DNA from: Mobula hypostoma
Lineage: Eukaryota
Assembly: GCF_963921235.1 (NCBI RefSeq)
Contig: NC_086107.1
Location: forward strand, 99,698,001 to 99,762,000
Reading direction: 5' to 3'
Length of the DNA: 64,000 nucleotides
Shown: one piece after another, positions 1 through 64,000 of the stretch
Position numbering within the stretch: the stretch's first letter is position 1
How the letters are laid out: each line of letters opens with the position of its first letter
Position numbers and translations under genes: made by a program
Notes under the pieces: model-generated
The model's database searches: none
What the model was told of the DNA's origin: nothing
What the model saw: only the letters and a program-made list of their open reading frames with translations

Positions 1-195
1 CATGATGCAGCCACCACCATGCTTCATGGTAGGAAGGTGTATTTTTGATTATGTGTAGTGTTTTGAGCTTACACCAAACATAGCATTTAATCTGATGGCC
101 AAAAAAGCTCAATTTTGGTTTCATCAGACCATAGAACTTGCTTCCAGCTGACTTCAGAGTCTTCCATGTGCCTTCTGGCAAACTCTAGCAGAGAT
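1..195 (-). mobile_element. Tc1/mariner transposase fragment, truncated by the window edge
   Basis: The reverse complement closely matches the transposase segment at about 31145-31325 (...WKQVLWSDETKIE...KHGGGCIM). Confidence 0.8.
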
Positions 196-2904
196 TCTCG
201 CCGTTTGAATGTAGTTGCCAAGCTCCATAGATTTTACCTTATTATGTGAATCAGAATGGAAGTTGGATTTCTATTTATCAAGGTAATGGTGGCACTTTAT
301 TCCCTCTGGTTGTTGTCGACCTTCCCTATAGTTTCGTTCAGGCAAGTAATCTTCCCCCAACACCTCACCTTAGTGCAGTTGGGAAGAATTGTCCAAACTT
401 GGTTCCATTCTTGCCTGTCAGAAGCAGACACCTGCGGCAGTGGCTTCCCTTGCATCTAGTGGAGGTTTGTGAGGATCTACAACCTCATGGAGGTCCATGT
501 GCCTACCTCCATGCAGCCTCTTGGTCACCCACAGGCACGGAGTGTCTCAATGCAGCCTCCCTTACATCAAATTTAATTGACATTCAACCATACGCACGTA
601 TACAACTAAAGGAAACTGAGTTTTTTCATGGCTAAGGTGCAAAACATAGTACCTACAGTCACACACAGCACATATAGTTACGAAAGCACATCCGGTCACA
701 AGAAGTAATGCGTATTAGCACAGGTTCCTGTGTAACATAGCCTGAAGAGTAATGGTGCATGGAGTGTTCTCCTGGAGCCATCTTTCTGCAAGAACAAGTA
801 TGGCAGCAGTTCCTTATCTTGCTGTGTGTCTGCGGCAGATAAAAGCAATCCAGCTTGTCTTCCGGGACCAAACTCTGGAGAGCAGCACCGACAGCAGGGG
901 TCAGCACCCCACCCAGCACGGGTTCCAGTGTGCCTGATGTGCCTCTGCTCTCTCCCAATCTGTCTCCAACGCCTTCGTCCCTCAGTGGCTAGAATAGGCA
1001 ACGCCAGGGCATGAGGGCCTGGTTCACACAGCAACTGAGGTCACGCAGCTCCCCCGACATTGGTCTCACCAATGAACTGGGCTTGCGGTATTTTATTTAT
1101 CCACGTCCAACAGGGTCTTGCAATCACAAGGAAAATATTTAAGGGAAACATTGCACCGTTTGTTGGACTGTGTACAGCTTTTGACGCCTTCTTCCCTGGG
1201 TGGTTGTAGCAGGTGTCGACACCTTACACAATACGCCTCTGCTTTGCAGCAACACGCTGGTGAGGTAGACGCAGTACTTGGTGTTATTTATATCCAGCAG
1301 CGTCTTGCAATCATAGGAAAAACAGAAAGGCCACTGCAGTCAAGTGCCACCATCTTACCAGGAATTTGTTAGCTGGAATTATGGCACTTGGGCAGTTTCA
1401 GAGATGAGCTTTATAAAATTCCGCATTAATTAAATGACTTGAGTTTAAGGACCCCAGTGGTTGTGGTGGGATTGGGATCAGTCATCCAGAACATGAGGTG
1501 GCACAGAAGTGCTGCCTCACAGACCTGCCCACCCAGGTTCAATTCTGCCCTTGGGCATCGTCTGGGTGGAGTTTGCATGATCTCCCTGTACCGCGTGGGA
1601 TTCCTCTCCATATCGCAAATGCACTCATGCTGGTAGGTTGGTTGCCTGCTGTAAATGGCCCCCAGTTTGTAGTTGAGTGGTAGAATCTGGGAAAGTGTGG
1701 AGAGTAAAACTGGATCGTTGTAAGTATTTGTTTAGTGGGCTAAAGAGCCTGCTTCTGTGCTCTATGACTCATTGCCAGTCCAGTAGCCTAACCAGCACAT
1801 CACCATCCAGATAGGGCATATTGCTATTCCCTTCCCATCAACTCTACTCTCCCATCTCTCTGCTGTCTATCTGATCGTCTGAAACTATCCCACCCCATAT
1901 CCTCAGATTCCTAAAGCTTGTCTGCTTCCACCTTCTTTCTTTCCCCCCATCAATGTCTTGTTCACTGGAATGTGTTTTGAAGGAGGGAAATCATTGGATG
2001 CATTTAAACGTGAAACTCAAATTCAAGTTTTATTGTCATTCACCCATACACGTGTACACCTAGACAAAATACCATTCCTCTGGGGCCAAGGTGCAGAACA
2101 CAGTCCATATAGTCACACGCAACACATACAGTCACAAAAAAAAATCTTCAGGCCTGAGTGTCATGGCCTGAAGATTGATGGTGCATGGGTTGTTGTCTTG
2201 GAGCCAGGTTTCTGTAAGAATAAGTACGCAGCAGTTTCTCATCTCTCACTGGGTCAGGTGCAAATGAAGCTAATCCAGTTTGTTTTCCAGATGGCGAACA
2301 TTGGAGAATGGTATTGACAGGAGGGCCGGCCTGCAGCGATTAGCCTTTGACCTAGCATGCTTGCTGCACTTCTGTTTTCTCTCACCACTTCCAGTGGCTG
2401 TAACAGCCAATGCCACAGTGTGAGAGCCTGTCACGTGCAGTGACCCAAAGCTACACAGCTCTTCTGCTGTCATTCTCGCTGATTGACTACTGAACCGGTC
2501 TTAGAGAATTTTGTTTTATTAATGTCCAACAGGGCTTGCGATCATAAGAAAAGTGTGTAAGACAAACATTTGCACCATTTATTGAACCCGAAGAGGCCAC
2601 TCTCGACCATCTTACCAGCATCTTAGTTTCAATTCTTTCAAAGCCTTTAACAACTTTGCCTTCTTCTCTCAGAAGAAATCCCTCTCCTCTTGAAGACATG
2701 AGGAGGAATTTCTTCCGTCAGAAGTTCACAAGTCTTAAGAAGTCATTAGCCCAGAGAGCTGTGGCGACTGGGTCATTGCATATATTCAAGGATGTGATAG
2801 TGTCAGGGGGAATTTGGGCCTAGATCAGATCAGCCGTAATCCTTCTAGGTGTCAGAGAAAGTCCATTTGCCCTATTCCTGCTCTGGTTTTGTATCTTCTC
2901 GTCT

Positions 2905-5440
2905 CAAGTTCAAGTTTATTGTAATTCAACCGTGGACGTGTATACCACCAAACAGAACAATGTTCTTCCAGACCAAGGTGCACAACGCACTACGCATAAA
3001 TCACACACATAATACATAGGGTAATATTACCAGTTAACAAATGAAATGGTGCATTTGCGACACAAGTTTAAGAAGTAAAAACAGTATAACACTACTGGTG
3101 CTTCATGCATGATGAGACCTGGGTGGTGGCAGGGAGTTCAGTAGTCTTGTGGCTTGGGGGGTGAAGCTGTTCCCCATCCTGGCAGTTCCTGTCCTAATGC
3201 TGCTGTTCCTCCATCCTGATGATAGGGGGTCAAAGAGATTGTTGGACAGATGGGAGGGACCATTGACAATGCTAAGTGACTTCAGTAAGCAGTGCTCTTG
3301 ATGGAAGAAGAATGGCCTACTCCTGCACCTATTTTCTATGTTTCTATAAGAGACTCTAGTTATCCTCTCAACAGTCCTCGCAGTCTTTTGTAGGTACTTG
3401 TGGTCAGATGCCATACAATTCCCATGCCAGATAGTGATGAAGCTGATCAGGAAACTCTCAAGGTGCATTTCTTAGAATTGGTTGGTGGGGGCCTTCCATT
3501 ATCTCAAGAAGTGGAGACACTGCCTGTGCTTTCTTGACTAAAGAGGTGGTGTTGAGGGACCAGGTGAGATCATCCATTGTGTGTACTCCCAGAAACTTGG
3601 TTCTTCTAACGCTCTCCACGGAGGAGCCGTGTATGTGCAGTGAGGAGTGGTCACCCTGCACCTTCCTAAAGCCCACAATCATCTCTTTGGTCTTGTCCAC
3701 ATTGAGACTCAAGTTGTTGTGGCCGCACCAATCTGCCATCCACTCCACCTCTCTGTAAGCCATCTCATCATAGTTGTTGATCGGGCCAGCTGCTGTTGTG
3801 TCATCAGCGAATTTGATGACTCAGTTTGAACTGGATCTAGCGGTGCAGTCACACATCAGCAACGTGAACGGCAGCAGGCTTGAGCACACAGCCCTCGGGG
3901 GGCACCGGTGCTCAGTGTGATGGAGCTAGAGATGTTTCTGCCAACACAGACTGACTGTGACCATTCTGTCAAGAGGTCCAGGATCCAGTTAGAGAGGGAG
4001 TGATGTTGAGACCCAGTGCTGATAGTTAGCCACCAGCTTCTGAAGGATGATCACTGAGCTGAGGTCGATAAGCAGCATCCTGGCATATGAGGCACCATTC
4101 TGCAGGGTGGGATAGGACGGAGTGGTGTGTAGAGGCTGTGGCATCATCGTTGGACCGATTTAAGTGATAGGCAAACTGGAAGGGGTTCAATGTAGCAGGA
4201 AGATGGGATCTAAGGTGGATCACAACCAGCTGCTCAAAGCACGCCATTATTGTTGTGGTCGGTGCCACTGGATGGTTGAGGTTGAGGAGGCAGGTTACTG
4301 TTGCCCTCTTGGATACCGGGATGATGTTCGCCACCTTGAAGACTGAGGGGACAGTGGACTGTTCCAAAGGGATGTTGCAGATGTCTGTTAGAACCTCAGT
4401 TAACTGGACTGCACGGTCCCTCAGCATCTGACCAGGTACTGCACATTATCAGGCCCCACTGCTTTATGTGGGTTGACCCTGGTTAGGGTCTTCCACACAT
4501 CAGCTGTGGTTGGTCAGAGTGCCTGCACCTCGGTGGCTTCCTCACCAGCACATCGTCCTGTGCATCAAACCGAACATAAAAGACATTCAACTTATCAGGA
4601 AGAGAAGTGTCACCATCACTGACGTGCAGGGTGTATCTTGTAGCTCATTATGGTCTGAGTGCCCTGCCACACGTGCCTGATGTCTCTGGTGTCACAGAAG
4701 TGGCTGTATATTCTTGGTGAGTAACCCTGCTTTGTCTTCCTGATTTTGCAGGAAAGTGCAGCTCTTGCTGACTTGACAGCCACTTCATCTACCTCATCTG
4801 AAGACAACATCCAGATTTCTCAGCCGTGTCTGAACCTCTGCTGTCAGCCATGACTTCTGATTTACCCTCACGTAGTTGAGTTTAATAACAGTGACACCTT
4901 CCACAAGCATTTCTGTTTGTAGCCAGTCACCGATCTCATTGATGTTAGTGTTCCAGTCCGTGTTTTTTAAAACAGTCCTGCAATGCTGACGTTTCTCATT
5001 CTGGCCTGGCCTTTATCTCCCTTTGAACTGGCTTAATCAGTGGTTAAAGAATCCCTCTTGGGGACTGGGAGCGGTTTTGTATACATCATGGATGCTGGTA
5101 GATGTCCAGCATCTGCGGAATTTCTTGTGTTTATGAACCAGGTCGAATGTGTTTTCACCTTCAGCAAAGTCAACATGCTGATAGAATTTAGACAGGGCTG
5201 TTTTCTAGGTTAGCATGGTTGAAGTCACCAGCAACACTAAAGAAACTATTCATAGTGTGATTTGCAAGTCACTGATGGCGCCGTAGAGGTCACATAGTGC
5301 TTCCACAGCATTAGCCCAAGGTTGTGGGTGGGGGGACATATACAGCTGCAGTCACAATAGCAGTAGACTCCCTCGGTAAATAGTAGGGCCTGCACTTCAC
5401 CATTAAGAACTCTACCATAGGTGAACAGTGGGTCATCATT
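2905..5440 (-). mobile_element. Degenerate Rex1/Babar-like LINE (endonuclease and RT remnants)
   Basis: ORF fragments QLTEVLTDICNIPLEQSTVPSVFK, LNPFQFAY and WCGHNNLSLNVDKTKEMIVGFRK, with many frameshifts. Boundaries approximate. Confidence 0.75.
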
Positions 5441-5957
5441 ACTGAGGTGTTCACACACCAGTTCTTATTAACATGGATACATAGACCTCCACTGTGGGTC
5501 TTGCCGGAGATGGTGGGAATTCTGCCGGCTCTAACTGGATGGCCGCTTCAGGGACAGCATCTTGGAGCCACATTTCCATCAAAGTTCAAAGTAAATTTAT
5601 TAACAGATACATATACAGTACATCATTATATACAATCCTGAGATACATTGTCTTATGGGCATACTCAATAAATCCTTAATAACCATAACATAATCAATGA
5701 AAGACTGTACCAACTTGGGTGTCCAGTCAGTGTGCAAAAGACAGGAAATTGTGCAAATACAAAAAGAAAGAAATAATAATAATAATAAATAATAAATATT
5801 GAGAACATGAGATGAAAAGTCCTTGAAAGTGAATCCTTAGGTTGTGGATCAATGATGGGTCAAGTGAAGTTATCCCCTTTAGTTCAAGAGTCTGATCATC
5901 GAGGGTAATAACTGTTCCTGAACCTGGTGGTGTGAGTCCTGAGGCTTCTGTACCCTC

Positions 5958-6297
5958 TTGATTGAAACTTATAAGATTATTCGGGGATTGGACAAGCTAG
6001 AGGCAGGAAGCATGTTCCCGATGTTGGGGGAGTCCAGAACCAGAGGCCACAGTTCAAGAATAAGGAGTAGACAATTTAGAACAGAGTTGAGGAAAAACCT
6101 CAGAAGGCAGTGGAGGCCAATTCTCTGGATTCTTTCAAAAAAGAGTTAGATAGAGCTCTTAAAGATAGCGGAGTGAAGGGATATGGGGAGAAGGCAGGAA
6201 AAGGGTACTGATTGTGGATGATCAGCCATGATCACAGTGAATGGTGGTGCTGGCTTGAAGGGCTGAATGGCCTACTCCTGCACCTGTTGTCTATTGT
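5958..6297 (+). mobile_element. CR1-type LINE 3' fragment inserted into a Rex1-like LINE fragment (about 5580-6580, minus)
   Basis: LIETYKIIRGLDKLEAGSMFPMLGESRTRGH plus the CR1 3' UTR. The host sequence resumes at cttcctcgtggcagcagcgag. Confidence 0.75.
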
Positions 6298-7356
6298 CTT
6301 CCTCGTGGCAGCAGCGAGAAGACAGAATGTCCTGGGTGGTGGGATCTCTGATGGTGGATGCTGCTTTCCTGCAGCAGTGTTTCGTGTAGATGTGCTCAAT
6401 GGTGGGGAGGGCTTTACCCGTGATGAACTGGGCTCTATCCACACTTCCTGTAGGATTTTCCATTCAAGGCCGTTGGTGTTTCCATACCAGGCTATGATGC
6501 AGCCAATCAACATCTGTAGAAGTTTGCCACAGTTTTAGATGTCATGCTGAATCTCAGTAAACTCCTAAGGAAATAGAATGAATGCACAGCTGTCCTTTAT
6601 CCCACTCTGATTCAGTCTCAGATGCAGATAATCTAGTTTATCTTCTAGCAACTGAACATTTCAAAGCGGAATCGACAGGAGAACTTACCTGCAAGGTTTT
6701 GCTTTTAGTTCCTTACAAATACCAGCACGTTTTATGCACTTTTGTTTCTGTCAATTTAGCTGCTCTAAAGAAAGTCATCGGACAGGGAGTAGTCTCTCAC
6801 CACCAGGTTGCAGACCTTGAAGCAACCTCCACAACCCTAACTGCTATCTTGGTATAGCAACACTGACCAGTTTGCACTACTTTATTCTTGTTTTTTTCTA
6901 AGTATGTTCTTTCATGCAATTCTTGTATAATTTATGTTTTTCTTGTGAATGCTTTGTCTTAAGACTCTGCCTGTGCTGCTGCAAGCAAGTGTCTCATTAT
7001 ACCTGTGCACTGATGTACTTGTGTATATGACAGTAAACTCAGCATTGACTTAAATATCCTTCATCCCTTAGACCGTTTTAGTGAGTCTCACTACAGTGTC
7101 TCCAAAGCCCTTTCCAAGTCAAGGTGCCCCAGTTTGTAGTGAAACTGTGATGCGCCACGAGAGTTTTGCTGTAACACCAGCATACTGAGTGAGTACAGGT
7201 TGTTAGCAGTGGTTGACAGTGGTAGCATCTCCAACAGCTTGGTCATTCAGAACCTGCAGTATGTTTGGAACTGTGTGAACAAAGTAAAGGCCAATCATGA
7301 GATTCCTTCCTCTGACTCGATGTTGTCCAAAGTTTAACTAATCTTTTATTCTTCAG

Positions 7357-7436
7357 GCTTTTGCAAAGAAATCGATGGCTATCAGAGGAAAGTGCCAAAC
7401 TCCTGTTTCAGCGTGGCTCCAAGCAGGTACCTGGAG
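7357..7436 (+). CDS. SERHL: Serine hydrolase-like protein, internal exon (LLQRNRWLSEESAKLLFQRGSKQVPG)
   Basis: Acceptor cttttattcttcag, donor GAG|gtaagt, 80 nt, phase 2 to 1. Resembles my recollection of SERHL2 RLLKSNSHLSEECGELLLQRGTTKV. Confidence 0.85.
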
Positions 7437-7887
7437 GTAAGTTTGGCTGCAGGATGAGAGCAGCTATTGTGAACTTTCTGTCTGATTTCAGAATTACTTA
7501 ATTCATAATATATCTTGTAAATACAGCCAGGTCACATCTTTCTTTACATTCCTTGTACCGTCAATTCCATAGTTATAGTGAATCAACACCACTCCTTAAA
7601 CACTGCAGCTGTAAAGTGTTTGAAGGCTGTTACCCAGGGCTAGTCCTTCGTTGTACGGAGGCAGCAGGACGAGGCTCTGGCCCTTCCCCGCAGAACCTCT
7701 GGGCTTCATTCTATCCCTCAGCACATACTCCTGCACCTTTATCCGATTATTATTGTGTTTTGTAACTTCAAAACATTAAACTAATTTAAAGGAAGACAAG
7801 GGAGTACAAAATGTGAGACTAGCTTTGAGTTTACTTTAAGTGAGGCAGAAACGTGTCATGTGGTAGCATGATGATGTATACAGTTCA

Positions 7888-8570
7888 CAAAGGAGATGGT
7901 GATGGACTTTAGGAAGACCAAGCCTGCACTCCTCCCTGTTACTATTGATATTGAGGACGTGGATGTGGTGAGGACCTACAAGTACCTGGGGTTGTACCTG
8001 GATGATAGACTTGAGTGGGGCACCAACACAGAGGCTGTGTACAAGAAGGGCTAGAGTTGCCTCTACTTCCTGAGGAGACTGAGGACTTTTGGAGTATGCA
8101 GGCCTCTCCTTCACATGTTCTACCAGTCTGTTGTCGCCAGTACAATCTTCTATATGGTGGTGTGCTGGGGCAATGACAACAGCCTCAATAAACTGATTAT
8201 AGGAGTCAAACAAGATACACTGGAGGCTGTGGTAAAACAAAGGACCCTACGGAAAATCCTGTCAATGTTGGGTAGTGTTTCTCACCCTCTGCATACTACC
8301 TTGGCTGAACAGAGGAGCACTTTTAGTAATAGACTAAGACAACTGTGCTACTCCAAAAAGCACCATGAGGTCATTTTTACTCTCAGCCATTAAGTTCTAT
8401 AATGAGTCAACCTATAGCTGGGGAAGTGATGAACCCCCTCCCCCCCTCCTGTTAGACTGTTTGAGGTAACTTATTTTTTATTATTTCTTTCTTCTCTTCT
8501 AATATTTGTATATCTGTGCACTTGTAATGCTACTGTGACACTGTAATTTCCTTTGGGATCAGTAAAGTAA
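7888..8570 (+). mobile_element. Rex1/Babar-like LINE 3' fragment (intronic)
   Basis: KEMVMDFRK...YKYLGLYLDDRL...FYQSVVASTIFY...HPLH motifs with stops. Confidence 0.7.
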
Positions 8571-9027
8571 GTATATACATATATCCCAGAATGAACTATT
8601 TAAATGAACAAAATTCCTTAAAAAACAATATATATACAATATTACTCAAATAATGTATTCAAAACAATTATGCTTCTAGATGTTTGACTAAGGCAGTGTC
8701 AAAAGGAGGTACAATTTTGAGAGGCTGAGAGCCAAGTCCATCATTGCTTCATGGACCGAGCGGCCAGTTTATGCTGCGGCAATTCTATGAATATGTTATG
8801 TGTGGAGAGAAGCAAAAGAGAACAATTTTACCTCCTTTCTGGTTTGAGATGCACACCTAGCAGTATACAGGACAGTACGCACCGGAAACATAGGTGAATA
8901 GAACCTCAAATGTTGTAGAATGCTGTAATGGTAAACCATAAAGTCATTAGGCCCATCAAGTTGATGGCAGCACCCGGGGAACCGATCTCATTGGTTCCAC
9001 TTCCTCTCTCCCTAATACCCCTGCAGC

Positions 9028-9300
9028 CACAGCAGCGTAGCGATTAGCATGACACTATTACAGCTTCTGGTGTTCCAGAGTTCTGAGCTCAATTCCGGTG
9101 CCATTCTATAAGGAATCTATATGTCTGCCCCGTGGATATGTGGGTTTTCTCCTGGTCCTCTGGTTTCCTCCCACAGTCCAAAGACATACTGGGTAGGTTA
9201 ATTGGTCATTGTAAATTGTCCAGTGATTAGATTAGGGGTAATCAGGTTTGTCAGTGGTTGCTGGTGTGTGGCTCGAAGGGCTGGAAGGGCCTATTCCTAA
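9028..9300 (+). mobile_element. V-SINE / HE1-like tRNA-derived SINE
   Basis: Central motif gtgggttttctcctggtcctctggtttcctcccacagtccaaagac, followed by a CR1-like tail. Related copies lie at about 13150-13460, 41340-41515 and 44750-45035. Confidence 0.65.
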
Positions 9301-9318
9301 ATAAATTCATTCTCATTT

Positions 9319-9372
<54 letters not shown>
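9319..9372. repeat. Compound (CT)n(CA)n microsatellite
   Basis: Seen directly in the sequence. Confidence 0.95.
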
Positions 9373-9377
<5 letters not shown>

Positions 9378-9990
9378 GAGCCCCCAAAGTCCCTTTGATT
9401 CCCTTTCCCATTAGAATGTGTAACAGTAGCCATTTAACCTACCAGTGCATCTTTGTGATCTGGTGGGGGGAACCAAGCATCTGGTTAAAACCCAGGCAGT
9501 CACAGAAAAATCATGTCAACTCTGAGGTTAGGATCAAACCTGTGAGGCAGCAGCTCTGCCTGTGTGCTGCCCAGCCGTTGTGATGCCAAGGTGTGGACTA
9601 GCCAATAGAAAGGGCATTGCTTTCCAGTGCTTTCACCCACAGCTCAACCTGTCCCTAGGAGAAAGAACTTCAGTTAGAAACAGGAAGAATCAAAAGCCAC
9701 TTTCGAATTTCTAGAGGGATCATTATACGTAATGACCATAAAGTGTGGTAATGTTTTCTTAGAGAAGCACGCAGATGGTACTCGAGATGTCTCTTCCTAG
9801 CGGGGTAGTTGAGACAGATCTCCAGATCTGAAACATAAACTGCGTCTCCTTCCTCAGATGCTGCCTGATCTGATGGGCGTTTTCAGCACTCTCCGGTTTT
9901 GTTTCGGATTCGGCAGTTTTGTCTTTTTTCATTTCCAGTTCAGAATTTTTTTTAATATAATTCTGTTTACTTCTGTTTTCTCTCCTCAAG

Positions 9991-10025
9991 GTATTGTGTT
10001 CACTAGAGATTTGAAAATCAATCTG
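9991..10025 (+). CDS. SERHL: Serine hydrolase-like protein, 35-nt exon (GIVFTRDLKINL)
   Basis: Long pyrimidine tract plus caag acceptor, donor CTG|gtgagt, phase 1 to 0. Carries the RD motif typical of this family. Confidence 0.85.
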
Positions 10026-10887
10026 GTGAGTTTTCTGTTGATTCCAGCTATTGTAGTTAATCAGTGCACCACTTCCTTCCATTGTGATGCTAGATAGGTC
10101 AGAACAGGGGCAGGATGCAGAATTAAAGTGGGCAGGCAATGGGAGCCAACACCTCACTAAATACCCCATCACTCCTCTGACAGAACTTAGATGAAATTTG
10201 TAAGTCACTTTCTTCTGCTACTGTAAATGACTTAACCAAACTTTGCACATATCCCTGTGTAACCTTGGGCAAAGCCAAGAGTAGTTCTGGGCACCTGTGG
10301 CCAGTGACATATTTCAGGTCCCACAGATCCTCAAACTTTAATCACCCTTGCATGTACACACACAGGGATTGTGTCCACGTGGAATATGGAAACATAAGGC
10401 AATATGTTACTTTTTATGAGAGGGAGAAGTTGGGGATTTGGGGTCTGATATTTGATGTTCTGTTAGTGTTTTTACTTTCTGGGCAAATCTGTTAGTTTTT
10501 GTGTCTGAGAGAGGAATTTGGTGGTTTTGAAACTATTATCGCTGTTCTTTTCTGTGAGGAGGGGGCTGGGAATTTGATGTTATCCTCAGTGTTTTTTTCT
10601 GGTGGGGGGCTGGGGATTTGATGTTATCATCACTGTTTTTTGTGAGGGAGTGGTGGGGGGGCAGTTTGGGCTTTGTGAATTTTGTTTCTTTTTCGTGTCA
10701 GGGAGTGATTTCTTTTCAACAATGCCCATGGTTTTTCTGTATTTCATGGCTGTCTGGAGAAGATGGATATCAAATGGGGACCTTGACAATAAATTGAACT
10801 GTTGAACCTTTAGACATTTGACCAGATCAGGATACCACAGAACCTAATGTTCTTTTTGTCATGTTTTTATTTCTTATCGAACCAAAG

Positions 10888-10964
10888 CGCTCTCCTATAA
10901 GGATGTCCACTGACCAGTGTCTACAGTCTCAGAAGAATATAAGGGCAGTTGTACTCCTTATTTT
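10888..10964 (+). CDS. SERHL: Serine hydrolase-like protein, internal exon (RSPIRMSTDQCLQSQKNIRAVVLLIL)
   Basis: aag acceptor after a T-rich tract, donor TT|gtaagt, 77 nt. Phase 0 to 2 fits both neighbours. Resembles the KLQAHVLLI strand of SERHL2. Confidence 0.8.
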
Positions 10965-12403
10965 GTAAGTACGTCACCCATCCTTTAATCCACTATGTTG
11001 GGTAGTTGGTACCACTCTCACTGGAGCAGTGAAGTATTGTCTCAAAAGCCAGCAGTCTGCAGTAATAAGCAGATGCCCCGCCATTGGAGTATTGCTTTTT
11101 CAATGAGACTAAGCTGAACTGGCCAAGAAACCTCACCAACGCCTCTACTGCCTGCTAAAGAAATTCAGCATGTCCCCGTAGGCTCTTGCCAATTTTTATC
11201 GATGCGCTATAGGAAGTGTCTGGATGCGCAACGCTTGCGTGTGGCAGCTTCTCTGCATATGGCTGCAAGAAATTCCAGAGTTGTGTACACAGCTCAGGAC
11301 CCCCTTCCATGGACTCTGTCTGTACTTCTCACTACCTCAGTAAGGCAGGCAGTGTAATTAAAGTCCCCACCTACTCTGGACATTTCCCGCTTCTCCTTCT
11401 CCCGTCAGGCAAAAGGTACAAAAGCCTGAAAGCACCTCTCCCAGGGTTCAGGGACAGTTTCTCTCCCACTATTATCAGACTTTTGAATATAACTGCACTT
11501 TGTTGGTAGCTTTTATAGTTTACTCTGCTTATTGTTTAACCTTATTCTAGCTCAATGCGCCGTGTAATGATTTGATCTGTATAACAACAACGCAAGACAA
11601 GCTTTTCACTGTATTTGTGACAGTAATAAAACAACCAAACCAGGTGGATGAAAGACCCACCGAATTCCCTCAGTGTTCCAGACAATATTTTCCCCCCTCA
11701 AACCACATCACAGCCTGCTCGTCCAGTCACTTCACTCTTCATTCTTTCTGAGAGTTTTAAAGTGCTCTAACTGGATGCTGCATTTACCAAAGTACCTGAA
11801 CTTCAGTAATGCCACAAGGGCTTTGGGACCACCGGAGTTGATGGAAGGTGTGTAGAGATTATATAACCATATAGCAATTACAGCACAGAAACAGGCCATC
11901 TTGGCCCTTCTAGTCCATGCTGAACTCTTACTCTCACCTAGCCCCACCGACCTGCACTCAGCCCATAACCCTCCGTTCCTTTCCTGTCCATATATCGATC
12001 CAATTTAACTTTAAACGACAACATCGAACCTGCCTCAACCACTTCTGCTGGAAGCTCGTTCCACACAGCTACCACTCTGAGTAAAGAAGTTCCCCCTCAT
12101 GTTACCCTTAAACTTTTGCCCTTTAACTCTCAACTCACGTCCTCTTGTTTGAATCTCCCCGACTCTCAAGTAGGTTCAGGGCTCTACTTTTTGCTGTTTT
12201 CGGTAAAGCCCGGGAGAAGGAAGCTGACCTTTGCTTCCAGCTCTGAGTGGAAGTTACTCTAAATCTGTTGGCTGGTTTCGGGCATGCTGTGCTTTGGAGC
12301 ACTACTTTCACTAGGGCTATCAGACATGTTTCTTGGGGGGAAATGGGCAGCTTGTTACCCCTCGGTCTCTCCATATTTACCAGCTGCTGTTCATTCCCCT
12401 CAG

Positions 12404-12497
12404 GGCAGAGAATGGATTGTCTGAGGACGAAAAAATGAAGCCCGATTGCCCACCGTACAGTCTCTTAATGGAGGGATACCGGAATGTCTTAAAGAAG
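12404..12497 (+). CDS. SERHL: Serine hydrolase-like protein, penultimate coding exon (AENGLSEDEKMKPDCPPYSLLMEGYRNVLKK)
   Basis: Acceptor ttcccctcag, donor AAG|gtaaag, 94 nt, phase 2 to 0. Confidence 0.8.
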
Positions 12498-12592
12498 GTA
12501 AAGGTTAGGCTGTGAAGTAGATTTCACCATTAGAATCTCTGGATATTACTGATGTTAAAGAACAGGCGTATACCTTGACTCTTTCCCTAACA

Positions 12593-12659
12593 CAGGGGTC
12601 CACGGACCCCTCGGTTAATGTTGGGGGTCCGTGGCATAAGAAAAGATTGGGAACCCCTG
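12593..12659. mobile_element. 67-bp hAT-type MITE
   Basis: Termini CAGGGGT...ACCCCTG, perfect 8-bp TSD CCCTAACA (12585-12592 and 12660-12667), internal hairpin. A related copy lies at about 62945-63019. Confidence 0.85.
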
Positions 12660-13482
12660 CCCTAACATATAGGAGCAGATTTAGGCCATTCAGCCCATCA
12701 AATCTGGACTGCTGTTCAATAATGGCTTTGTAAACTCCATTCTCTCACCTTTTCCCTGTTACCAATCAAGAACCTGTCAATCTCTGTCCCAGTGATTCGA
12801 CTTCCACAGTCCTCTGTGACAACAAATTACACAGATTCGCCACCCCTGGGGCTGAAGAAATTCCTTTCGTAGTAGTTATGATTGCACATGGGTAGACTCT
12901 CATTCAAGGCTTGAGGAGGGCCTTTATCCTTTGAATAACATATTATGGTTACTAGACTAGTTCTGTGCCACTTGGCAGTAAACATTGTGGGGGATTTTTT
13001 GTATCATTTTCTTGGGTGTCTGCTGGTGACACACGGCTTTGGATACACCGTCATCATCATATTCATGATTGGTACAGTTAAGAATGCCACAAACTTGCAT
13101 AAGGACATTTGCCTTTAGTCAGCATATTTATAGTGATCTGTTCTAGTTGATAGAGCTTCTGCCTTGCAACACCAGAAACCCAGGTTCAGTCCTCCCTGTC
13201 TGTGTATGGAATCTGCACGTTTTTCTTGTAGTCAAGTGGATTCCCTCCAGGTGCCCCAGTTTCCACCAAAGACATGCAGGTCGATAGATTATTGGCCAGT
13301 GTAGAATTGCCCCTAGTTAGTTTGTGGGTGAGTGGTGGAATTTCGGGGTGGGCGTAATGAATTAACCTGCCAATTGGCATGACTTTGGAGTGTGGGTGGA
13401 AACTGGAGCACCGGTGAGAAAATCTGCAGGCCACAGGGAAACCATGCAAACCCACATGGATTGACAAGACTCTGGGACTTAA

Positions 13483-13560
13483 TAGAGTGCATCCTCCCTC
13501 TACTACCACTATTACTAGAGTGCATCCTCCCTCTACTACCACTATTACTAGAGTGCATCC
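13483..13560. repeat. 33-bp tandem duplication, about 2.4 copies
   Basis: Unit tagagtgcatcctccctctactaccactattac at 13483, 13516 and partially at 13549. Confidence 0.9.
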
Positions 13561-14139
13561 CAGCTTCTTAAAAGAAGTGGCTAGGGAGTAAGTGGAAGAA
13601 TTGATTGTGATCTTCCAAAGTTCCCCAAATGTTTGAATGGACCCAGGATGGAAAACTGGAAATGCAGAATACAGAAGGGTTACAAAACACAGGAACCATT
13701 CATTCTAATAGCTCTCATTGGGAGTCCCTTGCAAGAAAGCAGTAGCAAGAGGTTTTATAAAAAGTCATCATTTTTCGGCAGAGCTACCATGGCTGTATGA
13801 AAATAAAATCACATTTTCACAGATTTATTTGTGTTCTTTGAGATTGTGATGATCAGAATGGACGAATGTGAACCTGTACGTGTGGGGTATCAGGATTTCC
13901 AGATGGCCTTTGATAAAGACCTTAACAGCACATTTCCCAAACATGCTAAAGATTCTGACTTGCCAGGTGCTGGAGATGTTAGTGCTGTCAGCCACTGATA
14001 ACGCGACACAGCCTGATCTCAGTACAGTGGCTTTGCGGTAAAACTCCAGTGAAAAATTGCAGCCTGGGTCCAAACTAGGGCACTAGAACTTTGGAGCTAC
14101 TGTAGTGAGATTCATTAAGATGGTGGATGGGATGAAGGT

Positions 14140-15790
14140 CATCAAATTCACATGCACAAGTGCAATGAAAAACTTAATTGCAGCACACAATTAGAGCAAA
14201 CAAAAGAGACGAAACAGTCAACCATAGTGCAAAGTGGTCCTGGTGTTGCTATATTGAGGTGGTGGTTAGGTTGTGCAGGTTGGTTCACAATGTGAATGGT
14301 TGACAGGAAGTAGCTGTTCTTGAACCTGGTGGTGTGGGACTTCAGACTCTGTACCTCCTGCTTGACGGTAGCTGCTAGAAGATGGCAAAGGTGGTGAGGA
14401 ACTTCAATAGTCGTTGCCTTCTTGAGGCAGCACCTCCTGTAGGTACTACCAATGGTGGGCAGGGATGTGCCCAGGACGTAGCGGGCAGGGTCCGCTACTC
14501 TGCAGCTTCTTGTGTTCCTGTGCGTTCGAATTGCCAACCAGGCCATTATGCAACCAGTCAGGATATTTTCAACAGTACACCTGTAGAAGTTTGTTAGAGT
14601 GTCCAGTGCCATACTGAACCTCCTTAAACTTCCAAGAAAGTAAAAACATTGCTGAGCCTTCCTTGTGATTTGCATCTATACAGTGGCATGCAAAAGTTTG
14701 GGCACCCCTGGTCAAAATTTCTGTTACTGTAAATAGCAAAGCAAGTAAAAGATGAACTGATTTCCAAAAGGCATAAAGTTAAAGATGACACATTTCTTTA
14801 ATATTTTAAGCAAGAAAACTTTTTTTATTTCCATCTTTTACAGTTTCAAAATAACAAAAAAGGAAAAGGGCCCAAAGCAAAAGTTTGGGCACCATGCAAT
14901 GCAGTACTTAGTAACACCTCCTTTGGCAAGTATCAAAACTTGTAAATGCTTTTTGTAGCCAGCTAAGAGTCTTTCAATTCTTGTTTGGCGGATTTTCGCC
15001 CATCCTTCCTTGCAAAAGACTTATTGTTCTGTGAGATTCTTGGGCCGTCTTGCATGCACTGCTCTTTTGAGGTCTATCCACAGATTCTTCATGGTGTTTA
15101 GGTCAGGGGACTGTGAGGGCCATGGCAAAACCTTCAGCTTGCGCTTCTTGGGGTAGTTCATTGTGGATTTTGAGGTGTGTTTAGGTTCATTATCCTGTTG
15201 TAGAAGCCATCCTCTTTTCATCTTCGGCTTTTTTACAGATGGTGTGATGTTTGCTTCCAGAATTTGCTGGTATTTGATTGAATTCATTCTTCCCTCTACC
15301 AGTAAATGTTCCCCGTGCCACTGGCTGCAACACAAACCCAAAGCATGATCGATCCACCCCCGTGCTTAACAGTTGGAGAGGGGTCCTTTTCATGAAATTC
15401 TGCACCCTTTTTTCTCCAAACATACCTTTGCTAATTTCAGCCAAAAAGTTCTATTCAAAAGGTTCAAAGGAACATCTAAACAAGCCTGATGCATTTTGGA
15501 AACAAGTCCTGTGGACTGATGAAGCTAAAATAGAACTTTTTGGCTGCAAAGTTTTCTTGCTTAATATATTAAAGAAATGTGTCATCTTTAACTTTATGCC
15601 TTTTGGAAATCAGTTCGTCTTTTACTCGCTTAGCCATTCACAGTAACAGAAATTTTGACCAGGGGTGCCCAAACTTTTGTATGCCACTGTATGCAGGGCT
15701 GAGAACAGGTCATCAGATATGTTAATGTCCAGGAATTTAAAGCTGCTGATGCTGTCCGCCATTAATCCACCAGTGCTGATTAGTGCATAA
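14140..15790 (-). mobile_element. Rex1-like LINE 3' fragment interrupted by a Tc1 element
   Basis: ORF 14148-14675 (KAQQCFYFLGSLRRF...NFYRCTVENILTGCI). The LINE sequence continues after 15691. Confidence 0.7.
14681..15689 (-). mobile_element. Internally deleted and rearranged Tc1-like transposon
   Basis: TIR CAGTGGCATGCAAAAGTTTGGGCACCCC matches its inverse ending at 15689, with TA on both sides. C-terminal transposase QQDNEPKH...WPSQSPDLN on the minus strand. Confidence 0.9.
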
Positions 15791-16806
15791 AAGGTTTACT
15801 GTAAAAGTCAGGAACTCCTGGCAGCGGGGGACAAGATACTGCCCTTGACAGAAGCTTTCCTAACAAAAAACAGAATGCAATAGTTTTTTCAGGTTGGTAA
15901 GTTCTAACCAGTGATATTAATGACTTGGACGATTATGCAGAGTTAGGTGGGGAAGCAGGATGCGAGTAGGCAAAATTTGGCAGGAATAACAGAAGAACCA
16001 AATATAGTTTCAATGAAGAGAGACTGAGAACACAATCATAAAGAGAGGTCTAGGTGTCCTTGTACGTGAAAGGCTGAATATCCGTGTAGGACCAGCAGGT
16101 AGTTAGGAAAACCGATGGAATGTTGGCCCTTGCGGAAAAAGGACTGGGTACAAAAAGAGGGTCTTTCTACAATCGTACGGGCATTTGTAAAACCACACCA
16201 ATTGTTCCTCCAGTCTTGGTTTTATTTGACGTACTTGCATTGGGAGGCATTTCAGACACTTTGCTGGCTTTATACCTGGGATAAAGGTGATTGGGCCAAT
16301 ATGCTCTAGATTTTAGCAGAATGAGACAGGATCTTACTGAAACATGGCATTCTGTGGAAGACTAATAATGAGATAATGTTTCCCTTGAAGAATCTATAAC
16401 GTAGTTTCAGAATAAGGCAGAGAGGAAGAAGAATTTCTTCTCTGAGCATCGTGCACCTTTGGAATTTTTGACATCAGAGAACTGTGAAGGCTTAGTTGCT
16501 GAAAATCTTCATGGCTGAGACAAGTGGATCACTGGCCTTGAGTTGTAAGGGATGTGGGCAATGAAAGGATAGACTGGCAGGGTAAAGTCTGCTCTTGTTG
16601 TGGTAACTTGTGTTCCTCTCCTCTGTATGTACCCCCATCTTTGTCCCTGTGTAATACTCCCTCTTACCCCATTCCTGCCTTCTTTCGTTGACTTTGTCCC
16701 AACCCACTTTCACTGTATTCTTCCTCTAACCCCATCTTTAAGTTTCCTGCTCCTGTTCCTCCATGCGTGTCCTTCACTCTCTCCCCTTCTCTCTCGTTTT
16801 GCACAG

Positions 16807-16917
16807 TTCCAACTGGAGAAAGTCAAGGGAGGTCACCATGTCCATTTGAATGAGCCGGAGCGAGTCGCAGGAATAATCAGCGACTTCCTGAAGATGAATA
16901 TCACTCCCAAACTATGA
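16807..16917 (+). CDS. SERHL: Serine hydrolase-like protein, last coding exon (FQLEKVKGGHHVHLNEPERVAGIISDFLKMNITPKL*)
   Basis: Very long pyrimidine tract plus cacag acceptor. Alpha/beta-hydrolase catalytic His motif GGHHVHLNEP. TGA at 16915-16917. Confidence 0.9.
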   Translation, partial: FQLEKVKGGHHVHLNEPERVAGIISDFLKMNITPKL

Positions 16918-17358
16918 GGATAGACTGTTGTGAGGTTGTATCGAGTTTGAAAGAGGAGATCACCCACAGAGGACACTACAAGATCAGTTACTTGTCCACC
17001 AGAAATACAGCTCGTCAATAACTAGCTGTGTGCACTAAGAAATATTAATGGCAATGATGCGAAATTAATCAGTAGTTTAAGAAGATTTGAATTATTCTGG
17101 GGTACTTGGGCAATGAAGACATCACCCAGCAATAGTGGGGATGGTGGTGAATGGTCTGGGGTTTTGACTCTTGTTCAAGGTTAGAAAAATTCTATCCTCA
17201 ATTTTTCACATTAATTTCACTCAGTGTTTTAAAAGGTATTGACGATTCTATGACAGTGAGTTTCTGAGGCCACCATTACTAAAACATTGCAGTACATTTT
17301 AGTTATTACCTATTACAGCACCCTGACTACACCAGTTTGTTTAAAACCTTCTGAATTC

Positions 17359-17364
17359 AATAAA
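17359..17364 (+). terminator. Candidate polyadenylation signal for SERHL
   Basis: First AATAAA I see after the stop (about 440 nt downstream), followed by T-rich sequence. Confidence 0.5.
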
Positions 17365-19343
17365 ATGGTTTGCAGATCAATGTACATTTTTTCACATGGG
17401 AGCAGGTTCAACTGAGCTTGATCAATGTTTTGGCTCATTCCTTAGACCCTGACTGCGAACCGTTTTCTGTTTTAATGAGCAAAGACCCTGCAACATGTCC
17501 ACAGTCCCACTCCCCACCCCACCAAAATTATCCAATCCCCAGGAGAGGCAAGACACCGGTTTGAAAACCCTGAGCAGTTTGAAGAAAATAAATTGGAGAA
17601 ATCTTTCTTCGACTCACCTAGCTAACTGAGGCTCATGATCCAAGACTTTGTCTTTGATCTCCACCGACTGGGAAGGTCCCAGTTAGTTGGGGGGAGGGGA
17701 GATGAAGGTGATCAGACCCAATAGAACTGCCCTGTGGGTAGCCATCATTAAAATAATTTAGTACATTTTATTTTTTTTAAACCAGTGGGAGATAGTTCCA
17801 GACACTGTGGCCCAGTGTCTCCTTCACGGGAGTGGGAAGGAAACACTGGGCTAAGACAGGAGAGCTGAAGCAGGTAACTGAGACTACAAAGCAGGAGTTT
17901 AGTGAAAACATTCCAGAGACCAAGGCAGAGGTAGGGTCGGATATTGCTGGAGGTAAGAAAGTGTCCCCTCACCAACTCAGCAGGCTAAGAACTCCCTGCC
18001 CAACACTGAAGACGTTGGTCCCAGACAGATTGTCCATTTGTTACTTGAACTCACTAGGAACAGAGCCTCAAACACCATTCAGTTAAATCATGGCTGCTTG
18101 TAAACTAACAGTAATAATAATGGATAGCTCACAGTCTCCAAACTAGCTCTGCAGTACACAGAACCCTCATTAGCATCAATCTGTTTTCCCAGTTTTAGGT
18201 TGACCTGCTGCCTCTATTTGTTTTAGGCAGACGAGTTGCAAGTTTCTACTGCTTTCTGTGTGAAAAGGAGCTTCCTTACTGGGCTGACTCCTGTCCTAAG
18301 TCTGAAGTGCTTGATTTCTGATAAGCAAATGTTTTGATACAACACATCCCCAGTAACGCTCTGATTATGTCCCCTGGCAGATTAAAAGCACGTCACCCTG
18401 AGCTCATTGTTAGGTCACGGCCATTTGACGGCTGCTGTTTAAGCAGTGACAGTGAAGAGCAGGAGAAAGAGGGACGACCAGCAATGCAGCAGAGAACAAT
18501 TACAGACATCTGAGAAACGGCAGCAAGGAAAAATTGTGCTTAGTCCATCAGACCGTAAAACATAGGTGCAGATTAGGCCATTCAACCCATCGAGTATGTT
18601 TTAGCAATCGAAGATATCTGATTTATTTTCCCTCTCAACTCCATTCTCTTACCTTCTCCCTGTAACCTCTAACCTATTCAAGAACCTATTTACCTCCGCC
18701 TTAAATATACCCAGTGACTTGATATCCACAGTTGTCTGTAACACTGAATTCCACACATCCACCACCCTCTAACTAAAGAAATTCCTCCTCACCTCTGCTC
18801 TAAAGAGATGTCCCATTCTGAAGCCATGCCTTCTGGTCCTAGACTCTCCCACGACACTGGACAGCAAAGATTTTGCTTCCTGAATGCTTTTGAGTGTATC
18901 TTACAGATTTTGGGCCACTGATCATGAAAATCACCATGAAATCACACACCCTTTTTGTTAAATTCCCTATATTTGTTATTTTAGTTCCTAATTCAAGTCA
19001 AATTAAATGCTGCTCACAACGTAAACTGAAAAGTTTTCTATGTTGTCCGGGCATGCTTAGGCAGGGAGGATGTTATAAAAGCATCTCACACACACACACC
19101 GCTCTATGCATTGCGCTTACATGTATATTGATTTGCAAGCTCTACATACAAAGCATATTATGTGTAGTCATTATAATAAACTAAGTGTATTTTCAGAAAT
19201 ACTCATGATAGCAAAATGTCTTGCCAGTGTTGCAACAGCCACGATATTTCCTGTTATATTTGTGGCGAGTATATGCTTAAATGTCAAAGATGGAGCATGA
19301 CTAGTCTTAAGAAAGCCTATGAGCTTTATTTGGGTGTATGACC

Positions 19344-20324
19344 TGTTACGTACCCCGTAACTGGGTTGCCAAACCAGCAGAAATGGATCACTCAGTTGGA
19401 GTCTGGATTACTAGAACTAAGAAAGTTTTATTAAAGAAACAAGCAACACAGTACTCTAATCGAAAGGATAATAAATGCAACAGTTCAGCAATGATAAACA
19501 CCCATGTACACAGAATTAAGATAACAGGATCAACCAAGCTCTATCGTTGTCTAGGGGTAAATGACCAATTTCAAAGTGACACAAAGTCCAGTTCAATTTA
19601 GTTCAGTTCGCAGTAATCGTTGCCATGGCAATGGACAATGTGGGGGGAAGGAGAGAGAGAACGGGAACGACTGATCATTCAGAACGGCTTCCACTCACAG
19701 ACCTGCGATATTGCTCACAAGCAGCTTTCGGGCCTGTCCTCTGTGATGTCACCTGGGGTCACCGACTGTGACCCCTCCTCCAGATGCGGTCGATCCTCTG
19801 CAGTGAACCCGGCACCCAAGCAAGGGCGGACACACACCGGGTTCCCGCTGATCGTACCTTTCCACCCTGTACGTCTAAGGCTGATCCCGCGATCAGCTGT
19901 CTAAGAGCTTCCCACCGACTTGTGAGAGGTGCACCACTTCCAGGGTCTCGTTACCTCGGGGTGTCGTGTGTGTCCTGCCTTAGCGAACCTGTCCCTTTTT
20001 ATCCCCCTGCTGGGGTATAGCCTGTCCATCACTTCAAACAGTTCAGGGTTCAAAGGGGGAGCCGCTCTAGACAGCTCTCTCTCCCGTCCCTTCATTACAC
20101 ATCTCCAGGTCGCCTGTCCAGCACTTCAAACAGTTCAGGGTTCAAAGGGGGAGCCGATCTTGATAATACCCAGACTGATGGCTCCTTCATTAACATCTCC
20201 AAATGCTGCTTCATTGTGTTCCTTATCTCTCCCTCCCCTGAGGACAGGTGGCAGACCAACTGCTGATGCCACTGGTGCTATCCCAGGCCAGCAAACATCT
20301 TAATTTATGTGTATTCTCATCACA
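19344..20324 (-). mobile_element. Solo LTR of the Gmr1-like family
   Basis: TG...CA termini and a perfect 4-bp TSD GACC (19340-19343 and 20325-20328). It is an inverted homolog of the LTRs at 24570 and 28588. Confidence 0.92.
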
Positions 20325-20861
20325 GACCATACACTTCCCTACACTCTATTCCCTTTGCCACTTCTTGGCCAATTCTCCTAATCAGATCAAATCCTTCTGC
20401 AGACTCTCTGTTTCCTCAACGCTACCTGCCTCTCCAAACTTGGCTACAAAGCCATCAATTTCAGCATCCAGATTATCAGCATATAACGTCAAAAGAAGTG
20501 GTCCCAGACCAACCTTTGTGGAGCACCATTATTTACCAGCGGCCAACCAGAATAGGCCCCTCTATTCTCACTCTACCTTCTGCTGGTCAGCCAACTTTCT
20601 GCCCATGCTAGTAACTTCCCTGTAATACGATGGACTCTTACCTTGGTTAGCAACCTCATGCATTATCAAAGTTCACAGGCGGCTGACTGAACAATGGAAA
20701 ATGCTCATGTACATAAGGTCACTCTGCACTTTGTTACGATGTTATCAGAAAGTCCCAAAACAATTCAAGGTCATGCTGATTGAAGTATTTGTGTTAGCTG
20801 TAGATTGGCAATTTGAATTCCTTAATTACAAGGTTATTTACACTTCCAGAGAGTTATTTCT

Positions 20862-21097
20862 AAACATAGAAACATAGAAAATAGGTGCAGGAGTAGGCCA
20901 TTCGGCCCTTCGAGCCTGCACCGCCATTTATTATGATCATGGCTGATCATCCAACTCAGAACCCCGCCCCAGCCTTCCCTCCATACCCCCTGACCCCTGT
21001 AGCCACAAGGGCCATATCTAACTCCCTCTTAAACATAGCCAATGAACTGGCCTCAACAGTTTCCTGTGGCAGAGAATTCCACAGATTCACCACTCTC
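20862..21097 (-). mobile_element. Young CR1 3' end fragment
   Basis: Near-identical reverse complement of about 32560-32790, including the (TTCTATGT)n tail. Confidence 0.85.
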
Positions 21098-22639
21098 AGA
21101 AACTCTTTCAGGTGTAGCACTTGAAATTCTGTGATTATCCGGATCTGGTCTTTGCCTGTTAACAGTGAGGTTGATTATTAGCTTAAGCTTTTTGCTCTGA
21201 AACTTAATAGGTTTCCTTCAAAAGGTAACCGGAACCATTCACTGACCCGAGAATTGCTTCTGGAAATGAAGCAGCAGATAATCTGCTCCATGTTGCCTGG
21301 CCAATGAATCTACTTTGGTGCTGCTAATCAGGTGGGGGGGGGGCGGGTGAATGCTAACATAGAACTCCCTACTTCTGGTTATGCATTACAGGGCGGTCTG
21401 TCTCTCTACCAGAGAAAGATGACAGCAACCAAGTGGTGGACAATATGCCCAGTGAGAAGCCTTGTAGAAATGGTAGAGATGTATGAGAATACCTAGGAAA
21501 GGAGCCCAGGTTATATGGAGCTGAGCTTGCTCTCCATAGAGCAAAAAAGGTTCAAGAGAGATTTAATGGAGAACAGAATACTTGTGGATCTACGTTTAGA
21601 GAGAAAATGTTTGCAGAAAAGAGCAATGGAGTTGGTCTTTTCCCTCTGTGATCAGCTTCTTGGCACATCTCTCCCCAGACTCTGCCTGTCTGCATCGTGC
21701 TGTTGTCATCTGCATACCATACCAGTTCAGTGCCTCTGCCCCAGCCTAAGTTCACCTGAGATATGAGAATGACTGTGGGTGTTGTGTGGAAAATACAGAA
21801 GCCTAGTCTAATCCATGAATCTTCATTCTTATGAGAAGCTGGCTGGATGGAGATGAGAAGGAGAAAATGCTGGGAGTACTTAGCAAGATGGGCAGCAGCT
21901 GTGGAGAAAGAATCTAGATGAATGATAACACTGGACAGCCGCAGGCGAAGACCAGTTAGCCCATTCACTGCTATGCAATTTGCCAAGATCATAGCTGTCA
22001 CTTTCCCTCAGTTCCATTTTCTTGCATAGTCCCCACGTTCTTAATATCCAGAAATCTATCCAGCTCTGTTTTAAATGAGTTAAATGACTGAGTCTCTACA
22101 TTCCTAAAGGGTAGAGAATTCCAAAATTACACTGACTTTTTGTGGTACAAAGAAAGAGCAGCAAGAAATCTCATAGAACATCGCCACATATGAGAAACTT
22201 TACAAATTATTCTGCATATGCTCTGTTCTTCCATTTGCCAATATTTCCCTGAAGCCTCCTCCCTACATCTTCCTTCCTGTCTGGTTTTGTTTCATCAGCT
22301 AACCTTCAAATATAATGTTTGGTCTCCACAGGCAAGATGTTATTCTGAAACGTCACTTCTCCCCTTAGGGTGGGGCGATATTGGTCTGGTTCTGCTCTTG
22401 TCTGTCTGCTTATAGCCAGAGCATCACAGCCAATGGCATCTCCTCCAATGCCTGCACATTCATCTGTTGGGCTGACTGCAACTCTGACTCCAGTTTTACC
22501 ATTTCATCCGTAGTGTGTGCACAACACCTACCTCTGGCTCACCGTCACCCCCCTCAACTCTTCCATTCCGATATCTATCTCTGTGTGATTGGAAATTCCT
22601 TCCAACTGAAATAAATGAATGGAAATACTGCAAATACTC

Positions 22640-23112
22640 AGCATCATCAAAAAGACTTGATCCTTCCATGGCTACAACCCAGGCTCTTTTCAGTTAGTGG
22701 TGGAGAGGAGGTCACTAAACAAACTGTTATCCATTATGGTCAATCAGGCTCATCCTCTCCATGACCTACTGAATAAGCAGTGGAGCACCCTTTCGAACAG
22801 GCTCATTCAGCTCCACTGTCACAAGGATCGTTACAGAAAATCTTTCCTACCAAACGCAATAAGCATATACAACAGGTCATCTCTGTGTGACAGGAGAGCA
22901 CACATCATAGTACAATAGTCTCAGTTTTATTATTGCATGTTGGTAAATTATTATTGTGTATGTTATTATTCTGTACATTATTATTAGTTAACTCTGCACA
23001 CTGCAAAGTGTGTTTTTAAATGTTGCTGCTGTAACAAAAGAATTTCCCACTCGGGATCAATAAAGTACTTCTTCTTCCTCCTCTTCTTCTTCTTCTTATT
23101 ATTATTATTATT
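22640..23112 (+). mobile_element. Rex1-like LINE 3' end with (CTT)/(ATT)n tail
   Basis: VERRSLNKLLSIM...HPLHDLL...RYRKSFLP. A close copy lies at about 49215-49855. Confidence 0.7.
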
Positions 23113-23530
23113 GTCTGTGGGAATGTCTATGCTTTTTCTCTGCTCAGATACTGCCTATCTCGCTGAATGCTTACAACATGTTGATATTTCAGATTCCCAG
23201 TAGCTAAGTATTCAAAGTCTGCCATCAACATCAGTCTTCGACTCAATCCGCATTCCCACTGCCTCCATTCCTCTTGCAGTCACTCAAGAAAGCGGCATCC
23301 CTCATTAAGGACCCTCACCATGAAGGTCATGCTCCCTTCTCAGGGAGGAGGTACAGGAGCCTGAAGACTCACACTCAATGTTGTAAGAACAGATTCTGCC
23401 CCTCTGCCCTCAGTTTTCTGAACAGTCCATGAACTCTGCTTCACCAATCCGCTTTTATTCTTCTTGTAATCTGTACTCCTCAAAGTAAAGTTAGTATCAG
23501 CGTACATATATGGCACCATATACAACCCTG

Positions 23531-23838
23531 TGTTGGCGCATGGCCAAGTGGTTAAGGCGTTCGTCTAGTGATCTGAAGGTTGCTAGTTCGAGCCTCAGCT
23601 GAGGCAGCGTGTTGTGTCCTTGAGCAAGGCACTTAACCACACATTGCTCTGCGACGACACCGGTGCCAAGCTGTATGGGTCCTAATGCCTTCCCTTGGAC
23701 AACATCGGTGGCATGGAGAGGGGAGACTTGCAGCATGGGCAACTGCCGGTCTTCCATACAACCTTGCCCAGGCCTGCGCCCTGGAAACCTTCCAAGGCGC
23801 AAATCCATGGTCTCATGAGACTAACGGATGCCTATATA
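23531..23838 (+). mobile_element. tRNA-derived SINE
   Basis: A box TGGCCAAGTGG, B box GTTCGAGCC, TSD ACAACCCTG (23522-23530 and 23839-23847). A second copy is inverted at 34672-34977. Confidence 0.85.
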
Positions 23839-25517
23839 ACAACCCTGCGATTCATTTATTGTGGCATACTCTACAAATCCATATCAGACCATAACCATAA
23901 CAGAATCAATGAAAGACCGCACCAAATAGAGTATTCAACCAATGTGCAAAAGACAACAAAATATGCAAATACAAAAAGAAAGAAATAATAATAATAATAT
24001 TAATTATTACTAGACAAGCTGGTGACCCGTTGGGGCACCCTTTGAGAGAAGGGTAGTGCAGTCTGATGTGATGTGCTTTGGAAATTAAAGAAGAAAAACT
24101 CAGTTTATTAAAGAAGAAAGACTCGTAGCAAGACAAGTATAGCTCCTCCTCGTTTAATGAAGGACACTTTTGATGACAACATTTCTGGTTGATCTGCCAT
24201 CCTTAAACGACATGATGGAAATATGGAAGTAAAACCTGACTAGAGAGCTTAAAAAGAGGATTTTCATAGCAGTCACAGAGTCCATTCTCACGTACGGATG
24301 TGAGACGTGGACACTCACCAAGACTATGCGAAAGTCTCTAGATGGTTGCATACACAAATGCTCCGGATGGCTCTTGACGTGAGTTGGCAACAGCACATGA
24401 CGAACGTTGAGCTCTATAACAACCTACCGATGCTCACTACTAAAATCGAGGCGAGAAGACTGCAACTAGCTGGGCACTGTCTACGCCACCCCGAGCTACC
24501 TGCCAGCCTAGTCATCATATGGGAGCCCAAGCACGGGAGGATGAACCCTGGGCGCCCTCCCAAGACTGTTGTGACAAGAATACACATAGATTAAGATGTT
24601 AGCTGTCCTGTGTGATCAGCAGTTGGTCTGCCACCTGTCTTCAGGAGAGAGAGAGATAAGGAAAACAATGGAGCAGCATTTGGAGATGTGTAATGAAGGG
24701 ACGGGAGAGAGAGCTGTCAAGAGCGGCTCCCCCTTTGAACCCTGAACTGTTTGAAGTGATGGACAGGCGATACCCCAGCAGGGGGATAAAAAGGGACAGG
24801 TTCACTAAGGCAACACACACACAACACCCGAGGTAACGAGACCCTGGAAGTGGTGCGCCTCTCACAAGTCGGTGGAAAGCGTTTGGATGGCTGATCGCGG
24901 GATCAAGCCATAGACGCTCAGGGTAGAAAGGCACGATCGGCGGGAACCTGGTGTGTGTCCACCCTTGCCTGGGTGCCGGGTTCACCGCAGGGAAACGATT
25001 CGTATCTGGAAATGGAGGGGTCACGGTCGCTGACCTCAGATGACATCACAAAGGACTCGCCCGAAAGCTGACTGCGAAGGTCTGTGTGTGGAAGCCGTTT
25101 GAATATTCATTCGTTTTGCTCTCTCTCTCCTTCCCCCCACTGTCTGCGAACTGAACTGAACTAAATTGAACTGAACTTTGCGTCACTTTGAAATTGGTCA
25201 TTTACCCCTAGACAACGATAGAGCTTGATTGATCCTGTTATCTTAATTCTGTGTACATGTATGTTTATCATTGCTGAACTGTTGCATTTATTATCCTTTT
25301 GATTAGAGTACTGTGTTGCTTGTTTCTTTAATAAAACTTTCTTAGTTCTAGTAATCCAGACTCCAACTGAGTGATCCATTTCTGCTGGTTTGGCAACCCA
25401 GTTACGGGGTACGTAACATAAGTGGGGTTCTCATCCGCAATTTTGAACGCTAAATTTGGGACGGAGTAAATTGATTGGGTCAAAATTCCCAAAAGAAAGA
25501 AAAGACAAACAGCAGAA

Positions 25518-27892
25518 ATGGAGGCTGAGGAATTTACAAAGGCACCGACCTTGGAGGCATTAGAGGATGCCAGGAAATCGGAATTGGTAGCTGTGGCCAA
25601 ACGGTTGACTCTTGCTAAGGGGAAGTCGACAATGAGGAGAGAGGAGATACACAGAGCTATCGTAGAGCACTATGTATCTAAAGGTGTGTTTCCCCAAGGC
25701 GAGCTGGAGGTGGTGTCTATTGAAAAACCTGCTGGAGACGCGGTACAGGTGCAGCTTGAAAAACTGAGACTCGAGCACGAGTTCCGGGTACGGCAGTTGG
25801 AGCGAGAAGAGAAAGAGAGGGACAGACAGTTGGAGAGAGAAGAGTTAAAAAGGTGGGAGAGAGAGAGAGAGAGAGACAGCTGGAGTGAGAGGAGAAACAG
25901 AGGGAAAGGGAATTCGAGCTGGAGAAGTTAAGGATAAGGGCAGAGCAGGGGCTCTTGCCGAACCAAGGTGGAGGGTTCTGGGCGATCCAGGAGGTTAGGC
26001 TGGTTCCCGCATTTGACAATACCGACGTGGATCGGTACTTTCTCCATTTCGAAAAAGTGGCTATAAGTCAGGACTGGCTGAGGGATAAGTGGGTTGTTTT
26101 GCTTCAGAGTGTACTGAAAGGGAAAGCCCAAGAAGCTTACTCAGCTTTGTCGGCGGAAGATGCCCAGAGGTACGAGGTGGTGAAAGAGGCCATCCTCAGG
26201 ATTTATGAGTTGGTCCCGGAGGCATACCGACAGAGGTTCCGGAATGCGAGGAAGCGGTGGGACCACACGTATTTAGAGTTTGCCCGTGAGATGCAGACAT
26301 ATTGTGAGCGTTGGTGCGCCTCGAAGGGGGTAGAGGGGGATTATGACAGACTGCTACAGCTGATCCTGATTGAGCAGTTTAAAGGTTGTGTCCCTGAGGG
26401 TATGAGACCCTACCTAGATGAGAAAGAGGCAGCCACGTTAGCCACAACTGCTAAGTTAGCGGATGAGTATGCGTTGACGCATAAAATGAAGTTTGCCCCG
26501 AGTAAAGGCTACCAGAAGGGTAGTCAGGACGGCAGGGAGAGTCCGCCGGAAAAGTCAGAAAGTAAGCCGGGGACTAGTGAGAAGGATAAGGTAGACCGGG
26601 AGCAGTCTGGTAGGAAGTCTCCTGGGGTCGTCTGTTATAATTGCGGGAAAGTTGGACACTTTGCGTCCAGGTGCTTTGCCCCAAAGAAGGAGACGGGAAA
26701 AGGAAAAACGGCGATTTTGACTGGCTGTATCGAGCTGGTAAACGAACCGCTAGGGAAGGACAGGTCTGCCAAAGTTCAGGAAGGGCGCGAGAGGTTTATC
26801 TCGGCCGGATTGGAGTCAGTGAAGGAGGGGTTAAAACCAGTTCCAGTGCAGATCTGGAAAGACACGGGAGCGTGTCAGTCACTAATACTGAAGAGTGTAT
26901 TAGAGTTTAGCTCAGAGACCCAGACTGGGGAGGTCAAGGTCAAAGGTATTGGAGAAGGGACAGAGACAGTCCCTTTGCACCAGGTAGACTTACAAAGCAA
27001 CCTGGTCTCTGGACTAGTCACAGTCGGGGTGAGGTCCAAATTACCGATGAAAGGCATGGAAGTCTTGCTCGGTAATGACCTCGCCGGGGAAATCGTGTTC
27101 CTAGCCATGAGATTGACAGGTCAGCCTGCCAGCATTGAGGCCCTGCCCATGGACTCACAGGTTCATCACGGGACCGCGGTAGTAAATTTAGCTGAAACGT
27201 TTCTGCCAGCCTTGTACAAGAAGGGGGTAGAAAGTGAAAAGAAGGAGTGTAGTGAGGCAAGAGGTAGTGAGGGAGCTGAGACAGATGTAGCATTAACCAG
27301 GAAAGAATTTGTGCAGACGCAGGAGCGAGACGAGGGGCTGATGGTTTTGGCAGAGACAGCTCTCTCTGACACTGACTTGACAAGGGAACTAGTAGGCTAT
27401 TGTGCGGAGGAGGAAGTGCTAAGGAAGAAAGGGAAATCAAGTACAGTACCCGCAGATGAGGAATGGGGGGTGGTGCAAAAGAGCTATGGGGATGAGGTTT
27501 TTAACCTGGCTCACAAGGTACCCCTCGGTGGACATTTTGCGGTACTGGAGGGAACAGTTGGTGGAATCATGAAAGAGGTTTACCGGCTGCCCAGGGGGAA
27601 GGATGTTATTGATTATGGTCGACGCGAACTGAGACGGTCACCGGCTTTTGATATGCTAACAAACCTAGTCGGTGTTAGCGCGGAAATCAATGAAGCTAGG
27701 GTACCCCCGATAAGAGAAAAAAAACATTTTGAAAAGATGAGTATGGTATCGACCAGATGGGAGAAGGCTATTGTTTTGGCCAGGTCTGCTGATAAGGTCT
27801 CTCCCTTAATCCCCGAACAAAGCGACTCTTTAGGAGAAGTAATTAAACGACTCGCACCCGTGTGTTTGGTTGTCCCGAGGCGATGCAAATAA
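25518..27892 (+). pseudogene. Retrotransposon gag (coiled coil, SCAN-like capsid, CCHC knuckle) plus aspartic protease and integrase H2C2 remnant
   Basis: ATG at 25518, a frameshift in the (GA)n run near 25860 and one TGA, then 645 open codons. Motifs: PEAYRQRFR...LILIEQF, CYNCGKVGHFASRC, KDTGACQSL, LLGNDL, LAHKVPLGGH. Confidence 0.85.
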
Positions 27893-27952
27893 CTGGGACG
27901 TTGGATGGTGTCTGTTACACTAGGGTAACCTAGCAAGCAACATTCATATAGA

Positions 27953-28465
27953 ATGAGTAATTCAGTGACTAAAGGGCTGACGAACACAGAGGTGTGTATT
28001 GGCAATGTAATACGGCTGTCTGAAGCCAGCTTGATAGTGAACCTTGAAAAAAATGAATTCGGCCACACAAGGGTCACTTACCTGGGAATTGTGGTGACAC
28101 AGGGGCAGCTGGCAGCGATGCAAGCTACAGTGCAGGCTATCTCTGACATCCCAACCCCGACAGACAAGAGGGCCCTCAGAAGGCTCTTGGAGATGGTGGG
28201 GTACTGTAGGAAGTTTTGCAATAACTCTGCGGTCACTACCCCTCCCCCTCCTACTAAGCCCTTGCGAGAGAAAACTAAGTCGGAATGGGACGACCCTTGT
28301 TATTGTGGTCCGGGACAAAACCAAATGAGAGATTACATTGATCGCAATTCATCAGTGTTTTTGGCCACTATGAAGTTTGCTAAGTTGGAGCCTGGTCTAA
28401 GGGATTATTAATAACACATATAAAAGGAACAGAAAATGTGATGGCTGACTGTCTGTCAGGTGTTG
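27953..28465 (+). pseudogene. Decayed RT thumb/connection and RNase H C-terminal remnants
   Basis: LIVNLEKNEFGHTRVTYLG, RALRRLLEMVGYCRKF and ITHIKGTENVMADCLS. No YxDD catalytic motif seen. Confidence 0.75.
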
Positions 28466-29614
28466 ACAACTTCAAACTCGCTGTGTTAGCCAAATAGCTG
28501 ATAAAGATGTATACTTGTGTGTGTATCAAATAATGTATTCATGTTTGTAATTTTTACCCCCCGGTAAAAATCCTTAAAGGGGGGAAGTGTGACGAGAATA
28601 CACATAGATTAAGATGTTAGCTGGCCTGTGCTGGCACCAGTGGGATCAGCAGTTGGTCTGCCACCTGTCTTCAGGAGAGAGAGAGATAAGGAAAACAATG
28701 GAGCAGCATTTGGAGATGTGTAATGAAGGGACGGGAGAGAGTAGCAGAAGGAGAGCTGTCAAGATCGGCTCCCCCTTTGAACCCTGAACTGTTTGAAGTG
28801 ATGGACAGGCGATACCCCAGCAGGGGGATAAAAAGGGACAGGTTCACTAAGGCAACACACACACAACACCCGAGGTAACGAGACCCTGGAAGCGGTGCGC
28901 CTCTCACAAGTCGGTGGGAAGCGTTTGGATGGCTGATCGCGGGATCAAGCCATAGACGCTCAGGGTAGAAAGGCACGATCGGCGGGAACCTGGTGTGTGT
29001 CCACCCTTGCCTGGGTGCCAGGTTCACCGCAGGGAAACGATTCGTATCTGGAAATGGAGGGGTCACGGTCGGTGACCTCAGATGACATCACAAAGGGCTC
29101 GCACGAAAGCTGACTGCGAAGGTCTGTGTGTGGAAGCCGTTTGAATATTCATTTGTTTTGCTCTCTCTCTCCTTCCCCCCACTGTCTGCGAACTGAACTG
29201 AACTAAATTGAACTGAACTTTGTGTCACTTTGAAACTGGTCATTTGCCCCTAGACAGCGATAGAGCTTGATTGATCCTGTTATCTTAATTCTGTGTACAT
29301 GTATGTTTATCATTGCTGAACTGTTGCATTTATTATCCTTTTGATTAGAGTACTGTGTTGCTTGTTTCTTTAATAAAACTTCCTTAGTTCTAGTAATCCA
29401 GACTCCAACTGAGTGATCCATTTCTGCTGGTTTGGCAAACCCAGTTACGGGGTACGTAACAGTATGGTCAACAGGCTCCTAGAAGACAGCGGCGTGGCTA
29501 ATGTAGGTGAACTGAACACACTGATGAGGGTGAGGGAGAAGTGGAGAGTCCGTCATCGTGGCCGATGCCAGCCCCCTAGGCCTGAATCAACATAGTAATA
29601 GTAGTGCCATCCTT

Positions 29615-29995
29615 CAAGAATACTGTAACATTTTCATTTCTTTTTCCCTGGCTTAAAGCCAAATACAGCTGACCATGCTGGAATATTGGTTTCTCCAAAT
29701 AAATCAACACATTCTCCATGGTTTGACCTTGCTCCTTGTATGTAGTCATAGCAAAGCATGACTGTATCGGGAACTGACTCCTCTGAAGAGGGACATCTTC
29801 CCCTTCTGATAAACTGAGAGTAATTCTTGGGATCATGACAATGTCATTTTTGAATGCACCAATGTTTATCTTTGCTACGATGAGATTGTCGTTCAGTTCG
29901 TCCACCATCATTCGCGTTCCATTGCGAAGCCTCGGTGGATCCAAGTTCCTCATTGAAATGATGGGAGACCCCCTCTTCAATTCCAGTTTATGTGG
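29615..29995 (-). pseudogene. Helitron PIF1-family helicase C-terminal fragment
   Basis: PPHKLELKRGSPIISMRNL...NGTR...IPRI...QFPIQSCFAMTTYKEQGQT...HGQLYLALS. Confidence 0.85.
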
Positions 29996-30356
29996 TGGCT
30001 GCTGTGAGCATCGTGAGGTGCTGCTGAGGCTGGCCGTGTGCACGCGTCGCGGTGTCGTGTCGCGGTTTCCATGAAAGGTGGAATCGGCTCGGGTTGTGGA
30101 AAACGGGGCCTGTTGATGGACGAGTGAACAATTTTATATGAATATATAACCCTGAACTTTGCATGCATTCTGTAAGTTAGCGCTTTTTAAGTTGATTTAG
30201 TCAAAAAAAGTGCCGCTGTAATGCACCATTTGGGCTAATTAGAGGTCACAAACAGACAAACAGAGCATGAGAATTTTAGTAGTATGTAAATTATTATTAT
30301 AAAAAGCAATAAATACTGAGGACATGAGATTAAGAATCCTTGAAAATGAGATCCGA

Positions 30357-33167
30357 CAGTGCCTATAAAAAGTAACTCCCTTTGGGAGTTTTTATGTTTT
30401 AATGTTTTGCAACATTGAATCACAGTGGATTTAATTTGGCTTTTTTAACACCGATCAACAGAAAAAGACTCATGTCAAAGTGAAATCAGATCTCTACAGG
30501 GTGATCTAAATTAATTCCAAATACAAAACACAAAATAATTGATTGCATAAGTATTCACCTCCTTTAATATGATACTCCAAATCATCACTGGTGCAGCCAG
30601 ATGGTTTTAGAAGTCACATAATCAGTTAGGGTGTCCTAGCTATTTATATAAACCTCTGTGCAATCAAAACGTTTCAATGGGCTGTAGCAAAAATACACCC
30701 GTATCTAGAAGGTCCAACTGCTGGTGAGTCAGTATCCTGACAAAAACTACACCATGAAGACAAAAGAACACTCCAAGCAACTCTGCGAAAAGGTTATTGA
30801 AAAGCACAAGTCAGGAGATGGATACTAGAAAATTCCAAGATGCTAAATATCCCTTGGAGTACAGTTAAGTCATTCATCAAAAAATGGAAAGAATATGGTA
30901 CAGCTGTAAATCTGCCTAGAGCAGGCCATCCTCAAAAACTGAGTGACCGTGCAAGAAAGGGACTAGTGAGGGAGGCTACCAGAAGATCTATGACAATTCT
31001 GGAGGAGTTACAAGATTCAGTGGCTGAGATGGGAGAGATTGCATACTGCAATGGTTGCCCGGGTTCTTCACCAGTTGCAGCTTTATGGGAGAGTGGCAAA
31101 GAGAAACCACTGTTGAAAAAAACTCACATGAAATCTCAGCCAGAGTTTGCCAGAAGGCATGTGGGAGACTCTGAAGTCAGCTGGAAGAAGTTTCTATGGT
31201 TTGATGAAACCAAAATTCAGCTTTTTGGCCATCAGACTAAATGCTATGTCTGGTGTAAGCCAAACACTGCGCATCATCAAAAACACACCATCACTAGCAT
31301 GAAACCTGGTGGTGGCTGCATCATGCTGTGGGGACGCTTCACTGCAGCAGACCCTGGAAGGCTTGTGAAGGTAGAGGGTAAAATGAATGCAGCAAAATAC
31401 AGGGAAATCCTGGAGGAAAACCTGATGCAGTCTGCAAGAGAACTGCAACTTGGAAGATTTGTTTTCCAGCATGACAATGACCCCAAGCATACAGCCAAAG
31501 CTACACAGGAATGGCTTAAAAACAACAAAGGTAATGTCCTGGAGTGGCCAATCCAGAGTTCAGACCTCAATCCAATTGAGAATTTGTGGCTGGACTTGAA
31601 AATGACTGTTCACTCACTTTTGACAAGGTCCCACACAGGAGATTAGTGTGCAAACTTAAAGCACATGGTATTGGGGGTAAGGTATTGGTGTGGGTGGAGA
31701 ATTGGTTAGCAGACAGGAAGCAAAGAGTGGGAATAAACGGGACCTTTTCAGAATGGCAGGCGGTGACTAGTGGGGTACCGCAAGGCTCAGTGCTGGGACC
31801 CCAGTTGTTTACAATATATATTAATGACTTGGATGAGGGAATTAAATGCAGCATCTCCAAGTTTGCGGATGACACGAAGCTGGGTGGCAGTGTTAGCAGT
31901 GAGGAGGATGCTAAGAGGATGCAGGGTGACTTGGATAGGTTGGGTGAGTGGGCAAACTCATGGCAGATGCAATTTAATGTGGATAAATGTGAAGTTATCC
32001 ACTTTGGTGGCAAAAATAGGAAAACAGATTATTATCTGAATGGTGGCCGATTAGGAAAAGGGGAGGTGCAACGAGACCTGGGTGTCATTATACACCAGTC
32101 ATTGAAAGTGGGCATGCAGGTACAGCAGGCGGTGAAAAAGGCGAACGGTATGCTGGCATTTATAGCGAGAGGATTCGAGTACAGGAGCAGGGAGGTACTA
32201 CTGCAGTTGTACAAGGCCTTGGTGAGACCACACCTGGAGTATTGTGTGCAGTTTTGGTCCCCTAATCTGAGGAAAGACATCCTTGCCATAGAGGGAGTAC
32301 AAAGAAGGTTCACCAGATTGATTCCTGGGATGGCAGGTCTTTCATATGAAGAAAGACTGGATGAACTGGGCTTGTACTCGTTGGAATTTAGAAGATTGAG
32401 GGGGGATCTGATTGAAACGTATAAGATCCTAAAGGGATTGGACAGGCTAGATGCGGGAAGATTGTTCCCGATGTTGGGGAGGTCTAGAACGAGGGGTCAC
32501 AGTTTGAGGATAGAGGGGAAGCCTTTTAGGACCGAGGTTAGGAAAAACTTCTTCACACAGAGAGTGGTGAATCTGTGGAATTCTCTGCCACAGCAAACTG
32601 TTGAGGCCAGTTCATTAGCTATGTTTAAAAGGAAGTTAGATATGGCCCTTGTGGCTACAGGGGTCACGGGGTATGGAGGGAAGGCTGGGTTCTGAGTTGG
32701 ATGATCAGCCATGATCATAATAAATGGCGGTGCAGGCTCGAAGGGCCGAATGGCCTACTCCTGCACCTATTTTCTATGTTTCTATGTCTATGTTTCTAAT
32801 CCTCATGCAATCTGACAGAGCTTGTGCAGTTTTATAAAGAATAATAGGGAAAAGTTGCAGTGTCCTGATCTGCAATGCTGATAGAGACCTATCCACATAG
32901 ACTCAAGGCTGTAATTGTTGCCAAAGGTACATTTACTAAATATTGATTTGAAGGGGGTGAGTAATTATGCAATCTATTATTTTGTGTTTATTAAATGTAA
33001 TAAATTTTGACCAATTTGTAGAAATTTGTTTTTACTTTGACACAAAAGAGTCTTTTCTGTTGATCAGTTTTTTTAAAAATCAAACTAAATCCACTGTGAT
33101 TCAATGTTGTAAAACAATAAAACATGAAAACTTCTAAGTGGGGTGTGAATACTTTTTATAGGCACTG
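30357..33167 (+). mobile_element. Tc1-like transposon (long TIRs of about 200 bp) with a disrupted DD34E-type transposase at 30754-32946
   Basis: TIR CAGTGCCTATAAAAAGTA with its inverse at the right end, followed by TA (the left flank reads GA). Motifs WFDETK, QHDNDPKH and DLNPIENLW. The C-terminus resumes after the CR1 insert. Confidence 0.92.
31618..32797 (+). mobile_element. Young 5'-truncated CR1-type LINE inserted in the Tc1 transposase
   Basis: Uninterrupted RT ORF from FDKVPHRRL through GVPQGSVLGP and KFADDTK to the stop at 32695, then a 3' UTR and (TTCTATGT)n tail. No TSD. Confidence 0.92.
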
Positions 33168-34451
33168 TAGGTTGTAGGAACATTTCAGTGATGGGCAAGT
33201 GAAGTTATCCCCTTTCATTCAAGAGCTTGATGATTATGGGGCAATAACTATTCCTGAACCTGGTGATGCAAGTCCTGAGGCTCCTGTACCTTCTGATGGC
33301 AGCAGCGAGAACAGAGCATGGCCTGGATGATGGGAGTCCTTGATGATAGATTTCCCGTGACAGTGTTTTGTGTAAATGTACACAGTGGAGACGACACCAC
33401 AATGGTGGGGAGGACCTTACCCGTAATGGACCGGGCCACATTCACTGCTTTTTGTTGGATTTTCAGGTCAAGGCATTGGTGCCACGAAACAACAAATTTC
33501 ACGACTAATGCCAGTGACAAAAACCTGGTTCTGATCCTGATTCTCTGTGCCATCTGTCTGAAACTGAATCAGAGTGTTCATTCCCTTGACCCACAGATTG
33601 ATTTGGGACATCATAGTCGTGCTCTACGACTCTAAGTTCTTCCCTCCACGGCTGCTGCCTGTCCTGCTGAGTATTTCCAGAAGTGCCTGATTTTGTTTCA
33701 TATTTCCAGTGCTGTTCTGACACTGCCTAAGGAGTTAACAGGCATGGACTGTTCTCTGTCATTGGTATGGGAAACATTCTTTACTGTAAGGAGTTAGCAG
33801 GCATGGAGTGGTCTGCATCGTCTGTGTGGGAGACATTCCTATCATTTTACATTCACACTTTCTTCTGAAATAAGCCATTGGTTCTCTGCCAGCTCTTTAG
33901 ACCAATCCCGTTGTTGCTTTTCTCCCTCTAACCTCTCTCTCATATTCACCCACTCCCTCCTCATTCTGGAATTGAGGGCAGCTAATCAAGCCACCAGCAC
34001 ATCCGTGCGAGGAAGCCAGAGCAACTACAAAAAGCCCACGTGGCCACGGAGACAGTGTACAGTCTCTCCCTGACTGAACCCAAATCGCTGCACTGTTTGG
34101 CAGCAAGGCCTGGGCTTCGGCAAGTATTTTCATTTCTGCCCGGCCTAGGAGAGGGGAGTACTCACTGTGTTGGACAAGTCACTGTGACCCCAAAATCATT
34201 TCCCAGTTTCTGATTAGTTAATAAACGTTCTGTAAAAGTAACCTGGAAAAGAGCCTCAGATCAGAAAAGCACAGATACGTCCAATGGTGCCCGTGTCTAT
34301 TAAGTTCATTGTCTTTTGTGTGGATGAGACGTGAAACCAGGCTTCCAGAGGACGTTATTGTGGAGGAATAAATGTGACTGAAAACTGATAAATCCCCAGG
34401 GACAGATAACCTGATTCTGAGAGCCAAAGGGAGGGAGACAATTAGAGAATA

Positions 34452-34602
34452 TACCAGTTGTCATCACTGGTCGATAAAGGATGTACCAGCTGTCATCACT
34501 GGTCGATAAAGGATGTACCAGCTGTCATCATTGGTCGATAAAGGATGTAACAGCTGTCATCATTGGTTGAGAAAGGATGTACCAGCTGATATCATTGGTT
34601 GA
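34452..34602. repeat. 32-bp minisatellite, about 4.7 copies
   Basis: Unit taccagctgtcatcactggtcgataaaggatg at 34452, 34484, 34516, 34548 and 34580. Confidence 0.9.
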
Positions 34603-34671
34603 TGTGTCAGTTGTTAAGGATATATTAGTTGTCATAATTGGTTAGCGCAGAATGTATGTTATAATAGGTTG

Positions 34672-34977
34672 ATAGGCATCCGTTCGTCTCATGAGACCAT
34701 CGATTTGTGCCTTGGAAGGTTTCCAGGGCGCAGGCCTGGGCAAGGTTGTATGGAAGACTGGCAGTTGCCTGTGCTGCAAGTCTCCCCTCTCCATGCCACT
34801 GATGTTGTCCAAGGGAAGGGCATTAGGACCCATACAGCTTGGCACCAGTGTCGTCGCAGAGCAATGTGTGGTTAAGTGCCTTGCTCAAGGACACAACACG
34901 CTGCTTCAGCCAAGGCTTGAACTAGCGACCTTCAGATCACTAGACGAACGGCTTAACCACTTAGCCACGCGCCAACA
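34672..34977 (-). mobile_element. tRNA-derived SINE, same family as 23531-23838
   Basis: High-identity reverse complement. Possible TSD GTTGA. Confidence 0.85.
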
Positions 34978-35699
34978 CGTTGACAGAGAATGTATTGAAC
35001 AGAGACGTAGAACACCAGAGCACAGTGCAGGCCCTTCGGCCCCTGATGTTGTGTTGACCCTTTAACCTCCACACTTCCTGGCGCCAACATAGGATGCCCA
35101 CAAACACAGAACCCAGCAAAATGAAACACTACAAACAAAACAAAACACGCAGACAGTCCTCCAAACCCCTGACAGACCTCCGGGCCTCCAGTCTTTGGCC
35201 ACCAGCTTATAACTTCCAGACCTCCGATCAACTTTCAGGCTTCAGTCTTTGCTATCAACTCCTGGGCCCCGTGGCTCAAACTCGGAACATGTTGACTGAC
35301 CGGCCCTCGTGCCTGCTCTCCTCTCAGGCATGTATCGACCTGGGACAGACTGACATCCGCAGATGCGCTTCGTCCACATTGCTGGCCACTGGAAACGGAT
35401 ATTGTGCTTGACAAATCTGACTGAAATACTTTGAGGAAGTAACTGTGGAACAGATAAGGACGTGAGCTGAATTTAGTTTTCCAGACAACTTTCAGTGCAG
35501 CCCCACCTAAGGTGTCAGTGTGGCAAATTAAAACTCGTTGTTTTAAGGGTTGTCTGTGAAATGTGGATCTAAGCTGGAGATGCTGGGTGGGATGGTCTGT
35601 TCCTGAGCTGTGGTTCTGGTGGCTAAAGAGGGAGAGGTGTTCTGGCTGTAGGAGGACTTCCCACCCAGTCTGTCCCACAGCCAGCTGGAAGTAAAATCA

Positions 35700-38600
35700 A
35701 CTTCCAAAGCCCAGGGGAAGAGTTTGATGCTTACAAGGTGGAGAGGATAGCACATGTGTACGTGATAGACGTGCTTTCCAGAAAGGGCTTTGGGGAGAGT
35801 GTCAGGAGAAGAATCCAACTATTCTACATGGAAATCAGTGGTGGAGTCCAAATCAGTGGGTTTGAGACAAACAGCTTCCCTGCGAAGGCTGGAACCAGTC
35901 AAGAGGGAGTCCACTGCCCCCCACCTTGCTTCTGTATTGCAGTGTTGCCGAATCCATCAGGAAGAACGAGGGCATAAGAGGGGTGACATGGCCAGGCAGT
36001 GCATGGACGCGAGTCAAAGCATCTTGCTCCATGGAAGATGCCGCCATCTTCTGCTCAGATCCAAGGTCAGGTCACAGATAGGTCGACATCTGTGACTGGT
36101 ATCGGGGACCGGACTTAACCGTAGGAAGAGTGAGGCCATGCTCTTCAGTAACAGGCCCGACTGATCGGGTGTCCCCTTCACTGTCAGGCCGACTATCTGA
36201 AGGTGTCGGGGTTCGGCAGGGCTGAGGTGAGTAACAACAATTGTCTGGAGCAGGTTGAGAAGGTCAAGGAAAAACTGGGTTTGTGGAAATAGCATTCTCT
36301 GTCGGTAACTGGGAAGAACTTGGTTATCAGGCGCGATGTGCTCTCAGGGCTGCTGTACTTGGCCCAGGTGGGCCTGTTCCTTGCTCTTGGTAGTAACCTG
36401 GGACTTTTTCCAGTCTATCTGAGAGACCAAAATAGAGCGATGTCCTGGGTATGACTCTAAACTACAACCAGTGATGAGGCTCTGATTGGGGACTTTCAGT
36501 GCTTTGGGAAAAGTGGAGTTGCCCCTTAGTCATTCATTGCTCCCAGGGCCGCTCTGACCTGGAACAGTAGCACCTGCAAGGGTTCCTGCTCAGGATACGA
36601 GCAAAGGCCAACGGCAGATCCGGCAGGTTCAGTAACTGAACTTATGACGGAGAAGGCAGATGAGCTACGACCTCAAGTGACAACGGCTATAGTACAGGCG
36701 GATGAACACTTGGGAAGAGAAATGGCGCTTTCTTCAGTTCGCCCAACAGTAGGCAGTAGCAAACCGCCGTTGCTTTTTGCTAAGAAAACCACGGTCAAAC
36801 TCACAAAATGTATAACACAACAACAGCGTCAAGAGGATCTTTCAAGACAACTCTGAAGATGTTTCGCTTGGTAGGGTTGATTCTGGTCAGCAGGGGATCC
36901 CCGACCATCATCAAGCTACTGCTCATAAAATTCACGTAACACAAAAGAAAATTATTGCCACTTGGAATGTAAGAACCCTATATCAAGCAGGAAGATTGAA
37001 CAATGTGATAAATGAAATGGAAAGACTAAAAATTAACATCATGGGAATTAGCAAAGTTCGTTGGATAGGTGCTGGAACATGTCAGAATAGAAATAAAACA
37101 CTAATTTATTCTTGTGGAACACCTCATACTAATGGAGTAGGAATTCGTATGGATGAAAACATGACAAAAAGTGTTTTAGGACATTGGGCAATATCAGAAA
37201 GAGTGGTCCTTGTTAAATTCAGAGGGCAACCATTTGATTTAGCAATTATACAGGGATATGCTCCAACAATAGATGGAACAAATGAGGAGATAGATAAATT
37301 CTATGGAGAGCTTGAACAAGCAAAGAATGGATGCAAATCTCAAGATATTGTTATTGTCGTGGGAGATCTAAATGCTAAAGTAGGACAAGGTGCTGATGGA
37401 AATACCATAGGAAAATTTAGGCTAGGGAAAAGAAATGAAAGAGGTGAGAAATGGGTGGAATAGTGCAAGATCATTATGAATACCTACTTTAAAAACCATC
37501 CATGACGCTTGTGGACCTGGAGAAGTCCAGGTGATAACACTAGAAATCAAATTGACTTCATTACTATAAACCAAAGATTTAGAAACTCAGTGACTCAATG
37601 CAAAACATATCCAGGTGCAGACTGTAAGAGTGAACCATAACTCAGTAATATGTCACGTAAAAGTAAAACTTAAAAAACTACAGATGCAAAAACCTGAACA
37701 ATCCCTTGACTATGTGCAATTAATTAAAGAAAACTTAAGGCAAGAATTTACAATTGAAGTAAGGAATAGATTTCAAAGTCTAGAAATAGAATCTGTTGAA
37801 GATGATAGCAATCATGCAGAAATGAAGTTTAACTCTCTGAAGGATGCCTTGGTAGAATCAGCAAAGTCAGTGATTCCTAAGAAAGAAAAAAGCACAAAGA
37901 ATAAATGGATGACAGATGAAATCAAAAATCTAATGGAAGAAAGCAGACCGAAGAAAGCAAATCCTATGGAATATAAATTCTTAGATTAAAAAATTAAAAG
38001 CTTCTATCAAAAAGCCAAAAAACCAGGAATGCGAGCAATTAGAAAGAATCCCTATTACTGATCGAAAAAAGGGTACATAACAAATCTAGAATACCACTGG
38101 TAACTGCCCCTCTGTTCTCCAGGTGGATGTTTGAAAGCAACGAACATGGAAAAAGATGAGATTATAAACAGATGGACTGAGTATATTCAGGAATTATCAT
38201 GGTATATTCAGGTATATTCAGGAATTATCATGGAAAAAAATGAGATTATGAACAGATGGACTGAGTATATTCAGGAGTTGTTTGAAGACGATCGAGGCGA
38301 AAAATCAGAAATTAAGAAGAAAATTGAAGGTCCAAGTATTTTAAAATCTGAAGTTCGTAATGCAATAAATAAGATGAAGAAAGGAAAGGCAGCAGGTCCT
38401 GATGAATTAGCAATAGAACAAATTATCGCCCTTGAAGATTATGGAATTGAAAAACTTACTGATTTAATCAATGACATTTATGAGACTGGAATAATACCAG
38501 AAGAGATGAAAACATCAGTATTTATCACTCTTCTTAAGAAACCTGGAGCAATAGAACGTGAATTACATAGGACCATAAGTTTAATGAGTCTTATCACTAA

Positions 38601-40310
38601 GATACTTCTAAGAATTTTGATGAAAAGAGCTAAAAGTAAGATACAAGCTGAAATAGGTAAAGAACAATGTGGTTTTGTCAAAGACAAAGGTACAAGAAAC
38701 GCAATATTGATGTTAAGGATACTATCAGAACGAGCTATTCAAGTGCAAAAAGATTTGTTTGTTTCTTTTATCGACTATACAAAAGCATTTGATTAAGTGA
38801 AGCACAATAAGTTATTTGAAATATCACAGAAAACTCTTGATCTAGATTCGAAAGACCTCCGCCTAATTAGAAATCTTTACTGGAAACAAACTGCCGCTGT
38901 AAGAATAGATGGAGAAGTAAGTCAGTTTACGAAAATCAAGAGAGGCATTAGACAAGGGTGTGTTTTCTCCCCTGATTTATTTAATGTGTACAGTGAGACA
39001 ATATTACAAAAAATAAGAGACATCTTGGGAATCAAAGTTGGCGGTGAAAACATCAGTAATTTCAGATATGCAGATGACACTGTGTTAATTGCAAGTACGG
39101 AGGAAGAACTACAAAACTTAATTGATATAGTTGTTGAAAAAAGTGCAAAAATGGGTCTATCTATCAATCGCAAAAAGACAGAACATATGGGAATATCCAA
39201 AAAGAAGGAGAATCCTATCTGCAGGCTGAGAATAAATGGGGAAGACGTAAAACAAGTACAAAACTTTTGCTACTTAGGAAGCTGGGTGACATCAGATGGC
39301 AGGTGCGACATGGACATCAAAAGAAGAATAGGGATGGCAAAAGACACCTTTACAAGAATGATAAATATACTGACCAATACTAAGCTGAGCATGACAACCC
39401 GTCTCAGAGTACTGAAATGTTACGTTTATCCAGTTATGTTATGTGGCTCAGAATGTTGGACAATATCTAGTAACATGAGGAAACGAATTGAAGCAGCAGA
39501 GATGTGGTTTTTGAGGAGGATGCAAAGAATATCATGGACGAAACGAATATCTAACGAGGATGTCATGAACAGAGCAAGCACAAAAAGAGAAATAATGTAT
39601 TAGATCATGAGAAGGCAACGTAAATTCATTAGACATGTGATTAGGAAAGATGAGTTAGAATGCACGGTAATTATGGGAAAGATTGAAGGGAAGAAAGCAA
39701 GAGGAAGGCAAAGACAAATGATGATGGAGACAGCAGCCAGAGAACTGGAAATGAATACCAATGAATTGATCCACTTGACCCGAAACAGGAGTGTGTGGGC
39801 CATGGCAGTCAAAGCTCAAACTGGGCACGGCACCTGATGATGATGATGAATATAGAGCGAGTCCGACAGGCCACGAAGCACAATTCCCCTGAGAATGGCA
39901 GAAGTGTACCGAATGTTGCCCTCATTCCAATGACCACCTTCATGTGTGGCCATATCAGATGGTGTGTGGACCTAAGTTACATGGGCACCAAGTATCACTA
40001 TACACCCAGGGGTTCTATCAGACCCCAGTGCAGCGAAGGATGGGTCCTGCCCTGTTGCCGCGCAACATCCCAGTTAGCTGGACATTGGCACGCTACCTGC
40101 CTTTCGTGCAAGTGTTCTTCCGAGCAAGCACTTTGACTGCAGGTCTATCAGGCAGTGGTCTGCATGGAACACCCTGCAGAGGTGCACCCGATGGACACGG
40201 TTCCCTGTGCAGACTGTCCAGACCATATGGCAAAATGCCTCATGGTCAAACTTCACCAACAAGCAACAAGACCTCACTTGGGTGGTGGCGAGGGGGCCAA
40301 GGTTTAGAAG
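35700..40310 (+). mobile_element. Old L1/Tx1-like LINE remnant split by an RTE insertion
   Basis: RT-like HVYVIDVLSRKGFGESVRRRIQLFY at 35738. The reading TKIER|VRQATKHNSPENGRSVPNVALI continues across the insertion. Boundaries approximate. Confidence 0.6.
36441..39848 (+). mobile_element. Apparently full-length RTE-clade LINE with a disrupted APE-RT ORF
   Basis: IATWNVRTL, VGDLNAKVG, FIDYTKAFD, GIRQGCVFSP, FRYADDTVL, a (TGA)n tail, and a 12-bp TSD with one mismatch (AAAATAGAGCGA 36429-36440, AATATAGAGCGA 39849-39860). Confidence 0.92.
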
Positions 40311-42052
40311 CTTGGTGATTAATAGAGAGACATCTGTTACCACAAGGTCCAACACAAGCTCAAAGGACAGTACCTTGTGTTCTGTCTTTGCACGTTGCAG
40401 ACTGTTGGACTTAATGTTAAACTCCATGACATCAGTTAGCTACTTTTTCTACCTGTATCATGTAACTCTGGAACCCAGTAGGACTCTCAGCTCCTCGTGT
40501 CTTTCCTACCATTCAATAAGATTGTCTGATTATGAGAGACTGAGACTATGTAATGAGGGCAGAGGGGACATCTTTGAAAGGATATGGGGCCCTGTATTGG
40601 ACTTTCTTACAGGGTGAGGACTGAGGTTTTTTGGTGAGGTACACCTCTGCTGTGTATGTTTACTTTTGCCTTTGTATTTTTCTCCCTTTTGCTGCTCAAT
40701 ATTTAATTTGATTTTGTTAAGGTCGTGGTTTTTGTGGATGTGCTGTATTTTTTTTTGTTTTTTTGTTTTTTTTTAAAATATAAAAAAAGAAGATTGTCTG
40801 ATTATAAGCTCAGCTATGTATCCCCCTCTACTTCAGAAGGCTAAGGAAATTCTGCATATTCTCAGTGACTCTCATCAATTTCTTCAGATGCACCATAGAA
40901 AGCATCCCAGTCACGGCAACTGCTCTACCCAAGACTGCATAAAATTGCAGAGCACTGTGGACTCGGCCCAATCCGTCACCAAAACCAGACTCCCCTCCAT
41001 GGACTCTGTCTACAGCTCTCCCTGCCTTGGTGGAGCAGTCAACATAATCAAAGACCCCACCCACCCCGGACAGTCTCTCTTCTCACTCCTCCCATCGGGC
41101 AGAAGATACGAAAGCCTGAAAGCACGTACCCACCAGGCTCATGGACAAATTCCCGTCCTGCTGCTGTTAAACTCTCGGACGGGGACCTCGTGTGCAGCAA
41201 AGAAAAAGATCAGCTTGAATTGCCACCTGTGCATTGAAGTGCCGCGGAAGACGCGCTTCGCTTGCACCAACGACCGGCACAGTTCGCGGACGCAAGTGCC
41301 GCCACGCTGCCAACATCAACGTAGCATGCCCACTGTTTTCCAATCCTGTTACGCCTTTGGAATGTGGGAGGAAACCAGAGCACTTGGAGGAGACCCGCTG
41401 GTCACGGGGAGAAACAAACATGTGACAGATAAAGTACAAACTTAGAACTAACAGTGGTGGGATTGCACGCGGATTTCTGGAACTGAACAGCATTGCGCTA
41501 GCCGCCATACCACTGCTACTCTTGGCTTCTTGGTGTAACTCGTTGTGGCTCTTGGACCGTACTGCCTGGCTGCACCGCTTCTACCCGCTGGGGCAGGTAT
41601 TCTACACGGATGATATGAACTGAGGTCAACTCTACGATTCCAAGGACAATAAAGTTATATGGTGCAAGACGTCAAACCGGTCTCACTTTTGTCGCCCATC
41701 TCCTTTCCTGATGGGATTGCCATATTTAGGGAGGTGGCTGTGAAGTTGATCCCTGATGCCAGGCGTCCAAATAGACGAGTTCATCTATTGCAGCCTTCAG
41801 TTGCTGCATTCTATCCACTACCCCAAGTGTGTATGATCAATTGCAAGCAGCAGCTATGCTGTGGTACAGTCATGGCAAATTAGTCAACCATCACATCTCA
41901 TGTTCGTGGTGAGTGGGAGGTCAGAATATGTCACAGTGAATACTATGTCTGTAGCAGACCATTTTGCATTGGATTTCATTGTCTTGGGATGTAGACACTA
42001 TATTCTGCATTCTGTTACTGTTTTTCTTTCTGTATGACCTTGCTGTACTGAT

Positions 42053-42507
42053 AAGACCATAAGACATAAGAACAGAGTTAGGCCATTTGGCCCATCGAGT
42101 CTGCTCCCCCATTCAATCATGGCTGATCTTTCTTTTCTCCTTCTCAGCCCCAATTCCCAGCCTTCTTCCCATAACCTTTGATGCTGTGTCCAATCAAGAA
42201 CCTATCAAGCTCTGCCTTAAATACACCCAACAACCTGGCCTCCACAGCTGCCAGTAGTAACAAATTCCACAAATTCACCACCCTCTGGCTAAAGAAATTT
42301 CTCCACATCTCTGTTTTAAATGGACACCCCTCTATCCTGAGGTTGTGCCCTCTTGTCCTAGACTCCCTCACCATGGGAAACATCCTTTCCTACTCTGTTT
42401 AGGCCTTTCAACATTCGAAAGGTTTCAGTGAGATCCCCCCCTCATCCTTCTGAATTCCAAGGAGTACAGACCCAGAGCCATCAAACGTTCCTCGTATGAT
42501 AACCCTT
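42053..42507 (-). mobile_element. CR1 3' fragment
   Basis: MFPMVRESRTRGHNLRI...FFSQRVVNLWN plus tail. Confidence 0.8.
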
Positions 42508-44360
42508 TCATTGCCAGAATGGTAGCTGTGAGAAAGGAGCATGGCCTGAGTGATGAGGATCTTTGATGATGGATGCTGCTTTTCTATGGTAGTGTTTCAT
42601 GTAGATGTAGTCAATGGTTGGGAGGGTTTTACCCGTGATGTACTGGGCTGAATCCACCACCTTTTGAAGGATTTTCCATTCAAAGGCATTGGCGTTCCCG
42701 TACCAGGCAGTAACGCATCCAGTCAGCACACTTTCCACCACACATCTGTAGGAGTTTGCCAAGGTTTTTGATGATATGCTAAATCTCCGCAGACTCCTGA
42801 GGACTAGAGGTGCTGTTGTGCTTTCTCTGCAATTATATTTATATGATGCGTCCATGACAGGTCCTCTGAGTTAGTGACTCCCAGGAAGTTAAAGTTACTG
42901 ACCCTCTCCACCTCTGATCCTTGAGGATTACTGGCTCATGGACCTCTGGTTTCCCTCTCCTGAAGTCTACAATCAGTTCCTTGGTCTTATCGACATTGAG
43001 TGAGAGGTTGTTGTTATTACATCACTCAGCCAAATTTTCAGTCTCCTTCCTGTATGCTGATTCACCAACCCCTTTGATACGGCCCACAACAGTGGTGTCG
43101 TCAGGAAATGTGTATGGTGTTGGAGCTGTACTTAGACACACAGTCACAGGTGTAAAGTGAGTAGAGCTGGGGGGTCAAGTATATATCCCAGCGGGGCTCC
43201 TGAGCTGATGGAGATTGTGGAGGAGATGTTTCTGCCATTCTGAACTGACTGGAGTCGACAAGTGAGAAAATCCAGGATCCAGTTGCACAAGGCGGTATTG
43301 AAGTCCAGGTCTTGGAGTGCCACTAGGTGATAGTCATTTAGACAGGTTACCACACTTTTCCAGAATACCGGTACGATTGAAGCTTACTTGAAGCAGATGG
43401 TTCTACACACTGCCGGCGTGAGAAGTTGAAGATATCCATGAATACCAGCCAGTTGGTCAGCACAGATCTTCAGTACTCGGCCAGGTACTCTGTCCAGACC
43501 GGATGTTTTCCTCGGATTCACTCTCTTGGATGCATGTCATCTTCAGATACTGAGACCAAAGAATCATCAGGAGACATGGGGATGCGTGATGGTCCCTCCC
43601 TGTTCTGGTGGTCAAAGCGAGAATACAAGGCATTGAGCTCATCTGGAAGTGAAGCTCTGCTGTCCTCTATGTTGCAAGATTTAACTTTGTAGAAGTTTAT
43701 GACATTCAAACCCCACCACAGCTATCAAGCGTCCCTCACTGATTCCAGTCTAGTCCTGAATCTCCATTTTGCCCAAGAGATGGCTTTCCGGAGATCATAC
43801 CTGCACCTCTTCTGGTGTCCGTGATCTCCAGGCTTGAATGCCTCTGACCTGGCTCTCAGCAGGTTCTGGATTTCATTGTTCATTCAGGGCCCCTGAACGA
43901 TTTTGTGAGGACACACTCATCCATAGCTGTTTTAATAAAGTCTGTAACCACCCTGGTGTAAACATTAATGTCTTCAGATGAGTTCTTGAACATGGCCCAG
44001 TCCACTGACTCAAGGCAATCTTGTAACTGTTCCTCAGCATTCTGCAAACATTTCTTAGTCGTCTTGATCTCTTGAGCTTTGCTGTTTCGGCTCTGACTGT
44101 ATACAGGTGGGAGTAGAGTCAAATGATCCGACTTGCCAAAATGCGGTTTTGGGAAGGAACAATAGGCATTCCTTATCGTAATGTAGTAGTGGTTTAGTCT
44201 GTTGGGACCACTGGAGGAACAAGTTACATGCTAGTGAAAATTGTGTAGGGTTTTCTTTAAACAGACCTGGTTAAAGTCACCGACTATCATTTGAACTGTG
44301 TCAGGATGGGCTGTTTCTTGCCTGCAGACAATATTGTTCAGTTTCGCAAGTGCTTACATC
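42508..44360 (-). mobile_element. Degenerate Rex1/Babar-like LINE
   Basis: LQDCLESVDWAMFK, LPDELNALYSRF, LCNWILDFLT and CVVESVLTGCVTAWYGN fragments. Confidence 0.75.
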
Positions 44361-46699
44361 TATCATCTTCTGGGACATTCATCTAAGTCTTTTCCCATGG
44401 AATTTCACTTTCCACATTCACCAGCTATCAATTGCAAGTCCAGTAGTGTGTAGGTTTTATTGCCTGAAGTCTTGTTCTTATTTTAGTTATTCCATGATGA
44501 TGCTATCCAGAATTTCATAACCCCAGAATGACGTCTAACACTGCTTATATAACACTATGTCTACGAAGCTGCTGCAGTTAAGTTTTTGACTGCATCTGTG
44601 TATACACGTGCTTATGCATGACAATAAACTTTGACCTTGAGATGGGTTATGACCTGGAACATTCACTCTGTTTCTCTCCCCACAGACGCCGCCTGACCTG
44701 CCGAGTGTTTCTGTTTTCATTTAAGCTTGGTGGGGGGAGACTTTTTTATCTACTTAGAACAGGCACTTCCGGCCCTTCAAGCCACACTGCCCAGCAACCC
44801 ATCGATTTAACACCCACCCCCCAGCCTAATCACAGGACAATTTACGATGACCAATTAACTTAATAACTGGTACATTTTTTGGACTGTGGGAGGAAACTGG
44901 AGCATCCGGAGCAAACCCACACACTCACGGGAATGACAGACTAACTTCTCATAAAGGTCACCGGAATTGAACTCTGAACTCCGATGCCCTGGGCGGTAAA
45001 AGCTTTGTGCTATCTGCTACACTACTGTGATACCGCGTAGTTAGAGACGGATAAGACCTTGATTCATTTAGAGCAGGGAGACAGAGGGTGACTGTTCCAA
45101 CTAGTCATTTATTCAAGGACCCAGGACACAGATTTAAACTGTTAAGAAAAAGATGCAAGGACGATTTGATGAAAATCTTCCTCATTGTTCATAGTTCAAG
45201 TATAATTGTCATTCAACTATACATGAATACCCATATACACAAGCAAACCAAGCAGCATTACTCTGGGGTCAAGGTACAAAACACAGTACCAACAGTCATA
45301 CACAGCACAAAGCACATATAAGAGATCAATAAAAAAATAGTCCAAGACCCTGAGTCCATAACTGATGCAGCAGTCTGCAATCGAACACAATACAGCTTGC
45401 CTTCTGCCAGGCAAACACTGGGGGGCAGCACCGACTCCTGTTTGGACTCCACACCACACCATCTCCGGTGTAGCTCACCGACTCTGACGCCTCGCTCCTG
45501 GGCAGCTGTAAACAGGTGACACTGCAGCTTGTGGCCCAGTCCTCACTACAGTTGAGGCTACGCGGCTCCCCTGCGCCCGCCAATAAATCCGTGAATCGGA
45601 CTTGTAGCGTTCCACATTAACAATGTGCAACAGGGTCTTGCGACCACAAGAAAAGTGACTAAGACAATTACGCGTTGCTAGACTGCACACCTTCTTTGCA
45701 CACCTCCACCTTCTTCAGTCCAGCCTCTTCAGTTTTTCCACCAAGGAGCAACTCGCTGATCTACAGTGCTTCATGTTCTTACTGTCCAGCATGGTCTTGC
45801 GATCATAAATAATACACTTAAGATGGCAAATAGCACCTTTGGATGACCCCGAAGAACGCGCTGCCACCTTACCAGACAGTAAGGTCATGTGGACAGTAGT
45901 TCAGATCTGGGATTCACCGTGAGGGGTGTGGTAAATTGAAGCTTTGTTTTCAAAGGGGAATTAAAGCAGAAGCAGGCCTTTCGGCCCTTTGAGCTTGCAC
46001 TGTAATCACCAAGATCACTTTTTTATCATTTTCCAACATGATTTCTGGAATTGGACTGTACTGAAGGGAACCTTGTCAACTTCTCAAGGTGATTGAGGGA
46101 TGGACGATAAATATTAAATAAAGAAATGTTGGCCCACACTCTCAAAAAGGAATTTTAAAACTGAGGGACAATAATTTGGCGGGAGGTGGCGGATGATTGT
46201 GAAGGAGAGAACCTCACCAGCAGCTGCAGACATCAGATGGGCCGGATGGGATACTCCTGCCCTTGACAGGCTTAGTGTACAGTATTCAGTGCTCAATACA
46301 GCCATCTGCTGGCCACCTCTGGTATGTCAAGCCCAACAGAAATTTCTACTGTTAAAAGCCCTGCCCAAGGGTTTTGGCCCAAAACGTCGACTGTACTTTT
46401 TTCCATAGATGCTGCCTGGTCTGCTGAATTCCTTCAGCATTTTGTGTGTGTTACTTAGTAATTTCTAAATTCTGCTCAGACTGTAGAAAGTTCAAGTTTA
46501 CTGACACCTGGGTTTACATATGAAACATATGAAACAGTGTTTCTCCACACCATTATGCAAACACAATACGTTTATCACACACAGCACATTAAATATTGCC
46601 ACAAATATGTTAATTAAAATAAATTCAAAATGCTTGTGAACTCCCTGCCACATCCCATTCGCAGTGTCACTGGTTAACTTGTTCTGTGCCCGACAATAT

Positions 46700-48356
46700 T
46701 TAATTGAAGCAACACACATAAAAGTTGCTGGTGAACGCAGCAGGCCAGACAACATCTCTAGGAAGAGGTACAGTCGACGTTTCAGGCCGAGACCCTTCGT
46801 CAGGACTAACTGAAGGAAGAGTGAGTAAGGGATTTGAAAGTTGGAGGGGGAGGGGGAGATCCAAAATGATAGGAGGAGGGGGAGGGATGGAGCCAAGAGC
46901 TGGACAGGTGATAGGCAAAAGGGATATGAGAGGATCATGGGACAGGAGGTCTGGGAAGAAAGACAAGGGGGGGGGAACCCAGAGGATGGTCAAGGGGTAT
47001 ATTCAGAGGGACAGAGGGAGAAAAAGGAGAGTGAGAGAAAGAATGTGTGTATAAAAATAAGTAACAGATGGGGTACGAGGGGGAGGTGAGGCATTAGCAG
47101 AAGTCAGAGAAGTCAATGTTCATGCCATCAGGTTGGAGGCTACCCAGATGGAATATAAGGTGTTGTTCCTCCAACCTGAGTGTGGCTTCATCTTTACAGT
47201 AGAGGAGGCCATGGATAGACATGTCAGAATGGGAATGGGATGTGGAATTAAAATGTGTGGCCACTGGGAGATCCTGCTTTCTCTGGCGGACAGAGCGTAG
47301 GTGTTCAGCAAAGAGGTCTCCCAGTCTGCGTCGGGTCTCGCCAATATATAAAAGGCCACATCGGGAGCACCGGACGCAGTATATCACCCCAGCCAACTCA
47401 CAGGTGAAGTGTTGCCTCACCTGGAAGGACTGTTTGGAGCCCTGAATGGTGGTAAGGGAGGAAGTGTAAGGGCATGTGTAGCACTTGTTCCGCTTACACG
47501 GATAAGTGCCAGGAGGGAGATCAGTGGGGAGGGATGGGGGGGACAAATGGACAAGGGAGTTGTGTAGGGAGCGATCCCTGCGGAATGCAGAGGTGGGGGG
47601 GAGGGAAAGATGTGCTTAGTGGTGGGATCCCATTGGAGGTGGCGGAAGTGACGGAGAATAATATGTTGGACCCGGAGGCTGGTGGGGTGGTAGGTGAGGA
47701 CCAGGGGAACCCAATTCCTAGTTGGGTGGCGGAAGGATGGAGTGTGAGCAGATGTACGTGAAATGGGGGAGATGCGTTTAAGAGCAGAGTTGATAGTGGA
47801 GGAAGGGAAGCCCCTTTCTTTAAAAAAGGACATCTCCCTCGTCCTGGAATGAAAAGCCTCATCCTGAGAGCAGATGCGGCGGAGACGGAGGAATTGCGAG
47901 AAGGGGATGGCGTTTTTGCAAGAGACAGAGTGAGAAGAGGAATAGTCCAGATAGCTGTGAGAGTCAGTAGGCTTATAGTAGACATCAGTGGATAAGCTGT
48001 CTCCAGAGACGGAGACAGAAAGATCTAGAAAGGGGAGGGAGGTGTCGGAAATGGACCAGGTAAACTTGAGGGCAGGGTGAAAGTTGGAGGCAAAGTTAAT
48101 AAAGTCAATGAGCTGTGCATGCGTGCAGGAAGCAGCGCCAATACAGTCGTCATTGTAGCGAAGGAAAAGTGGGGGACAGATACCAGAATAGGCACGGAAC
48201 ATAGATTGTTCCACAAAGCCAACAAAAAGACAGGCATAGCTAGGACCCATACGGGTGCCCATAGCTACACCTTTAGTTTGGAGGAAGTGGGAGGAGCCAA
48301 AGGAGAAATTATTAAGAGTAAGGACTAATTCCGCTAGACGGAGCAGAGTGGTGGTA
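46700..48356 (-). mobile_element. Penelope-like element (RT plus GIY-YIG endonuclease), 5' truncated and frameshifted
   Basis: GVAMGTRMGPSYACLF, FLRYNDD, LPFLDL and GVIYCVRCSRCGLLYIGETRRRL, plus a 3' terminal repeat region. Confidence 0.92.
46771..46808 (-). ncRNA. Minimal type I hammerhead ribozyme motif in the Penelope terminal repeat
   Basis: UAGUC-CUGACGA-AGG(gucucgg)CCU-GAAA-CG-UC-GACUG: intact core, stems I and II pair, and stem III is a palindromic ACGU. Confidence 0.7.
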
Positions 48357-48404
48357 ATATTTAATTGACTTTGTTTATTCATGTGCAATTCATTTGTAGA
48401 TTTT

Positions 48405-49092
48405 AGAGACATAGAAACAGAAAACCTACAGCACAGTACAGGCCCTTCAGCCCATAAAGCTGTGCCAAACATGTCCTTACCTTAGAACTACCTAGACTTA
48501 CCCATAGCCCTCTATTTTTCTAAGCTCCATGTAGCCATCCAGGAGTCTCTTAAAAGACTCTATCGTTTCCACCTCCACCACCACCGCCGGCAGCCCATTC
48601 CACACACTCACCACACTCTGTGCAAAAAAATTACCCCTGATATCTCCTCTGTACCGAATTCCAAGCACTTTAAAACTATGCCCTCTCATGCTAGCCATTT
48701 CAGCCCGGGGGAAAAGCCTCTGACTATCTGCACAGTCAATGCCTCTCATCATCTTATACACCTCTATCAGGTCACCTCTCATCCTCCATCACTCCAAGGA
48801 GAAAAGGCCGAGTTCACTCAACCTACACTCATAAGGCATGCTCCCCAATCCAGGCAACATCCTTGTAAATCTCCTCTGCACCCTTTCTATGGTTTCCACG
48901 TCCCTCCTGTAGTGAGGCGACCAGAATTGAGCGCAGTACTCCAAGTGGGATCTGACCAGGGTCCAATATAGCCGCAACATTACCTCTCGGCTCCTAAACT
49001 CAACCCCACGGTTGATGAAGGACAATGCAGCTTTGAGTATCCTATGGACTTGGACCCCAAGATCCCTCTGATCCTCCACACTGCCAAGAGTC
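48405..49092 (-). mobile_element. CR1 3' fragment
   Basis: LVRSHLEYCAQFWSPHYRRDVETIERVQRRFTRMLPG and RGDLIEVYKMMRG. Confidence 0.85.
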
Positions 49093-51357
49093 TCGCTCGG
49101 TAGAAGACAAACTGGATTGTGTTCATCTGTGGACCGCTGCGGGCTTGTTCTTGCCGACAGCATCCATGCATCATCCATCAGGAGATGACGCTCAAAGACT
49201 TGATCTACATGCAGACTATTTTCTAAGGAAGCTGAGATCCCTCAGTGTGTGCAACAGGATGTTGGAGATCTTTTACCAGTCTGTTGCAACGAGTGCAGTC
49301 TTCTTTGCGGCTTTATGTTGTGGGGGGGGAAGCAGCATCGGTGCTGGTGATGCAAAGAGACTAAATAAACTCATCAAAAAGGCTGGATGCTTCATTGGCT
49401 ACAACCCGGGCTCTTCTGAGTTAGTGGTGGAGAGGAGGTCACTAAACAAACTGTTATCCATTATGGACAATCTGGCACATCCTCTCCATGAGCTACTGAG
49501 TAAGTAGCGGAGCACCCTTTCGAACAGGTTCACTCAGCTCTGCTGTCACAAGGATCGTTACAGAAAATCTTTCCTACCAGACGCAATAAGCATATACAAC
49601 AGTTCATCTCTGTGTGACAGGAGAACACACATCATAGTACAATAGTCTCTGTTTTATTATTTCATACATTATTATTGCACAGTATTACACATTGGTAAAT
49701 TATTATTGTGTATATTATTATTCTGTCCTTATTATTAGTTAATATTATTATATATTATTATTTATTATTGCTAAGTGTATTTTTAAATGTTGCTGCTGTA
49801 ATGAAATAATTTCCCACTCGGGTTTAATAAAGTACTTATTATTATTATATATTATTTTGTGTGATTGTATGTTTACTGCTATCTTATATGTGCCTTGTGT
49901 TGTGTGTGACCGTGGATACTGTATTTTGCAGCTTGGCCCCAGAGGAACGCTGATTTGTTTGGCTGTTCTCATGGGTATTTATATATGGTTGAATGGCAAT
50001 GAAACAAACTTAAACTTGAATTGGGTGGATTATTGCTCCCTCTGCAGTATTCGTGTGGAACTGCACCGGGCTCCCGTCAGAACGGCCTCTCAATGGCACA
50101 GATATTCCGATTGATGTGGAAGGGGGACATCTGTTGGAAACAGGTGGAACTGCAGCTTCGTTGGAAGGACCGCCGGCTGGAACCCATCCCCTCCTGCCGA
50201 TGGAGGGGCTTGAGTTGGTGGCGGGTGGGGTGGGAGGCCCCTCAAACATTGAAATGGTGTATCACCTGCGGGGGGAGGGGCGACATGAACTGTTATGGTA
50301 CTAGGGCTCTTAAAATAAGTTAACACAACTGAAGTTATTGACCAGAATATAAAAGTTTCGCACTTTTTCTTTTGTAGATTTTTTTTGTATCATGAATAAA
50401 GTTGATTTTTGAAATATAATAAAAAAAGAACATAAAACTGCTTGGCACACAACGTCGATTCAAACTAATCCAATCTGCCTGCAAATAGGCTGAATCTCTC
50501 CATTCCCTGCAGTCTGCTCATGTCTGAATGCCTCTTAAACTTCTCTTCTGCCACTACCCCTGACAGTCCGCCCAGGTGCCTACCACTCTCTTCAGTAAAA
50601 ACAGTCCCGAGTATTTTTTTAAACCTTCCCTTTCTCACTTTAAGCTTAAGTCCTCTAGAATTTGACCTTTCCACCCTGGGGAAAAGACTCTGTCTACACT
50701 ATCTATGCCTCTCCTCTCTTCAATTGTCCATACTTCTGCCAGGTCTCCAGAGAAAACAACCCAGGTTTGTCCAACCTCTCCTTATGGCTAATACTCTCTA
50801 ATCCAGGCAGCATCCTGGTGAACCTCTTCTGCATCCCCTCCAACGCCTCCGCAAAAGAAGGCAGAGCACGGTGGAGAAGGCAGCTGGGAACGGGGGGGGG
50901 GGGCAGAGTGAAAGGGGAACTGAAGTGAGTGTGCAGAAGAAAAGGCCTACACACACCCCAGCTCCCATCACCCTATTTCTTCCCCCGGCCCCACCCACTC
51001 CATCTGTACAGCACCCACACACTTCAGGGTCCCCTATCCCCCATGACTCTACCTGCCCTCCCCACCATCCCTACATGGCTCCACATCCTGTCTTCCTTTC
51101 CCAGCCATCATCTTGTTGCCTCCACTTCTCACCCTCTGCCCCTATTTCCACTTTCCCCTCCTCCATCAGCCTATCACACCTCCCCACCTATCGCCCACCA
51201 GCTCTTGCTTCACCCTACTGGTACAGGAGCCTGAAAACACACATTCAACATTTTAGGAACAGCTTCTTCCCCTCCGCCATCGGATTCCTGAACTGACAAT
51301 GAACCCACGAACACTCCCTCACTGTTCTTGCTCTCTTTTTGCACTACTGATTTTATT

Positions 51358-52038
51358 TTTTTAGATTATGAGGACACTCAGTCCTCTTTTATTGTCATTT
51401 AGTAATGCATGCATTAAGAAATGATATAATGTTCCTCCAGTGTGATATCACAGAAACACAAGACAGACCAAGACTGAAAAACTGACAAAAACCACATAAT
51501 TATAACATATAGTTACAACAGTACAAAGCAATACCGTAATTTGATAGAAGAACAGACCATGGGCACGGTAAAAAAAGTCTCAAAGTCTCTCGAAAGTCCC
51601 ATCGTCTCATGCAGATGGTAGAAGGAAGAAAAACTCTCCCTGCCATGAGCTTCCAGCGCCGCAAACTTGCCAATGCAGCACCCTGGAAGCACCCGACCAC
51701 AGTCTGATTCTCAGTCGGTCCGAAAACTTCGAGCCTCCGACCAGCCCTCCGACACCGAGCACCGAGCACCATCTCTGCCGAGCACTTCAACCCCGGCCCC
51801 AGCTGCCAGCAACAGGCAAAGCCGAGGATTTGGGGCCTTCCCTCCGGAGATTCTCGATCGCACAGTAGCAGCGGCAGTGAAACAGGCATTTCAGAAGTTT
51901 CTCCAGGTGTTCCTCTGTGCTTCTCACGTCCGTCTCCATCAAATCAGGATTGTGCACGGCCCCTATTTAACAAATACGATATCATTTCACCGGAGAGGCC
52001 GCGCGCGCTGCATCGCGCCGCCATCTTCTCCTCCCTCC
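51358..52038 (-). mobile_element. Short non-coding non-autonomous retroelement; a second copy lies at about 61553-62150
   Basis: The two copies align over about 600 bp. The minus strand starts GGAGAAGATGGCGGCG and ends with AATAAA plus a short tail. No recognisable ORF. Confidence 0.6.
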
Positions 52039-52189
52039 AGGATCTTTTACATAGATTTCTTATTGTAATTAATAGTTTTTATATGTAATGCACTGAACTT
52101 TTGCTGCAAAACAAAACACTTTAAAGGAAATTTATTATCAAAGTACACACATATATACACAAAATGCATCACTGAATTATGGCTGAAAG

Positions 52190-54865
52190 AAGATTATGGC
52201 TGGGAGCTTAACAGACAAGAATACATTTCATATCGAAAGGACAGGCAGGTTAGGCAGACAGTGGTGGTGTAATTCTGCTGGTAAAATATGAAATCAAATC
52301 ATTAGAAAGTGGTGACATAGGATCGGAAGATTGTTGTGAGTAGGGCTAAGAAACTGCAAGGGTAAAAAGACCCTGATGCGAGCTATACACAAACCACCAA
52401 ACAGTAGGAAGAATGTGGTCTGCAAATGACAACGGGATTAACAGAAAATGTATGTCAAAAGGGCAATGTTACAGTAATCAGGGGGGATTTTAATGTGCAG
52501 GTAGATTGGGAAAATCAGGTCAGTGCTAGATCTCAAGAGGGTGAGTTTGTAGAATGTCTCCGAGATGGGTTTTTTATACCAGTTCGTGGTTGAACCCACT
52601 AGGGTATTAGCTATTCTGGATTTGGTGTTGTGTAATGAACCAGAATTGATTAGGGAGCCCTTAGGGGGTCAGTGATTATACTATGATAGAATCCACACTG
52701 AAATTTGAGAAATAGAAGCTAAAGTCAGGTGTATCAGTATTACAGTGGAATAAAGGGAATTACAGAGGCATGAGAGAGGAGCTGGCAAAAATTGATTGAA
52801 AGGGAACATAACAGGGATGACGGCAGAGCAGCAAATGCAGGCATTTCTGGGAGCAATTTGGAAGGCACAGGATATATACATCCCAAAGAAGAAGAGGTGT
52901 TCTAAAGGCAGAATGATGCAACTGTGGCTGACAAGAGAAGGCGACACCAACATCAAAGCCAAAGAGGGGGCATATAATAGAGCAAAAATTAGTGGGCAAC
53001 AACAGAGGGCAACTTAAAAAGTCATAAAGGAGGAAAAGATGGAATACAAAGGAAAGCAACCCAATTATATAAAAGAGGATACCAAAAGTTTCTTCAGATG
53101 TATATGTTGTAAAAGGGAGTAGATATCAGACCACTGGAGAGGTAGTAACAGGGGACAAGGAAGTGGTGATGAACTGAATAAGCACTTTGCATCAGTCTTC
53201 ACTGCGAAAGACACTAGCAATGTGCCAGAAGTTTGAGAGGACAGAAGTGTATGAAGTTGCAATTATGAGGGAGAATGTACTTGGGAAACTGAAAGGTCTG
53301 AAGGAAGATAAGTCACCTGGACCAGATTTTCTACATCCCAGAGTTCTCAAAGAGGTAGCTGAAGAGATAGTGGAGGCATTAGTAATGATCTTTCAAGAAT
53401 CAACGGATTCTGGCATGGTTCTGGAGGACTGGAAAATTGCAACTGTCACTCCACTCCTCAAGAAGGCAGAAAGAATAAATTATAGGCCAGTTAGTCTGAC
53501 TTCAATATTTGAGAAGATGTTGGAGTTGATTGTTAAGGATGTTGTTTTGGAGTACTTGGAAGCACATGATAAAATAGGCCATAGTCAGCATGGTTTCCTC
53601 AAGGGAAATTCTTGTCTGCTACATCCATCAGAATTCCTTGAAAAAATAACAAGTAGGGTAGACAAAGGAGAATCGGTTGATGTTGTGTACTTCGATTTTC
53701 AGACGGCCTTTGACAAGGTGCCTCACATGAGACTGCATAACAAGTTAAGAGCCCATGGTATTACAGGAAAGGTACTAGCATGGTTAGAACATTGGCTGAT
53801 TGGTAAGAGGCAAAAAGTTGGAAAAAAAGGATTCTTCTCTGGTTGGCTGCTGGTGACTAGTTGTGTTCTTCAGGGACTGGTGTTGGGACTACTTCTTTTT
53901 ATTACATGTCAATGATTTGGATGATAGAATTGATTGCTTTGTGGCCAAGTTTGCAGATGTTATGAAGATAGTTGGAAGGGCAGGTAATTGTGAGGAAGCA
54001 GAGAGGATACAGAAGGACTTAGACAGATTCGGAGAATTGGCAAAGCAATGGTAGATGGAATACAGTGTTGGGAAGTGTATGGTCATGCACTTTGGTAGAA
54101 AAAATAAAACTGCAGACTATTTTCAAAATGAAGAGAAAATTTTAAAAGTCTGAGTTGCAAAGGGACTTGGGGTTCCTTGTGCAGGATTTCCTAAAGATTA
54201 ATTTGCAGGTTGAGTCATTGGTCAGGAAGGCAAATGCAATATTAGCATTCATTTCGAGAGGACTAGAATACAAAAGCAAGGATGTAATGTTGAGGCTTTC
54301 TAAGGCACTGGTGAGGCTTCACTTGGAGTATTGAGAATATCTAAGAAAGGATGTGCTGACTTTGGAAAGGCTTCAAAGGAGGTTCACAAAAATGATTCTG
54401 AAAATGAAAGGCTTATCATTTGAGGAGTGTTTGATGGTCCTGGGCCTTTTCTCACTGGAATTTAGATGAATGAAGGGGGAAATCACTTTGAAAGCTGTCG
54501 AATATTGAAAGGCCTTGATAGAGTGAATGTGGAGAGGGTGTTTCCTATGGTGGGGAAGTCTAAGACCAGGGGTCACAGTTAGAATAGGGGGATGACCATT
54601 TATAATGGAGATGAGCAGGAATTTCTATAGCCAGAGAGTAGTGAATCAAGGGAATTCATTGCCACAGGCGGCTGAGCAAGACAAGTCATTGGGTATATTT
54701 AAAGCAGAGGTTGCTAGGTTCTTGATTTGTCAAGGCATAAAGGGATATGGGGAGAAGGCAGGAGATTGGGCCTGAGAGGGAAATGGATCAGCCATGACGA
54801 AATGGTGAAGCAGAGTCGATGGGCCAAATGGCCTGATTCTGTTCCCATATTTTATGGGTTTATGT
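52190..54865 (+). mobile_element. Degenerate CR1 LINE ORF2 (APE and RT)
   Basis: KSPGPDFLHPRVLKE, NYRPVSLTS, YFDFQTAFDKVPH and KFADVMK, with multiple stops and frameshifts. Confidence 0.85.
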
Positions 54866-54869
54866 CACC

Positions 54870-56060
54870 AAACGTATTCCTGAGATTAATTTCGTGTGGG
54901 CTATCATAATAAACACAAGAAATACAGTAGGATCAGTAAGACAACACCACTGGGCAGACAACAATGTGTAAAAAAAAATCAACAAACAGCAAATACAAAA
55001 CAAAAGAGAAAAAAATAAATAAATATACAGTAATATTGAGAACTTAAGAAGAGTCTTTGAAAGTGAGTCTAGTTCTGTGAGTTGAGTTCAGTGGGAACAG
55101 TTCAGTGATGAGGCAAGTGAAGTTGAGTGAAGTTATCTCCTCCAGTTCAAGAGCCTGATGGTTGAGGGGTAATAACTATTCCTGAACCTGGTGGTGCCAG
55201 TCCTGAGGCTCCTGCACCTTCTTCCTGATGGCAGCAGCGAGAAGAGAGCATGTCCTGGATGTGGGGGTCCTTCGTGATGGACGCAGCTTTCCTGGAACAG
55301 TGCTCTCTGTAGACGTGCTCACTGGTGGGGAGATGGACTGGGTTGTATCCACTACTTTGTGTAAGATTTTCCATTCAAGGGCAATGGTGTTTCCACACCA
55401 GGCCATGATGTTAATATACTCTCCACCACACATCTATATAAGTTTGTCAAAGTTTTAGATGTCATGTTGAATGGTTGTAAACTTCTAACAAAATAGAAGC
55501 ACTGTTGTGTTTTCTTCGTAATGGCACTTACGCGCTGGGCCCAGAACAGATCCTCTCAAATGATAACACCGAGGTACCTAAAGTTGCTTTCGCTTTCCAC
55601 CTTTGATCCTCTGATGAGGACTGGCTCACCATTTCCTCCTCCTGAAGTCGATAATCAGCTCCTTGGTCTTGCTGACATTGAGTGAGAGTTTGTTGTTGTG
55701 GCACCACTCAGCCAGATTTCCAATCTCCCTCCTACACGCTGACTCGTCACCACCTTTGATTTGGCCAACGACAGTGGTGTCGTCAGCAAATTTAAATATG
55801 GCATTGGAGCTGTGCTTAGCCACACAGTCGTAAGTGCAAAGCGAGTAGAGCAGGGGACTAAGCACACAGCCTTGTGGTGTACCTGTGCTGATGGAGATCA
55901 TGGAGGAGATCTGGTTGAAAATCTGATTTAACTGTGGTCTGCAAGTGAGGAAATTGAGGACCCAGTTGCACAAGGAGATATTGAGCCCAAGGATTTGAAG
56001 TTTTTGATTAGCTTTGAGGGGATGGCATATTGAAAGTCATTTTTTAGTGATAATAAACCT
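54870..56060 (-). mobile_element. Rex1/Babar-like LINE 3' part
   Basis: [26 protein letters not shown] and [23 protein letters not shown]. Confidence 0.8.
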
Positions 56061-56600
56061 GATTCTGATTCCCATTCCCTTCCCCTCACCTCTGTACACG
56101 ACCATCTCACCACTATCTCCCTGTCCTGATAAAGGGTGTCAGCCCGAAACATTGACAGTTCATTTCCCTCCACAGATGCTGCCTGGCCCGCTGACTCCCT
56201 CCGGCAGATCGTTTGTTGTTTCAGACTCTGGCATCTGCAGTCTCTGCTGCCTCCAGGATGATTGAGTGGACGGGATTGCTCTGCTAGGTGCTAGCATTTA
56301 CACAACAGGCCGAATGGCTTCCTCCAGCGCTGTAACAGTTCTCTTGTTTCACGCTGCTGGAGTAGAGAATAGGAAGGGTCCCGGAATGTCAGGATTGGGA
56401 GCTTTGCCCAGGAACGGTGAGGGCTCTCTGATCACACCGCTCCCCCGCGAATCCGTGGGTCAGTGGCTGGTACCTGGGCGACCCACGTGGCGCCTTCCTC
56501 CTCAGGCCATCCCGGCTGCATTTCACGCCCCACACTGCCCATGAGCCTGGGCTGTGCGGCTGCTGTGACGGAGATCGGTCCTGAGGATGGGTTTCTCGCC

Positions 56601-57831
56601 ACTGGACGGAGGGATGGGAGGGACTGGAGGGACGGAGGGATGGGACTGGACGGAGGGGTGGGACTGGACGGAGGGATGGGACTGGACAGAGGGGTGGGAC
56701 TGGACGGAGGGGTGGGACTGGACGGAGGGATGGGACTGGACAGAGGGGTGAGACTGGACGGAGGGATGGGACTGGAGGGAGGGGTGGGACTGGATGGAGG
56801 GATGGGACTGGAGGGATGGAGGGATGGGACTGGACGGAGGGGTAGGACGGGATGGAGGGATGGGACTGGACGGAGGGAGGGATGGGACTGGAGGGAGGGA
56901 GGGGTGGGACTGGACGGAGGGATGGGACTGGATGGAGGGATGGGACTGGAGGGATGGAGGGATGGGACTGGAGGGAGGGGTGGGACTGGACGGAGGGATG
57001 GGACTGGACGGAGGGAGGGATGGGACTGGAGGGAGGGAGGGGTGGGACTGGAGGGACGGAGGGGTGGGACTGGATGGAGGGATGGGACTGGAGGGACGGA
57101 GGGATGGGACTGGAGGGAGGGGTGGGACGGAGGGAGGGAGGGGTGGGACTGGACGGAGGGAGGGATGGGACTGGAGGGAGGGAGGGGTGGGACTGAAGGG
57201 ACGGAGGGATGGGACTGGACAGGGGGCTGGGACTGGAGGGAGGGTTGGGACTGGAGGGAGGGAGGGATGGGACTGGACGGAGGGAGGGATGGGACTGGAG
57301 GGAGGGGTGGGACTGGAGGGATGGAGGGATGGGACTGGACGGAGGGGTGGGACTGGAGGGAGGGAGGGGTGGGACTGGACGGAGGGATGGGACTGGAGGG
57401 ACGGAGGGATGGGACTGGATGGAGGGGTGGGACTGGAGGGAGGGAGGGGTGGGACTGGAGGGAGGGATGGGACTGGAGGGACGGAGGGATGGGACTGGAG
57501 GGAGGGATGGGACTGGAGGGAGGGAGGGGTGGGACTGGACGGAGGGAGGGATGGGACTGGAGGGAGGGAGGGGTGGGACTGGACGGAGGGATGGGACTGG
57601 AGGGACGGAGGGATGGGACTGGAGGGAGGGAGGGGTGGGACTGGACGGAGGGGTGGGACTGGAGGGACGGAGGGATGGGACTGGACGGAGGGGTGGGACT
57701 GGAGGGAGGGAGGGATGGGACTGGAGGGACGGAGGGATGGGACTGGAGGGAGGGATGGGACTGGAGGGAGGGAGGGGTGGGACTGGAGGGAGGGAGGGGT
57801 GGGACTGGACGGAGGGATGGGACTGAGGGAG
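56601..57831. repeat. G-rich variant minisatellite, GGGACTGGA-(GGGA/CGGA)n-GGG(A/G)T
   Basis: About 1.2 kb of GGGACTGGA cores with variable 4-nt purine spacers. Confidence 0.95.
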
Positions 57832-58150
57832 GCGCGGTCGCCCATGCAGAGCGTCCCGAGCCTCATGACCACCCGGCTGAAGCAAAGGTACGACCCCTCT
57901 CCCGCGGCCCTGTGCCAAAGGACGGCGGCGGGATTAACGTGAAGGCGTCCCGCTGGAATCTGGAGCAGCTCACAGCTCACAGCCTGCTGTGGGGCCACAT
58001 CTGAGAGAGGGAAGGAACTCCCAACCTCTTGGATCAAAAACCCCCGCGACAGGACTGAGAGCGGTGGGGTGCGGGGTTGGGGGGATGGCCAGTATAGAGA
58101 GAGCGAGAGGGACTATTGGTGATGGGTGGAGTGAGGGAAGGCAGGCAGGT

Positions 58151-58868
58151 AGAGCTGGGTGGGGAGGGGGAGGGGAGGAGAGCTGGGTGGGGAGGGGGAG
58201 GGGAGGGGAGGGGAGTAGAGGGGAGGAGAGCTGGGTGGGGAGGGGGAAGGGAGGGGAGGGGAGTAGAGGGGAGGAGAGCTGGGTGGGGAGGGGGAAGGGA
58301 GGGGAGGGGAGGAGAGGGGAGGAGAGGGGAGGAGAGCTGGGTGGGGAGGGGGTGGGGAGGGGAGGAGAGCTGGGTGCGGAGGAGCGCTGGGTGGGGAGGG
58401 GGAGGGGAGGGGAGGGGGAGGGGAGGAGAGCTGGGTGGGGAGGGGGTGGGGAGGGGGTGGGGAGGGGAGGAGAGCTGGGTGGGGAGGGGAGGGGAGGGGA
58501 GGGGAGGAGAGCTGGGTGGGGAGGGGGAGGGGAGGGGAGGGGAGGAGAGCTGGGTGGGGAGGGGGAGGGGAGGGGAGGGGAGGGGAGGAGAGCTGGGTGG
58601 GGAGGGGGTGGGGAGGGGAGGAGAGCTGGGTGGGGAGGGGGAGGGGAGGGGAGGGGAGGAGAGCTGGGAGGGGAGGGGAGGGGAGGAGAGCTGGGTGGGG
58701 AGGGGGTGGGGAGGGGAGGAGAGCTGGGTGGGGAGGGGGAGGGGAGGGGAGGAGAGCTGGGTGGGGAGGGGGTGGGGAGGGGAGGAGAGCTGGGTGGGGA
58801 GGGGGAAGGGAGGGGAGGGGAGGAGAGCTGGGTGGGGAGGGGGAGGGGAGGGGAGGGGAGGAGAGCTG
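58151..58868. repeat. G-rich variant minisatellite, GAGAGCTGGGTGGGGAGGGG plus (GGGGA)n
   Basis: About 0.7 kb, seen directly in the sequence. Confidence 0.95.
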
Positions 58869-59664
58869 CAGCTGGGAGGTTGAGGGCAGGTGAGTGGTAG
58901 GTGGAGGTAGACAACCAGGGAAGAAAATGGAGGATCTCTGGGAATCAGGGGCACCCATTCCCTGAAGGAAACCCCAGCCAGAGGGACATTAGCCTGGCCA
59001 TTGTTGCAAACTTGGATCCTGATGGCGGGGTGAAGGGGTGAATCTCCACTCTCCGCTTATCAGCACCCACACCAAGTGGAACAGACTCCAGTTCCATAGC
59101 ACGCACAGCAGCTGTGATCAGTTCTTGTTCCCCACTCTCGGCAGGTTTTATGCAATCCATTTGTAATTGTAAATTTCTCCCAGTGTGTAGAACCTGGGGG
59201 GGTTGGTGGCAATGTGGAGTGTAGGCGGCTGGGTGGGGTGGTGACCTTATAAACTCATGAGGGATTGTGATGAAGCAAATAGCTTCAGACAAGAGAATCC
59301 TCCAGTGATCTAAACGGATCTCCCCAAGATCAAGATGCACGACGTAGGAGAAGAAAGGTGGCCAGAACGGTCAGAAACACTTCCTGTAGCACCAGCGTCA
59401 ACTCCTACATCCACCAGGGAGGCGGTCCCAGAACCTGAAACTGTTTCACAGTCACAAGTCTCTCCTGCCAAACAGAGGGTCAAGAAAGACATTATCCCAC
59501 AAGAGTAAGACAGCCGCCTCAGAGATTAAATCTTTAGGCCTGACTGGGACAAATTATAATTTACAGTACTCTGCTGTGGATGTCTGTATATAGTATTTGT
59601 ATTATACAATACACTGTGCATATAGTTGAAATGTATTCTCTATAGATTTGGCGTTTAAGCAGGG

Positions 59665-60020
59665 AGAACATAAGAACATAAGAAATAGGAGCAGTAGTCG
59701 GCCATCTGGCCCATCGAGCCTGCCCCGCCATTCAATACGATCATGGCTGATCTGGCCATGGACTCATCTCCACCTGCCTGCCTTTCCCCATAACCATTAA
59801 TTCCCTTGCTATGCAAAAACCTATCCAACCTGGTCTTAAATATATTTACTGAGGTAGCCTCCGTTGCTTCATTGGGCAGAGAATTCCACAGATTCACCAC
59901 TCTCTGGGGAAAGCAGTTCCTCCTCATCTCCATCCTAAACCTACTCCCCCGAATTTTGAGGCTATGTCCCCTAGTTCTAGTCTCTCCTAACAGCGGAAAC
60001 AACGTTCCTGCCTCTATATC
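59665..60020 (-). mobile_element. CR1 3' fragment
   Basis: FPLLGETRTRGHSLKIRG...RVVNLWNSLP plus (TTCTTATG)n tail. Confidence 0.8.
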
Positions 60021-60845
60021 TTATCTACAAACAATCTGCTATCTTATCTATCCTCTTGTGTTAGGAGTGTTGTGTATTTAATATTTCAATAATATTTGAG
60101 CAATCTTGTAAATAAGTTGTTGCTTAAACATTTTTGTTTAAATAATTCATTACAAGTAACATGTATAAATAACTGAATTGCACATGTGTGGTGGTAGAGG
60201 CAAATTCATTAGAGATATTTGGATAGACTCATGGATGTGAGGAAGATGGAGGGATATGGACATGGTGTAGGTAGGAGGGATTAGTGTTTGGATGTTTTTG
60301 ATTTGCTTTTTAACTGGTTCAGCATGACATTGTGGGCCGAATAGCCTGTCCTGTACTGCTCAATGTTCGATGTACCAATGAAAAGTATGTGCCTCGCTCA
60401 AAGTAAAGAACAAACTAAGACTCTCGTTTCAGACACTCTGTCTTTTCATTTTAATTAGTTTCATGTTTTGACATTACAAAAGGTAGCAGTCACAGTGGAG
60501 GAGTCTAAGAGCAGAGGACACAGGTTTAAGGTGTGAGGGATAACGTTTAAAGGGGATCTGAGGAGCAACTTTTTCACAAAGACGGTGGGCATACAGAACG
60601 AGCTGTCAGAAGAACTAACAGAGGTGGGAACGGTTACCCAAATACATGGATAGGAAAGGGTTAAGGGCATGTAAGCTAAATGGAGACAAACCTCAGGTCT
60701 GTATCCTGGTTGGTATGAATGAATTAGGTCAAAGTGCATGTTTTGTATAAATCTAGGATTCTAATGAAAAATGGGGTGATCAATTTCAGATTAGTGTAAA
60801 TGGTATGAATTTATGGGCTGAAGAGCCTCTTTCCATGCTGAATAT

Positions 60846-61061
60846 ACTTTCTCCCCTCTCCCCCTCCATCCTCCCCACCCCTCTCTCCTTCCCCCTCTCT
60901 CTACACTCTCTCCCCCTCTATCCCCTCCCTGTCTCCCCTCCCCTTGTATCTTCCCCCTCCCTCCCATGTCTCTCTTTCTGCCTCTCTCCCCTTCTCGCTA
61001 CCCCTCTCCCCAACACCTCTCTCTTCCCCTCCCCTTCTATCTTCCCCCTCTCTCTCCCTCT
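60846..61061. repeat. Polypyrimidine low-complexity tract
   Basis: About 215 bp, almost all C/T on the + strand. Confidence 0.85.
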
Positions 61062-63261
61062 GTGACCACAATTCATGCCCACTTCTGTGACTTTTGCCAC
61101 AATTATAATCTCACACTTTATCATTTACCTGTACAGCACTTTCCCTGCAGCTGTTACACTTTATTCTGTGTTGTTATTGGTTTTCCTTGTACTACCTCAA
61201 CGCACTGTGCAATAATCTGATCTGTAGCCAAGAAGGTGGCGAATCTATGGAATTTGTTGCCACAGGCAGCAGTGCAGGCCAAGTCATTGTGTGTATTTAA
61301 GGCAGAGATTGATAGGTATCTGAGTAGCCAGGACATCAAAGGTTGTGGTGAGAAGGCGGGGGAGTGGGACTAAATGGGGGAATGGATTAGCTCATGATAA
61401 AATGGCAGAGCAGACTCGATGGGCCGAATGGCCGACTTCTGCTCCTTTGTCTTATGTATGAAGTCTCCAAGACAAGTTTTTCACTGTGCCTCAGTACACG
61501 TGACAATAGTAAACCAATTGCAATTCCAACAAACCTTTAAAGAACAGGTTTAATTTAGATTACGAAGACACGCAGTCCTTTTTTATTGTCATTTAGTAAT
61601 GCATGCATTAAGAAATGATACAATATTTCCTCCGGTGTGATATCACAAAACACAGGACAGACCAAGACTGAAAAAACTAACAAAACCACATAATTATAAC
61701 ATATAGTTACAACAGTGTAACAATACCATAACTTGATGAAGTCCATGAGCACAGTAAAAAGTTCAAATTCTCTCAAATGTCCCACATCTCACGCAGACGG
61801 GAGAAGGAAGAAAAACTCTCCCTGCCATGCCGACCACAGTCCGACTCTGAGTCATCCGAAAACTTTGAGCCTCCGATCAGCTCTCCGACACCGAGTACTG
61901 AGCGCCATCTCTGTCCGAACGTTTCGACCTCAATCTCGGTCGCCAACAGCAGGCAAAGCCAGGGATTTTGAGGCCTTCCCTCCAGAAGATTCACGATCGC
62001 GCAGTAACGACAGCAGCGAACGGGCGTTTCAGAAATTTCTCCAGATGTTCCTCTGTGCTTTCACGTCCGTCTCCAACAAATCAGAATTTTCCACGGCCCC
62101 TATGTAACGGATATGGTATCATTTTCACCGGAGGGCTGCGCACGCAGTCAATGAAATGTCAAATGGAAGTCTAAGCACTGAGTTACGATGGTAATCCATC
62201 GTCATTGGATTTCGATGGACAACCGAAGATCAGGACGGAACAAACTGGGTAGAATCATGGGACATCAGTTGGGGAAAAGTGGATCAATTTTCATTGCTTA
62301 GATGGTGGGGAGAATTTGCCATAATTGCCATAAACCAATTTCTGGCAGGATCAATAAAACATATCTGCTATGAATTTGCTATAATTTCTCCCTGAGGGGA
62401 TGAAGGAGACGGGTCAAGATCTCCCCCCATCACGAGAGACAGAGGGAGTTCCCACCTTCTCCCCATCCCAAAAATTGCGTGATTTATAAATTGGTAGCAG
62501 AGCAAGATCTTAAACTTGTACCACACTCTGTTCTAATCGGCCTTCCGTCTTTTACCTCCAGATGATTGAACATTATTGCCCAGAATAAATCCTACTTTTT
62601 ATATAGTTGACGTGAAGTATCTCATGACTTGTTTCTCATTACGTAAAAATCATTCAGTTTAATTGATATTATCCATTTCCAAAACTGTTTGCTCATTTCA
62701 ACATTTGCATATTTCCAGCAATTCACCAATCATTGAGTGAAAACGGAAAAGGCTTTGAATGGCTTATTCTATTGCCAATTTACACGCAAGTAGCATCACC
62801 GATATTTAATGGGACACTAACCTCACCTTTTTTGTGATTGTCTTCTGGTGACAGCTCTGACCAGCTGAATGGCGAGACCCTGTGGTGTGCGGATCAGCTG
62901 ATGTCAAATGTTGCTGAGCTAGTTAAGCAATACACTAAACTTTAGACCCCAACCCGCGTTCCGTGGACCCCTTGCTTAATGGTATTGGCCCATGGCTTTA
63001 GAAAGGTTGGGAACCCCTGCGAGCGCAGGCGAACTGATGTCTTGCTGTCATTCGGAAACTCCTTGCCGAGTTTCGGCAGCGATTGTAGGTCCACTCTCGC
63101 CTAAGCTGGGCAGGAGTAGACCACCCGGTCACTCAAGTGGGCTCAACCATTGACTATGATCATCTCAGCTCGTCTTCTGTGTCAGTTTCCATAACCCTCA
63201 ATTGCCTAAAACAAAACTTCAGTGACTGACTCTCCATTGTCTGGAGTACTGTATAGGATTA

Positions 63262-63500
63262 CAATAGACAATAGGTGCAGGAGTAGGCCATTCAGCCCTT
63301 CGAGCCAGCACCGCCATTCACTGTGATCATGGCTGATCATCCACAATCAGTACCCTTTTCCTGCCTTCTCCCCATATCCCTTCACTCTGCTATCTTTAAG
63401 AGCTCTATCTCTTTTTTGAAAAAATCCAGAGAATTGGCCTCCACTGCCTTCTGGGGCAGAGCATTCCACAGAACCACAACCCTCTGTGTGAAAAAGTGAT
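63262..63500 (-). mobile_element. CR1 3' fragment related to 5958-6297
   Basis: The reverse complement matches about 6100-6297. Confidence 0.8.
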
Positions 63501-64000
63501 TACGGTGATTTCCCACCGGCCGTAGGAAGAAGTTGTTAAGTACCTCATATTGTAAATAGCCGGCTGCTAGTGTAGTGCCAGGCGCACCGGCGAGTGGGAG
63601 CGGTCCCGGGTTTGAATCCCGCCGGCTCCCTGCACGCTTTCCACACGCACTAGGTTCCGCGTCGAGCTACAGACAACAGGCAAAGGAAACGGCGCGGGTA
63701 GGACCACCACAAATAATCATTTGTAAATAACCGCCTCCTCACCTTGTAACTAAATCCCATCACATTCAAAGAGCACTTTGACAGCAGAACATATAGTAAC
63801 ATTTTTATTTTTTAAGAAAATACAAATTCACAGAAGCAACGTATTGATTTAAAAAAAAAGCAGTAAGATTTTTTTTGCTGAAGAAGACATCTTTCAGCAC
63901 CCAATCAATCACCATACATATTTAATTCTTCCGCCACCCTCACAGCACGGCAGTTTTACTGTGGCGTGAACAACAATCTCAGTGCCTTAGTAAGTGTTTT

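Follow-up and report, generated by a model that had tools for sequence, protein, structure and literature searches.

A Gmr1-like LTR retrotransposon family of Mobula rays that has lost pol and probably relies on its own Gag and protease

Known systems closest to the element

Gmr1-like Ty3/Gypsy elements encode in a single frame a SCAN-type capsid followed by protease, integrase and reverse transcriptase (RT)-RNase H (PMC8220671; bioRxiv 10.1101/2025.03.03.638093). The closest full-length relatives of the element described here share this architecture, whereas the Mobula family is, family-wide, without any catalytic pol core. Elements that keep gag while losing pol are described mainly in plants. 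According to the passages devoted to them, the wheat "semi-autonomous" Gypsy families RLG_Sabrina_SA and RLG_WHAM have an intact Gag-protease, no RT or integrase, and a known partner (PMC9744471), and sugar beet families combine GAG/PROT with a decayed pol (PMC13570524). As in these families, the Gag-protease frame is intact in Mobula members (five copies, not that of the window), RT and integrase are absent, copies are many, and a partner would be needed; the plant families, however, belong to other Gypsy lineages, and the passages on them mention no open, fused tail of remnants. Also in plants, TR-GAGs are described as under 4 kb, GAG-only, with a 5-bp target-site duplication (TSD) and a partner that is often missing (PMC4350172). 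The Mobula element resembles them in having LTRs, a degenerate, probable primer-binding site, a polypurine tract, a TSD, one Gag-bearing ORF and no working pol. It differs in its size of 4.9 kb, its 4-bp TSD, and the addition of a protease and a ~370-residue tail of pol remnants. We therefore rejected the TR-GAG label proposed by a first-pass annotation of this DNA: at 4892 nt the element is not under 4 kb, and its ORF is not GAG-only.

That annotation also implied that a gag-retaining, non-autonomous LTR element would be new to vertebrates, and here two precedents speak against it. In mouse IAP 1Δ1, an internal deletion created a fused gag-pol frame in a non-autonomous element whose fusion protein aids retrotransposition in cis (PMC6466679). 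The Mobula family is likewise vertebrate, non-autonomous and built on a deletion-fused gag-pol frame; in contrast to what is described for IAP 1Δ1, its gag-protease is whole, its deletions are several, and its tail has diverged by ~40% since the collapse. The zebrafish families Bik-1 and Bik-2 (BHIKHARI) are recently mobile, carry gag without pol, and are described with no partner found; they differ from the Mobula family in being endogenous retroviruses with gag only and a demonstrated host developmental role (PMC12067270). We found no description of the Mobula family in the literature; Repbase and Dfam lay outside this search, so a catalogue entry may exist.

The copy in the Mobula hypostoma window

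The window, the whole 64-kb stretch of Mobula hypostoma DNA analysed here, contains a Gmr1-like LTR retrotransposon of 4892 nt on the + strand. Its 5' LTR (TG...CA, 849 nt, 24570-25418) and 3' LTR (874 nt, 28588-29461) enclose an interior of 3169 nt and differ by 16 substitutions at 849 aligned sites and by 3 indels (12, 12, 1), a K2P distance of 0.019. These counts bear out the ~15 substitutions and 3 indels over ~850 bp, and the ~3.2-kb interior, that had been read by eye. The insertion had also been called fairly young; with LTRs 1.9% apart this holds in relative terms, since in the subfamily tree the branch of this copy (0.055) exceeds those of the youngest subfamily (0-0.017). The TSD is imperfect (CTGT at 24566-24569 versus GTAT at 29462-29465), and the host frame interrupted by the insertion resumes on the far side of the target site; no empty-site copy of the host LINE was found within the 64-kb window. 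A probable primer-binding site at 25422-25440, recognized from its position directly 3' of the LTR and from variants in contigs, is degenerate here and also in the dominant subfamily, and a polypurine tract was read from the sequence at 28576-28587. Elsewhere in the window the family has left a solo LTR (19344-20324, - strand; ~92% identical at aligned sites) with a perfect 4-bp TSD, GGTC.

The gag N-terminus (25518-25931) comprises the ATG at 25518, a helical domain and a coiled-coil repeat. A 667-codon open frame (25889-27892) then encodes capsid, nucleocapsid, protease and the start of the pol remnant. Within it lie the capsid C-terminal (SCAN) domain at 26216-26485 (Pfam PF02023, E 4e-13), a CCHC zinc knuckle at 26630-26674 (Pfam PF00098, zf-CCHC, E 4e-6) and an aspartic protease with approximate limits of 26795-27125 and its DTG at 26861-26869. 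The protease was recognized from the alignment and from the predicted structure of a relative, P0004; no Foldseek match to this structure reached E 0.001, and among the weaker ones were retroviral proteases (E 0.01 at best, with a probability of 1.0). The frame noted earlier as a long SCAN/CCHC/DTG frame thus exists with all three motifs, but it is broken upstream and ends prematurely: the ATG and the 667-codon frame lie in different frames, the break falling near 25860-25890, within the GA-rich repeat. Stops occur at 27890, where the long frame ends, and at 27926. Because of the gag frameshift and the two stops, the window copy is dead, and the proposal that it retains a working gag-protease frame is not supported.

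Downstream of the protease, tblastn of full-length relatives, together with alignment, revealed an integrase N-terminal remnant (27296-27625), the end of integrase with an RT N-terminal remnant (27626-27958, which contains both stops), an RT palm/thumb remnant (27959-28300) and an RNase H remnant (28301-28458). In this last segment the family frame ends at 28409-28411, and the final residues of ancestral origin are encoded in other frames. This PR-IN-RT-RH order is that of the full-length relatives and, with the SCAN capsid, supports the Gmr1-type assignment. Junction coordinates and deletion sizes, hand-read from alignments, are approximate: ~290 residues of integrase (the core plus the greater part of the C-terminal domain) are missing at 27625/27626, ~130 of the RT fingers/palm near 27955, 18 further RT residues at 28012/28013, and ~87 of RNase H at 28300/28301. 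In the integrase remnant the zinc finger retains both His and has lost its Cys pair; of all the remnants, the RT thumb is the best preserved, at 41-47% to intact relatives. Pfam detected no integrase, RT or RNase H in the 667-codon frame, and a PDB profile search, driven mainly by RT and integrase from the full-length rows, shows only kinship to Ty3 pol. The reported absence of the integrase core, RT palm and most of RNase H therefore holds, except that the YxDD strand of RT persists at 27995-28006, where it reads CIGN and lacks both aspartates. Without the catalytic integrase, RT and RNase H that mark autonomous Gmr1-like elements, this element is a non-autonomous derivative.

Pol loss and constraint across the family

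We compared the window copy with database proteins of the family, using the integrase-bearing sister P0015 as the outgroup. P0015, P0016, P0257 and P0014 were excluded from family counts, and before the family alignment tests we cut back the C-termini of 18 database proteins where these were frameshifted or spliced. Every Mobula family protein that reaches a given site shares the deletion there: 16/16 for integrase, 12/12 for RT and 8/8 for RNase H. The window copy shares them too, and the 16 proteins with the shared integrase junction sit on 13 contigs of differing length in two species. The same junctions appear in sequencing contigs from four organisms in four studies, each bridging at least one of the deletions. 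P0273, an older protein from M. birostris, carries all three of the large deletions but is less decayed, and retains pieces that were lost later. In run X1, 111 contigs extend beyond the LTR end, into flanks that differ from one another. No loose ends at the deletion junctions were seen among the contig rows listed, which is uninformative on a helper, and scans of viral and metagenome contigs gave no relative. These comparisons support the view, already put forward in the first-pass annotation, that pol collapse is a family trait that preceded insertion of the window copy. Since the junctions are shared, the loci are dispersed and the subfamily tree resolves successive subfamilies, the lineage, as read from sequence, went on transposing: the family evidently amplified after pol was lost.

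We found that constraint, assessed at the protein level, differs along the frame. In relative-rate tests on 8 trios, capsid/nucleocapsid (p 0.15-1) and protease (p 0.33-1) evolved at the normal rate, whereas the integrase remnant was accelerated (p 1e-5 to 1.3e-3); capsid/nucleocapsid is 75-86% identical to P0015. Within 10 fixed rows, shared variants occupied 9/320 gag columns versus 31/358 tail columns (p 0.0016); the protease comparison (5/107 versus 31/358) was not significant (p 0.22). DTG is present in 24/25 rows and CCHC in 23/26. The database proteins are themselves ascertained as open frames. Together, these results support normal constraint on capsid, nucleocapsid and, less clearly, protease, with the pol remnants apparently released from it.

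Five copies have one uninterrupted frame of 939-1004 aa with a common C-terminus, a polyprotein of ~940-1000 residues that consists of Gag, protease and the ~370-residue tail; Pfam detects only SCAN and CCHC in four of the five and in P0003. Between P0273 and P0246, 135/325 tail residues differ, with about four fifths of the polarised changes on the family side, and the frame has been preserved through 5-7 tail indels. By chance, a stop-free tail after 100 neutral replacements has a probability of 0.002-0.011, but the figure of ~100 is an extrapolation, and with the 29 directly polarised replacements the test falls short of significance (p about 0.2). The tail drifts fast, yet that it has stayed open through ~100 replacements and several indels suggests selection for translation in cis and not for sequence. 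The tail is cut short in several copies, at a shared position in each of two pairs (P0001/P0002 and P0005/P0013), and about a third of the depth at 27926 in run X1, which is low there, carries the window copy's stop. On account of these recurrent early ends and that shared stop, the element may not strictly need the whole tail.

How the family may have spread, and what it implies

We consider it probable that the dead copy in the window belongs to a long-lived, semi-autonomous Gmr1-like Ty3/Gypsy family of Mobula, the devil and manta rays, with its own Gag-protease and borrowed RT and integrase. Three in-frame deletions, seen in the alignments, removed the cores of integrase and RNase H and the RT fingers/palm from an ancestor with a single gag-pol frame. 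In this scheme, Gag and protease would have been kept because the element builds and matures predicted particles around its own RNA in cis. We necessarily infer that RT and integrase are borrowed in trans; RT/RNase H and integrase would be supplied by an autonomous relative, its polyprotein assembling together with that of the element. The tail, which drifts fast and is without catalytic residues, has most likely remained open because translation that runs almost to the 3' LTR would, by analogy with mouse IAP 1Δ1, favour RNA stability or cis-packaging. Spread by its own capsid and protease, as first proposed, thus fits the family, whose gag-protease is normally constrained while its pol remnants are not, but not the window copy, whose gag-protease is broken. 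As to the helper, no Mobula protein was found among the 120 full-length matches listed (best 40%, Pristis) or among the 5 matches to the tail, and P0015 is no more than a candidate relative.

Other readings account for parts of these data. The open gag-protease frame could be a leftover in a passive, LARD-like passenger whose RNA depends entirely on the proteins of a helper for packaging, as many broken copies and the non-significant protease-tail comparison within the family would allow; we think this improbable, given a tail ~40% diverged after the collapse beside an unaccelerated capsid/nucleocapsid still 75-86% identical to P0015. Still less probable is a Gag-protease kept because it works for the host, whether as a restriction factor of dominant-negative type or, like zebrafish Bik Gag, in development. 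Young gag-only elements with host roles are known, as the Bik account relates (PMC12067270), and some Mobula copies are annotated within host gene models, but the many dispersed LTR copies, the star-like young subfamily and the decay of the window copy argue against such service. Least credible, and already largely refuted, is the idea that a single copy decayed privately or that segmental duplication spread the element: the window copy does have its own frameshift, stops and imperfect TSD, yet identical junctions occur on many chromosomes in two named species, the X1 contigs enter unlike flanks, and the solo LTR has a TSD of its own.

A further proposal adds to the semi-autonomous reading: the integrase N-terminal and RT-thumb remnants might dimerise with helper Pol and draw it into the parasite's particle. 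The open frame, the well-kept thumb and two segments modelled at pLDDT 60-77 (residues 868-901 and about 604-647) are compatible with such an adaptor. We nevertheless regard it as unlikely, if less so than the passive passenger, since the tail is the fastest-changing part of the protein, truncated copies recur, and most of it models under pLDDT 50, though the alignment is poor there.

If a semi-autonomous family is the correct reading, it extends the Gag-protease LTR parasites, mainly plant so far, to the vertebrate Gmr1 lineage, the source of the SCAN domain. Dozens of RefSeq "uncharacterized" ray proteins, with some host isoforms, are copies of the element. Stages of pol loss appear to be preserved, from intact relative through first deletions to later decay; therefore the reasons for keeping gag and protease, and selection on frame length itself, a question raised by mouse IAP 1Δ1, become directly testable. 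More tentatively, one Gmr1-like clade of myliobatiform rays may have given rise at least twice to long-lived Gag-protease parasites with a long in-frame tail in place of pol, a collapsed pol in Mobula and a decayed second capsid-protease copy in stingrays, with the tail a selected cis element acting by translation or as an adaptor that captures helper enzyme. If true, this would be a rule of general reach on the way in which LTR elements with a single frame can lose pol.

The window copy and its surroundings

The element occupies 24570-29461 and is bounded by LTRs of 849 and 874 nt. The first-pass annotation had put the difference between them at about 15 substitutions and 3 indels; we found 16 differences over 849 aligned sites (K2P 0.019) and indels of 12, 12 and 1 nt, in good agreement. 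Directly 5' of the 3' LTR lies a polypurine tract; the probable primer-binding site (25422-25445) lies 3' of the 5' LTR. In the dominant subfamily this site is degenerate, several of its letters being unlike a G-richer form found in sequencing run X14, which may resemble a proline tRNA end. The element inserted into a decayed reading frame that resumes on the far side of the site; this frame is presumably akin to an RTE-type LINE, and a Pfam scan of it gave no match. The 4-bp target site duplication is imperfect, with two of four positions differing (24566-24569 versus 29462-29465) although the LTRs have diverged by just 1.9%; this may reflect chance, imprecise integration, or LTR conversion in an older insertion. 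The family is also represented by a solo LTR (19344-20324, minus strand), which has a perfect 4-bp duplication and an internal U3 duplication of ~94 nt relative to the element's own LTRs.

A long SCAN/CCHC/DTG frame had also been described. A frame of 667 codons (25889-27892) is indeed open and matches SCAN and CCHC in Pfam, but the gag ATG at 25518 is out of frame with it, the break falling within a GA-rich coiled-coil repeat, and stops occur at 27890 and 27926. Because its gag frame is broken and these stops are present, the window copy is dead. The length of the coiled-coil repeat that holds the frameshift (25800-25900) is very variable among copies.

Downstream, a Pif1 helicase 2B-domain fragment (29576-30133, minus strand; Pfam E 3e-8) is probably a Helitron remnant. 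Further open frames are putatively a Tc1 transposase (30801-31646, plus), a CR1/L2 RT (31580-32695, minus), an RTE LINE (36816-39603, plus) and a Penelope-like RT with GIY-YIG (47094-48481, minus). At 56400-59050, GC-skewed long tandem repeat arrays result in open frames on both strands.

A family with shared pol deletions

Our protein search returned 1321 matches among 8000 candidates. Mobula hypostoma and M. birostris account for 17 of the 120 matches listed, all RefSeq proteins at 67-94% identity, and cluster look-ups supplied 18 more. Five proteins from four contigs (P0004, P0242, P0245, P0248 and P0250; 939-1004 aa) run unbroken from the gag Met to a common C-terminus, collinear with the window. 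In the unbroken family proteins that were scanned, SCAN and CCHC were the sole Pfam matches; the order in a full-length Pristis relative is SCAN, CCHC, integrase, RT, RNase H. The family has spread: in its gag-PR tree successive subfamilies branch off as a ladder, with a star-like young group at the tip, and in run X1 111 contigs pass from the LTR end into dissimilar flanks. P0015, an integrase-bearing Mobula protein, is sister to the family (support 99/97 and 99/98 in one tree analysis, 94/92 in another). RefSeq annotates element sequence as host gene isoforms in P0004, P0010, P0247 and P0252 (source names MACC1, PISD, UBE2G2, PPM1L), reflecting either annotation artefact or LTR-driven chimeric transcripts.

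Alignments to pol-intact relatives, read by hand for deletion sizes, place the loss of ~290 residues, running from the zinc finger through the rest of integrase, at 27625/6; of ~130 residues in the RT fingers and palm near 27955; of 18 residues behind the YxDD strand at 28012/3; and of ~87 connection/RNase H residues at 28300/1. All 13 family rows have CIGN in the YxDD column. The window shares the three large junctions with every family database protein reaching each (16/16, 12/12 and 8/8), counts that leave out P0015, which reaches the first site with its zinc finger intact and was set as outgroup. Independently of annotation, junctions recur in contigs from four organisms and four studies, each bridging at least one deletion with >31 letters on either side: the first and second in X9, the second in X1, the 18-residue and RNase H deletions in X14, and the RNase H deletion in X11.

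P0273, from M. birostris, carries the same three large deletions yet has not lost the 18-residue piece and retains one of the YxDD aspartates, the first Cys of the zinc finger and some of the PR-IN linker; the large deletions therefore came first. In the tail, the pol remnants behind gag-PR, 135 of 325 residues differ between P0246 and P0273 since those deletions, and polarised changes number 17-25 on the family side versus 3-6 on the other. These sequence comparisons indicate that pol collapse long predates insertion of the window copy, and the common junctions and the order given by P0273 bear out the first-pass proposal of decay before insertion.

Probable constraint on the capsid, and an open tail

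Tests at the protein level support constraint on the capsid. In relative-rate tests against integrase-bearing sisters, capsid/NC and protease were unaccelerated and the integrase remnant strongly accelerated in 8 of 8 trios. The RT/RNase H remnant has 41-47% identity to six intact relatives, which share 68-88% among themselves. Fewer columns held shared variants in gag (9/320) than in the tail (31/358; p 0.0016); for protease (5/107 columns) the difference from the tail was not significant (p 0.22). The DTG motif is conserved in 24 of 25 rows and the CCHC motif in 23 of 26. The predicted structure of P0004 is confident over gag and protease, with retroviral proteases as best fold matches (E 0.01), and mostly below pLDDT 50 over the tail, where the alignment is poor.

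The window's pol remnants all lie in the gag frame, except the last ~30 ancestral residues. Given a nonsense/missense ratio of 0.045-0.061, the probability of no stop in ~100 replacements, an extrapolated figure, is 0.002-0.011, and the frame was retained through 5-7 later tail indels. Against selection for an open tail stand early ends common to some copies and a minority in X1 with the window's stop at 27926; moreover, the database proteins were ascertained as open frames. Together, this is moderate evidence that frame rather than sequence is selected in the tail.

Propagation and known counterparts

We consider it quite probable that the element supplies Gag and protease, which would form the particle, packages its own RNA by preference in cis, and obtains integrase and RT/RNase H from an autonomous relative that co-assembles with it. 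A search for this helper found none: the 120 full-length matches listed include no Mobula protein, and a tail search gave 5 matches, family members only. Annotation leaves out most repeats, and the missing helper among annotated proteins is thus weak evidence against one. That the semi-autonomous family is real is well supported.

The family works in the same way as the wheat Sabrina/WHAM elements (PMC9744471) and fits the sugar beet class 'GAG/PROT plus decayed pol' (PMC13570524). The TR-GAG-like label proposed at first pass does not hold under the original definition (PMC4350172). Vertebrate precedents are zebrafish Bik-1/2 (PMC12067270) and mouse IAP 1Δ1, in which a gag-pol fusion works in cis (review PMC6466679). 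The Gmr1 features follow PMC8220671 and bioRxiv 10.1101/2025.03.03.638093; PMC4079200 contributed only non-autonomous subfamilies of plants.

Proteins of the same clade, from the stingrays Hypanus sabinus and Hemitrygon akajei and from one further contig (P0019, P0021-P0024, P0026, P0027, P0029-P0031), have gag-PR followed, in place of pol, by an in-frame decayed second capsid-NC-protease, complete in the longer ones. They form a separate clade (support 100/99) and, on protein sequences alone, are possibly an independent Gag-protease parasite. Among the papers that our literature searches turned up, none described the Mobula family.
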